Assembly: GCA_036172245.1 (NCBI GenBank)
Contig: JAYWIR010000039.1
Location: 1,488,001 to 1,552,000 of the forward strand
Direction: 5' to 3'
From: Raillietiella orientalis
Lineage: Eukaryota
Length of the DNA stretch: 64,000 bases
Below are positions 1-64,000 of this stretch, one piece after another. How positions within the stretch are numbered: the stretch's first letter is position 1; each line of letters begins with the position of its first letter. A program made the translations under genes and the position numbers. The notes under the pieces were generated by a model. It was given only the letters and a program-made list of their open reading frames with translations. It was not told the DNA's origin and ran no database searches.

Positions 1-3000
1 AGCAGGATGAAGGACTCATGAATTCGAATGTCGTTCTGAGAACATTCAAATCAACGCGACAGCAAGCTTCCTTCTGTTCCGTCATTCATGATTCATGATG
101 ACTTCCTCCTTACTCCTCACTCCGACCACGCTCCGGTCCACGAACCAGCAATGCTCTTCGTATGAAGGAAACGAAGTTGTTGTTTTCCATAAAACTGGGC
201 AAAGACTTCGTTTCGACGATTTTCGAAAAACCTTGCAATTTGAAAGAACCCAGTTGTTCACATGTGTGTTTTTTTCTTTTTTTCTTCTTCTTCTTTTTCT
301 GGAGGTGGCAAATTTAATCTCTCACTTCCAGGAAAGGAAAAAAAAGAAGCCATTGACTGATACAGGGACGATAATGTATATCTTCTACTCTACCATATGC
401 ATCAATTCAAAAAGCACTATTTGCCTTCTAAGAAGAAAGCATTAATAAATCAAATTAATTTTTCATCTGACATGGTTTCCAGGATACATGGATCCGCGAA
501 AGTTGCGTATAAATATCGATTATATAGTAAAAAGTCATGCATATTAAAGGTCTTGGTAACTTCAAAAAGAGCCAGGGAATTCATCAATACCAAATGCCCT
601 AATTTTAAAGGCAAAAAAAATGTAAAAGAAACAAAAAGGGAAAGAAACTACATACTGTTGGGGTACGTGTAATTTTTATTAGGTTGATTGGTCTTCATTT
701 CAAGGAAACGACTGCAAATGTCGGGCTAAAGTATTGGAAAATGAACTGGCAAATTTCCATATTTGCTTTTTTTGACCATTCTACCAAGTTTGATGTCCAC
801 CAACGTCAAGTTTGTTTTCTCTGCACAAAACGAAACAGAATTTATATACATACATTATATATAAGACAAGACTTGCGAAATGAAATATCAGCTCTGCAAT
901 TTTTGAAAGAAACATGCTCACCTCTTGGTATTTCAAACTGCATGCACTGCAAAAGCAAAACCATCTTTACTTCGACGTGTTTGCGCGAATCGGACACTTG
1001 AACTGAAAACTGAAGTATTTTAACACTCAACACGTGATTGCATTCGAATTTCGTTTTTTAGCAGTAAAATTCTCCGACGTGCAGTTTCGTGAACCGACAA
1101 TTTATTCCCTTCGAAAACTGTCCATTTGAACCCAATTTGATAATTATCATGCTCCACTAAGTTTGCAAGAAAAAGAGAAAACCCACAATTGCCAACTTTA
1201 TATGAGAAATAACGTGGTATTTACTCGAAGTGTTCTAAAGCGTTTCGATTAATGACACGTTATTTTGTCTATCATTTCGTTATCAAGCAGTTGAATTCTA
1301 TCGCATGAATGACAAAACTGGATAAAAATTCAATTTGATTTGAAGTTTTGATCAATAAATGTTTGAAGGAAATTACTTATCTCTAAATGCTTATGACGAT
1401 AAAGTTTTTAAAAGCACGAGTTTTCGTCATAAACAGCCTTTTTGAAAAATATATATATAAAAAATTCGCATGTAATTATGAAGTCAAATTACAACCCAAC
1501 TAAACCTGCTTCCCTGTGAATAATTCAGCCCTAATTTGAATCAGGGGTCCATCCCCTATCTAAATAAACTAATTGAAGATGATGAAATCAGTAGCGCAGG
1601 GAAGCTCGCTGAGCACGTGACCAAAACTCTGCATTTTAGCGTGTTTTTCAGCACGCTAAAATGCTGACCCCAATTTCATAGAACAGCTCTTCGTACCTTC
1701 TTGCTTAGCATCTACTGCCAGTATAACTGTTTTAAAGTCTGCATAAATGCTCCAAGGTTTCATTTCGATGGATCGCGACGAATGAGACTTGCTGATAGAA
1801 CATCGATAGAATGCTCGAATTTAATAGAGCAGTGATTGGGAACTCGAAGCATAGGGAGGAGGTTCGTACTTTATATAATTTTCCCAAGTTCCCGTCAACT
1901 GCCAAGCCAAAAGAAAAAAACCTGTCCCAACGTTTCGGTCCGGAACGGAACTGCAAAACAAGTTTGTGCACGTTGGGAGGGGGGGGGGGAGCAGCAAGCA
2001 CACGAATCTCCTATGCACGCTCGCAGGCACACACACATCGGTCGACCTGACCAGCAAGAAAAACACGCTCTCTCCGATAAACAGCTCACACGGATGTATT
2101 GTGCCTAACGGCTTCTTCGGATGGGAATTCGATCAGCTGTTCATTCGAAGATCCGTTCACAAGTACATTTTACAGTTGCACGGAAAAAAGTTTTCTGCAT
2201 GAGCACGGCAAACACACACACATCGGCTGAGAGTACAAAGAACGCCAAGGACTGAAGGTGGAATCCTAATTTATTCCACTTGTGGGGAGGAGGCATAGAT
2301 GATGGTGAAACGATTCCGCTACCGTGTCCTCCGTGGAATGTAGAGGCTTTTTTATTTTTATTTATTTTTTTTTCTTTTCGTAGTGGAGCAAACCACGCAA
2401 GTTACGGTAACCAAGAGACGCAGTCACAGCAGTCACATATCCTCCGAGCACGTATGGCCGCGCAAAGGACTTCAAAAGTCTTTCAAGGTGGAAAGGGGGG
2501 GGTTGGGGGGCGAAACGACTATCCTTGAAAATGTGGAAAATGGTACAAAATTCGCATACTCATGGGTGCAATGCAGCTGATTCCGCCAACCTCGTCGATC
2601 TCACGTTCTCACTGCTTGAAGCACATGGTGTGTCCCTTTTGCACATTTCAACTCGACTTCGGGTCCAGCGAACGGCTTCGGAACGACCCCTACCAGCTGC
2701 GTCAAAAACACATCACTGCTACCATTCAATTCATTGCCGTCTGTTTGCACCTTTATCTTGTGCATAGGAAAAAAAATTCGGCAAATCAATAAGTTTCCTT
2801 CTTTTTTTTCTTTTTTTTTTCCTCTCTCTCTCCTTTTTTCCCTCTCTCGCTCTCTCTCCTCCTTCCTTCCTTCCTTCCTTTCTTTCCCCAAATAAATACT
2901 CACTATTTTGTGCACAACGAAATATTTACGTACCGCCGAAAAATAGTAGCCGCGATGGAAATGTGTTCCATGTTCTGGATCACACAGAAAGGATGGCGGG

Positions 3001-3098
3001 ATTCGTTTATCATCACAACTACTTGTAATGCTAACCTGAGCCTTTGCAAATTGTGCAGCAAGTGAAATACAGCGTGCTCGTCCTAATCGGGAAGGGAT

Positions 3099-3121
3099 TT
3101 CACACGCTTCCATCGTGGGAA
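3099..3121. promoter_or_regulatory. Two Su(H)/CSL consensus sites ~250 bp upstream of the Hey ATG
   Basis: TTCACACG at 3099-3106 (CGTGTGAA on the minus strand) and CGTGGGAA at 3114-3121. Hey genes are established Notch/CSL targets. Confidence 0.65.
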
Positions 3122-3362
3122 CGCAATGGGGAAGTGACTCGCACGCTGGGAAGATGCAGCATGCAAGACAGACGACTTTTCTAGCTTGCGTTAGGTCGAC
3201 CGTGTGTCAGTTTTGCAGGAAGCATGGCATAGTGCGTGCTGAGCGTGCGTCACTGTACCTGCAATATTATGACCTAGTTAGTCAATACGGAAACCAAGGA
3301 ACGAAATTAATCGCCTAAAGATTTGACCTTTCTTAAAATCCGAGCATCCTCGACTCATGTGA

Positions 3363-3791
3363 ATGATGATGAAAAGAACGTACAGTGATGGAGAATGCGA
3401 TGTCTTTAGCGATTCCAACACGGAAAAAAAGTAAGTAGAAGAAATTTTGTGACAGGTATTCCCTTTGTTCTATGTGCAATCAATTCAACTCTTCCGGATG
3501 CTTGCGAAAAGACGGGATTTTGAAACGTTTCGAGTTTCGGCATCTCGCTTTGAGAAGCTTCCTTCTTTCTTTTTATATATATATATATATTTGGAAGGGG
3601 AGAGAAGGGGGAGAGGGGAGGTTTGGGATATTGAAAAAAATAAATAAATCGAGTCATTGGAGATGCGATCGGATGTCCATTTTGCCATATGAAGGCCGCG
3701 CACACACGATGTGGCTTTTTTTTTTTTTCTTTCGTTTTCCTTTCTTTAATTTCGCAATTTGCTAAAAATTGACAAATGCGGCTCTTTCGCT

Positions 3792-3823
<32 letters not shown>

Positions 3824-5523
3824 TTTGTCGAAAGCACAGCCAAGGCGCAGTGTGAGGGCATCGGTCTAATTCTGTATGTCCATCTTTGCAAGCTGTGAAA
3901 CGAATCAAGAAGTCTCTTGTCATGTGGTCATCCGCAAGAAGCGGAGGGGCATCATTGAAAAGCGTCGAAGAGATCGTATCAACAACAGTTTGGCGGAATT
4001 GAGACGTCTAGTCCCTGCAGCATACGAGAAGCAAGGCTCTACCAAGCTCGAGAAAGCCGAAATCTTGCAACTGACTGTCGATCACCTGAAAATGATCCAT
4101 GCCAAAGGTTGGTACAAACGTCTGCAGAGTTCGCAAAAAAAAAAAAAAATTGCATGCCCGAACCCCTCCTGCAGCTCAACTTGATTCTTGATCGAAATGT
4201 TGAAACACTGTGGTGTTCTGTTCCAGGTCAATCTCTTCCTTGTCATCTGATCTCGGGTTTATTTTTTTCGGGTAGTTCATGACGGAATCTTGCACTGACG
4301 GGCTTTGGCAGAGCAAAGCAAATCATCTTGAATTGCAAATAAACGCGGGGTGCATCATGTCGGTAACCACTAATGGTCCAGTGCATTTCTGCGGTTTCTA
4401 GGAAAGCGGTTTTCAGCGCGGGCATCACTCGCGGTGATCGCACAACGCCATCCGTGGCTATGAAGTGCGCGGTGCCATGGATACGCGCTTTTCTCAACCT
4501 CCTGAAAGCAAATCTCCGGTATTCGTTTTCCTCCCCAGATCTGAAACAATACATTTATTATGCCTAAGGTCCTTTTTCCCCCCTTTCTTTCCTCCTTTTT
4601 TCGGGAGGCCTTAAATCTTCAGATGTGCTCTCGCTTGTCGAATCTGACCACGAGATCACGTGGCATCCATCCATTTCAACAAATCCACACTAGCTGTCTG
4701 TACGAAGAGCATCAAAAGCGTTCTCCGTCAAACTTTTCGTACCGTCTTGCAACAACTTTTAAAATCTAAAAATGGTCGCGGGGATTTGTTGGGGAATTTT
4801 TTTTTTTTATTGTTCTTGTCGTCGTTGTTCATTCAATTGTTTTTTTTTTTGTCTTCCTACTGAATGCATTTGGTCTGAAAATTTCCAGCCATAAAATTCG
4901 TTACGTTTTTAGGATTAGATGTACTAGCATATGATCCCCATAAACTTGCAATGGATTACCATAACTTGGGATTCCGTGAATGTGCGGCAGAAGTCGCACG
5001 TTATTTCGTAACCGTTGAGGGGATGGACCTGCAAGACCCACTCCGGTTAAGACTCATGTCACACCTGCAGTGCTTTTCTGCCCAAAGAGACATCGCCGCT
5101 AAGCAAGCCACGACATGGTCATTTCCCAACGCAGGTTCGAACGTTTACGGGCCGTCGTCCACTCAGCCATCCGCAGCATCCCATTCTGGATTGATGGCGT
5201 CCCATCTCGTGTCCAACCAAAATCTGGGAGGATTAGAAAATGCCACTCATTCAATGACCGCCTTTTCCGCACAGAGCTCTCTGGGTGTCTCCATGTTTAA
5301 TGAGTCCTTATGTTCGAACCAGTCGATAAATCGATTAAGTAGCAGCAGCACACCCATGTCTTCTATCCCACAGACATCTCAGTCGTCGTATCAGTATGCA
5401 AATTTTAATAGTTTTCCAGGCATGGGAACTATTTTAAGCACCCAAAGCAGTGGCAGCGGTTATTCGAGTCCTAGTGCTCAAGTAAAGCCTTATAGACCGT
5501 GGGGTGCAGAACTGGCTTATTAG
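3363..5523 (+). CDS. Hey: Hey (Hairy/E(spl)-related with YRPW motif) bHLH-Orange repressor; exons 3363-3430, 3893-4107, 4913-5523
   Basis: Exon 1 reads [22 protein letters not shown] with donor AA|gtaagt. Exon 2 carries the b[57 protein letters not shown]. Exon 3 carries the Orange domain [19 protein letters not shown] and the C-terminus [12 protein letters not shown]. Splice phases are compatible (2 and 1). Confidence 0.96.
3791..3823. repeat. (TG)n microsatellite in Hey intron 1
   Basis: Direct TG dinucleotide run. Confidence 0.9.
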
Positions 5524-6279
5524 TTATTATAATTTAAGTGACGTATCATTACGTAAAGTTCTAGTCGGTCAGTTAGTCATCATAAAGCTTAAGAAACCTT
5601 CAGATGATATAAAAAAGTTTGTTTATTCTTTTTCATTTATGCATTGGCATTTCAGTATTAATTCTTATTATTATTATTATTATTATCCATGTAATTATTA
5701 AAAGTATTCGAAGAAGTGTTAATGCATTATTCAGAAGTACAATATGTTGTTTCATGAGAAAATGAAAATATTTTTAAAATTTATCTTTCATGTATTTTTA
5801 TACTCTAATTTTGATACATAAATATATTTATTGAGTTGTTATTGTTTTGCAGACTGCTTATTTAAGTTTCGTACCTTACGATGCGTGTTATGATAGGAAA
5901 AATTCTCCTCCTCCTTTTTTTTTTTTTTTTGAGTACATATGCAGTTGCCGGACCGAATGCTGAGGAACATTTCCGTGTGTGTGTGTGTGTGTACATAGAT
6001 TTTATATCCAGATTTGAGTACACGGGATCATTTATCATCATGGAAGCTCATGATGAAACATCCGCTTTTTTTCTTCTTTTCCTTTAAAGCAAATCCATGG
6101 ATTCTGCACAGTTCTGCTACTTTCCATTTTTAAAGTCGTGAAACGCTTGCTAATTAAATAAAACTCGTACACTTCTTCACCCACGTAATTTTGACAGTAC
6201 TCTCGATTTCAGCAGGATAAACATTTCATCAAATGTATTCGAAAGAAGTATGTACGAAATCGTGCTGAATCTTGATTTA

Positions 6280-6750
6280 GCTTTGACCAGGGACGCCCGG
6301 GGCCCTGTTCACATTTCCATAAGCAAATGCACTTGTTTCGAAAGGCCTTCTTCAGAGTAATCACTCTTTATCGATTTTTCAAACAAATGCTGGGAGTTGG
6401 TTATCTCAGCATTCGTTATCACTTGCCTGATCCGCTTCTTTCTCTAAGAGGAATCCTTTCAGGCTCATTCTAAGGCCTTCGGGTTCTCCGAAACAGACGG
6501 ATTCGCCAGGTGCTCGGCCGCTTCCCTCCCAGCTTGCATCCAGGACCTCTGGACTGCGTCCCTCCCAACACCTTCCCCATGTCGGATGGAGGGTCTTTGA
6601 AAGTCGCCGTGCATGTAGAGGGGCGCACCGATCTTGATGGGTTTCTACTACATTAGCCCAGAAATCCAAAAAGCCTCAGATCTAATCGCGAACTTGATTG
6701 CAGTCTTCATGAAGTAAACGTACTATTATGGAATCGGAAGCCCATCCACA
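6280..6750 (-). mobile_element. Possible heavily decayed APE-type endonuclease fragment of a LINE
   Basis: Minus-strand pieces across frames follow APE motif order: FHNSNVY (~WNVxG), NVVETH (~LQETH), GRAPGESVCF (~RGVAIL), PEGLR (~EGR), AYGNVN (~GDFN). All are degenerate. Confidence 0.35.
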
Positions 6751-9119
6751 CATTTTCTAATGCCGCCCTGTCTTTTACCGAACGCTGCAGAAGTGTATTT
6801 AGAGGATTTCGCGTCAGACGCCTAATCTTTGATCATGTGAAAAGCGGTAAATTTCCCGAAAGTCGATAAGGAATGGAAGAGGTTGTCTTTTTTTTTTTTT
6901 TTTTCGAAAATTTCAAGGTCATCTTGTATAAGGACGAGGAAGGAAGGGAAAAGAGAGAACCTGCGGATCAGTTCTTCGAATACGGAATGACCCATCGGGT
7001 CGACCCTGAAATACAAACTTTTGAATTCGTACTTAGGTTTTATCACTTCTCGAACAGACTCGTGCCGATCGGAGCATTTTGAAAAGGAAATCGAAAACGA
7101 GTGTGTGTTTGTGATGACGAATGGCGTGACCGTGTGGTTGACTTTTGTCACGACCGCGGGATCTCGGATTTTTCTTCTTCTTCTTATTCTTCTCGTACAA
7201 TCTCCATGCTTTGGATTGGATCCGATCTGATAAAATATACGCGAAATGTGTTTTTCCTTTCAGTGTTCGAAATTTCTCTTCAAAACCACTTTTTTTCTTT
7301 TTATTGCTCACATGGGGCGAGCGTCCCAACGAATTCATGTTGTGGGGTAACTGAAAGAAACGGGATTTTTCTGTATCCTTCAGTATGTTCGAACGAATCT
7401 GCACGGAACTTTTGGATTTTTTGTGTTTTTCCAGTGGAATGATCCGTATTTCTGTCTTCTTAGAAACGATCCAAAGAATTTCGGAGCAAGCTTCCGGTAT
7501 GAAAAGAAGGATGCCTTGGTTCTGTTCCCAAGAAAAGAGTTCCACCTCGCGTACGCAGGGTTTGCCATTTTGTTTCAGCTGAAGTCTTTGAATCTATGCA
7601 GACTCCAACGGTTCTCTCTCTCTCTCTCTCTCTCTTGCTCTTCTGAAGAGACTCCTCAAAAAACAGGAAAGCTCCTTTTTTCTTTATAACGATCCTTATT
7701 GGCGAATTCGTAGAGATGCATCCTTATAATACGAACAGGATAAGATATAGAACGCAAAGTTAACCTCCGGTACAAACCATGGAAGAAAGCAACTGGATTG
7801 GTGTTCTCCAGAAGAGTATAAATTGCAATTTTGTTAAGCGTGCCTCGTAAACCGGAATACCACCGAAACTTTTCTTCTTCTTAGGCAGAAAGGTGCCCTA
7901 ATCTTATCTTCATCTTTCGCAATTTATCAAAGGGACGGTATTCCTTCCGAATCGCATATCACTTTGAACAGCGGTAGAGGAAGAACCGTCTACACATTCT
8001 CCGCTTTCCATCCAGAGAAGGCAAGAAATATTATTACTCACTGCTGAATGAATGAATCTCATGATTGGCAAGAGTTTCACTTGGTTCTCAGATTTTTCTT
8101 GTGCGAATCCTCAGAGAGCCAAAAAAAAAAAAAAAAAAAACGTGAACTACGAGGCTGCAAGACGGTTTCGTGGTGTGGTGATGCAGCGATGTCTTTTCGT
8201 CTGCTTGCAAAACAAATTAGCATCTCTTGTGCTTCGGATGAAAATATTCCATTTGTACCTTCGCGAAATACACTGCTACTTCACGGTATTGCAAGTGTTT
8301 TTTTTTTTCTCCCCCCCTCCTTCGAGTACTTTATGAGTTTGCATCACCATCCCGAATCTTGTATCGATTAAAAATTGGATTTGTTCGGCAAACAGTGCTT
8401 TGATGTACGTTCGGGATGTAAGTAAGCGTCTTGTTTAACTCGGATACTCCCCCAGTAGATACAGACGAAAGTATTACGAAGCAGTCGGTCACAATCTACC
8501 GGATTTAACGCAAACAGAATCAAGAAGGATGAGAAACGTTTCCGGAAAGCTCCCGAGGATTTTTCGAAAAATGGAGCTGCAGAGTATGTACTCCGCTGAA
8601 GGATGGTGGTGCTTTCCAGTTCGCCGGATTTTCGAACCTCTCCTCCACGGATCACCCGCCCTCCCCGTCTGTCAACACCGGCGATATCGTCCGTCTGAAT
8701 TCATCCCGCGATCCTCTGGCGCATTTCGCTTCCCGTCCGGGCTTGCAGGAAGGATGCTGTACTTTGAGCTCCTCTTCGCCGATGCTCGCGAACGATGAGC
8801 AGAGTTTTCGGTAAGGAAGCGAATCTTCCGCGGGCTGCTGCTTGCCGCTACGCGACCGGAACGAAAAGGGGATGCAACTTTAAACGCTGGACGCGCCCAC
8901 TCCACCGCAATCAACGCAAATCGCGCCAGCTGCTGGTACATCGAAGCCGCCGCCTGGCGCATCCTCTTTGCGGCCTCCCGCTTTCGAAAGCGTAACCCGC
9001 CCGACCCCACGAAAGAGGCGACGCCCGTGACCCCATCGCGGAAGGAAACCGCTGCTTTCGACCCCTCAGGTCTGTTTCACGAATTTGGGAACGCACGCGC
9101 GGCACGCGTTGTGCCTGCC

Positions 9120-9125
9120 TCTCCC

Positions 9126-9178
<53 letters not shown>
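9120..9178. repeat. (CT)n microsatellite
   Basis: Long CT dinucleotide run. Confidence 0.9.
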
Positions 9179-9180
<2 letters not shown>

Positions 9181-12100
9181 ACGCCGTCCGACCGCGTCTT
9201 TAATGGATTCGTTGCCTTGGACGTAATCTCCTCACTGCCGGGCAGCTTCTCGGCAAGGGAGGGTTCCGTGCCTCCGAAGAGGGAGGAAGAGCGCGCAACG
9301 GAAACGGGAGTTTCTCTCAGCGCGGGGCGCGTCCTGGATTCTCTCGAACCCGAGCTCTTGGATTTGGCACGCACTTTTTTGTGCGGATCTGATCCCCAGG
9401 ATTTTCCCGACAGCGGACCCAACCCCGGTCCGACCGGAGGCTTGCAAGGTTTCCTCCGGAGCTTGGAAAAACAAGGACCCTGGCTCGCGACTGATGAAAA
9501 GTGAATGAATTACGTGTTTAAGTGCTTCTTCGTGGGTTCAGAAGTTCAGCGGTTTTGCAGATCCATACACAGATAGATAGATAGATAGATCTCCCTTTCG
9601 TTTTTTTTTTCTTTTTTGTTGTTTTCTTATTTCCCTTTCTCTCTCTCTCTCTCCCTCTCTCTCTCTCCTTTTTTTTCCTTTTTTGCGTGATGTTTTTATT
9701 CATGGGGTATTCCTCCATGCAGTCTCCTAATCCGCTGCGATTAGGAGGAATCGTGCAACCTGAATCATCACGTGGCTTGTGCGAGTCGCGTGTCGAACTC
9801 GTGGGAAACGAGCGGCCCCCGTCTTCTCATCCATTGAGTTTTCAGATGAATGAAAGGAAATATTTTCTAATTAATGATTCTGCCACTATTGACGTTCAGC
9901 AGAATCATTGATGTACATATATGTGTGTGTGTGTGTGTGTGCGCGTGTATATTTTTCCGTGGATATGCATATTACGAAACAGGAAATCCAATATCGCGTA
10001 AACACTTTATGCGTGCGTGATCTCATACACGTGTTTAACCATCACAGATCATCCCTTACAACCTAAAAAACACATCGCCATTTCATCCTGCCTTCTGCGC
10101 ATGTGTGTTCTGGATCAACGATTCAAGCACAATTATGCACACGTCGGTTGCCAAAGCCTTTCTAGGCGAAAAATGAAAAGAAGAAGAAAACGGAAAACGA
10201 ATGAAAATGTGTGATAAGGCAAAGTCAAATTTTCATGAGGTCGGAGAGATTTCGGAAAAACTTTGCAAAGGATTCTGGCAGAGCATAAGGAAACCATTAC
10301 CTCCATGATGCCGACTCTAAGAAACTGATCCTTACACCGAGTCCCCCGAGTGAACTGCGGTGCTGGAGAGATTTTATGGATTCCCGTGTGCATTCACACG
10401 ATGTCAAGCAGTATGTACTAGCGGAATACAAAAGGGCTATATGGCACTTTCCGTAGACTCTCGGTCTGCACGCCTCCTCCCCCGCACACCTACGAGGAGA
10501 TGGAGTGCGCACGTCACAGGAGATGCGGCAAAACACAGCGCAGGAGTCGGAACACGAAAACCGGCTGAGCGGAATCACGCGGGAAGCACATCCACGAGAA
10601 GTTCAAAAGTGTCAAAATCAAAATTGGTGCGGAAAAGAAGCGACCCGCACCTCATAGGTGTAGGAAGGAGGGTGCGCGGGCAAACAGCAAAGAAAGCAGG
10701 CACCGCTTCTGTATTCTTACCAACTTCGTCTTTCTTTTTCTTTTTTTTTTTAAAAAAAAGAAATGAATCTGGAAAATGTGCATTGCTGGTTTTCTTTGTT
10801 CCTAGCGGCCCGCCTCGAACACCTCCCAGCGTCAAAGACTGCAAAACAAAAAGAAGTGCACGTACGGTTCAGCGATGAATCAGCAGCCTGAGAAATCCAT
10901 TCATCGGAACATTAATCTACTCGATTCACGATCGATGGGTCCGTAGTGATACACGAAGGGTCTCCAGAGTCCTGATCCAACCCGATGGCCAGGATCTCTC
11001 TTCGTCCTTTTTCCGAAAAATTCGTAATACACGGGGAATCATCCAGCAGCGACCATGAACGGTGCCTCCCAATTCGTAATACGTTCGTATCGCTCCTCGC
11101 GTCCGACTTGAGCCCCTGTTTCTTCCGTCCTGTGACCAATTTTTTTTTTTCTCTCTCTATCTCTCTCTCTCCATCAACGCGATGGCCCCTTTTTATCTCA
11201 ATGCTCCCATTATGGATTTTTCTGGTCCCGAAGTGTGGAGACCGAAAGGAAGGCTTTTCGTTCCACACTTTGTCGCCTGGGATGACCGTGCCTTCAGCGA
11301 TCGTGCTCCCTTGCCGCCCGAACAAAAAAGCGTTTCGAAACCGAATGGCATTCCCCCCCCCCCCGTTCGTCCGTCGATGATTTTCTGCATCCTTCTTCAT
11401 CGCATTTCCTTCTGATAACAAGTCTTAATTTATCTGAGCAAAGTCGCTTCCCACCCACCCTTCCCAAGTTCGGATTGCACGCGGAATCATTCAGGACAAG
11501 CATGTCAATCACGCACTGTTATTTAAACAGGCAGATGATGAGCTTCCATCGCCAGATCTTATCTGCTTCGGGCTCTCACAACTCTTCACGCTCGTCCTCG
11601 TCTCTGCAATCACCGATTCCAGGTCCGCCGATCGAATCGATGCACAGAATCCGTGATTTCAAGCGATTCCCCTCCGACCCTGTTCCTCCGCCAGCGAAAG
11701 ATTTCTGCAGAGCTCGCTGTACACAGGTCGCGGGGACACGCGAGATCCCGTGGTCAGCCAGCCCCCGTACGAGCAGCATCCCTTTTTTTTTTGTTTTTCG
11801 CGAGCCTTGGCTTTCCTCCGCGAATTTCCTCCTTGGTTCCTTTTCCGCGTCAAGTACGTACGTGGACGTTTTCACCTAGTCGACACCTGGCAACCCTCAA
11901 GATGTTTTTGTGCCTCTCGAGCTATCTGTTGACCATGATCCTTCAAACCTCTCATGATCGCATACGTAAGGAATCACCAAAACTGGAAAGCGATCTCCAC
12001 AGGAAAGCTGTAATCAGAGTGTGTTCCAAGAAATCGAGCGCGTGACGCTCCTGGTGAATCGCTATCTTATCCAAGAACAGAATGAATTGAAAGAAGGGGG

Positions 12101-13096
12101 AGGAGGAGAAGGTAGCAGCAAATTTTCTACTTTCATACTAAAACAAACCTTCTAAAGAAAAAGAACGGCCGTAAAAAAAAAAAAAAAAAACTACGGCAAT
12201 ATTCAAACATGCAAATACATGAAGTCTGGATGGGAAAGGCATTGGAAGGAAGACAGATGCATCTATAATGTTCATTCTGAATTGAGGAGAGCCTATCACT
12301 GGAAGGCACAATTTTTCGGTCATGTTTTAAGCATTAAACAACAGCACGCGCGCCTCCAGAAAGCTTAAATACACACCAGGTGCACGCCGGTGCGAAGTGA
12401 AATTAATTGATTACGACGACTTTCCTGCATTTCACACGGTTCTATCCCCGGGATGAGGGTCCACGTTTACTCAACAGCGGCACCTCATCCAGTATTGAGA
12501 GCGTGATTGCGGATGCTTGTTTTCCTTATTCTGCGTTTTTATATAAAGAAAGATAGGCTGGAATTTCTCGGCGTCCTTCGCTCACGTGTACTCAGCAAGG
12601 GGGGGCATGCACCTGCATGGTGGGGGGGAGGGCATTTCTTGAACGACAGCGTGTTGTCCGATGCTGTTCCTGCAGACAAGCACCGGTTCGGCCCTTCGGC
12701 AGTCGGATCCAGATTCGTTCGACTCCAAAGGTTGCCGAACAGATAAGGTGCACACGTGTTCACATATATCTTTTGCCTGGCATAATGTGAGAGAACTTTG
12801 GGTTTCTTTTTTTTTTTTTTTTTGCTTCTTAAACAGGATACAATTCAAATGATTTTTTAAAATCTACATTTATAAAGTCGGCTAATGGTCACTTACGACA
12901 GGTCACTAGACGATAGCTCCGCTGCGCATGCTCACTTTCTACCCAGCCCAAATGAATGCTCTGTGAAGAATCCATTAGCAGCGAGGGGAGCAACTGGAAA
13001 GTAAACATCCAAGTGCTTTAGTTGGTGATTCTTTATTATCATTATTATTGTTATTTCTATGCACATAAGCAGTTGACAAGGCGATAATTAAGCCAA

Positions 13097-13121
13097 GAGA
13101 GAGAGAGAGAGAGAGAGAGAG
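13097..13121. repeat. (GA)n microsatellite
   Basis: GA dinucleotide run. Confidence 0.9.
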
Positions 13122-16100
13122 AAAACAAGTATGTAGTGTGTCCCCCTCAAAATGAGTTTGAGTTGCTAGGATATGCTGCGATTGAGGAGAACTGCCTTTC
13201 CTCTTGTAGGCCGCTCTGCGTAAGTCTTGGTGATCAGCAGGAGGCAAAGTAGGTGCCGAGTCTCCCTTCCCGGCTTCTCCAAGCCCGGATTGCGACGAAT
13301 CCCTTCCCGTCTGCAGCTGGAAGCACCCAGGTCTTCCCGCTCTGAAACGCAGGATGCCTTTCGGGGCAAATTTGCTGATCCGATGCTGCTCCGATGCCGG
13401 AATTTTCACTGACCGTTCCTTCCCTGGAATTTTACGCGGATTCCTTGGTTTCACATCACGCAAAATTAAACTTAACGAATGGAGGCACTTGAAACATTAA
13501 TGAACTGTGGCAACATTTGTGAAACACTTGCTACTCTGCTAATTGCCTGCTCGTTACAATGCATTGTGATAATTCAGTCTCAGAAAAATAAAAAATAAAA
13601 AAAATTTCTTTCTCTAATTAACCTTTTCTTGTAGTTATTTGCTGCTCTGTTAGATTGCCTACCATGCTTTTCCTCTCTCTCTTTCTTTCTCTTTTGGGAA
13701 ATAATATAACTATATCCATATATAGATAGCTGCATAAATGAGAGATCATGAACTAGAATCCTGTAATTCCCTCATCTAATATTTGGTAGCAGAATCTTTA
13801 GTGATATCCTAAGTTTCGCCCGGAAGGCAAAATTCGGATTTAAAATTTATTCGCCGCTGATAGCCTATCTTTGCAAATTACTTTCGCATCCTATTTCAAC
13901 TCAACTCTAAATTTGTGCTTTTAGCTAGTAGGCATCCTAACTGCCATCCGAGTGAACGTCAAGAGTCGCTCATCCCTTAGTTTGACCTCTGCCACTCTAA
14001 ATTTAATGGTCTGCCTTACGAAGCTAACTACGAGATCACTTGATTCATAAAATGACCGAGAACAAATGGAATTATTCTTTCGCCACGATCTTCTGGAACG
14101 GCAGGACTGGAACAGTTGAGACTTCCCTCACTAAGGACAATGACGAGGACGACCTCAGCTCGCTGTCCTTTTCACACCACGGAACAAAAGCCTCTCGTCA
14201 AACGGTCACCGTGTAGCGCTCATTCCTCAACTTCACTCTGGTCTTCATTCCATGTTTTATGCAAACACATTTCACGAGAAACACCACCTATGGCTTCTGA
14301 AACACCCGATTTCCTCTAATCGTTTGATATTGAAATATCAATCAAATGAAAGAGGATAGTCTTTCGTCTGACACTCCCGAGTTCGTCTCATCTCATCTCA
14401 TTGACTTTTCATTGCAGCAAAATAAACAAACTTTTTTTCCCTCCAATACTCAAAGGATGGAACCATTTTATAGCTTTCTTAGACCAGACTAATAAAATCC
14501 AGTTGTTTGAAATTGAGGAAGCTTTTCCTGGCATCTTATTTCTTGCAAGCAAATGAGAGAATGGTAATTAGTGCGGGAAATCATACAAAGGCAAAAGGAA
14601 AAAGTTAAAAACAACGACCAGAAGTCAGTGAGGTACTGTTTAAGGTGTTTAAAAAAAACAACCATGGAATCTTCGTGTTTTTGAAATCTCCGTCCGTATC
14701 ATATCACAAGCAAAATTTGAAAGTTCAAGAATTCCTCATTATAATCCATTCTCGAACTGAACTGGGAAGGAAAAAAAAAAAAAAAAAACAGCTGCAAGAG
14801 TAAGCTGTTTAAGAAATTCGTCATTTACAAAAAAAAAATCAGATCATTGAAATTATTTGAAACTTATTTTTCGAGTGAAACAGAAGTGAAGCAAAATTCA
14901 AAAACAAAGCAGATGACGTTTCTGTTTTTTTTTTTTTTTTTTAACATATACGTAAACTTGTTACTGAACAAAATTAGATAATCACACCGCAACTGTATTT
15001 AATTGCCAAACGAAAATCCAGGATTGTTATTGGCACAGGAAAATGGTACTAGAAGAGAATGAAGCTGATCAGAGATCTACAACACAACACGGTCTAAATG
15101 AATGTAACTAAAGAGTGGGTAATAGCGAAGGAAAAAAAAAAAAACACGTGTGTGATCAGCTGCAGCAGTCATTAATTGGAAAGGGATACATTACGGTGTG
15201 AGAAAAAGTACTTCCAGGTGTCTGGAGCGGGAATCTGGAACAAAAAAGTTTTCATATAGTTTGATATGCATGTAAGGTATAAACAAGATAACCGAGATGC
15301 AAAACGGCATCAGCACAAGGATTATAAATTGCCAATGGGAAAATCATTTTAGAAATCGGTAATTCAACCGTTGTATGCTATACAGTTATATGAATACATT
15401 CCCTTCGGCATTGTAGTTGGACATGACGGTTGTTCTCCGTGAATTCGAGCTAAAGTGAACGCTGAAAGAACGTGGGCTCAAAGCATCGCCACGGCAGGAA
15501 CAGCAAGATGGTTGGACAGCAGTGCCAACCATCTTGCAGTGGTTGGCACACGGAACAGCTTGGCACCACTGGGGGCAACCACATCCTCCGAAGCTCAGGA
15601 ACGGGAAGAAACACACAAGGGGGTGACACGAACACACACGGATTTACTTACAAAAGGAATGGAATGAAGCAACAACGAAAAGCATGGAAACACGAAACTG
15701 CATTCGTTCGTTTTTGGTTCACAATCAAGTGTTCACATTGCAAGAGCCCTGACATCATCGCAAGAATCAAAACACTACCATGTGTTATAAGCCACTTTTG
15801 CATTAAAAAGGAAAGGAAGGAAGGAAGGAAACGCGTATGGGTTGAGAATATGTAAAGTGCACAGTTGGCATTGCGTATTTATTTATTACAGCTGACAGCC
15901 GTTTGCGCTTCCATCCAATGGTTTGGACAGAGTTTCAAAGTAAAGTTTTTCAGATTCCGTGTGTTTCCAAAATCGTCTTTCAAGTGAAGCTGCGTTATTA
16001 TTTCATCACGAGCTTGAATTGTTACTTCCTTGGTTTGGTAGATTCATCCCCATACCTCCAGGATCTGTAGGGACTCTGACCGAGTCCAGTATTCTTTTTA

Positions 16101-17632
16101 ATGCCAAAAATGAGTACCAAGCAATATTCCAAAGTATGGAGATTACATAGCTTAAAACATAGCACAATGAATTCGTTGTTATGAAAATCCATGTCGGAAA
16201 AAAAAATAAAAACTATTTTTGAGCGGTGCCATGAAGAGCAGAATGTTATGAACAGAAATCATTGCGAAGTGCACCGACACTGCAACAAGCAATGTGCCCT
16301 CAAAAATGGATTCTGCACTACTGGGAACACTCAGACACATCAGATCTTTACATTGACCTTCAGAGGCATTACATAAATTATTGTCGGGGACATGGAATCA
16401 AGGAGCCATCTTTACATAAATCTTCGATTCTTTTCTCTGATCGTTTTGGATACAAAAGTACATAAGGTTGCATTACTGTGTAGACAAAGGCACTTCAAGA
16501 TAGTTAAAGCCCAAGGCAAAACTTGTCCACTCCAAAGGAGTCCAATGCTGTATGGATTGCTGACATAGCAGTTGAAAGATTTTCACATAATCAGGAAACA
16601 CGTCTAGTGTCCCATATGCGGCTAGCTTGCACACGGTCCGCAGTGCATCCACAAATTAAGTTCGTTTGGAAAATGATTGGTTGGTAATGGAAAGTTTTCT
16701 TAAGCACCTTCAGCAACCAACAAAATGAGCCCAGTTGCAGCCATTTATCAACATCAGTTTTTACATCAAGCTTTAGAAGAAGAAAGCGATTAGCTTGCTT
16801 GTCTTGCAGTTTTAGACGATCAGTTTGTGAAAGGGATTCGGTGCAGTTTAGATGGATGCACGTAATACCCACAAGTGCAGGTGTACTTCCCCCCAGATTT
16901 CTCAAATCACCTCCAGAATATAAGTTCAAATTGTGCTGTTGTGTAAGTTACAGACTAAGTGCACAATGTTACTGGATTTGGCAATCCTATAACAAAAACC
17001 GTACGTAAATGCTCGTGCTGCATCTGCAGTTTGTAGCGGGTCTTAGATCTTTTAAGTATGTTGTTTGCAACTAAGTAAACTGGTATGCCTCAAAATGTTT
17101 GTGGTGTGTGTGCGTTGTTGGGATTTGGGCTTGATCGGAGTCCACGAAATAGTTAACTAGGAATGCTGGAGCATGCATTTAGCACCGATTGGCCAAGCAG
17201 CTAGTGCGATTTATATGCTATGGGGAAAATTATGAATACGGAGATGAAAAATAAGTTTTTTCTTGGATTTCTTTATTTCCACGATTCTCGTCGCTGTTTT
17301 ACATGAAAGTCTGGTTACAATGGAGTCAGAACAAGCCAGAATTTTCTACAAGTGAACATGCTACCGAATTTTCCCGATAATTATGTGCTGTATGGTTAAT
17401 GTATACATATTTATCCGATAATGCAAAGAGACTTTTCCATTTGGAATCCCTTGCTCTTTTTAAGGCAGATGCATATATAAATGTTGCAACTACAATATAA
17501 AAACAGCGGTTTGATATGGCATTCCGTATTTATTTTAACAATTGAATATACATTGCTTTTAAAAAAATCACTTTTACTAATAACAAAATGTAGCATCATA
17601 ATGCAATAAATATCAAAATAAATAATTTCAGT

Positions 17633-20600
17633 TTACAATTCTTCATGATCATGAACTGCTTCATCAGCCTCTGGTGTTTCTTCTTTGGTTTCTTTGGGTT
17701 CATCTACAAATTCTGGTTCCTCCTCAATCTATTAAAGACATTAAGCAATGCAAAAAATAAATACACCTAACCTCAGCATCTTCAGGAATACCCAGTGACC
17801 GACTCATTAACTTTTCAATGGTTTCAGAAAATTCCACCGTATCCTTAAGCATGTAGCCAGACCTCAGTGTTGCTAGTTAAATAAACTTTCTGTGATATCA
17901 GCATAACCAAAAATAGAAATACCTGTGCGAAATAGCATCAATGCAGTCTCTCTTGCAATTGGATCTCCTTTATCACTTTTCACTCGTGCTAATAATTCTT
18001 TAATCAAAGGATGCCTTGGGTTGATTTCCATGGTTTTTTTTTGATTCAGATAATAACTAAAAAAAAGTTGTTGCTACAGTGTTAGTTTCCTTAAGATAAG
18101 AGCTCAGATAACCAATACCAAATCTTTTGAAAATCCCCATGCATGCATTACTATACTCACTCTTTTTGAATATCTGTACTTTTGGCATGGGCTTGGGAAA
18201 CAATAATGCGTTGCAGGTTGCCACTCCATCCAAAGCGAGAAGTAATCAGAGCACATGGAGAAACAGTCAAACGCTCCCCTATTTCAGCCTTCAAAATCTA
18301 CCACCCAACAAAATAATAATAAAAAAAAAAAACACTCCACTCCCCCACACAAGCATTCCCATTCACCAGAGCAAAACAGACAAATGAATACCAAGAAAGT
18401 TGACATACTTGCGCATTATATCATCCTGTTTCTGGAATGCTTGAGAAACAGCCAATCTTTCCATATTTCCAGTCCACCCATATGCACTGGCAACCAATGC
18501 AGATGGTGAACCACTTAAACGATTAGAAATAATAGCTTTAGAAATCTACAGAGGAGAAAACCCACACCAGTAAGAGTAAGAGACTGCTTGCTTCTGGTAA
18601 TGAGAACACAGGCTAAATTTCTTACATGTTCCTTCAGAACATCTTCTTCTAGCCATGTTAACAGATCCTTGAAAGTAGCTGTCAAGTTCTCCAAATACTT
18701 TTTGGCAGAATCTCCTTCATCAAGTGTAAATCCCTCTTTAGCCACATTCTGGAATTTCTTTCCTTCGAATTCCGGAAGTGCTGACAAGCAATATTCATCA
18801 ATAGCCTCAGTCAGATACAACACTTCATAGCCCTTTTTCAAAAGACTTTCCACAAATGGCGATGTTTCCACCTATTTGAAAATGATGTGACGTTAATTAT
18901 ATTTTCAATTTACCTCTTTTCTGTTAGCTCCAGCCACATAATATATGTGCTCCTGTTTTGGCTTCATTCTTTCAACATATTGTGATAGAGATGTGAGCCC
19001 CACACCAGGAGCTGATGTACCAAAGCGAACAAGCTTAGCCAATCGATTTCGATTAGCAGGATCTTCAATGATGCCCAGTTTAATGCTATTATAAAAATTC
19101 AGTGAGTATATTGCATGTAGCACATGCTGAATGTATACCACTTACTTGGTTGAAAATTCTTTCCAGAACTGGCCATAAGTCTCTTCTGAAATTTTTTTCA
19201 ACATATCCAATATTTTACGTACAATTTTTTTTTTAATCACCTACAAACAGACACATTATCCATGAAAAAAAAAAAAAAAAAAAAAACAATACCTTTATTA
19301 GTTTGTGCTGTTGCAATGTCTCTCGGGATACATTAAGTGGTAAGTCATCAGAATCCACAACCCCTTTGATGAAGCTCAAATAATTTGGTAACATATCTTC
19401 AATATTATCAGTAATAAATACCCTCCGAACATACAACTGAATTTTCTTTAATATCAGTCCACTCAAGTGTGCAGCTAACCTTTATGCTATCTGTTTTTGT
19501 TCCATATTTCTGAAAACTTTCAGCAGGCTGAACTTGTGGTACAAACAGTAAAGCACGGAAAGTTACTTCTCCTTCTGCTACAAAATGGGATTTGGCAAGT
19601 GGATTACTATTATCTTTTGTTATAGATTTGTAGAAATTATTGTATTCTTCCTCATCAATTTCTGCAGGTCTGAAAATCATTCCCATTAAAACTAAGATAC
19701 CTTACAATCAAAATAAAAATACTTTCGTGTCCAGATTGGTTTCACACTATTCACTAATTCCCAATCCCAAAGTGTTTTTTGTACTTTGACAAGTTTTGGT
19801 TTCTTTTCTTCAATCTCTTCTTCAACCTTTGCATCTTCAGAAGTCTCTTCTGTAGATTTCAAATCTGCTTTTTCATCTTCCTTTTCGGCATCTTCTACAG
19901 GTTCTTCTTCTTCAACAGTCTACGTTACAATGTAAAATCAACAAACATGATATATTCCATACTTTACTGCTCCAAATATAAATTGGGAAATTGATAAACT
20001 GACTATATTTATGAATTAATGTTTTTAATGTATCAACTTCTAGAAAGTCATAGGCTTCTTCTTTCAAATGAAGGCTTATCTGTGTTCCCCTTTTCAGAGT
20101 GTTTCCTCTGGGATCTTCAACAATAGTAAAAGAGCTTGCATCTGATTCCCAGATATATTGGACATCATCATTATGTTTGGTTGTTACCACAACCCTATCC
20201 GATGCTAAAGGTTCACAACTTAGCAAAATCTCATAAAGCTGTTAGAACCTTACTTAGAAAAGAAGAATAGAATCCAACACCAAACTGTCCAATGAGATCA
20301 TTGAATTCTTCGGTATTTTCTACTTCCTGAAGTTTGTTTAAGAATTCAGCAGTTCCTGATCTTGCAATAGTTCCTAAATTGTTGATCAGTTCATTTTTCG
20401 TCATTCCAATGCCCGAGTCAGTTATATGCAAAATATGGTTTTCTTTATCAGCCTGATTTTTAAAGACACAGCCAATGACCATTAACGACCCACAATGACC
20501 ACTTGATTACTACTCACCTTAATGCGAATACTAAGATCAGGATTTGTGTCTAAAACTTCCTTGTTGGTTAAAGATAATAACCTTATTTTATCAAGAGCAT

Positions 20601-21241
20601 CAGAAGCATTGGAGATTAACTCCCTTAAATAAATCTAACACAAGACTTAGTAAATGGCAATTTATAATTTCCCATCTTATTACTTCTTTGTTGCGATATA
20701 AAGAATTGATGATAAGTTTCATCATTCGATTGACTTCAGCTTGAAATGCAAACTTTTCTGCCCTCGCCCTCAGCTCTTTTACTTCAGCAACACTGAGTCC
20801 ATCAAGTCGAATTGCCTCTTCTTCTCTTTTAAGAACTTCATCATCTGCACAACATTCATAAACCAACAATGCTAGCTGATGATTTCAACAAGGCTACCTG
20901 TTCTTGAACCCTCTCTACTTGCACCAATATCTGCATCGGCAGTTGGTACATCTGAAGTGCTGGCAGCTGAAACACATTTGGACTTTGAGGAATCTGATCC
21001 GACACGGCACATTTCTACAAACACCGGCACCCCAAATGCGAAGGCATCAACACCCATTCACGGGGGAAGAGCAAAAAAAAAAAAAAAACAGAATTCATCA
21101 AGAACATGGTCTTACTGTTTAAGACAAAGTATTCAGCACCTTGACACTTTGGTCAAAATGCAATTCCTAAATCGGGGGTCGTAAGTTAGCCTTACCTATT
21201 ACTGAAACACTGAAACAAACAATGAAGATAAGCTTCAACAT
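17633..21241 (-). CDS. HSP90B1: Endoplasmin / GRP94 / gp96 (ER Hsp90). Exons in minus-strand order: 21196-21241, 20898-20966, 20684-20844, 20518-20634, 20254-20452, 19963-20204, 19723-19919, 19480-19669, 19293-19436, 19146-19240, 18914-19085, 18626-18871, [18409-18545 OR 18161-18297], 17923-18056, 17772-17872, 17633-17728
   Basis: Kozak-like gcaccATG and hydrophobic signal peptide [16 protein letters not shown]. Motifs seen: [87 protein letters not shown]-terminal ER-retention-like HEEL*. All introns are GT-AG with consistent phases. Confidence 0.97.
18161..18297 (-). CDS. HSP90B1: Alternative (mutually exclusive) GRP94 exon 13B
   Basis: tag|ATTTTG...AAAGA|gtgagt, 137 nt and open. Encodes [45 protein letters not shown](D), collinear with exon 13A (18409-18545, also 137 nt, same phases). 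Confidence 0.9.
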
Positions 21242-21382
21242 GGTGCTGCAGACTAAACCACGATCTTCTGCTTAACCATGCGTCACCACGAAGACCCTGC
21301 ACAACAAACTCAAATTTTGACAGGGTCAGACCACCACATCTTTTAAACACCACAGTAAGACTACTACTACTCGAAAAGGCAG

Positions 21383-21401
21383 CCAATCACTTTTATACAC
21401 G
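21383..21401. promoter_or_regulatory. ERSE-like element upstream of GRP94
   Basis: CCAAT-CACTTTTAT-ACACG is CCAAT-N9-aCACG, one mismatch from the ERSE consensus CCAAT-N9-CCACG, ~150 bp upstream of the ATG. A second CCAAT lies at 21416-21420. Confidence 0.5.
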
Positions 21402-22959
21402 ATACGTTTAAAAAGCCAATGAAAAAAGCAATAGTACAATTACGTGTCGCACATGGAGCAGGAATGGAGTCGCGGCGCTTTTAAATCGACGTGCACCTCG
21501 TGAGCACCATTCTGTGGAGAAATTGCTGGTGCCACCGTGGAGCCGATTCTGCAGCCAGGAACCAGCGTTTGAGAGAGCGGGAAAAAAAAAAAAAAAAAAA
21601 ACGCGTTAAAAAGTTTGGTTGAGAATCCAGCGAAAGACCTGCACCCATGTCGAAGAGGTCATGTAAGGCAGTGCGGTATCGGAAACAACGAGGAATAGCA
21701 TTAATCCTTAAGGATCCTTAGGATACGGAACTTTCTACGGATTAAATTGAATTGGATTCCTAGGTGCATATGCTGTTGCTTCCATCGCAACCATTCCATC
21801 GCAACTCTTATATCCCTTCCTTAATTGTAAGACCACTAGTTATTGTGGAGAGTATAAAGAGGTTGATTTCCTGTTTACTTTCAAAGGAATTTTAAGGAAA
21901 ATCACTTCGAAGGTGATGTGCACTAGGAAAAACAAAGAGGTCAGAACCTGAAGGATAGAAAACATTCATTTGAAGAAAAAAAAAAAGCAGAGGGCTACTG
22001 AGGTTCATCGTTAAGATCTAACGAATTGCATTCTGGGAAAAGTAGATCATTAATGAGTTGTCAGGACGAGAAACTTCTAGCTTTCCACTTCTGTTCATCC
22101 GCAATCCGAAACTGAAGTAGCCACTTGTAATTTATAATTTGCTTCCTCTTATCTCTGCAGCTTTTGTACTCAGCAACAGAAAGAGCTTTGAGATTGAGGA
22201 GATAAAATCCACGAAGGAAAACAGCTGCCCTCTCAATCAAGGCGATGATCCAAATACTGTAGAAGTCAGTCTGTACGTGTACGTATTCTCTGTTTTTTCC
22301 TAATGGAGGAGACCTAGGCACCCATCGCGAAGAGTTGTATTCTGCAATGATGGACTCTTGAATCTGTTTCCTGGTGCATTCTTAGACACAGTCTCTCTAC
22401 TAGAATTTCAGGACTTTACAGGATGCACATCTAGATCAGAAACTTTAGTTTTCCTCGCTGACCTCTCCTGAAAGTTAGTCTATCCCATTTCTAATGTACC
22501 AGTGTCAAATTATTCGAAAGGTACTAAAAGATTCTAAAATCGACGATGCATGCTCTATTTTTATCTGACAAACGAAGTGTCTTTAGGAAAGCCTTCGAAA
22601 GAACCGCATTTCTTAGTTGCGCTAAGAATTTCCGGAAAATCTGATGTCATCCAAGGCCTCCACTTGATGTATTATACATTCCATTAATAGAGACATTCTC
22701 ATATTTAAGCTTTAGTTTTAAGCGGTTTTGAACGATAATTCTTCTTTTTTAAAAAAAACAAGAACAAAAAAAATGTATTTAATTATGGTACTATTTGTTG
22801 CAAAGTTAAAAATTATCGATTTATTTTCTCTGTGGTCCCATGACACTAACAGAAAATGTCAGGTATTAACTTATTCCCGTTTAGTAGGTTCTTTTTGAAT
22901 TGATATGACCTTAATTTGTAGATCTTCAATCTGTGCTTTTAAAAATTTTTACTAAAATA

Positions 22960-23700
22960 TTCAAAATGTGTTGGCAACCTTGCTGTGGGAAGCTATCGAA
23001 TAACACGTTGAAAGCTGCTTACTCTCAAAGTTCTTGATGAGTTGAGGGCAAATGCAGCAAATTCATCCGACAGTATCGCATCTCCCGTCACATACAGATT
23101 AATCAACAGTTTGTCTATGTTTATGACAGTCGTGCACAGCCCTTAGAGTCGAAGCAAATCGGAAAAAGTATTTTCTCTGGAGATTAATCGTCCTGCTGTT
23201 CTCCCGGACAGTGTTGCAGTTTCTTCACTTTCCTCTTTAATGTTTCTCGCCTAGGAACCTGCAACGATCATTTCCAGCTGTCTCAATTGCAAACTGGTTG
23301 TTCTGCGCTCTAAATACGATTTTACATGAAAGGAAGTTTCTCTGTTATTCTTGAGAATGATGAGGTGGTCTTTAGAATCGGAAGATAAGCAGTACTAAGC
23401 CATGTTTTCCACAGTATCCCTGATCCATGCTCTCCGCTGGATCTTCTTGGCAAAAGGAATGGGTGAAGCACAGACCTCGAAGGAAGAAGCTATTTTCTTC
23501 TTGTGTCAACGATTCCCTCGGCTCATTGCATACACTACGCAGTGGCAATGTCCCTCCCCTCCAGATGCTAGTCATCAGCAATTTCTTCCCAGGTGCTTCC
23601 ATTCCATGTTACTTCCTCCATAGAGTCTCTCTAGATAAAAAAGTATCCGTAGGTCGTTTAGAGGTTGATGGAAATACTCTCAATAAAGAACAATTTGCTG
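22960..23700 (+). mobile_element. Possible very decayed LINE reverse transcriptase remnant
   Basis: GSYRITR*KLLTLKVLDEL resembles the YRPIxLLNxDYKILxK motif. Downstream motifs are only vaguely similar and the region has many stops and frameshifts. Confidence 0.25.
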
Positions 23701-26700
23701 CAAGAGAGCGAGATACAGCATGCTTGGAGAAAGAGAGAACGTGATTGCCCATTTCTACTTGTTTCTTGCGTTTTCATGCAATTTCTGTCACTCAAGTCGT
23801 GCGAATTTTGTTTAGAGAGAGGGAGAGAGAGAGAGAAAGAAAGAAAGAAAGATGCAGCTGTGAGTGAGTAAATGGACTTAGTGAGAGAATCGTAGTAATC
23901 TGCTGAAAAATCGTATAAGATACTTCTTCAGAAAATCTAATTGCTTTCTTTTATACAAAAGCTAGAAATTTCACTTTGCTGCAAATGGAAAGTTGCCAAC
24001 TAAATAAGCCCCAAAAATATCCCACCTAAAGACATCCATGGACCCCCTTCTATGTTACAGAGCCTGAAGTTCAGTGCTCTTTGCATGGCTCCGGCTGTTT
24101 TCCGACCACTGGATTTCTTCAAACCACATCATTGTTCATTCAGGAATATTTCTAAAGGTATACGCAACCTTCAACCAATCATTCAGGATCCTGCTTTCAA
24201 AATCTCACGTCAACATGCTGTCTTACAAAAGGAAGAAGTTTTAGATCCCTAGTAGCTCGAGAGAATCATGTAGTTTAAACGTGTGTGTGACACCTCCAAT
24301 CATCATTTACTGATACACTCTTTGATCTGCTAGCTATCCTCACGGTTGATCCTTCTTTCGAACTGCATCGATGTGAATAGCCATTACTTACCCTGAAAAG
24401 CAATTACTTCAAAATAGAAAAAAACCTGCCAAATAGAAATGAAGTGAAATTAGTACCAGAAATGAAAATCTCATCTACTACATCTTACTGATACTGGCAT
24501 CGTAAATACCTTACCCTTTTTGCAGTTAAAGGCATGACCAAAGAGATGCTGATGTATTAAATGGAATAAATACAAATGTAATTGCAATGAATGCCGTACT
24601 CTAGAAAGCAGCATCAATGGAGCAGATGAAGTTTAAAAAATCCTGATAGAAAAATACTAATGTCAAGGAAATATTGCAAAATCTCTGTCACTCCTTCTTC
24701 CAATATTATTACTCTAAATTTTACAACTTGATTCGGTGGCTGTCTTCAAGAAAGCATAGTTACTCCGCTTCCAATTTTATTTTATTTTTTTTAAAGCTTT
24801 ATTTAGTAACGATCTCTGAGGATCTATCCAATAGCCGGATGTCTGCCTCCTTTCGAGCTTCAAAAATCGCACGAATTTGGGCTCACAGAGGTAAATGCTG
24901 TAGAGTTCGACTAATGATGAAAGATGTAAGGTGAATGTCATATTCGTTCATTTGTGAGCCACCTATTCTGAACCTTCAGTCAATATCCAGTTTACCCTTA
25001 ATCCATTATCTTGATTTGATCTGCAATCTCCAAAGTTTAGCGAAAGATGAGTGCTTGTAGGCGTTTAATAGATGTATATGGAAGCTTTCTGTTAAATTAT
25101 TCAGAGTATCTCTTCAGACAGCAAAGGAACGATCTCTAATAGAAAGGAAAGCATACTAACGGTTTTCAAGACCAGTGCTAGGTCAGGTAGGATAAGTTTA
25201 GAAAAAAGGAAAAACAGGTTTGCCAATTTGATCAGGTTTGGCAAGCAGTTATCGGGGGCTACATGGTTATCGTGAAACACAATTCGGAATACGAATAAGG
25301 ATGTGCATGTGAAGATTATCAGTCTTCTTCTTAGTATTTCTGTACCTGCAAAAATATAAAAAGATATAACCACTTACAAGAGTCTCATCGGGCGCAATAA
25401 AGTAAGTGCAGTCATTTTACATTTACCACGGGTAAATGTGTCATCGAAAACTGAAGAGAATAATAATAATAATAAAAAATGCGTTTATCCAAAGTTTGTC
25501 AGTTCTAAAATTTTGTTCAGTGTCTTAAATCTCTATGATCAGAAAGAAAGGGACAAAAGTAGTGATCTACGATGGTTTAAGGAAAAAATGCTAACGCGTG
25601 CGTTTGATTTGTAGCAAAGGGAATTAAGGATTGGAGTTTGCAAAAGAAAGTGAAAATTGTTGCCAACGACAGTCCACTGATACAAAAAGAGGAGGCCATC
25701 TAGCGATCAAACATCACAGTCTTGATCACAATACTTCCTTAATGTGGAAGCAGGAGAAAAAATGGTTCCAAATACTACAATAAATTTGTCCATTGTCAAA
25801 ATAGTAGCAAGCTTTATCACACATTTCTTCTTGTACACATTGTACGTGCATCCCGCTGTAAATTATGTGCATCGCCTTCACGATAGAGTTGTATTTGGTT
25901 GCGTCGAGCACGATGGTTTCTCTTTACCAAATATTTGTCGGTCAAAGAATAGTAATTCTCTTTCATGTTTTCGATACTGACTTTAATGGAAACTAAAATT
26001 CTCAAGATTGGAATGTTCGTTTGTAAATTAGCGAGTATATTCTAAGCGATAAAAGACGTCCAACCTGCAAGTGAATTACGCTCGAAAGAAAGACAATATG
26101 CGGAGACGAAAATCCTATTCAGGAAGACTATCGGAGCTAAGAACGATGAGATCAACCATGTCTAAAGAGTAATAAATCGAGTTTAAATATTGACGAATGA
26201 CATGGTTTGCCTGAATGTTAAAAGCAGTTTTATTCCGATTGCCGTTACGAGAACTTTTAAATAAAAATATATCAATATACCTGGAACGGAGTCTTTCTAT
26301 ATTGATAGTGATGGCACGAGAAACATGGATTCCATTCCATTAAGTGGCCTTATTAAATTCAAGGATAGCCAAAAACTGTAATTGACATTTTTTCCTCTCT
26401 CTTGTTTAACTTCTCTCATAACAGCTATTTTTTTTTTTTTTTTTTGCAAGCATGGCAACATCATTTCCAAATTTACTTTATCTATTCTTATTATCGGTTA
26501 AAGAGCATGAAACGAAAAAATAAAAAAAAATGACAACACTGGTCGCCTGTTGGGATAGTTCTTCTACAAAAAAAAAAAAGCCTTCTTAAAAAAGTTTTTA
26601 ACTTCTACAAAAATTGGACCCAAATTTCTTTTGTTAATGCAATGAAGCTATGTTGAAGCACATAAACTGTGGGTTACGTAGTTTATCCACAAAATACTTT

Positions 26701-27980
26701 GGAATATCAGACGAATATCAAAGAAAAAGCGATGAAGGAATATTGCAGGTCATATGGGAACAAAAATTAAAAGCCAGATGATTTTGTTTACCACAATTGA
26801 AGAATAAGACTGCTTAAATTTACACGAGTCTCAGATACAACATCTCTTCCCTTGTATTCTCAGTCAAATTTTTAAAGTGAATTTTCCAAAAATGCCTTTT
26901 CGAGCCCCTATTCTAAAATGCATCACTCTAGTTCCACGCAGGTTACGGTTACGGTGTTCGGTAATTCAACCTTACGTTGTAGTCTGCCGCCTTAGATGTC
27001 GAGATCCAAACTGCCCTAGGCAAGTGAAGGGAAACTTAAGCATATATACGATGCGAGGTTTTCAGTTTGCATACACTGATAGGTTCAATTGACCATCTTT
27101 TCGGGCATTTCAAGTCCAACTTCTTATACGCAGATAAGCGCACAGAAGAGTCATTACATCATGACAAGATGTTTTTCACTGTTTGCGGAATACGGACATT
27201 TAAGGCATAGTACTTACTCTCCTTCCTTTGATATTAAGCAAAGCAAGTCTATTACTAGGCAGTTCTATCACTACAAGAGCACAAATTTACTAATAAAGAA
27301 ACAATTTCTTGGTAAGACCGTTAGTAGTAAACTTAGTAAAATGTCTGGCATTGCACGTGTCACCTAAAATTATCACCTTGGCTGTAATGAGCTTTCAAAA
27401 ATGAATGGGTTATTTACGCACAAAAAACAATTATACATTTCATACGTTTTCTATCAATTTAGGTGTTCACTGTATTGCTTTTCTCTCCACTAAATTGCTC
27501 TTGAGTTCCAGCTGTATCCTCCCTTTTATTTTTTTGAAGGTTTTATGCAAATGTGTATTGCACCTTAGATTAAAATCTGAATAGTTTCAACACATAGATG
27601 CTGAGAAATACTTAAAAGATTCTAAAATGTAAATCCCAATGCTTAGAGCATGGTGGCTTGTAGCAAGAATTTACAAAATAACTGCGTGCTGGGCTAACAT
27701 TCAACATCAGTGTTGGTTTTTTAATGAAGGAATCAAATGAGTAAAACATAATCATTTCAAAATAATGTATTTTGATTACAAAAACTTGAAAATTTAATAT
27801 TCACCTTTACAGAAACTACCTTAAGGAATAAGATATTCAAAGGAAATAGATTATACATTCAATCATAAAATGTCATGTTTAAGATCTTAAACTAGGAACA
27901 GAAGACTCATTCAGTCATTACAGAACTGTGATCAAAATGTACAATTGGAAAAAAACAAAAAAACGAAGAAAGACACAGCA

Positions 27981-30900
27981 CTAGATTAGATCATGTCGCC
28001 TATTAAAATAAATATTCTGTTCTCCACAGAAATCACGTGTAAGTGGCAAGCAATCAAGGTATTCACATATCCTGCATTCATAAAATGGAATAACGTAAAA
28101 CAGAAGTAACAATATTAAGAAAATGCAGAAAACACTAAAAAAACAGATACAAATTAGGATTATTTTTCTTATTCTATTATATGGACCCAATGAGGAGAAT
28201 GGAAATAAGGCATATGCTAAAAGAAAACCAACCAAAAAACCGCCCATGTGGGCATAATTATCAACCCATGGCAAGAGACCAATGAAGAACAAAAAAAACG
28301 CTACCAAACAAAGTTTGAGCAAAGCATTAATAGGATGCTTTAAAAGGGGCCATACATTAATCACTTCAACAAAAAGGCATGCCAATAGGCCAAACTGAGA
28401 ACCTGATGGGCCAACCTAAAATCAGAAACATTTGCATCGGTGACTAAAAGGTCACTGTGTACTTACATCAGCTCGATAAGGAATAAAAATGGCACTAGTG
28501 AGATTTCCAGCAATTCCCGATAACAGATATATAATTCCAATACGTAAGCAGCCAGCTAATTTTTCTAAATCACGCATGAGAAAATACTGAATTACAACTG
28601 TAATTAGCAAATGAACAATCCTGATTCACACAAAAACAAAAGAAAACATTGTGCACAGTATTACTTCATAATACCCAGCATGTAAAAATAAAGATGTCCA
28701 GAGACGATAAACTTGATCTGGGATATCAGGATGATAGAACGGGATCATTCCACAAACATCATGCAAGCAAGATACCTAAACAAAAATGATGAACAAAATG
28801 CACTTCACTTGCTAATTTCTACTTACTTACCTGAGAACAGAGAGATGCTTCCTCGTGGAAATAGCCTCTAACAAATTCACAATATTCTCTAGTTGTAATG
28901 CGACACTCTCCATGGATTCCAATACAACAAGGGTGACCAATTACTTCACAAACCATATGCTTTGCTCCAGGTCCGGATTCAAACCTTTTTTTTCGGCACA
29001 CAGGCCACTGAGTAATATCATCAGGCCAAACATATGGTGCGACTGATGCAGGTTCTTGACAAAAACTAATAAATGCATGAGGTTTCGTGATCTTTAATTA
29101 AAAGGAGATTCTTACTCAGGATCCAACCCACATACAGATCCAGAGATACGACCTCCTGGACTACGACTTTCAATATGCCACTTATGCCATGTGGACAGTG
29201 TATCCTGATAGTATTTTTTGTTAGAAAATTAATATAACATTCACAAAAACTATACTATAATATGGTAACAGTGTATATAGAAAGCAGTTACATTAAAATT
29301 CATTTTATTTAAAGAAGCAGTTCAAGCAAAAATACCAAACATATCATGCAATGCTTGAGGCTCAGGCAAATGCACAAAAACAACTGATCAACTCTTGAAA
29401 AAATAAAAGATGAGAAAAAGTGAATCATTAACATACCCTATCCATGAGTCCACGGGCCTATAAAGAGCACAGAAAAGATGAACAATTGTAAACAAACATT
29501 GATAAATATGTTTGTTAAATACTGAGAAAATTGAAAATCGGGTGTCAAAAGTACTCGCAAATATCCGAGAACAATATAATACAATAGAACAATATAATAG
29601 ATTGAAAAATTACACTGTAATCATTACTAAATTGAATATAGTTATGGGTGTGTGACAGCCATATCTGGTGACATTTCATGCTATTAGATAATTACATGAA
29701 CTAATACAGAAATTACGGAATTATTCTATATTAACATTAAAGTGTTAAGATATCAAATAAACTTTAACAAATGAGTAGATGATGGCATTCAAATAATACA
29801 TAAAATGTATTCCCCTAATTGAGTGTAAACAAAGTTTTGCAAATGCAGTGGTATTAAACTGATACACATAAAAATGTTACTGTTAAACAACTATTCCCCA
29901 ATAATTGTTTAATCTTCAACAGCTTTTGAAACATGAAACAGATCTTAAACCTTGTTACACAAAGTACACAGATAGCACTTAAACTACAGTACAAACCGAG
30001 CATTCTGCTTCTGATGCTTGCACACAACCTGAATTATCATTTCTTATACAACAAGCTGTTCCCTTTTCTTTTCTGCGTGACCTTTCGATTTCTTCATATA
30101 ACTTAACATCTCTTCTCATACAGGGAGCAAATTTAGCTCCAAGATGTATAAGATCTGCCTATACACCAAAGTTGTCTCAATGCAAAATCAATTTACGATA
30201 ATACTTACTGCACGTGTACCAAGCCAAATAGACGACGGTTCCCAATAATCTACTTGCTGTAGACTTAAACTGGTTACAAGTACCTATTATTATTAGAAAC
30301 AAAGTATGCAATGCAGTTTTACATTATAACTCACAAGTCCTGACTGCTGCTTCACTTCTAATCCAATTGGGCCAAAACCATAACAAATTAATGCAATAAT
30401 CATAATGAGAATCTGTACAGTCGTTATCCAATAAGTAAAAAAAGGTCTGTGATCATTAATGTTATCAAACTCTTCAGGGCGTTTCTTTAAAAAGCATAAC
30501 TGATACCTAGACAAAATAAAGATTTAATGTGGAAATTACTTAAGCATTATTGATAATCGCAAAAAAAAAAATGAAGATATCATGTAATACCTGAACAGTT
30601 TAATGAATGGATTCTTTTCAATTTTTGTTCTATCTGAATTATCACAGGCTTTATCAAGTAGATGAGGAGATATTCTAGCCATGCAATTGCCCTCTTCTCT
30701 TGCTGTACTGATTTTCTTTATTTGCCTCTGCCATCTATTCAAAGAAAATTGTATAATTATAATACTAATAAACTAGTACTTAATATTCATGCACATTTGA
30801 TAATGGGAAACCTTAATCTTTCAGGCACATCCTGACTGATTTCTACTTCACCTAAGGATGACAATGGTAACCCCAATTCTTGACTATTTTTCCACTTTGT

Positions 30901-33900
30901 GGGTGGATCAAAAAAAGCTTCGTGAGACAATGAATCACCAGGATAAGAAACCAGTGGAAAAGGATAATCAACAATATCTGTATCATCATCCTGGTTTGCT
31001 TGCAACGAATAACTTCTTGACCAACGTACATTGCTACCAGGCTTTCTTAGTTTACGTTTGGATATTGCCTATTTACTTGAATATATGATATCAATATATA
31101 AAGCAGCTACCGTTAAGATGTATTTCATTCCATTCCAAGCCATGCTCATGACAGAATCTTTGGCTTCATGATGTGGTTGCAAAGGTGTGGCTAATACATC
31201 CACAACATCTGCAGCCGAAACTACAGAAGTTTTGTTAAGATTAACTTCAGCATTCCCCAGACTCTGCAATTGAATAAAAACATTTACATTCATGTGCAGC
31301 TTGAAGTGACGAAACCAAAAAAAATTAGAACAAAAAAAAAAAAAAGAACAGGAAGAAAAAAACATTAAGTAGAAAATCAGGAAAACAGACACCCTAACAA
31401 TTAAGCATCTTCATCTGGTTTTAATTATCTTAATGATAATCATTTTTATATGAATAACTGAAATTTTAATATAGCTGAAATTAAGCCTTTTGGCATTGGT
31501 GACAAATAATCTCACTACTTATAGCAATTACAGTATCCAATTGTAAGAAACAAATTTGCCTACTGCATCTAGTAACTAGCATTCCTCTATCTGGATCGGA
31601 AATTATACATACTTTAACAATGGTAGAATGCTAACAATAAACACAAAAAAATACACAAAAGCAAATACATTAATACAATATTAATAGACCTCTTCTAATA
31701 TGCCTTCTTTTTTGAGCATTCCATATTTTTTCGTGGCCATTCGTTTCCTTCTCTCTATCCATTTTTTTTTAATTTCCTCTTCTGACTGATTACAAATTCC
31801 AAAAAACACTGCAGTTTGGGATTTCATGAATCTACAATAAATTAGCAGTACTTTTTTAATGGTTATAAAAAATTTAGCTTTTTTATGGTTTACTCAGACA
31901 TTTTTCTTTCAAATTACGTTGTATTCTATGCATTGAAATAAATGGAAATGAAATTTGTTATTACTATTTTTAATGATTATTGTTATCTTATCTGTATCAA
32001 ATCAGAACGCAGATGCTTATCAGTGAATCAAAAAAGCAAACCCATCATCTTCAACATTACGAATCAGCTTTATGTTATTTGATTTAACATTCACATTATT
32101 CATATACACACATATTGTGTGTCCTCATACTTACTTTCTAAAGTGAGATAATTTGGAAAATGTTCCAGATATCAACATTTGAAAATCACATGAAGTAGGA
32201 TTTTGAGAATCTCCATTTGGCAAATTGAACGACCTGCAATTTGAAATCAGAATTCACAAATTTATATGCATTAGAAAAATTGGTACAGATATCAAAAACA
32301 ATGTTTGAATAATCTGAAAAAACACAACCCTGTACAAGTGTACAATCTTAAATACAAAACTAAAATGACTGATTTAATAATTTTATCAATTATTTTATTA
32401 AGTTTACTAATTATTCATCAGCATATCATTATTTTTCCATAGATTATGAAATATACTGACGTACTCAAACCCTTTGAATGATACTCCTTATGATTAAATA
32501 AAATTAGTCGAAAAATATAGACAAATTGTGAAGCTAGCCAAAAAATAATAAACTCAATGTGGTGTTTTTTTTTGCCTAGAATATGCTTTCAAGCAAATTA
32601 AATTAACGTAATTACAACTTTATGACTGTTACATAAAACATTCCAATGATCAAAGACTATCTTCTTTCTATACTTAACAATCACAATTACTGAAATAATG
32701 TTCTAATATTCTTTTCTGAGTATGAAGCAATGTTTAGATGCATTCAAAACTAACAAACATAACATTTTACACATCACAAGTATCAACTAATAAAACTCAC
32801 ATCCTTTAATGAATGAATTCAAGTTATGATACCACATAATAATGAAATACCTTCTTTCTTGACTAATTTATCAAATGCGTATCATCCCTGTTTTCTTTAA
32901 CATTTTCAATTGTTTTGCATAATGAAAAAAAAAAAAAATACAATTCTGAGTAGAAACAGTTCTTGATACAATAACTCATATTGCAATTACTATGAATGAA
33001 ATATGGGCTATAATAGATTGCAGTAGTTTAAGCACATAAGCTAACTGATTTCATACTTTGATAATAAACATAAGCAAACTAAATATTAAACCATTTGATG
33101 AACACTAGGACTGGAATGCATAAAAAAAAAAAGCGAAGAATGAATGCAATGATAATGAAGATATTTGTTTATCAACTTATTGTGAAACAGTTTCAAGACA
33201 CCAATGGTCAACATATGAGAATATTTCAAACCTAAGCAAGGGCAAAAACAAAAATCAATAAACTGCAAAAAATTCGTTTGAACAGTAGTTTTAAGGAAAA
33301 CGGCTGATAAATAAACTGGAAGTAGAATTTACAATGGCTAAAAAGGAGTAATACGAAAAATCACATAGAAATCTACTTCACTTGGTATTTTAATGAATCT
33401 TGAAACATGTGGCACAAAACTATGCTGCATTAATTGAATCAAATTCCTGTGTAAACATTTAGGATTGAATTGTATATCCACTCTAACAAAAATAATGTAA
33501 AAAAATAAAGGACTTGCCAGCTAAGTGCACACACATGTACCACATTCACAAATTCAAAAAAACTGTTCCATTACATTTGCAATAATTTATTCTTGATTTT
33601 ATGAATACCTTGAAGGTTGTTTCAAGGTATCTGAAAAATTTTCCGTTTCTCTTGCAACTTCCTACTACAGAATTCACTTTCTTTTAATTATGATCTTCAT
33701 GTCTTGTTCAAAAATAGATCTGCCTAACAGCTCAAAAATAAATATCCCTTTTGAAAACTTTAAAGTCCATTTTATCAACTATACGAATATATAATTGATA
33801 AAAATTGTTATAACAAAGATTAAAACATATGCAACATTCACATCATGAAATTCCACCCCATGAATTTTTTCATATCTTAATATCCTATATAGTTATTTAC

Positions 33901-34873
33901 ATAAACAATTCATAAGACGATGATGAATTCGTTTTAGAGAATAGCTTCGATGAATGGATAAAAAAACCTGCATCATCTCTAACAATCGGTCATTAGATTC
34001 ATTCAATTTCATAGCACTGGGAACTTGACAAATACTGCTATCAATCAATCAATCAAAATGATCTTTTAAAACATAAAAAACTTGTGGTAATTGTTTCAAA
34101 TAGTCCCACTTTTTCAAATTACATGGAATTTAAAGATGTCACTATTTAATTGTTAGAATACTTACTAACCTTTCTTTTTCTAAATGTTGGAATATATGAA
34201 AGTTTTTTGATGCTTGAAAATCTGTATATTGTTGAGATGTAAAAGAAAAATTATCACTTTTAGGATCACAAACAGAAAAACCAGAATTACTGTACTGAGA
34301 ACTAAATTGTACAGTTGGTTCACAGGAAAACCTTTTACTGCAGAAATCATTTTCAGGCTTCAAATAACTTGAATTCCCCAACCTAGATGAGTGAATTGGG
34401 TGATAATTTTTATCATTATTTTGTCTATTAGATTCCATTAGTCTATCACTGTCATATATCACATCTGGAGTATTATGAGGTTTCACATAAAGTAAAGATC
34501 CACGTTTATGGGTGTTTGAATAATATGCAGGCTGAATATAATTTGTTTGAGAAATAGATGTTCTTGGCATAGTAGCTGATGTACATGTATGATATGGAGT
34601 AGGCATTATTAATTGTCTCTGGGATGGCTCACAAGCATAAACAGCCAAGCTATGGTTCTGAACCACTCCCAGTGATGGTTCCAGCATGTAATTAGATTCC
34701 AAACTCTTTTCAAAAGGTAACATTCTGCAGGATTCTGACATATGCACTTCTTTTTTTTTTTTTTTTTCCATGAAACCAGTACTTTGGGGAGCATCATATG
34801 GAAATCGCAAACTATGATGCACATAAGGACAATATCTTTCCATGCACCGGAGATCATCATCAGAAGCCTTCAT
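27981..34873 (-). CDS. RHBDF1: Inactive rhomboid (iRhom / RHBDF / rho-5 family). Approximate exons: 34170-34873, 32135-32233, 31690-31831, 31111-31263, 30812-31068, 30591-30734, 30334-30506, 30210-30283, 29998-30158, 29116-29205, 28831-29066, 28675-28775, 28466-28621, 27981-28415
   Basis: Motifs seen: [11 protein letters not shown]; Cys-rich iRhom homology domain ([41 protein letters not shown]); [46 protein letters not shown]-terminal [17 protein letters not shown]. The start codon and 5'-most exon are less certain. Confidence 0.93.
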
Positions 34874-37800
34874 TCTATTTAACCATTGTGACAAACATAT
34901 TTGCTTCACCCCTGGAATGCACATTATTCAGTAAAATAAAATATGCTTAATAATATACCAACATGAAATCAAAGAAATAAATGTAATTTTAGAAGACTTA
35001 TTAAACAAAAACATGGCTTTGTTTACAATTCTCACTTTTTCATAGATACATACATGATGAAATTTTTTCTTACTGATGCATTATCAAACTTTGCTATATC
35101 CAAATCAATAGAAGCCTACTGACTAAACTTATTTAAACTTTTTGGCCATTTTATTGGTCTCACAAGCATATGTTACTTCCATGAAACTCGCATTGCTCCA
35201 ATGTGTTTATGATAAAGAATATATATTTTCATTCTCCTGTTAAAAGATTTAACATAATTCGAACTGGCAATTAGTTTTATGAACTGTAATTACATCATTA
35301 AGTGAATATGCGGTTGTAATGTAAACTTGCATGGTGGGATTAATAAGAACTGCATAAACATTTAGTTTACAATAGTTACACTGAGCTGCATCATGGAACA
35401 AATGAAAAAATTTTACCCTTTTCCCTGATTAAAAAAAAGATTAGCCTACTTTTTAAACCATCAATAATTTGTTATTTCATCAAATCAATAATCATGCTCA
35501 TAAGCCAGCCCCTCTTATAAATTCAATTTGATTTGGCTGCTTTTATTTTTCTGTGCTTCATTACATTTGATACAAGAAATTCTCAAATATTTGAAACTCC
35601 AAACATCAGATAATAACAATTCTAGTATTGCCCACATATAAAAACAATTCCTCTGATGTCAATCATGCATTGAGATGGAAAACCATTTTGCCTGCAAATG
35701 TGATGGAACTTTTGACTAAATTCCTTCATCAAACATTTTATTGCTAAAAATTATCAAATATATCATTGAAGGACACTGAAATTTAGAGTAAGAATGATGC
35801 ATTTTTAACTCCATCAAAAAAATAACTTGATGGATGCTATTAATCAGCAATCTAATAAATAAGTCGTGAAAACACTGATACCTATCTTTTCACATCAATT
35901 ACTGAAACATTAGTTTTTTTTAAACTCATTTTTATAACATAACAATTGATATCTAACACCAATCATGGATGAGGACATTAAAAGTGCTGATGTGAATCTC
36001 AAATTAGCCTTGAGAATAATTGCATCTTATGCTTAATGCAGCACTTATAATCTTGAAACATAAAGATTGCTAGATAAAAATGGTACCTCATGACATAATG
36101 AAAAAACGAAAGACAGGAAGATTACTCTTTTTATAACCTTTAAATTGTACTCCTTAATGATTACACTTTTACTATTACACCGTAAAGGTGTCTTTTAAGT
36201 GGTTCAAAAGTGTCTTTCAAGCAAGCTTAAAAGGAGACCACCTCAAAGAAAGAATTATATCCATCTGTTATAAAATTTGAAATGCAATAAGTGATAAAAC
36301 AATTTATAAAAAGGTAAATTTATAAAAAGACAAACCTCTGAAGAAGTAATGATGTAAGCTGTGTGCTCACATTATGATACAATGTGCTCACAAATGATGT
36401 TTGCAATACAATTTTAAACAAAATCCTACAAACAACCAATATTATAAGAAATACGACACACCAATTGTATGATAATCGATGATGTAGATTAAGTGTTTAT
36501 AATGTTCAATGTATTCAGTTAACATCCTGGAAGCCAATAAAAATGCAAATAAAAACATGTTCAAAATAAGATTCCTTTCCTCCATCAAATCGTAGTTCAA
36601 AATCTTTACCGCACAAGATCCATGCAGGCACAAACAATACAACAGTATTCGTGGATAAAGCAGCTTTAATGCAACTTTGTTATTGCATGTCCAATCTCAA
36701 ACAAGTAAATCATGAGACCTCCATCATGATTTAGCAAATGCTGACAATTTTTGTACACTATTGATTACATGCAATACCTTAAGATACAAACTGAAAACTT
36801 ACTCGCATCTGCGAACACAATGAAACCAAATTTTATTCCATTGCAAACAACACAATGAATTAACAGGAATTAAGGCAAAAAACTGGAAGATATGTATGTA
36901 ATGTTTCAGAATAAATAAAACTGCAAAAATCATCGCTCATCACACTGAAACAGATTTTGCTCAAAAATAACGAACTGCTTCGTATCACAACATATGCTTT
37001 CCAAATTAAGCTTTTACTTCTTTATATTCAATTCTAAAAAACCACGAATTAAACACTTGGTGACAAAGGAAAATTAACTTTATTCAATCTATAAAGAATA
37101 TTGTTTATAACTGACTGAATGGACATCAAATATGTAAAGGTCAATATAATTTATAGGCATATCTTAATTTGCACAGGATATGCTTTCTTTGCAAAATGCA
37201 TCAAATTATCAAACTGTTTAATTAAACTTAACGCTTACTGCCTTCTTTAACAGGTGCACACAAAAACTGTTTAGTTAACTGAAATATCTAATCGTCGGTC
37301 GATGCTAAAGGAAATTGTTTTTCACGATGGATCCATTGCACTTGTTTTGTCAAGCTGCAAAAGTTTTTTTTCAACATAATGATTCAAAAGAAACATGCAT
37401 GGCATAATTGTGTGGTAAACGTGTGGTTTGATAGATCAGCACAATCTTTAGAGCACGTAGAACAAAAAAAAACACAATATAATGAAAACCAAATTCTGTA
37501 GGAATAAAAAACAAACGTACCAGTATAACCACTTCATGCTGTTAAGTAAATTGGAGAATACTCAAAATTAACGATTATCTGCAAACCAATAATGAATGCA
37601 ATGTAAACAAAGCTTGTGCCTGTTCTCAGCAATTGCACACAAATAAACATAAAGTGTAGCATTCATGCCGAATTCGCAGAAAGTTTCCACTTCATGCATA
37701 GCAGGGAATACATCAGATTCTTCATAACAGCAGAGATACCACTATGAAATTTTTGATTACATTACTTACACGAGGAAAGACTGATGTTTCTTTATTTTGT

Positions 37801-40800
37801 TTTTGTTTTTGTTTGTGTTTTTTTCTTCCACAAAACCAATAATTTTGGAATCTAATTCACTTCTATATGGGCGAGTCCTTTTAAATTAAAAAGCGTGATC
37901 TGTAAGACGAAAATCAAAGTCCTCAAAATTTGACCGAGTTCAGTGAATAGGCTGTCGAATCCTTATAAACTAATGTGATTATTTCTCTTTGTATCTTGCA
38001 ATGAATCTCCAAAATATTTAAGAACATGAAGTAATGCATAATTCTCATTAAGCTATTTTATTCTATTTTACCTTTTAGTTTACGTTGGACTAATTTATAT
38101 AGAATATCTGCTAAACATCAGATAATGAATCAAGTAATTTACGTTTTAAAAAACTAGTAGTTTTTTCTAATAATTTCATAGTTATTATACAGTATTTATG
38201 AGTTTCCTTCTTCTTTAAAGTGGATCAAACCAACATGTGAACTAATTTTTTTTTAATTTTAATAGCAAACACATACAAATGATATTCCCAAGAGTGAATA
38301 CAAAAAACTATTCATACAATAGCAGAACCAAGTATCCATAATTCATTACCGGAAGCAAATCAGTAGGCATTGATTGAAACAATGAATCTAAAGCATTCTA
38401 CTTTACTAAGATACTGATGAAGATAATGAAGAATGGATGGAATGGAGATTACTTCTAACAAAAAATACCAACGAAAGGAATGAAGTACTTAACTTTTTTC
38501 AAATCCTGTTAAAAAATATAAGCAATGAAATTCAGAACGAACTTTAAATAACATTAATGTGTCACTCCAACAATTTTTGGGGGGAAACTCCGAGAATAAA
38601 AATTACTTGATTTTGTACTGCTCGTAAAATCTGAATCGTGAGGAAATTCTAGGCAACTGTGTGTTGACGATTTTCTTTTGAAATTTAAGAATATAAATGG
38701 ATATGCATTAATTTATTCCAGGGATTTATGTTAGACATATTCGCATTATGGGAGCAAAAAGTAAGAGACGAATTGCTGAGAAAAGATCAAGCAATTCAGT
38801 CATCTAGGGTGCTAGAATCTGTTCTCAATTAAATGATCTTGAATACATATTTTTCGCCACTGGAATGAATATATAGTTTTCAGGTGATTTCATAATTCAT
38901 AAGAATCAGTAATATGATGAGGTAGACGATGAATCACATCGCTATGTGTGAAATCAGAATAAGAGAGTTTGGTTATCATACTCTGCTAAAAGTATTGCAA
39001 AACTTAACAGATGGTCGAAATTATCACAACCAAGGATTGTTACGGAAAAGCGAGCATCATGAGTTGTAGCTTTTCATGTTTCAAAACTGTAGCAAAACTG
39101 TTAGCAAAATCATATGGCTGACAAAATACAGTTTTTCGAGGTGGAAGCTGCTAATTGCATTGCTTTTCATGAAACAGAGATTTGCTTAAGGTCTCTTTGT
39201 TTTGGCTGAGGTTCATGAGTGTGTCGTTGGATATCGTAGATTAGTAAATCCTGTGGCAGAACCAATTTCTGTGGAATATGTCCTTAGTCCTTGGTTTACA
39301 TCTTTAGTACATTTCTGTGGCAAACGTTGGATAGGTAAAGAATCTCAAGTGTATTTAATGCTTGTTTTGAAACAGTACCATTTTCAAGAAAGTCATTTTC
39401 CGGAAAAGCTAGTTTGGCTAGTTTCTAATATTGTTGCACAGGAAATTGAATACTGTTTACAAATTTCACAAAGGAGTCGATGTACCTCCAAACCAAAAAG
39501 CATTGTAGCCCCAAAGGTCATATAACAAGGTATGTCTACAAACATTCTAATTTATTCCATTTACCTAAATGGAGTAAATTCAGGTCAGTAAATGTAATAT
39601 GGGATTCGATTATTTCGATGTAGGCATCGTCCTGAAGCATTCAAAATCAGTGGAGATTGAATTGTTCTCAAATTATAGCTTCATCCTAATCTTATATTGT
39701 TCAGAGAAGAGAATTAAGAGCATCATTTGAAAAAAGATCTCAGAGACTAGGTGCAAACCTTGAAGTCCCTGTTAACAAGTTTTACTTTAATCAACATTCG
39801 AGAAAATAATTCCTTCTTTTGGATCATTCCCCCCCCCCTTTTTTTAGAATAATGAACAATGAACTAAAACAGTTTTGGTGTTAGGGCAACTTTGGTGGAT
39901 TTCTTTCATTATTTTCGGAGGTTTTTTGTTGCATTCTAAAGCCACAATCTAGCTTTCCTATGCAGCAAGTCAGTCGACATGCAGGATGAATAAAGCAACA
40001 GAGTAACTGACATCTTGAGGCAATTTTATCAACCCATTTTTAGATGTATTTAGAAAATGTTTAAAATTTTGTAGCTGCAAACAAAATTTCCAAAAAATCC
40101 AAAGACTATTAATTATCGAAGCAAAGTTTTATGGTATTGCAAATTTGGGAAGCGAAAATTTCCGAAACAAATGAGTGAACATCACGCATTTCTTTTTAGA
40201 TAAGCATCAAAGTAGAAAATGCTTTTACACATACTTGTATATGTTAAATGTTGTTTTTGATTTTTTTTGCATTGATCTCTTAATGATATACAAAGTAAGA
40301 AATGAATTAAAGTACGTGCATGGAACTTGACTGAATACATTTACAGCTTGCTGACAGACTCTCTCTATGCACGTTGGGAAAGATGTACAGATTTTTCTCA
40401 CATAACCAAAAATCTGTCGGTAAACCGTCTTTGTTAGATCAATTATTAATACCTTAAGCTGAAGAAGAATGCGCACCTTCGATTTTTGAGAAAATGATAC
40501 GAACCTATGAGATTATATATTTTAAAATTGTGGACTCGAGGATAATTTTCATGCTTTGTACATACACCGTAGTGTTGTAAGGTCGTTTCACATTGGTCGC
40601 TTTGTCATTTTGAAATCAGTTACATTTGTATGTATGCTAATTTGCACACACACTTCGTTCATTTGCATATGCATATGCACGTATATAGATGTAGGCACGT
40701 ATAAATTCACTTGGATGCACACAAATGTCATGTTCGCATAATATGGCTGTCAAAAATGTATTTTTTTTTTTTTTTGCATGCTGTCTTTATTGGGTGTGTG

Positions 40801-41547
40801 TTATTCCGACTTATGGAAGCATTAATAAAATCTAATACAAGAGTTTTGATTGAGTAAAAGGTCTTTGTTAAAAAAAAGTAAAGAATTTGTTTATTCATCA
40901 TACGCTCAAATACGTAAACATTTATCTATTGTGTGGAAACAATTAGTGAATAAAGTTGTTGGAGATGAAACAAAACTTCGTTTAACCCTTTGTTCACTGA
41001 TATCGAATTTTTATGGATGTTTTGAAAGAATATTTCTCGAGGCTTGTTTTTATGTAGTAAGATTTCTCATTCTGGTGCCTTTCAGCTGGTAACTTGGTAA
41101 TTTAGTTCTTTGACTATTGCTAGAAATGCAAAATGTAAAACTTTTTGTATGTGCCAAAAAGCACACCGGCATTTTGGTATTTGGCACAGTAATCCCCATA
41201 AAAATAGTTTTAATCTTTGAATCTCATTTATTTTATTTAAAACGTGCATTCCCATGTGGCCGTTAAAAATAGATAAACAATAATATTACACGTATACATT
41301 AATGTTTTTCATGTCCATCAAAAGTTTGCTTAGTATCGTTGCTATTCGCTTGTAGATATTTGTAATCAATAAGCAAAAATGTGAAATTATAACTAAAATT
41401 AAGTAGTTTAATTTGCAATGGCACGTTTTTGTTAATGTGTTTTTTTTAATATATGAGCTAACTTTTCAAGTGCAATCAGATGTGTATATAGTTTTCAATA
41501 TGAAATAAAAGTCATCAGAAATGTTTCCATAACAAGTATCCATCAAA

Positions 41548-44500
41548 ATGTTCAAATTCATTCGTGGCAAAGGACATTCCATAGCAGTTGATCGAAAAAT
41601 CAAAGATTTATTTCACTTCAGGAAGGTATGTGTTTGTTCATTTTTTATTACATTACTATATTCAGAGAAATTTGTGTTTTTTATTTCCTCTCTTTGATAT
41701 CGGTGTCATCATAGTTTCCCTCTTGAAGGTTTCATTGTATTTCTATATCTGGTGTACCACCCTCCTAAAGTCATTGAACTTCTTCAACCTTGTTTTGTTG
41801 ATTTGGAAGAAATACGTAATCTCCACAGGATTGTGAGGTGCCAACCTTCTGGGTAAAAGGATCATGAACACAGTTCATTCAGTTTCCTTTGATTACAGTA
41901 GTATCCTCTGTTGTATCTGGTTATCAGCAAATTCAATTGATCTACTCCATCAAAATATTTCCAAACAGCCCTTATTGATTTTAAAAAATGCCCAAACACT
42001 TAATCTCTGCCGAATATGTGTAAAAATTGGTTTGTCTTTCTGTACTTTTGCCCAGCTGTGTTAAATTTATGTCAAAAAATCATCGTAATTTGTCAATATA
42101 GAAAGTATTTTCGTATGCAGATGCTTTATTCTTTAAGCTTCATTTTATGATGACTTATTTTAGCATTTGCTTGACTACTTTTTTTATCCATCCATCCATT
42201 AAGAAATTGTGTTGGAATTTGTAAGTGCGGATTGTTAATTCCAATGGCTGTTTTTTCTTGTTTGTAATGCTGGTTACAAAATATGGTGCATCAGCATTTT
42301 TTTTTTTTACCAAAGTTCAAGTTTTTAAATGTTTATTGCACAATTGTAGATAAAATACAAACATGTTTTAAAAAATCAATGACAGATGCTGTTTTTAAAT
42401 TTCTCAAGTTTCTGGTGTAGAGTATTTTTGCTTATTTGTTTAGCCACTACACTGTAGAGAATAAAATCCAGTTAATGCTTGACAAAAAAGATCAGAGTAG
42501 CCTTAAATTTTCATTCTGTTTTAAAGCAAAAGTTTTTTCATAACCTATGTCCTTGTGTAGGGTAAATGGGTTTGTTGTAGCTTAGTTTGTAATATGAAAT
42601 GATAGACTGATGAAATCTAAAATGTATCTTCAATACACTGAGAACTAAAACTACAGCATAGCAGTTATGAAGTTTTTTGCTTTTAATCATCACATATCTG
42701 CTTACAGGAGCATCACATTAGTGTTTCTTCACATTTCAAATTGATCTGTTTTTCTTTTTGGGAATCTCTTTCCAGATTTTTGGGTATAGCAGCTTTTATT
42801 GTATGAAGACATGGGTTTACAGTATCTCGTTACTTATGATGTTTCAAAATTTTTGAAAAAGATTATCAGTAGGTTGGAGCTAATTGATTTAATATTATGT
42901 CAGTTGTTTGAATGTATATCTGTATGCCCGAAACATAACTCTAGAATTCTATTTGCTTAAATTACAGGTCACAACACATGGCTTTCCATCAAAATCAACT
43001 GCCTTAGCATGGGATCCATGTTTAGGTTTGCTTGCAATTGCTACCAAATTTGGAGAACTTAGAATGTAAGTTTTCAGTGCCCACATTATTTTTTAATGTA
43101 AATAAAAAATCGAATTAGTAAAAATATATCGCCCTTGTAGGGTTTTTTGTGTGTTTGTGTGTATGTGTGTGTGTTTTTTTCATTCATCTCCTTGAACATT
43201 ATGAAATGAAATGATTATGTAAATTTTGATATTTTCATTCTACTAAAATCATTAAAGAATACTTGCAGTCATTGTTACATTTGCAATATGAAAATATTTT
43301 AGAAAGTCTTTTTACATACATTGTGCCATGAAAAATGTTAGTATGTAAGATGCATAATCTGTAAAGATCAAGTGAGTCTTCATTAGGCAAACAGCAACTT
43401 TAAGTGATTCTCTCAGCAGTTTTTGTTCTTAATGACTTCAGTTTTTAAGACTTAATTACATGAAAATCTAAAATGTAAAAAGGAATCTCAGAATAAAGCA
43501 TTTGGACAATTATTGCTTTTGCCCTCATGATGTCACAAGTTGTCTGCTTCTGTCTATAACTAGACTGTTTTTTACAGTAAGAGTAATAATTAAATTGATT
43601 GGTGCTGTTTCTCAGCAGTTGAATCCATTTTATCATATGCTGTTTTTCTAAGAAAGATTGTGTGCACATAATTTTAATATTAATGTTTAATGGGATTAAT
43701 AGTATATTTAATGATTAAGTCAAATTGAGGTTTTCCTTTAGAGTTTTAAAGTAAACTTTTTTTCAGATATGGATCTCCTGGTGTTGAATTTGTAGGAAAC
43801 AGTAAAAGCAATAGTTTAATATTGCAAATTTTTTTTGTAGTTAATCAGGTATGCTTTCAGAGAGGGAATGAATGTATAAATGAATTTTTAAAGTTACGTA
43901 AATAAACAGGTGACATGCATTTTTAAAGTTTTAATCATGTTCTGTGTGTTAATTATGAATAATAATAAAAAAACGTTTTGATTGCATATGATGTGTTGTC
44001 CGGAAATTCATTTGAGAACTCAAGAATCAGATTTCTTAATATTGATTTGCAGTTTTTACTGAATTCTGAAAGAATTCTTAGCCTAATATTAATATCTGTA
44101 CTAGTCATATTTTATAAATCAAGAGTCTTAGTCAAGGTAATATTTTTGTATGTCATATTCTTAAATTCTGTTAATGGTGGATAGTTATGTTAATGTGTAA
44201 ATGTCGATTACAATGTTCATTAAAAAAATACTGTAGTATGTTGTTGGATGAAATTTCATGGAAAACCAACGAATTTATGTAGAATAGGTGATTTTTTTAT
44301 CATTTGTTATTGGAGTTTCACATTCTGTTATATCAAGTACAAATGTAAAAGTGTAGTTGTTTTTTTCTTGAATATTATTGTGGTGTTTCTGTGAACCTTG
44401 GAACAGTCTTTATGGGATCACTTTTGTCATATTAGTTCAATTTTCTTAAAAAACAAAACTTTTTGCTTATACATGTGCATCAAATTTTTCCTACATAAAA

Positions 44501-47500
44501 AAGATGCAAAAATTCATCAAAACCATAAGTAAGGTCAAGAACGAAAACTGTAAGTTTTTTGGTTTTTTCTACATGAAAGAAATTAGACAGCTCTATGGAT
44601 TTTCCAACTTGTGCCTGCAAAATTGTGACAGCAATTGCTTATCAAATTTATATTCCATTTTTTGTGCAAGGCAACAAATAAAAAAATTTATTTTCAAATG
44701 AATTCAAGAATTTATGTTTTTCTAGTGAGGGACTTTATGTAAAATTTGATGTTTGTGAATACTTGCCTAATACTCCATATTGGATGTGCTGCACATATTT
44801 ATTTGAGAATTCTCAGTGTAGTCGAGAATTCTAAGTATAGTTTTTCTATTCCTGATCCAGCTATGATTTATCTCTTATGTTGAACACTTCATCTGGTTTC
44901 CGATTTTTGTTGTATAATGTTTGCAGCTCTAGCAGAAACATGTTGCCTTATTTTTAGCTGCATATTATCTAAAAACACGCTCATCTTCTAGGTATTTGCT
45001 CGCTTTGGAATGAGGTCTTTTTTATTTGTCATGTATGCAGAATCTTTTTTCCTTAAAAAATAATTTTTTCAAGGTCAAATGTTTAAAGTTTTTTAAAATT
45101 CATAGTAATTTCAGGTAATTGTGTAGTTGCTATAAGGTTACTTTAGAATGCTATTCCGAATACTCCAAATTGCATCTCGTCAAGTTGGTCATTTTGATCA
45201 AACTTCTGATTGTAATGTATATGGAGAAAAAACAATATCAAAGTATTATGTGAACAAAAATTCATCCAAATCAATGAAAAGTGCCATAATTCATTGGATA
45301 ATTATTCTTAAAAAGTTTTTATCTTTTCTAGAAGGCAATTGAAAATATGATGCAAAATGATTAATAATTTTCTTAAAGAGCTTCTTCAATGCCGAAAGTT
45401 CTGTACTACAAAAGTGCTAAATGCAAAGATTAACTAATCACAATACAAAAACACGAACATAAATGATTAAGATTCAGTTTTTTCTATATAGCAAGCAAAG
45501 AGGTCCATGTTTGTTTCCAGTTTCTTTTTTAAATTGTTTCACAAAATGAAATTTCCATTTCAAAAATTTGATTTTGACTTTTAAATGAAGTTTAAATTCA
45601 GGAAACTTCAATATAATATTCATTATGAAAGGCTTTTGTAAATCAGAAATGTACATAACCTGTTATAAAGTGTATTTCCATTTCTTTTAATTCCATGCAT
45701 TTAACCGAATTCATTATGTTATTTCATAAATCGTATATTTTTATTTAGTTGTATATGTGTGTACGTATGGAATATAGAATACTCGATTATGATCGGGAAT
45801 TCATGGGGAATTCATAGCTTTTTCTAAGTAGTAGTTGTCCTAGTTTAGTTTTTTGACTGTATCAAAATATTGAAGCATTAACAGATGTTGTTAAAGTCTT
45901 TTGTAATTCGTTGAGTTGTATTCATTTATTTACATGCATATTTGAATTTTTTTGCCATGGAATGTTGACTAGTACGTTATTTCATAGTTTTTTTTTTTTT
46001 CTACTGATTCTTCATAACTATGTGTTTGATTCTTTGAAAGTCTAGGTCCAAAAAGTATCTCAAAAGTCATGTATTTTCCATTTTAGGGAAAATTAGTCAC
46101 CCTGCATGCTGATAATTCTCTTCATTTATGGGAACTTCAAAATGACTGTGATAACTCCTGGAATTTATTGGAAATTAATTCAAACAGTTGGGAAGGGAAA
46201 CTTAACAAGATTTCAACTTGTTGCATGGAACTGTCTGGAAAAAAAATATTTCTAGGAACAGAGGGAGGAAATATATATTCTTTGGCAATAGATAAATTTG
46301 AAAAGGAGAATCTCACAATTTACCAAGACATTGTTATGCAAAAGTGAGTTTTATTCTGTCAAACATTTGAATAATACTGTGATTTGAGAAAATATTTATG
46401 TTACTTTTTATTATTAAGACATATTTTTGTATGAAATAGTGTTCCAGATAATTATAAAATAAATCCTGGTGCAGTAGAGGTAATTTTAGAACATGAAAGA
46501 CATCCAGATAAGCTTCTGATTGGTTATAATAGAGGATTGATTATATTGTGGGATAGGCTCTTGTTGAAAGCCAGCAAGGTTTGATTCCTAATATTTTTTT
46601 TCAAAATCAGGATTATCCTTTAGAAAGACTATGCATGCTCTGAACTTGAGAATCTATTAGAAAGTGCTACTTTATGGCTTGATTTTCAGGTGTTTATTGC
46701 AGAGCATCAAGTGGAAAGTATTTGTTGGCATCAAGATGGCACGAAATTTGTTTCATCATATAATGATGGTTCATATTTTATTTGGTCTACATGTGATACC
46801 TCTCCTCCTGAGGTCCAAATGCCATTTGGACTGTCTTCCTGCAAAAGTATCACAAAAATACAGTGGTTTGGCTCCTTGGGGTAAAATCATACCTTATTCA
46901 TCTGTTGTAATGTTGTTTCATTAGAATTTATTCTGTGTTGTAGTATGTAATATAAACTAACATTCACTATGTCAAAATGGAAAAATGCTTGAAAACTTAA
47001 ATCACATGTTTGGTGATCTTTTGGAATTCACAGAGTTAGGCTACCAATCTGAAAAAGAATGCGAATGCAAAGTTCAATTTAAATGAGTTTGAGCATTAAA
47101 ATTTAAAAATTGAGACCTTATTCTGCTCATCAGCATTTTTACTTTTTTCTTTCAGTGGATCATGATTGATACGATAACTGCATAACTCATATAAATGTAT
47201 GCAATAAGTTTGGATTTTGCAATAATTAAAGTACTGCTTGTGTCTTTTCTGTTCAAGAATAATTATTTAAGTCATGCACTTTGGATTTATGTGTTTGATC
47301 TTGTATTGCGCTTTTGTGCTAGTTCGCAAAACATTTTCTGATATAAGCATTGACAATTTTTTGTTTTTTTTTGCAGTTGTGAATTCCTTGTTTTTTCTGG
47401 TGGACTTCCAAGAAATTCCAATGATGATAAACATGTTGTAACTGTTAAAAAAGATAAAAGTACTGTTTGCTTTGATTTTACATCAGCTATAGTTGACTTC

Positions 47501-50500
47501 ATCGTAATTTCAAACTCAGGTATTTATATTTAAGGAATTTGATCGAATATCCATTTGGTTTTCTTTACCAGTTGGTTCTCCTGCACTGATTATATTGGCA
47601 GAGGAAGAATTAGTTGCCATAGATTTAAAAACTGATGGTTGGCCAATTTTTCCTCTCCCATATTTATCTGCTATTCACTGCTCTGCGATTACAACTTTTC
47701 AGTTGGTGACAAGTGTTGATAAAGGAATTTATGACCAAATAAAAGCAGTGGGATATACTCAAATGAAACACAGCAATGTATCCTCTGAGGTAGGTGATTT
47801 TGAGATCAACAAACGTGAATGATTAAAATAAAGTGATTTATTCGTCACTTCCTAATTCTTCTAAATTTTTCTCTTCATTTGCATCATAGTTGTCCATGTA
47901 ATAGCATTTTCTGAAACATGATAATCTTACAATGAAAAAAGTTAATTTCTATTATAGTGCATTTCATTTTCTTGATTTAATAAAACTTGTTAAAATCCAT
48001 GTTAATAAAATGAAATCAGTTTCTGAATCGAAAAAGAGAAGAAAAATTCCTAGTGCATGTAATGTGCATTAATTGTTCCTCTTGTCCTGAATATATATCT
48101 TGAAGTGCATACTATTATCATTTTCATTCTGCACTGAAAGATATGCCAGAAGAAGAAAAAGGGGAAATTGTTTAATCTGGACTTTGAAAGTGTAATAACA
48201 TTTTACTTGTAATTGGTTCAGTTCCATAATTTTCGAACTTTCACCAAAAATTTCGATTTAGTTGTATTTTTGCCTTAGAAAGGCACACTCATTGAGGTGT
48301 AGTTGCTTGTTTTCACTCCCTTCCCCTACAAACTGCACAATAAACAATCTTCAGTTATACCCATTGTTTTGCAGCTGATTTTCTTATCCTTTTTGTCTTT
48401 ATTCTTGCCCATATTTTGATTTCATTTTTATGTTAGATATATTGATTATAATCCTTATTCTGGATAGCTTTTCATAATTCAAAAGCAGTTTGTGTCTATA
48501 ATTTGAGAATAAACATTATTGCATAATATTCAAAGTCAATACGTGCAAACAAAGTATTAATATTTTGTCTTTCCAGAAATTATTGAATTTGTAGCAATTT
48601 ATTTCAATCATATTTTATATATATCTAACAATATTTCATTTTATTTTTCGTAGATTTGTTAAACAGTGCTTTGATCATGTATGTTTACATGCCTTATGTT
48701 AATTTCTTTCCTTTCCTTTCTTATACTGTGTGCAGAATTAATTAAGAAATTTATCTCCCTAGCCTTGGCCTATATTTGGTGGGACATTTGAAGCACAAGA
48801 ACCATTAAAGCTTCAGATCCTTATAACTGGCCACGAGGACGGGGCAGTACGATTTTGGGATGCATCATCAATATCACTTTATTTGCTTTACAAATTTTCC
48901 ACTCAGCAAGTTTTTACCAATGATGATCCACTTCCTGAGAATCAGGATGATGAAGAGTTTGAGTGTCCACCCTTTCGAAAGGTGGTTACAAGTGTTACAG
49001 ATTGCAAAGTAACTTTAATTTTAAAGGTTGGACAATTTGATCCATACACAGATGATCCTCATCTTGCTATAAAACAAATCTGCATGTGTCCAGCTTCAGG
49101 AACTGTTGCTATAGGTGGTGCAGCTGGGCAAATTGTTATAGTAGAAATAACTGATCAGATGATCAAAAAGTGTCTTGAGGTTTGTTATGCATTTTTTCTT
49201 CTAATTAAAGTGTCTTGACATCGTTAGTATGATTAATGTTTGCTAAACTGTGGTGATTAAGTTTGGCCACTGAGATATGTGGATTCAACCAAAATTGTAA
49301 TCTTAGATTTTGGACAAGTTTTAGAGTTTTACATGATATTTTTCTGAGAAGCAAAGGATTTTTTCAAAAGCGAGAATAAAATCCTTTAAATTCATTGAAC
49401 TGACAGTGCAGAGTCAAAAAAAAAAAAAGGAAAATTGATTTGAAGATACCTTTAGAAGTATTCTTTGAAAAACTTTCTCTTTTTTCCGAAGTATGTAACC
49501 CAGTAATGGTTCTGTGGAAAAAAATTAAAACGAGAATGCTGATGACAGATTGAGAGTGAGAATGAAATATTTTTTTGTACAATGATGAATTGTATGCACA
49601 GTACCATTTAATTATTGGAATCTTGACTTGAGAAGATTGGTTACTTTCATGTTTGCTTTCATAATGTAAAGTCTTATACAAATCATAAACGTTTAATATG
49701 TTCAAAAAAAACACAGAATAAAGGTGACATAGCTTTTCTTTGTTTTGTATGTGTGCGAACATTGCAAGCACTTTCAAAATACAGTAGTAACCATGGCAAA
49801 ATAAAAAAAAAAAATCAGATGTTTTGGATTTGGACTTACATTATTTCTATTGAGGGAGATTTTCTTTACTTCTAAATTATTTTTGCTCTTCAAAAGTTTG
49901 CATGATAAACTGATGAACCTCTTGTCAAGTAGTGCTAGATAAAAAAATCTTTACATCATTATAAAAGTTCTAGTTTATCAAATCCAGCCACTAACCATAA
50001 CAATTTAAGGATTAATTTGAAAAGTAAAATATGTAATAATCTGGATAATATTCTAGCTGTATAAGAATCTGTGGAAAATTAAAGCAGTTGTGATCTCCTT
50101 TTTCAGTGTTCAAATTCAACAGTTAAAGGTCCCTACTAGACTTCATTCTTAGTTAAATTTTCAAGTTATTTATAATTCGAGATATGTCAGTTCAGCATAT
50201 CAAAGTACTGTACTCAGGTGTTCAGATTGCGTGATTATAACTTTATTATAAACTATCATTACATGATTATAGTACTGAAGAAGAAAAGAATGTTTAAAAA
50301 TTCCGATAAATCTTCCTCCCCCCCTTTTTTTTCCTTTAAATTCATCCACACAGTATGATATAAAATCAGCATTGTTGTGAGCATGTTATAAATTCTGGTA
50401 TTGCAAGCCTGAACTTTTTAACTGAATAAGTTTCATGTAAAACATTCAATTATAATATGTTGAAAAAGGCATTCAGTCAGAGCATGCATTTCTATAAGTT

Positions 50501-53500
50501 AATCCCCTTCAGGGATGTTGTGTATTAAGTGTTCCACATACCTCCAGTCACCTGTAAGTTGTTGGCATTATTATTTAAGCCCTTTTGGACACTTATAACA
50601 TCAACTGTTTAGCATTCAACCATTCCTTCTAGCTTTTAATAACTGCTCTGAAGATAGCATGATAGATACCCTTTACTTCCTCAATGACAGCTTTGTTTGA
50701 TTTTTGGATCTTGAATGCCTCAACATTTCACTTTGCCTCTCCTGATTATTAAAAAAGGCTACCTCCCATAGCCATTCCTTAATAATTCATCATTGTGTGA
50801 TGCAACTGAGATTAGAAAACATTGGTGTGATTGAGGGTTTTTTTTTTTTTCTTTTACTCATTTGCAACAAAACTGTATGCATGAATGTATGATAAAAAAT
50901 ACTAAGAGAAATATTATTTGGACTTTATGATATCAAATCAAAAACTTGTGTAACTCTCCTTTTTGTGAAGTCTTGCTATTATTTATATTCAGTTAATATT
51001 GTTTGATGGTTCAATTTATTGTAATCAACATTTATTAGTTTTCAGAATCATTTTCATATTGTAGTCAGTGAATTATTCAGCGTAACTTCATAGGATGATA
51101 TGGTTAAGCAAATTATGTATACATGTGAAATTTCACATAAATCATTCTTACTGGAATCTCAAAGCATGCTAATAAGAATACTTGTTGAACTGATCTTAAG
51201 TGATAGCTTTTAAACCCAGATGTCACAATTTTACTTCCCAACCCCAAAATTAATTGATTGAAGTGTTCGGTTGGTTTCTGTACAGAGGTATTTTGATACT
51301 GTATAATGAAGGAGACATGAAAGGATTTTATTCATGAAAATTATGTACTGTAATAGTATGCATAATACATGATTCGCTTAAATGTAGCTGTGTATTCAGT
51401 GTAGCATCACAGATGGCATAGGTACTTACACAATTGACTAAAGTAATGGTAACATATTTTTCAATCTACACAAAAAGCTTCTACAAAAACAAGTCAATAA
51501 GATTTTTGTTCATTGGAAAATTAAAAATGCTATCATGGTAAATAATAATGTAATGAGTTCATGTTTATAATTAAGAACAATGTATTAGATCTCGAGAACA
51601 TGTTATCTCGATTTCAATTAACTGAAATTTGGCATGCATGTCCTTTATGCTGTTTTCCTTGAAAATATTAAACTGGTCCTGATGGTTTTTTGTTAAAGAG
51701 TATTCCTTTTTTTTTTTCTTTGCAATGTGCAGTATTATGTAATCAACTTCGTCTCAGACCGAGATGGATTTACATGGAAAGGTCATGATCAGTTGAGTGT
51801 TGTGAAAGATGCTATTACATTTCAACCAGGATTAGTTCCCATTCAAGTACTCCAAGTTAATCCTCCTGCTCAAATCACTGCAATTACACTACAAACAAAG
51901 TGGCATTTAATTGGATTGGGAACACCCCATGGATTTGCACTTTTTGATTACTGTAAAAGAAGAATAATAATTTCTAGATGTATTTTAAATCCAAATGGTA
52001 AGCATATATATTAGTGGAAATTTTGACAATTACATTGAACATTTTTTAGAACTCGGTGCAGGCGAAAGTTTTTTATCAAGAAGAAAGTCATTTAAGAAAT
52101 CTCTTCGTGAATCATTTAGACGTTTGAGAAAAGGGAGATCTCAGAAATATCTTGAACGGAGAAAGATAACTGAGAACAGGCAAGAATGTGTAGCTTGTTT
52201 AATTGACTGCTCTTAAAGTTCGTATTCAAAGCAGTAACATATATGACAAATAAATAACCCAAACATCTTTGTAATTTTTTTGTATATGTGAAGCTCATGT
52301 GCCAAACGTAAACAGCAAAGAATATTTTGATTCTCAGTTAAAATCATTTGATCTCTTTAGTATTTTAAACTGAACAGATATTACTTCATCAACAGAATCA
52401 AAAATTAAAATTATATTCATCACTTTTTAGCTTTTAAAACTGTCCTGCAATTGTTTCATTTCAGATTAGATGGGTTAGCAGAAACAAATACTAAACCAGT
52501 AGAACGACAGATTGAAGCACGATCCATAGATGATTCAATTAATAACTCTGTCAGATCTTTGTATTTGATTGAAGCATGTGTTATATCAGGCAAGTTAATT
52601 TTCTTGAAACCTAAATAGCTGAAGCCTGATTAGATTAATTAACTAAGTGTACATATATTTCATAGCAACTGTGATGCAGCCATCATTTTGGGTGGGCACA
52701 AATAATGGGACAGTCTATATCCATACACTTATCATTCCAGAAAATAATGAGACAATAAGTGGACAAGTAATTGGGCAGTTAGGTGAATATAATATTTTGA
52801 GAATTGCTTTTATTTTATGTATTTTTTTATTCAAGCCAAAGAGATTCAGTTGAAGCATCATGCCCCTGTAATTGGTATCAGTGTTTTTGACTTGACATCT
52901 TTTAATTTGCCATGTTCCCATGGCGATAAAGTCCGAAAAGATCATTTCTATTCTCATAAAGTACTTGTTTGTTCTGAGGAGCAGTTAAAAGTGAGTTTGC
53001 AATGCATGCATGTGGTTATTTTGATTTCCTTAGGTATTTGTTTTACCAAACTTAAAACCATTCCTTAAATATAAATTGACAGCTTTAGAAGGTGCACGCA
53101 TTAAAAAATTTGGTATTGCTCAGTTCGTTTCTCCAGTGGACATCAACAATCGAGAGCTATGCGTGTTATGCATGACCAATTTAGGAGAAGTTTTAACGTT
53201 AAGTCTTCCAGATCTTCACCGTCATTTGGTAGCAACTTGTACAAAAAAAGAAGATGTAAAGTATGTTAACACATTTTGAACTATATGAATAGGACGTGAA
53301 TTTCCAGTGGCATATTAAGTACTGTTTTCAGTGAATTTGGAGATATATTTTTTCTGCACTCACCCAGTGAATTGCTTCATTTATCTTTAGCAGCTCACAC
53401 AGTTTTGGGTAGAGCTTTGAATGTGAAATTATCACTAGATAACAAAACTACATGTATGTACCATCAGAATTATCTCCATATGTAACTTTTTTGCTAGTTT

Positions 53501-53858
53501 CTGAAAATTCAAATCATGTTAAAAACACTGAGGAGTATAATTCAGTTGTAGAAAATGCAGAACCATGTACTGAAGACCAAGTTGACAAAGTTGACTCAAC
53601 AACCATCTCTGTAAATCATCAAATACAGACCCAGTAAGTCAAAAGGTATCAAAGATTATTAATTAAGTATATTTAGCAATAGGAAGAATGCCGAAATCGA
53701 AATTTCTGTTAAAAAATCTGAAGTTAAAACACAAATTAAACGGGAAGTAATAGAGGAGACTATATCAGTGATTAAAACGGTGGCGGTAGATAATGTAGCT
53801 GGTAGGTTAATTTGTTTTGTTATTTTTTATTGATATAATTTCAGATCAGGATAAGTAA
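41548..53858 (+). CDS. l(2)gl: Lethal(2) giant larvae (Lgl/LLGL) WD40 polarity protein. Approximate exons: 41548-41625, 42968-43065, 43768-43848, 46087-46343, 46440-46578, 46690-46880, 47377-47519, 47572-47789, 48763-48981, 49027-49179, 51733-51997, 52050-52179, 52465-52589, 52666-52782, 52835-52990, 53034-53260, 53308-53453, 53497-53633, 53677-53801, 53845-53858
   Basis: Motifs seen: N-terminus MFKFIRGKG...DLFHFRK; HGFPSKSTALAWDP; NPGAVEVI; LAEEELVAIDL..GWP..LPYL..IHCSAIT; LITGHEDGAVRFWDAS; PPFRKVGQFDPYTDDP; DRDGFTWKGH; aPKC target LSRRKSFKKSLRESFRRLRK; AKEIQLKHHAPV; VCSEEQLKVF. Confidence 0.95.
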
Positions 53859-54777
53859 ATGAAATAAGTAAATACGAAGATTATTGAAGTATAAAGTTTT
53901 AAAAAATCCGCCTTTTTTTCCATCATAAATGACACTTGTTTTAATTTAGTTGTTTTTTTTAAAAAAAATTCTTAATTGTATACTTATAATCTGTTTTAAA
54001 AAAAATATTTTTTTGAACTATTTTCTAGAAAATTCAGGTTACATTTCCGTTAAAGCAATTGTTTTTTACGTCTAGTAGAGTAAATTCTCATATTGTATAT
54101 TTTTATAAAATGTAGTTTATAATATCCCTTTCATCAAACTGCTGAGATGAAAGCATGGAATGATGCGTTTTATGCACGAATTTTATATAGATTTTATAGT
54201 TTCATAATAATAACAGTATTATTCTTACAGCGTTTTAATTTATTCAATGCTGATCCAAAACACGTTCTATTTATATTTCCAATTATATCTGAGAAGATGT
54301 AATTCCATAGTTAGGATTCACGTCGAGAACGCGAACATTAATGACTTGGAAAGGCTCTCGGGTTGATCAGAGGTAGCCGAGGCTTCTGATGACTTTGAAA
54401 CAAAAGTTCTCCGCATTTTGGGGTTTGATGAACAAAAGACACAAAAACAAGGTCGTGGAGTGAAACGGCATCAAATTGCTACACAATACGTAAGCAGCTC
54501 GAGATTGATGTACAACTCTTCAATAGTCAACTTTGCTGCCCAAACATCGAAAATTTTATGAAGACAGAGAGGGTACATAAGCGAACGTACGCTCGATGAC
54601 CATTGCATGTGTTCGTTTTTCATATGCATTTTCTTATAACAAGAACGTCCAATTTTTTTTTCAAAAGAAAAGGCGATTCGACTTCTCACAGGAGGAACAT
54701 TTGGCAACTTTTTGTGGAATGGACGGGGCAGGAAATTGGCATCCCTTCAGCGCTTTCATCCACATCGGATGTTCACA

Positions 54778-55269
54778 TTAAATAAACATTGGAGGCGTTG
54801 CACGTGCGTCTGGAAAACTAAAAGGAGGAAAAATGTTTTTGACGTTGAAGCTTGGGGTCACGTGACGTTGGAGGATTTGCTGCAGCAGGATTTTGCAACC
54901 GTGCATCTCCGAGAGGATGTATCTGCTGCCTTAGGAGAACTCCACCCCGCAGAAGGACACCACCGACATCACCAGCGCGAACACCCGCTGCTGGGGCTTG
55001 TGGGCGGACGCCAGCTCCGCCTCGGGGAACTGGTTGTTGCGGTGCGCCAGCCCGGCCTTAACTACCAGCTTGCTGATGTTCTTGACCAACTTCTCTGCCT
55101 CCTCCTCCGTGCATCCTCTCTCGGTCCTCGCCAACCGGTAGATGTCGTCCCAGAATCGGCTAGAGGTGTCGCCGATGAGCACTTTGGCCACCGTCTCGTT
55201 TGACATGCGGCTCAGGATTTTCTTCTGTATCCTCCAGGCCACGTCCTTTGCCAGGACATTTTCGGTCAT
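54778..55269 (-). pseudogene. TNFAIP8: TNFAIP8/TIPE (sigmar)-like pseudogene, intronless, with premature stop
   Basis: MTENVLAKDVAWRIQKKILSRMS...LIGDTSSRFWDDIYRL...EAEKLVKNISKLVVKAGLAHRNNQF...VVSFCGVEFS*. Homology continues in frame past the TAA at 54931-54933 (LLQQILQRHVT...VKNIF..FS). Confidence 0.85.
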
Positions 55270-56439
55270 CGTCTTTCTTTCACGTGAGCGGAGGGTGCGC
55301 AAAAGCCGTCCGTTTCCGACGGGGGCGGCCACTCCCTGCTCCGCGACGCCGTATCCGTACTGCACGCTTCTCGTACACCCGACATTGCATTCACTTGTAC
55401 CATTTTCCTCACGCGCCGTTTCGTGGTCGACTGTTTATGGAGTCTCTTCCCAAAGCCAAGGCTGTCCGGAAATTGTCCATCATTTCAAGAAAAATCACGT
55501 AAAACGAAAAAGGCGTGTTGTTCCGTGTTCGAAGTGTGCGCTGGGGAATGAAATCGTCTGTACCCAGAACCAGGACGTGTCCGACGAAAGTTGCGAAGAA
55601 CCGAAGTATTTGGTTTCGCGGAATCCAAAGGTGCTATGTGAACGGTCATCCCGGGTACTGATCGGGTTGACCGTGGTGTTCGCAGCTCCTATTTCTTGGA
55701 CGTTGTTTCACAGCTTCTACAGCCCTCTCGGATTGCAGTAGCATTCTAACCATGCCCTCCAAAATAAATACTGCATGGTGAAATACAGAATTTGTTATGA
55801 AAGTTGTAGTACATAGCACAGTAGTACACCCAGGGCAACTTGCGAGCATCGTGTTGGACTCATTCGGAGGAATATTACAAAGAAGCGCAAATTATGTGGA
55901 CGTGCACGTCATTCAGCTGCGAACCATTGAAATGCAGCTTATTATTTGGTCATTTGTTTTTCAGTATTCTAGGCTGAACGGATGTAATAGCGCTTATTAG
56001 CGACATGCGCTCATTACCGCTTCCGTTACTGAGTGTAAGGGACTGCACCCTGTGGCCCCGGAGCATAGGTACAGTTTCTGGTGTACTTTCCTGTACAGCC
56101 TCGTTCATCGTTGGTGCGTAGTTCAGCGGATTTGGTCGGATCGTTGACTTGACGGCCGATTGCAGTGACACAGTCTGTAGACTGCGGATCTCCCGGATGC
56201 AGAACCGACCGACACTTGTGTGCATCACAGATGGGCTTTGCTCTCGTGGCAAATGGATGATGCTCTTCCCCAAGGATTGCCAGTGCGATGATTGCACCGA
56301 TGTTTATGGCGCGAAGCGGAAGCCGACAACTAAGAGACAGTTGCAGGCGTGACGACCCAGCAGCCCGGATCGTCAACTGACAACGGAACACAGCCCTGAG
56401 CAAACACTAGACACAGTCCTGAACTACAATAAAAGATAG

Positions 56440-57830
56440 GAGACATATCAGTGAATTGGCATGCATGGGGCTCATCCGAGAACTCCAACGACTCAACATC
56501 CCTCAGAAGGAAGTCCAGGTACCTTGGCGTTCTGTTAGGGATCTTCGTAGCAGGAGCCTGGCTGGAATGTCTCCAAAAGCCGGAATGCATGTTCGGCCCG
56601 TTCCTGGATCACAATTTTCTCGCTTGCTACAGCTGACCCTTGCTACACTTTCCTCGTTTGCAAACAGTGAAGTTTTTCCCGATGTGGGTATTAACTTCGG
56701 CAGATGGTTGCCTTGGCAAAGGATAACGCTTGGGCCTCCTGTCTTTCCAAAAAAAGAAGTGTCTATTTACAGAAAATAGTTCAAACTTGTAAGAAAAAAA
56801 ACCATGATACGAGCCCGTAGCAGTCCCAGTGCCTAATATTCTGCAATTGCTCTCGCTGCTCGTTGCCGGAGGTAATCGAAAGCCCCAGGAAGAGCAAGTA
56901 GTCGCAAGACACCCCCCGCTTGCTCCAACGCGGACCTCCCCAAAGCAGAACGGCAGCGATAGGTGTCAAGATGGGAGATTTGCGCAGTCTCAGTAAGAAG
57001 GAAGCCGTTGGGATGTTCGATAGCTCGTCAACTTGCTGAGACTTCTAGCCTATCTGGCCACCTCAAAGTGCGGGCCATCTGAACCAATCTTGGAGTTCTC
57101 CTGGAAAACCTGAAGATCCCTGCCATGTATTTTGAGGAGCTCCATGCTTACCCTAAAGTGCCAGGGCTTGGGTTGTTCCCTTAGAACGCACCCCGGCACC
57201 ACTGGATCAGGAGCGTCCGGCCCCGGATCGTGCCCGATGCGATGAAAGGGAAACCTTCCCACACCTGTTTTCCGAGTGTTTTGCCCTTCGGAGCGTGTGG
57301 CAACATTTTGCTACAGTCCTGCAGTTTCCAAGGGACAACCCGGAATACTTGGCGAGACGCCTCTTGCTCAGTGGCGCAATGTCGCCTGTCGCAACGACTG
57401 CAACTTCGTTCTACCTCTGCAAAACCGTGGCGACGAGAAGCAACGCCGAACGAGTCCAGACAAACAGGGAAGCCATCCTCCATCGTATTCTCCTACCTGG
57501 AGACCAAGAAAGGATGGCCGCACCTCACACGCCACAAGCAGGAGCTGATCCTGGGTCGGATGCTGATCACGCCAGGAAGTTGCTCGTGATCCCTTCCTTT
57601 CCCCCCTCAATCTTTTTTTTGCAAACATTGTTTTTTTGTTGTTTCTATTTCTTGTAGCTCCCTACTTCCCCCTTATCTTCCCCGCGCATGACTCGCTGAA
57701 GCAGACTGTTTGCGAATAAAAGCCTCTCCTGCCCCTGTATCGATGTAATCCTATTTCTGATCCCATTACGACTTATGTACATATCCATTGTTGACAGTTC
57801 ATTTATCGATAAGATTTCCACAATAAACAC
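56440..57830 (+). mobile_element. Decayed 5'-truncated L1/Tx1-like non-LTR retrotransposon (ORF2 3' part plus 3' UTR)
   Basis: RT thumb motif KSRYLGVLLG at ~56510. Zinc-finger-like RARCDERETFPHLFSECFALRSVW at ~57225-57300. AATAAA signals near 57715 and 57821. Frameshifted. Confidence 0.75.
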
Positions 57831-57859
57831 CACAGTGTGACCCCCTCATCCCGCACAGT

Positions 57860-60800
57860 CCGACCATTTATTTCAAATCAATCGATCGACCAAAAGAGCA
57901 CAATTGCGTCGACCTTCTCTCGAGACAGAACTACGGAGGCTTGGAGGGCGAGCAAAGGAGGACACCGAATACATGAATAAATAAGGAAGAAGACGGGTCA
58001 GCCTCGCGGTATTCTGCTTGATTCCCGAGCGTCTGCGTCTCGCAGGGAAGGGACGGAAGGGGTCTTCACCGGTTTCGGGACAGTCTGCCCACAATCGATC
58101 TAAGGTCCTCTCCTACCGCACTTCTCGAATCGGACCATTTCGTCTCCCTTCGCATACAGAAGCCGATGGCGATTGCAAGCGGCTCTCCGAGATGTCGGCC
58201 GCATTCCTCCTCACCCATCTTGGCAGCCATCGCTTCTCGTACGTGGCAGTGGATCATCAGCGACGAGGGGACCGGCGTGCCTGCAAACTCAAAAGAGCTC
58301 GTTTGGGCGGCGGCACCGTGGGGACCGAAGTGCCCCAGAGGTGCGCTTTCGTCCCCTGCGCAGACTCTCACGTCTAAGTAGCACGTGCGGGGATGTTTCC
58401 ATCCCTTGTCTCGCAGCGAGGGCATTCCTTGGGCACCCTCCCCGCTGAGGCGCGCTGGCGTTCTTCGTTTCCGGGGGGGGGGGGGAGGCGTCCAGTGCTC
58501 CGGCAAGATGGAAGTCTGCTGGGCTCCGAAGAGGGCATGGACGGAAGCATCGACCAGCAAGTACGGGGTCTTCAGGTTCTCCCTGGTGATCCCCAGGGAC
58601 TCCACCCGTCTTTGGGGGACAACGAGTTGGAGCTTTCGGAGTGATTCCATTCGTCAGGCGAGAGACCTCCCACTGGCCAATGGGCTTAGTGACTCTGGAG
58701 ATACAGCAGGTCACACCTCCCGTTCTGAGGAGCATCCTCTTTCTCCTGCTACCAACGGTGAAGCGTTGGACACATGGTGTCCTCAGTAGTCATACGCTGA
58801 GACGCGAACCACGCTAATGCCGTCGAGTCTCCCTGCGAGGACAGTCTCCCCATCCGATGATGGGGTTGCAGTTCAGGAGGGTCGGACTTTCCGTCCGCAT
58901 CCACGTTCCCAGCGATTCCTGTATCGCCGGGCGTTATTGTTCAGCGGGCGACAGGATGCCAGTCGTGTTCCTTCACAGGCAGAAGCGATTGGGAGTAGCA
59001 GGTGTTGCCCAGAGCTCGCCCGAGGTTGCGTGCGGGAGGACGGACGCCAATCCCTCGCAGTTCCCTGCATTCTCCCAGGAGAATGTGCGAGGAGAGACGC
59101 CAGTGCGTGCTCCACAGCCCCGCCACGAGGACCAATGCATCTGCATCTGCAGGTCCCTCTCTTCGCTAGGGGAGGGAGGGGGGAGGACTTTGTTCCTTCA
59201 GATCCGTCGGAGTCCCGACAGAGTTCGCCTCGTCAGGCTGGCAGCTTGCCGGCGCACCCAGCTGTATCTGGGATCACACAAAAGAAAGGGACCGAAAGAG
59301 GGGAGCGACAAAAATGTTCCGCTCTGCTGGCCTCTCGGAAAAAGGCAGTCGGCTGTCGCGAAAGGAAGCCATGGTACGTTGTGCCTTTTCCAGGCACCAT
59401 GATTCTCATGGGAAGAACGAACCCATGGGCACCCCAGTTGATTAAGGGGGAAGCTCCCAAGAGAATTTCCACGGAAGACCAGTCCGCGTCCATCACCATG
59501 CCCGAAGCCACATGATCTTCCACTTTGCCAGTCCACATGAACGCCGGCACCCTGGCGAAGATACCCGAGGAATGTTCCGAGTCCGTTTGCTCAGGAGGAG
59601 GGCAGGTTACACCGCTACACCGGGAGCGTCATCGTAGTGGGAAGGGAGACAGTCTACAGCAGTGAGACTCAACCTTCCTTCTTCTCGGGGCCACATACAT
59701 AAGTTTGCAACGTCACGCGGGCTGTATATAGTACGTTATATAATATAGGCATGTAAAAAAAAAATTATACATTAATACATTTTAATTAATTCCACAAATT
59801 TCAACACAATATCATTGTTTTTACATTTATACATTTTATGCAAAAAAATCTGAAGAATGGATGGGTGTAAACACTTTTTTGATTGTGGTGAGTTAAGCAC
59901 ACAGACTGTGTATTCTCTCCGCGTACCAACTCTTGAAATTACAGGAAACGAGACTGTACACAACAACGTTATTGCACGAATTCACGAAACAAACAAACGG
60001 CAACCCGAGAGAGGCGCTGTGCGCGCGGGTGCCAACCGTTCACGATTTGCCCTTTATGAAAAAACCACCGTCCGCCTATCAGAATTTAAAAAAAAAATAC
60101 TCCATGGCTTTGAATGCTATAGGCCGCGCATAGAAGCTTGGTGGGCCGTAGATTGAGTATCGCTGGGCTAGAGTGCGTCGGTACGCCTCAGTACCAGTTC
60201 AAGGGCCACGCTGAAAAAAGGGTATAGGGATCAAGCTGTCACCCATGTGATTCCTCGTCTGAAACGTAATGGCCTCAGTAAGCAGGCCGCCGGAAGAGAT
60301 CAGATTTTTCTCCTCGCGCCACAGCAAGCGCAAGTAGCTGAGGAAGCCGTCTGGGAAGTCAAACCACCCCAGCAGCCTGAGAAAGATCTCCTGATCGACT
60401 CAGTCGAAAGCCTTTCGAAGGTCGACTGCGACGGCCAGTCCTCGTTTCTCCAGCGGGAAATCGCGCGGATACCCCCGGTCAGCTCGCGCTGTTTTTTGGC
60501 TGTTTCAGCGGCTGTGATTTCTCTCTGCAGCCCTGAACTAGGTGTGGACGTAGAGCAGGTTGGTTCGACCTGGAACCGCGTAAGTCTGCTCCGAGCTGAT
60601 TATGAATTCCTCCAACTGTCCTATTCGCACTCTCCACACCTTGGATAGCAAATTGACGACCGCGTGTTCTGGAGACGGGACTCCTTCGGTGGAGCGAGCT
60701 TGTGAGCGTCACCCCCGAGGAGCTTGTGATCCCTCTCCAGCTCTTGGAAGCATCTGTGTTCTTGCAGTCCTGGAAGCAGGGTGTGCTGTTCTTTCTGCAC

Positions 60801-61190
60801 TATGGATTCCAGTGCAACGAGCGCCTGCTCCAGGTTTCCACAAGGATTGGATCCTTGTTGAACTGCGCCAGGTGCGAGTAGGCGGAGTCTATCCCACAGC
60901 ACCTGCTACTGGACTGCGGCACCCTCCAGGAACTGTAGCAGAGGCTCGCATCAGAGCTTCTGCACCAGGACACCGCCTGCGACCTACTGCGGGAGGTTCT
61001 TGCACAGCGGATCGCAACGATGGGTTGCATCCGCAACATCGTCATGGCCTGTCATGTGCTCGAGACGACCACGCAGCGAGGGGAGGTCACCAATGTGGCA
61101 GCTGCTTACATGAGGGCAGCGGCAAGGTAGCCTCACCACGAAGGGGCAAAGGCAGAGGTCGTTGGCATCCAGTGCTGGCCCCGAAATGAA
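57860..61190 (-). mobile_element. Decayed L1/Tx1-like ORF2 (RT plus C-terminal zinc finger), interrupted by a hAT MITE
   Basis: Motifs in order on the minus strand: LSKVW..R..IISSEQTYAVPGR, AVDLRKAFD*VD, GDSL..FFSVALELVLR, [MITE], SHYDDA (~YADD), ASGMVMDADWS (~SGxxxNxxKS), TTYHGF (~xYLG), ECPRCETR/METSPHVLL. Confidence 0.85.
59660..60165. mobile_element. hAT (Charlie/MER30-like) non-autonomous MITE
   Basis: Imperfect TIRs: CAGTGAGACTCAA on the left and TTGAGTATCGCTG on the right (reverse complement CAGCGATACTCAA). Subterminal GGGCCACAT / TGGGCCGTAG motifs. The 8-bp flanks GTCTACAG and GGCTAGAG match at 6/8 and resemble the NTCTAGAN target. AT-rich interior. Confidence 0.8.
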
Positions 61191-61229
61191 GGAACGGCCG
61201 ACACTGATGACCCTTGTCCCTAGCCTCCC

Positions 61230-62690
61230 TTTATTTATTTTGTTTTTCTTTATTGCCCACTCCCTTTCGCTCCCGACTTTTCCCAGTATTTTACATATTT
61301 CTCCTGGTGTCTATGGAGCGACACCAAAGACCCTTGCCGTACTTCCTAATTTGTTTGCCGGTCTCCACCTGTATTGATGAAACAGCTCTCCAGGAAGGTT
61401 CGGAGTTGCTTTCGGGCTTCCGGATGGCTGATCTAGCCTTTGGGCATATCCTGGATCTTCGTTTCAGGGTCCTCATTATCGAGAGGAAACAGGTCAAGCT
61501 CTATCCTGGGATCATCCTGCAAGGTTGATCGTGTTTGTCTTCGTCGTCCCACTCCTGAACAGAGGTGGTCAACACAGCAATTGCACGCTCCGGGAGATCC
61601 TGGAAGATCCCATGAAAAGTGAGTGGGGGGGAAGAACCTTCTTCGAGGCAGCGCTGCCCTCCCTCAGGGAACATATGGGCAGCATCCTGGCTGTCAGATG
61701 GGGGGTGAGTGCGAGCATCTCCGGAAGGAGTGAAAGACTGGGGGAGTGGAGGGCGGGACAGCTCGCGGATGCTGCGGTCCCAAGTATCCCGCCCCATGGA
61801 CTTTTGCGCTGGGCGAGCTACTGAATATTCCGTTGGAACATCTGAAGTGGCCCCTGGTGCTTATGGATACCCGCACCGTCCTATTAAAGTGACAGCCCGC
61901 GTCGGAGGCCTTGTGGTTAAGGCTTCCGCGTGTGGCACCATGAGTCGCGGGTTCGAATACTTCGGCAGAAACTCTGACGCCACTGCGTTGTCGAGTTCCG
62001 AGTTTCTCCTGCAGCTCTGGCTGGCCGAGACATTCGGGCGTGGCACCGGCGGTGGATTAAGCCGGAGGCCCCGATGAAGGCCAGAACAATGGGAGTCGAC
62101 CTTCGGGTCCTCCCAGGAATCAAGGAGTGGGGAGTTCCCCCTCCTGTTGCGCAAAGGAGAGCGGACCCCCCACCACCACCACCGGGGGACCCTCCGAGTC
62201 GTGGCCTCTTCACAGAGTGCACAAGGAAGCGAGAGCGATTCCCTGCGGGAAGGTGCAGCGCCCCTTCTGAGTTTCGGAAGCGTCCCTTCGGGGTTCTCTT
62301 CAAAGGAGTGAACAGAGCGGTTCCCTTGAGGGTTCCCTCAGGAGAAGAAATTCCTACAAGCGGATCCTTTCCGGGTTCCCTTCGGGGAAGTTGAAATGAA
62401 GTTGAAATGGAGAGGACAGCCCCTCCCCATTGGTGGAGGGTGTCCTTCCGGAGAGAATGAGGAAGGAGATTCCCTTCGGGGCTCCCCTTCGGAGACAACC
62501 AGGGTGGGAGATGCGATCCCCCCCGTCCGGGGAGATCCCTCCCCAAGAGTGAGAGGAACGGACTCCGAGCCCTTCCTGGATTCATAGGGCGGACCCCCAT
62601 CCCGGGGTGCCCCCTATCCTGAAGAATTACACGCCTCCCTGCGGGTTGCCGCGGGCGGAGGGGCGTGGAAACAAAATAGTGTGTTTAATG
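61230..62690 (-). mobile_element. Probable ORF1/5' region of an L1/Tx1-like element, degenerate
   Basis: GC-rich and on the same strand directly upstream of the RT. Contains broken ORF pieces (EFLPKYSNP, FNRTVRVSI, a knuckle-like remnant), short CCCTTCGGGG-type repeats at 62280-62490, and an A-rich spacer near 61230-61255. Confidence 0.5.
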
Positions 62691-62842
62691 TTTAAAAGAA
62701 GAGCCACGTGCGCCGCGAGGCACGCGACCGGCTCTTAGGTACTTAGCGAACCAAAAAAAAGAAAACTCTTAAAAAAAAAAAAAAACTGAAAGAAAGCGAA
62801 GAAGAACAGCGAAGTCAGAAGAAAAAGAAGAACCCAAAAGGG

Positions 62843-63993
62843 ATGTTGCTTAACAACTCGAAAGGTCTGATGACTGCGCTGCTAGGCCAAGTAGGGGAGT
62901 GGATGACCATCGACCCGACCTGGAGGAGGAAACAACTGCTGGTACGAAAGTACAAGATCAAGATCGTGCCAAGAAGCAGGGAACTCTGGCAACAGGAGTC
63001 CATCCTCGTGATCCCTTGGATGCTTCCGGTCCCGGACGATACCCGAGGATGGATCTACCGGCGGCACAGAGTTACCTTGCAACGAATCCAGGAATGGAGA
63101 AAAGGAGGCCACCTACATCATGCTCGTATACTTCGGTATATCGAGAAGATGCTAGGTAGGTTCACCCACCGGACCCGCGAAGTGTGGATAAACCACGATG
63201 ACTTTGCGTGGTCCAGGGTGACCAAAACAAACCTCCGAAGAATGATAAAGGATCAAGATGAAGACACCAGTGCCCTCCAGGAAGCGGCCAATCGCTACGG
63301 AAGCAACAGGATCAACCTGTTGGCGATCGGCACGACCCTATGGAGGAGTGACCTTCCGCCGGACAGCCAGGACAACCTCCTGATGTTTTATCACGGAGGA
63401 ATACTGAGCGGGTCCAGACTAAAGTACTTCACAAGAAGGAGAGGAGACGAAGACTGCCCAGCATGTGGAGACACGGATACCAGACTTCACATCCTGACGT
63501 GTCCCACATTGCTCCACGACTGGCTGATCCTTAAACGGATCATTGGACGCACCACCAGTTTCACGATGGAGATCCTAGCCGGGATGTTTCAGGGAGATGG
63601 TAATGTTCCCTGTTACAATCCCATGGTGAGGACGACCATTGTCCTCTTCATCACTGCCATTCTGGTGCGGTGGTGGAAGATGAGGAAAGCCAGGAGAGCC
63701 GCACCTCCGATGGAGATCCTGCAAGGACTCCTGAAGAAGGAAATCGGCATAAGAAATTGTGGAAGACGAGCAGCCTGGACGTACAGACTCATCCTTAAGA
63801 GGATTGAAGACGACGCTTGGGACCAAACATCCGCATACCCACCCTAAGTGCAGAACTTCAGTGAATCCCAAGGACTTCCAGTGAATACAGAACAAGTAGT
63901 GTATTGTATGAATGTGACTGTAGTGTGAATGATATTGAAAAAAAATGAAAATAAATTTACCCCACCCCTTGTGGGACTTGGGAAAAAAAAAAA
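62843..63993 (+). mobile_element. Young 5'-truncated L1/Tx1-like retrotransposon (open ORF2 C-terminal 334 aa, 3' UTR, poly(A))
   Basis: Uninterrupted ORF 62843-63847 with CCHC zinc finger DCPACGDTDTRLHILTCP and no RT core. AATAAA at ~63950 followed by an A-tract at ~63983-63994. A-rich 5' flank. Confidence 0.85.
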
Positions 63994-64000
63994 AGAAAGA

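Follow-up and report, generated by a model that had tools for sequence, protein, structure and literature searches.

The GRP94 gene

The window, by which we mean the whole stretch of 64,000 nucleotides of Raillietiella orientalis DNA that was analysed, carries the following gene:

21241-17633, minus strand: GRP94/endoplasmin (HSP90B1-type) gene with 16 exons, encoding 797 aa with either version of exon 13

The gene model built from the coordinates has GT-AG borders at 15 of 15 introns and a single open frame. Its product begins with what by eye resembles a signal peptide and ends in HDHEEL, the last four residues of which (HEEL) we take to be a variant of the KDEL-type ER retrieval signal. Exon translations matched the Pfam HSP90 profile PF00183 with 97.6, 90.8, 40.3, and 37.8 bits (cut-off 24.4), the two lowest values being those of the single peptides of exons 13A and 13B, respectively, which fall on the same profile positions; a 66-aa piece scored 22.8 bits against PF13589 (HATPase_c_3), slightly below the cut-off of 25. 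The closest database relatives are arthropod endoplasmins, the named top matches among those listed being mostly endoplasmin and the best match listed being 75% identical over exon 12. When the 45-aa peptides of exons 13A and 13B were compared with solved structures, endoplasmin chains scored 41-44 bits vs. 28-34 bits for cytosolic Hsp90 chains. By sequence comparison the gene is GRP94/endoplasmin, and lies nearer endoplasmin than cytosolic Hsp90.

Two versions of exon 13

Introns 2-12, 14, and 15 of the gene are 42-80 nt long and intron 1 is 181 nt long. The sole long internal intron is the apparent intron 13, at 352 nt, which resolves into 111 nt, an exon of 137 nt (13B), and 104 nt. The features around it, in the order of transcription, are:

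18626-18871, minus strand: exon 12, 246 nt, phase 0, constitutive, upstream of the pair; 90.8 bits against PF00183
18546-18625, minus strand: intron 12, 80 nt, GT..AG; its joint 18545/18626 is present in an RNA contig
18409-18545, minus strand: exon 13A, 137 nt, entered in phase 0 and left in phase 2; encodes the segment corresponding to residues 631-676 in mammalian numbering, in its class-A version, and is the form found in the RNA contigs
18298-18408, minus strand: 13A-13B intron, 111 nt, with a run of Ts just before the acceptor of 13B
18161-18297, minus strand: exon 13B, 137 nt, entered in phase 0 and left in phase 2; class-B alternative of the 13A segment
18057-18160, minus strand: 13B-14 intron, 104 nt
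17923-18056, minus strand: exon 14, 134 nt, phase 2 in; its joint 18056/18409 is present in an RNA contig

The first-pass annotation had proposed that this intron holds a second open exon of 137 nt, with the phases of its upstream neighbor and canonical splice sites, and both the sequence and a script bear this out. Exon 13A is bordered by ctctgtag and gtatgt, and exon 13B by gggtggtag and gtgagt, giving AG/GT borders in both cases. The two exon peptides are also those given in that annotation, once the first base of exon 14 has completed the last codon (Asn after 13A, Asp after 13B). At the protein level 13A and 13B are identical at 23 of 46 residues, and at the nucleotide level at 75 of 137 bases, with 26, 28, and 20 identities (each of 45) at the first, second, and third codon positions. 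A tblastn search of the spliced protein against the entire window recovered the segment in exactly two copies, and each peptide singly matches solved endoplasmin structures in the PDB (E-values of 8e-11 for 13A and 5.3e-10 for 13B) as well as Pfam HSP90; the resemblance between the exons is therefore far beyond chance.

Exons 13A and 13B are very probably a tandem-duplicated, mutually exclusive exon pair of GRP94 that is old in arthropods. On this proposal one of the two would be retained in each pre-mRNA, giving two 797-aa chaperones that differ solely in 46 residues where the C-terminal domain begins, comprising a strand region and the second C-domain helix (the client-binding domain). Exclusivity would be enforced by the reading frame: since 137 nt is 3n+2, transcripts with both exons or with neither are out of frame, as had been claimed, and meet an early stop, at codon 690 when both are included and at codon 661 when neither is. 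Such transcripts would presumably be removed by nonsense-mediated decay.

Two exon classes across arthropods

Among the 120 protein matches listed, 104 cover the segment, 30 of them B-type and 74 A-type, and the class score difference separates the two groups without overlap (≤ -15.0 vs. ≥ -1.9 bits). The identity of exon 13B to class-B segments is 60-73% across branchiopods, isopods, decapods, and metagenome contigs, where 13A reaches 42-58% on the same targets; compared with the class-A segments of other arthropods, 13A shows 58-76% identity. The most direct parallels to the window are endoplasmin isoform entries from Scylla paramamosain, Chionoecetes opilio, Portunus trituberculatus, Macrobrachium nipponense, Palaemon carinicauda, and Daphnia magna, which represent the same event. 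The two Scylla paramamosain entries (P0088 and P0090) are distinguished by 18 positions, all inside residues 631-675, and those of Chionoecetes opilio (P0093 and P0094) by 20 positions, all inside 588-632; outside the 45-residue segment the members of each pair are identical, and their A and B versions are orthologous to 13A and 13B of the window. Protein P0028 and Daphnia magna isoform X1 (P0029), likewise taken as isoforms of one gene, differ by 23 changes within the segment and by an N-terminal truncation of 35 residues. The B-type entries labeled isoform X1 come from prawns and Daphnia magna, and crabs carry both isoforms in public protein sets. These entries are database gene models with no stated interpretation, and the organism of the window has no such entry among the matches listed. 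The first-pass annotation had called the event hidden, which is true of the window's own open reading frame track, where both exons are missed, but not of the public protein sets, which already hold both isoforms.

Genomic evidence for the tandem arrangement comes from three metagenome contigs (L019, L017, and L031), in each of which an A-like exon is followed by a B-like exon, both of 137 nt and with AG/GT borders. The tandems of L019 and L017 sit between the equivalents of exons 12 and 14, while that of L031 precedes an exon-14 equivalent on a contig with no exon-12 equivalent. At 60 of 76 matching metagenome loci the equivalents of exons 12, 13, and 14 are contiguous with one copy of the segment, an mRNA-like arrangement, and many metagenome loci hold full-length open reading frames with a B segment only. 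All of the metagenome contigs and most of the database proteins are unnamed, and the named gene models are possibly predictions rather than sequenced transcripts. The named insect entries among the matches listed are all A-type. In the sea spider Nymphon striatum a single model (P0123) has an A-like copy at residues 634-678 and a B-like copy at 687-731, although the first halves of these copies are not clearly class-typed. Crabs, prawns, water fleas, and a sea spider share the exon pair with the window.

The client-binding segment

Alignments with PDB chains place exon 13 at residues 631-673 or beyond of mammalian GRP94. According to the available excerpt of PMC4868323, the client-binding domain of gp96/GRP94 is formed by aa 652-678 with the motif GWXGNMER, and the helix bearing this motif and a Met pair is required for interaction with TLRs. 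Exon 13 (631-676) spans most of this domain, including motif and helix, and these same aligned residues hold the client-binding motif and helix in mammalian gp96/GRP94, so that the earlier identification of the segment with the mammalian client-binding loop is upheld. The motif reads GWTGNMER in 13A and GWSGNLQR in 13B, two motif positions being different, and is generally GWTGNM(Q/E)R in class B. The Met-Met positions are occupied by M/A in 13A and L/I in 13B, exactly as had been noted.

The residues that distinguish class A from class B are 659 (E vs. Q), 661 (L vs. I), 662 (A vs. I or V), 665 (N vs. Q), and 666 (A vs. T), and exon 13B of the window retains most of the class-B diagnostics (E635, I648-T649, R651, Q659, I661, I662, and Q665). 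Solved chains of mammalian GRP94 have one version of the segment, in which A-like residues (V648-A649, E659, A666, and Q668) are combined with B-like ones (I661 and Q665); in mammals this part of the gene presumably comprises just one exon. An AlphaFold2 model of the Scylla B isoform, based on an alignment of 55 sequences, was poor (mean pLDDT 56.9, and below 50 for residues 633-678) and was not used.

Each class has its own conserved helix residues, at positions 659, 661, 662, 665, 666, and 668 in mammalian numbering, and for this reason the isoforms are expected to differ in the contact of the helix with clients or with the neighboring M-domain. A functional difference between the A and B isoforms is inferred on these grounds, and the distinct client specificity suggested in the first-pass annotation would be one form of it. 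It may be asked whether that difference concerns clients at all: both exons could be used with the client range unchanged, and the swap could instead tune clamp closure and the M/C interface, the stability of the dimer, or the expression level by way of unproductive splicing of both or neither exon. The M/C interface is an important structural unit in Hsp90s according to chimera work (PMC5100913, excerpt), class-specific residues are found before the helix as well (635, 648, 649, and 651), and one class seems to be enough for some lineages, such as the named insects with their A-type entries and the many full-length B-only reading frames. Nevertheless, the most consistent class differences lie on the helix with GWxGNMER and the Met pair, the very part needed for TLR interaction (PMC4868323, excerpt), and we consider tuning of this kind rather unlikely as the full account.

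RNA evidence

A search for RNA runs matching the range 17700-18900 gave one small run (X1), from a related source with 95-99% similarity. Its spliced contigs confirmed 11 junctions of the GRP94 gene. Record 1 of this run spans 18409-18545 and contains the junctions 18626>18545 and 18409>18056, giving the exon order 12-13A-14; exon 13A is used in RNA. Of the junctions by which the first-pass annotation proposed to check the pair, these two were accordingly seen, while exon 13B was not covered by the contigs of this sole run. Contigs lose rare variants, so a single run cannot prove the absence of 13B.

We infer that exon 13B is also used in this organism. If it were instead a silent relic of a lapsed ancestral pair, with only 13A spliced in, several observations would find a ready explanation: the RNA contigs found skip it; its acceptor has a purine-rich stretch immediately before the AG; it departs from the B consensus at two nearly invariant positions (658, L not M; 666, A not T) and lies on a long branch in the exon tree; and insects, which apparently have an A-type exon only, would offer a parallel. 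However, the frame of 13B is open, its splice sites are canonical, its length and phase are exactly kept, and most of its class-B diagnostic residues are in place. Between the window and other lineages the synonymous sites are saturated (pS 0.80-0.94), and still the exon B pN is only 0.23-0.26 and the identity to distant crustacean B exons 60-73%. An unused intronic stretch of 137 nt would not be expected to persist in this state, and the skipping was seen in one run's contigs, which drop rare variants. A silent 13B is, in our judgment, very unlikely.

Age and selection

In the exon tree every B-type exon lies on one side of a single A/B split with an SH-like support of 0.958, or 0.933 once the sea spider is added. 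These trees are based on 45 residues with FastTree local supports, and the A side does not form a clean clade when rooted. Exon 13B of the window falls on the B side, and the cladoceran-like A exons are highly divergent. Since the B-type exons of all taxa lie on one side of this split, the A/B duplication is old, and possibly arthropod-wide. Pairwise Nei-Gojobori estimates for the cladoceran-like pair L019 and L017 gave omega values of 0.157 (exon A) and 0.017 (exon B), which are not near 1 and show purifying selection on both exon classes. The earlier proposal of an old duplication under purifying selection is therefore sustained by the A/B split across taxa, by isoforms of the same gene, by the recurring tandems, and by omega far below 1.

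Repeated origin of A-like and B-like exons, with the likeness across taxa produced by convergence or by gene conversion within lineages, is highly improbable: the shortness of the alignment (45 residues), the divergence of the cladoceran-like A exons, and the weakly typed first halves of the Nymphon copies would leave room for it, but the window and three unrelated genomic contigs agree in the A-then-B order, the 137-nt length, and the phase, about 10 class-diagnostic positions recur in branchiopods, in malacostracans, in the window, and in the second of the Nymphon copies, and the A/B split has a support of 0.93-0.96.

Choice between the exons

Steric exclusion of 13A together with 13B is rejected for the window, as the intron between them is 111 nt long, whereas introns as short as 42 nt are spliced in the same gene. 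Inverted repeats in the region 18040-18640 are short pairs only, among them a perfect 10-mer pair between exon 13A (18434-18443) and the A-B intron (18350-18359) and a 15-nt pair with 73% match between intron 12 and the A-B intron. The region of the exon pair does not fold better than shuffled sequences (z of +0.98; 18 of 20 shuffles fold as well), and in none of the window, L019, and L017 did the best duplex between introns beat mononucleotide shuffles (fraction as good, 0.19-0.97). A docking/selector RNA structure is unsupported as the mechanism of exon choice, with no duplex beating shuffles in these three sequences. Structures of the docking/selector type belong to some exon clusters only and do not define the class.

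Significance of the exon pair

Searches of the full-text literature returned no title or abstract opening on alternative exons in GRP94, endoplasmin, or Gp93, in line with the earlier remark that no description of this for GRP94 was known. PMC3228551 has no mention of endoplasmin, Gp93, heat shock, or Hsp90, and in PMC3017093 GRP94 and alternative splicing occur in unrelated passages only. The exon pair is old and apparently unstudied as a splice switch, with both of its isoforms already in public protein sets.

Client choice in the Hsp90 family is poorly understood, and the client list of GRP94 is unusually narrow. In this gene two versions of precisely the helix implicated in client binding have been retained over a very long period, each with its own conserved residues. 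We tentatively suggest, as a possibility that falls short of an even chance, an arthropod-wide GRP94 splice switch that predates the split of chelicerates and mandibulates and exchanges the client-contacting helix. Each isoform would have its own set of clients, one of them perhaps acting generally and the other on certain receptors or secreted proteins, and lineages would then have kept both (decapods, water fleas, the present organism, and the sea spider), A only (named insects), or B only (copepod-like intron-poor genes). If so, this lineage pattern would amount to a natural mutagenesis series for GRP94 client choice, and swaps of about 10 residues between natural isoforms, in Daphnia or crab cells, could reveal the residues that set client range or clamp behavior. 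There is also a consequence for annotation, in that GRP94 models with one exon only, or with both as in the sea spider, misdescribe the locus.

Comparison with known exon clusters

The tandem duplicated exon substitutions of human genes are of the same kind as the GRP94 pair, being ancient, homologous substitutions of one region (PMC9741552 and PMC8373072, excerpts); the catalogues in these excerpts concern human genes, unlike the arthropod pair described here. Exon length, splice-site and reading-frame conservation, and exon homology, the criteria named in the title of PMC3228551, are all found in the pair. The muscle myosin heavy chain and Dscam clusters of arthropods likewise consist of adjacent homologous exons of equal length and phase, each with its own splice sites and one per transcript, and in these clusters, as in GRP94, a defined structural element of the protein is swapped (PMC2257972 and PMC3535345, excerpts). 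The GRP94 pair is unlike them in having only two variants and in belonging to a chaperone gene. Competing RNA pairings between introns, as known from Dscam-type clusters, were looked for in the GRP94 pair and not found; here the 3n+2 length of the exons alone suffices to put the forms with both exons or neither out of frame.

The exon pair in the GRP94 gene

The window contains exactly two copies of the exon-13 segment of its minus-strand GRP94/endoplasmin gene, 13A and 13B, the latter within the apparent intron 13.

Features of the GRP94 locus (window coordinates)
21241-17633, minus strand: GRP94/endoplasmin gene, 16 exons and 797 codons in one open frame (model from coordinates)
18545-18409, minus strand: exon 13A, 137 nt, phase 0 in and 2 out, AG/GT borders
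18297-18161, minus strand: exon 13B, 137 nt, open, phase 0 in and 2 out, AG/GT borders

The first-pass annotation had proposed a second open exon beside exon A, and its coordinates, length of 137 nt, phases and splice borders were all exactly as claimed. The proposal that including both or neither would break the frame was also borne out, with a stop at codon 690 when both are included and at codon 661 when neither is. These are two alternative exons whose length puts the both- and neither-forms out of frame. The copies are identical at 23/46 residues and 75/137 bases. Their 45-residue peptides alone match solved endoplasmin structures in PDB searches (E 8e-11 for A and 5.3e-10 for B), and each scores above the Pfam HSP90 threshold at the same profile positions (377/378-417).

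All 15 introns of the gene are bordered by GT-AG; their lengths are 42-80 nt (introns 2-12, 14 and 15), 181 nt (intron 1) and 352 nt (the one following exon 13). The exon translations match Pfam HSP90, one exon also matching HATPase_c_3 slightly under the cut-off, and the modeled protein has a hydrophobic leader at its N-terminus and HDHEEL at its C-terminus. The named entries among the best listed relatives are mostly arthropod endoplasmins, with identity over exon 12 of at most 75%. Spliced contigs from X1, a related public RNA run, are 95-99% alike to the window and support 11 junctions of the gene.

The ER-stress element has the consensus CCAAT-N9-CCACG, and a match with one mismatch occurs at 21383-21401 on the plus strand, ~150 nt upstream of the start codon (21241). 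One-mismatch matches across the whole window are at chance level (2 found versus 2.35 expected) and this one is suggestive by its position alone.

Two classes among arthropod endoplasmins

Exon 12 was used as bait to fetch relatives (2821 matches), and among the best 120 listed, 104 cover the exon-13 segment, which was scored against 13A and against 13B. These 104 segments split without overlap into 74 A-type and 30 B-type; subtracting the B score from the A score gives -1.9 bits or more for every A-type segment and -15.0 bits or less for every B-type segment. Named B-type entries in this list are branchiopods (Lynceus, Lepidurus, Eulimnadia, Sida, Daphnia magna "isoform X1" and others) and Armadillidium, while named A-type entries are insects, a spider, a mite and a shrimp. 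Three listed crabs each have one B-type form, their other forms being A-type. Further B-type "isoform X1" entries, from Macrobrachium nipponense and Palaemon carinicauda, came from a profile search.

Between the Scylla paramamosain proteins P0088 and P0090 there are 18 differing positions, all inside 631-675, and between those of Chionoecetes opilio, P0093 and P0094, there are 20, all inside 588-632. Similarly, P0028, a transcript-length entry, equals Daphnia magna X1 (P0029) except for 23 segment positions and an absent N-terminus. Judged from these sequences, the A- and B-forms within one species are evidently products of one gene. A low-quality model from Diabrotica undecimpunctata ("LOW QUALITY PROTEIN", P0124, 1331 aa) has two identical A-type segments (468-512 and 1176-1220); this resembles a fusion of two endoplasmin copies, or of an assembly duplication, into a single model, as opposed to an A/B pair.

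Layout in metagenome contigs

Metagenome contigs were scanned with a class-B profile (alignment A1), yielding 77 loci, 76 of which match the B peptide by tblastn. In 60 of these 76, equivalents of exons 12-13-14 are contiguous in one long frame with a single segment copy, and these loci are mRNA-like or intron-less. Three clearly genomic contigs share the A-then-B layout of the window.

Exon pairs in genomic metagenome contigs
L019: A-like 2772-2908, B-like 3067-3203
L017: A-like 458-594, B-like 758-894
L031: A-like 346-482, B-like 514-650

Each of the six exons has a length of 137 nt and AG/GT borders. Equivalents of exons 12 and 14 flank the pair in L019 and L017; the L031 contig is without an exon-12 equivalent. 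The gap between A and B in L031 (483-513, gtaagt...cttag) is 31 nt, less than the shortest intron in the window's gene, so that splicing of A to B may be sterically blocked there, which would make the exons exclusive through such hindrance in that lineage.

In six contigs of 5-11 kb (L010, L020, L028, L035, L040 and L050), a B-type or intermediate endoplasmin ORF of 823-880 codons is present at full length, uninterrupted across exons 11-14, and an A-like copy is absent. They may represent intron-poor genes from lineages retaining B only.

Age of the duplication and selection

In a tree built from the 45-residue segments, a split with local support of 0.958 separates all B-type exons, including 13B and the B exons of L019, L017 and L031, from all A-type exons together with the chelicerate and insect sequences. 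An endoplasmin model of the sea spider Nymphon striatum (P0123) has an A-like copy (634-678) and a B-like copy (687-731) in tandem, with 8 residues between. This double copy is probably an annotation error in which the pair was read through or mis-spliced, and it is the only sign of the exon pair in a chelicerate. With the Nymphon copies included, the split has a support of 0.933 and the second copy lies on its B-type side. Read most simply, a single duplication predates the chelicerate-mandibulate split; we grade this as likely because the tree comprises 45 residues with local supports only.

Comparison of the cladoceran-like L019 and L017 gives dN/dS values of 0.157 (exon A) and 0.017 (exon B), the latter bearing out the purifying selection suggested for exon B; for exon 12, pN is 0.026 and synonymous sites are saturated. 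Comparisons of the window with other lineages are likewise synonymously saturated (pS 0.80-0.94), with pN of 0.23-0.26 for B and 0.30-0.36 for A. The lower omega and pN for B indicate that constraint on exon B is at least equal to that on exon A.

The cladoceran-like A-type exons (L019:2772-2908, L017:458-594 and P0028) evolve ~10x faster than their B partners, and their motif tryptophan is shifted (WGITGNMER or WGMSGNMER versus FGWTGNMER). All named branchiopod entries among those listed are B-type. This suggests that in branchiopods B is the main form and A a specialized one.

The client-binding segment

Exon 13 corresponds to endoplasmin residues 631-673 and beyond (PDB alignments, chain 9n9j_y3 numbering). 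The client-binding domain (CBD) spans aa 652-678, and its GWXGNMER motif is required for TLR interaction, according to a passage in PMC4868323; the exon thus overlaps the CBD of gp96/GRP94, as first proposed. In C. elegans ENPL-1, a passage in PMC10112894 states, CBD deletion abolishes proinsulin binding. Class-diagnostic positions were derived from 18 A-type and 21 B-type segments.

Class-diagnostic residues (mammalian GRP94 numbering)
635: A variable; B E
648-649: A V-A; B I-T/S
651: A M/Q/R; B R/K
659: A E; B Q
661: A L; B I
662: A A; B I/V
665: A N; B Q
666: A A; B T
668: A Q; B S/A

Window 13A and 13B keep most class residues, the exceptions being L658 and A666 in 13B and Q665 in 13A. By the periodicity of their spacing, positions 658, 661/662 and 665/666 would share one helix face; the one predicted model made has low confidence across the segment. 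The swap could alter client range, or clamp and M/C-interface behavior, and among these functional options we give client range roughly an even chance.

Splicing of the pair

RNA evidence for the gene comes from assembled contigs of one small run, X1. Two of the junctions predicted in the first-pass annotation, 18626->18545 and 18409->18056, are present in these contigs and represent the 13A isoform; 13B is outside their coverage. Since assembled contigs lose minor forms, X1 shows use of 13A and is uninformative on 13B. Transcripts with both or neither exon would be removed by nonsense-mediated decay, and the choice between 13A and 13B would be governed by splicing factors at the two acceptors. 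The 13A acceptor is preceded by a clean pyrimidine tract, that of 13B by a long T-run and then purine-rich sequence. No competing RNA pairings beat shuffled controls in the window and two other genomic loci.

A perfect 10-nt complement joins 18434-18443, in the 3' part of exon 13A, to 18350-18359 in the intron just downstream (about 0.17 estimated by chance in 601 nt). Such pairing could mask the 13A donor region.

Position of the organism and comparison with known exon pairs

With exon 13 masked, the window protein forms a long branch inside Pancrustacea, adjoining the malacostracan group (FastTree), and none of the listed relatives is above about 71% identity. Full-text literature searches returned no description of the pair for GRP94, endoplasmin or Gp93. 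As both isoforms are already in the public protein sets of several crustaceans, the event is annotated yet apparently unstudied. Tandem-duplicated, mutually exclusive exon pairs are a well-known kind of event in arthropods, and the GRP94 pair is of the same kind.
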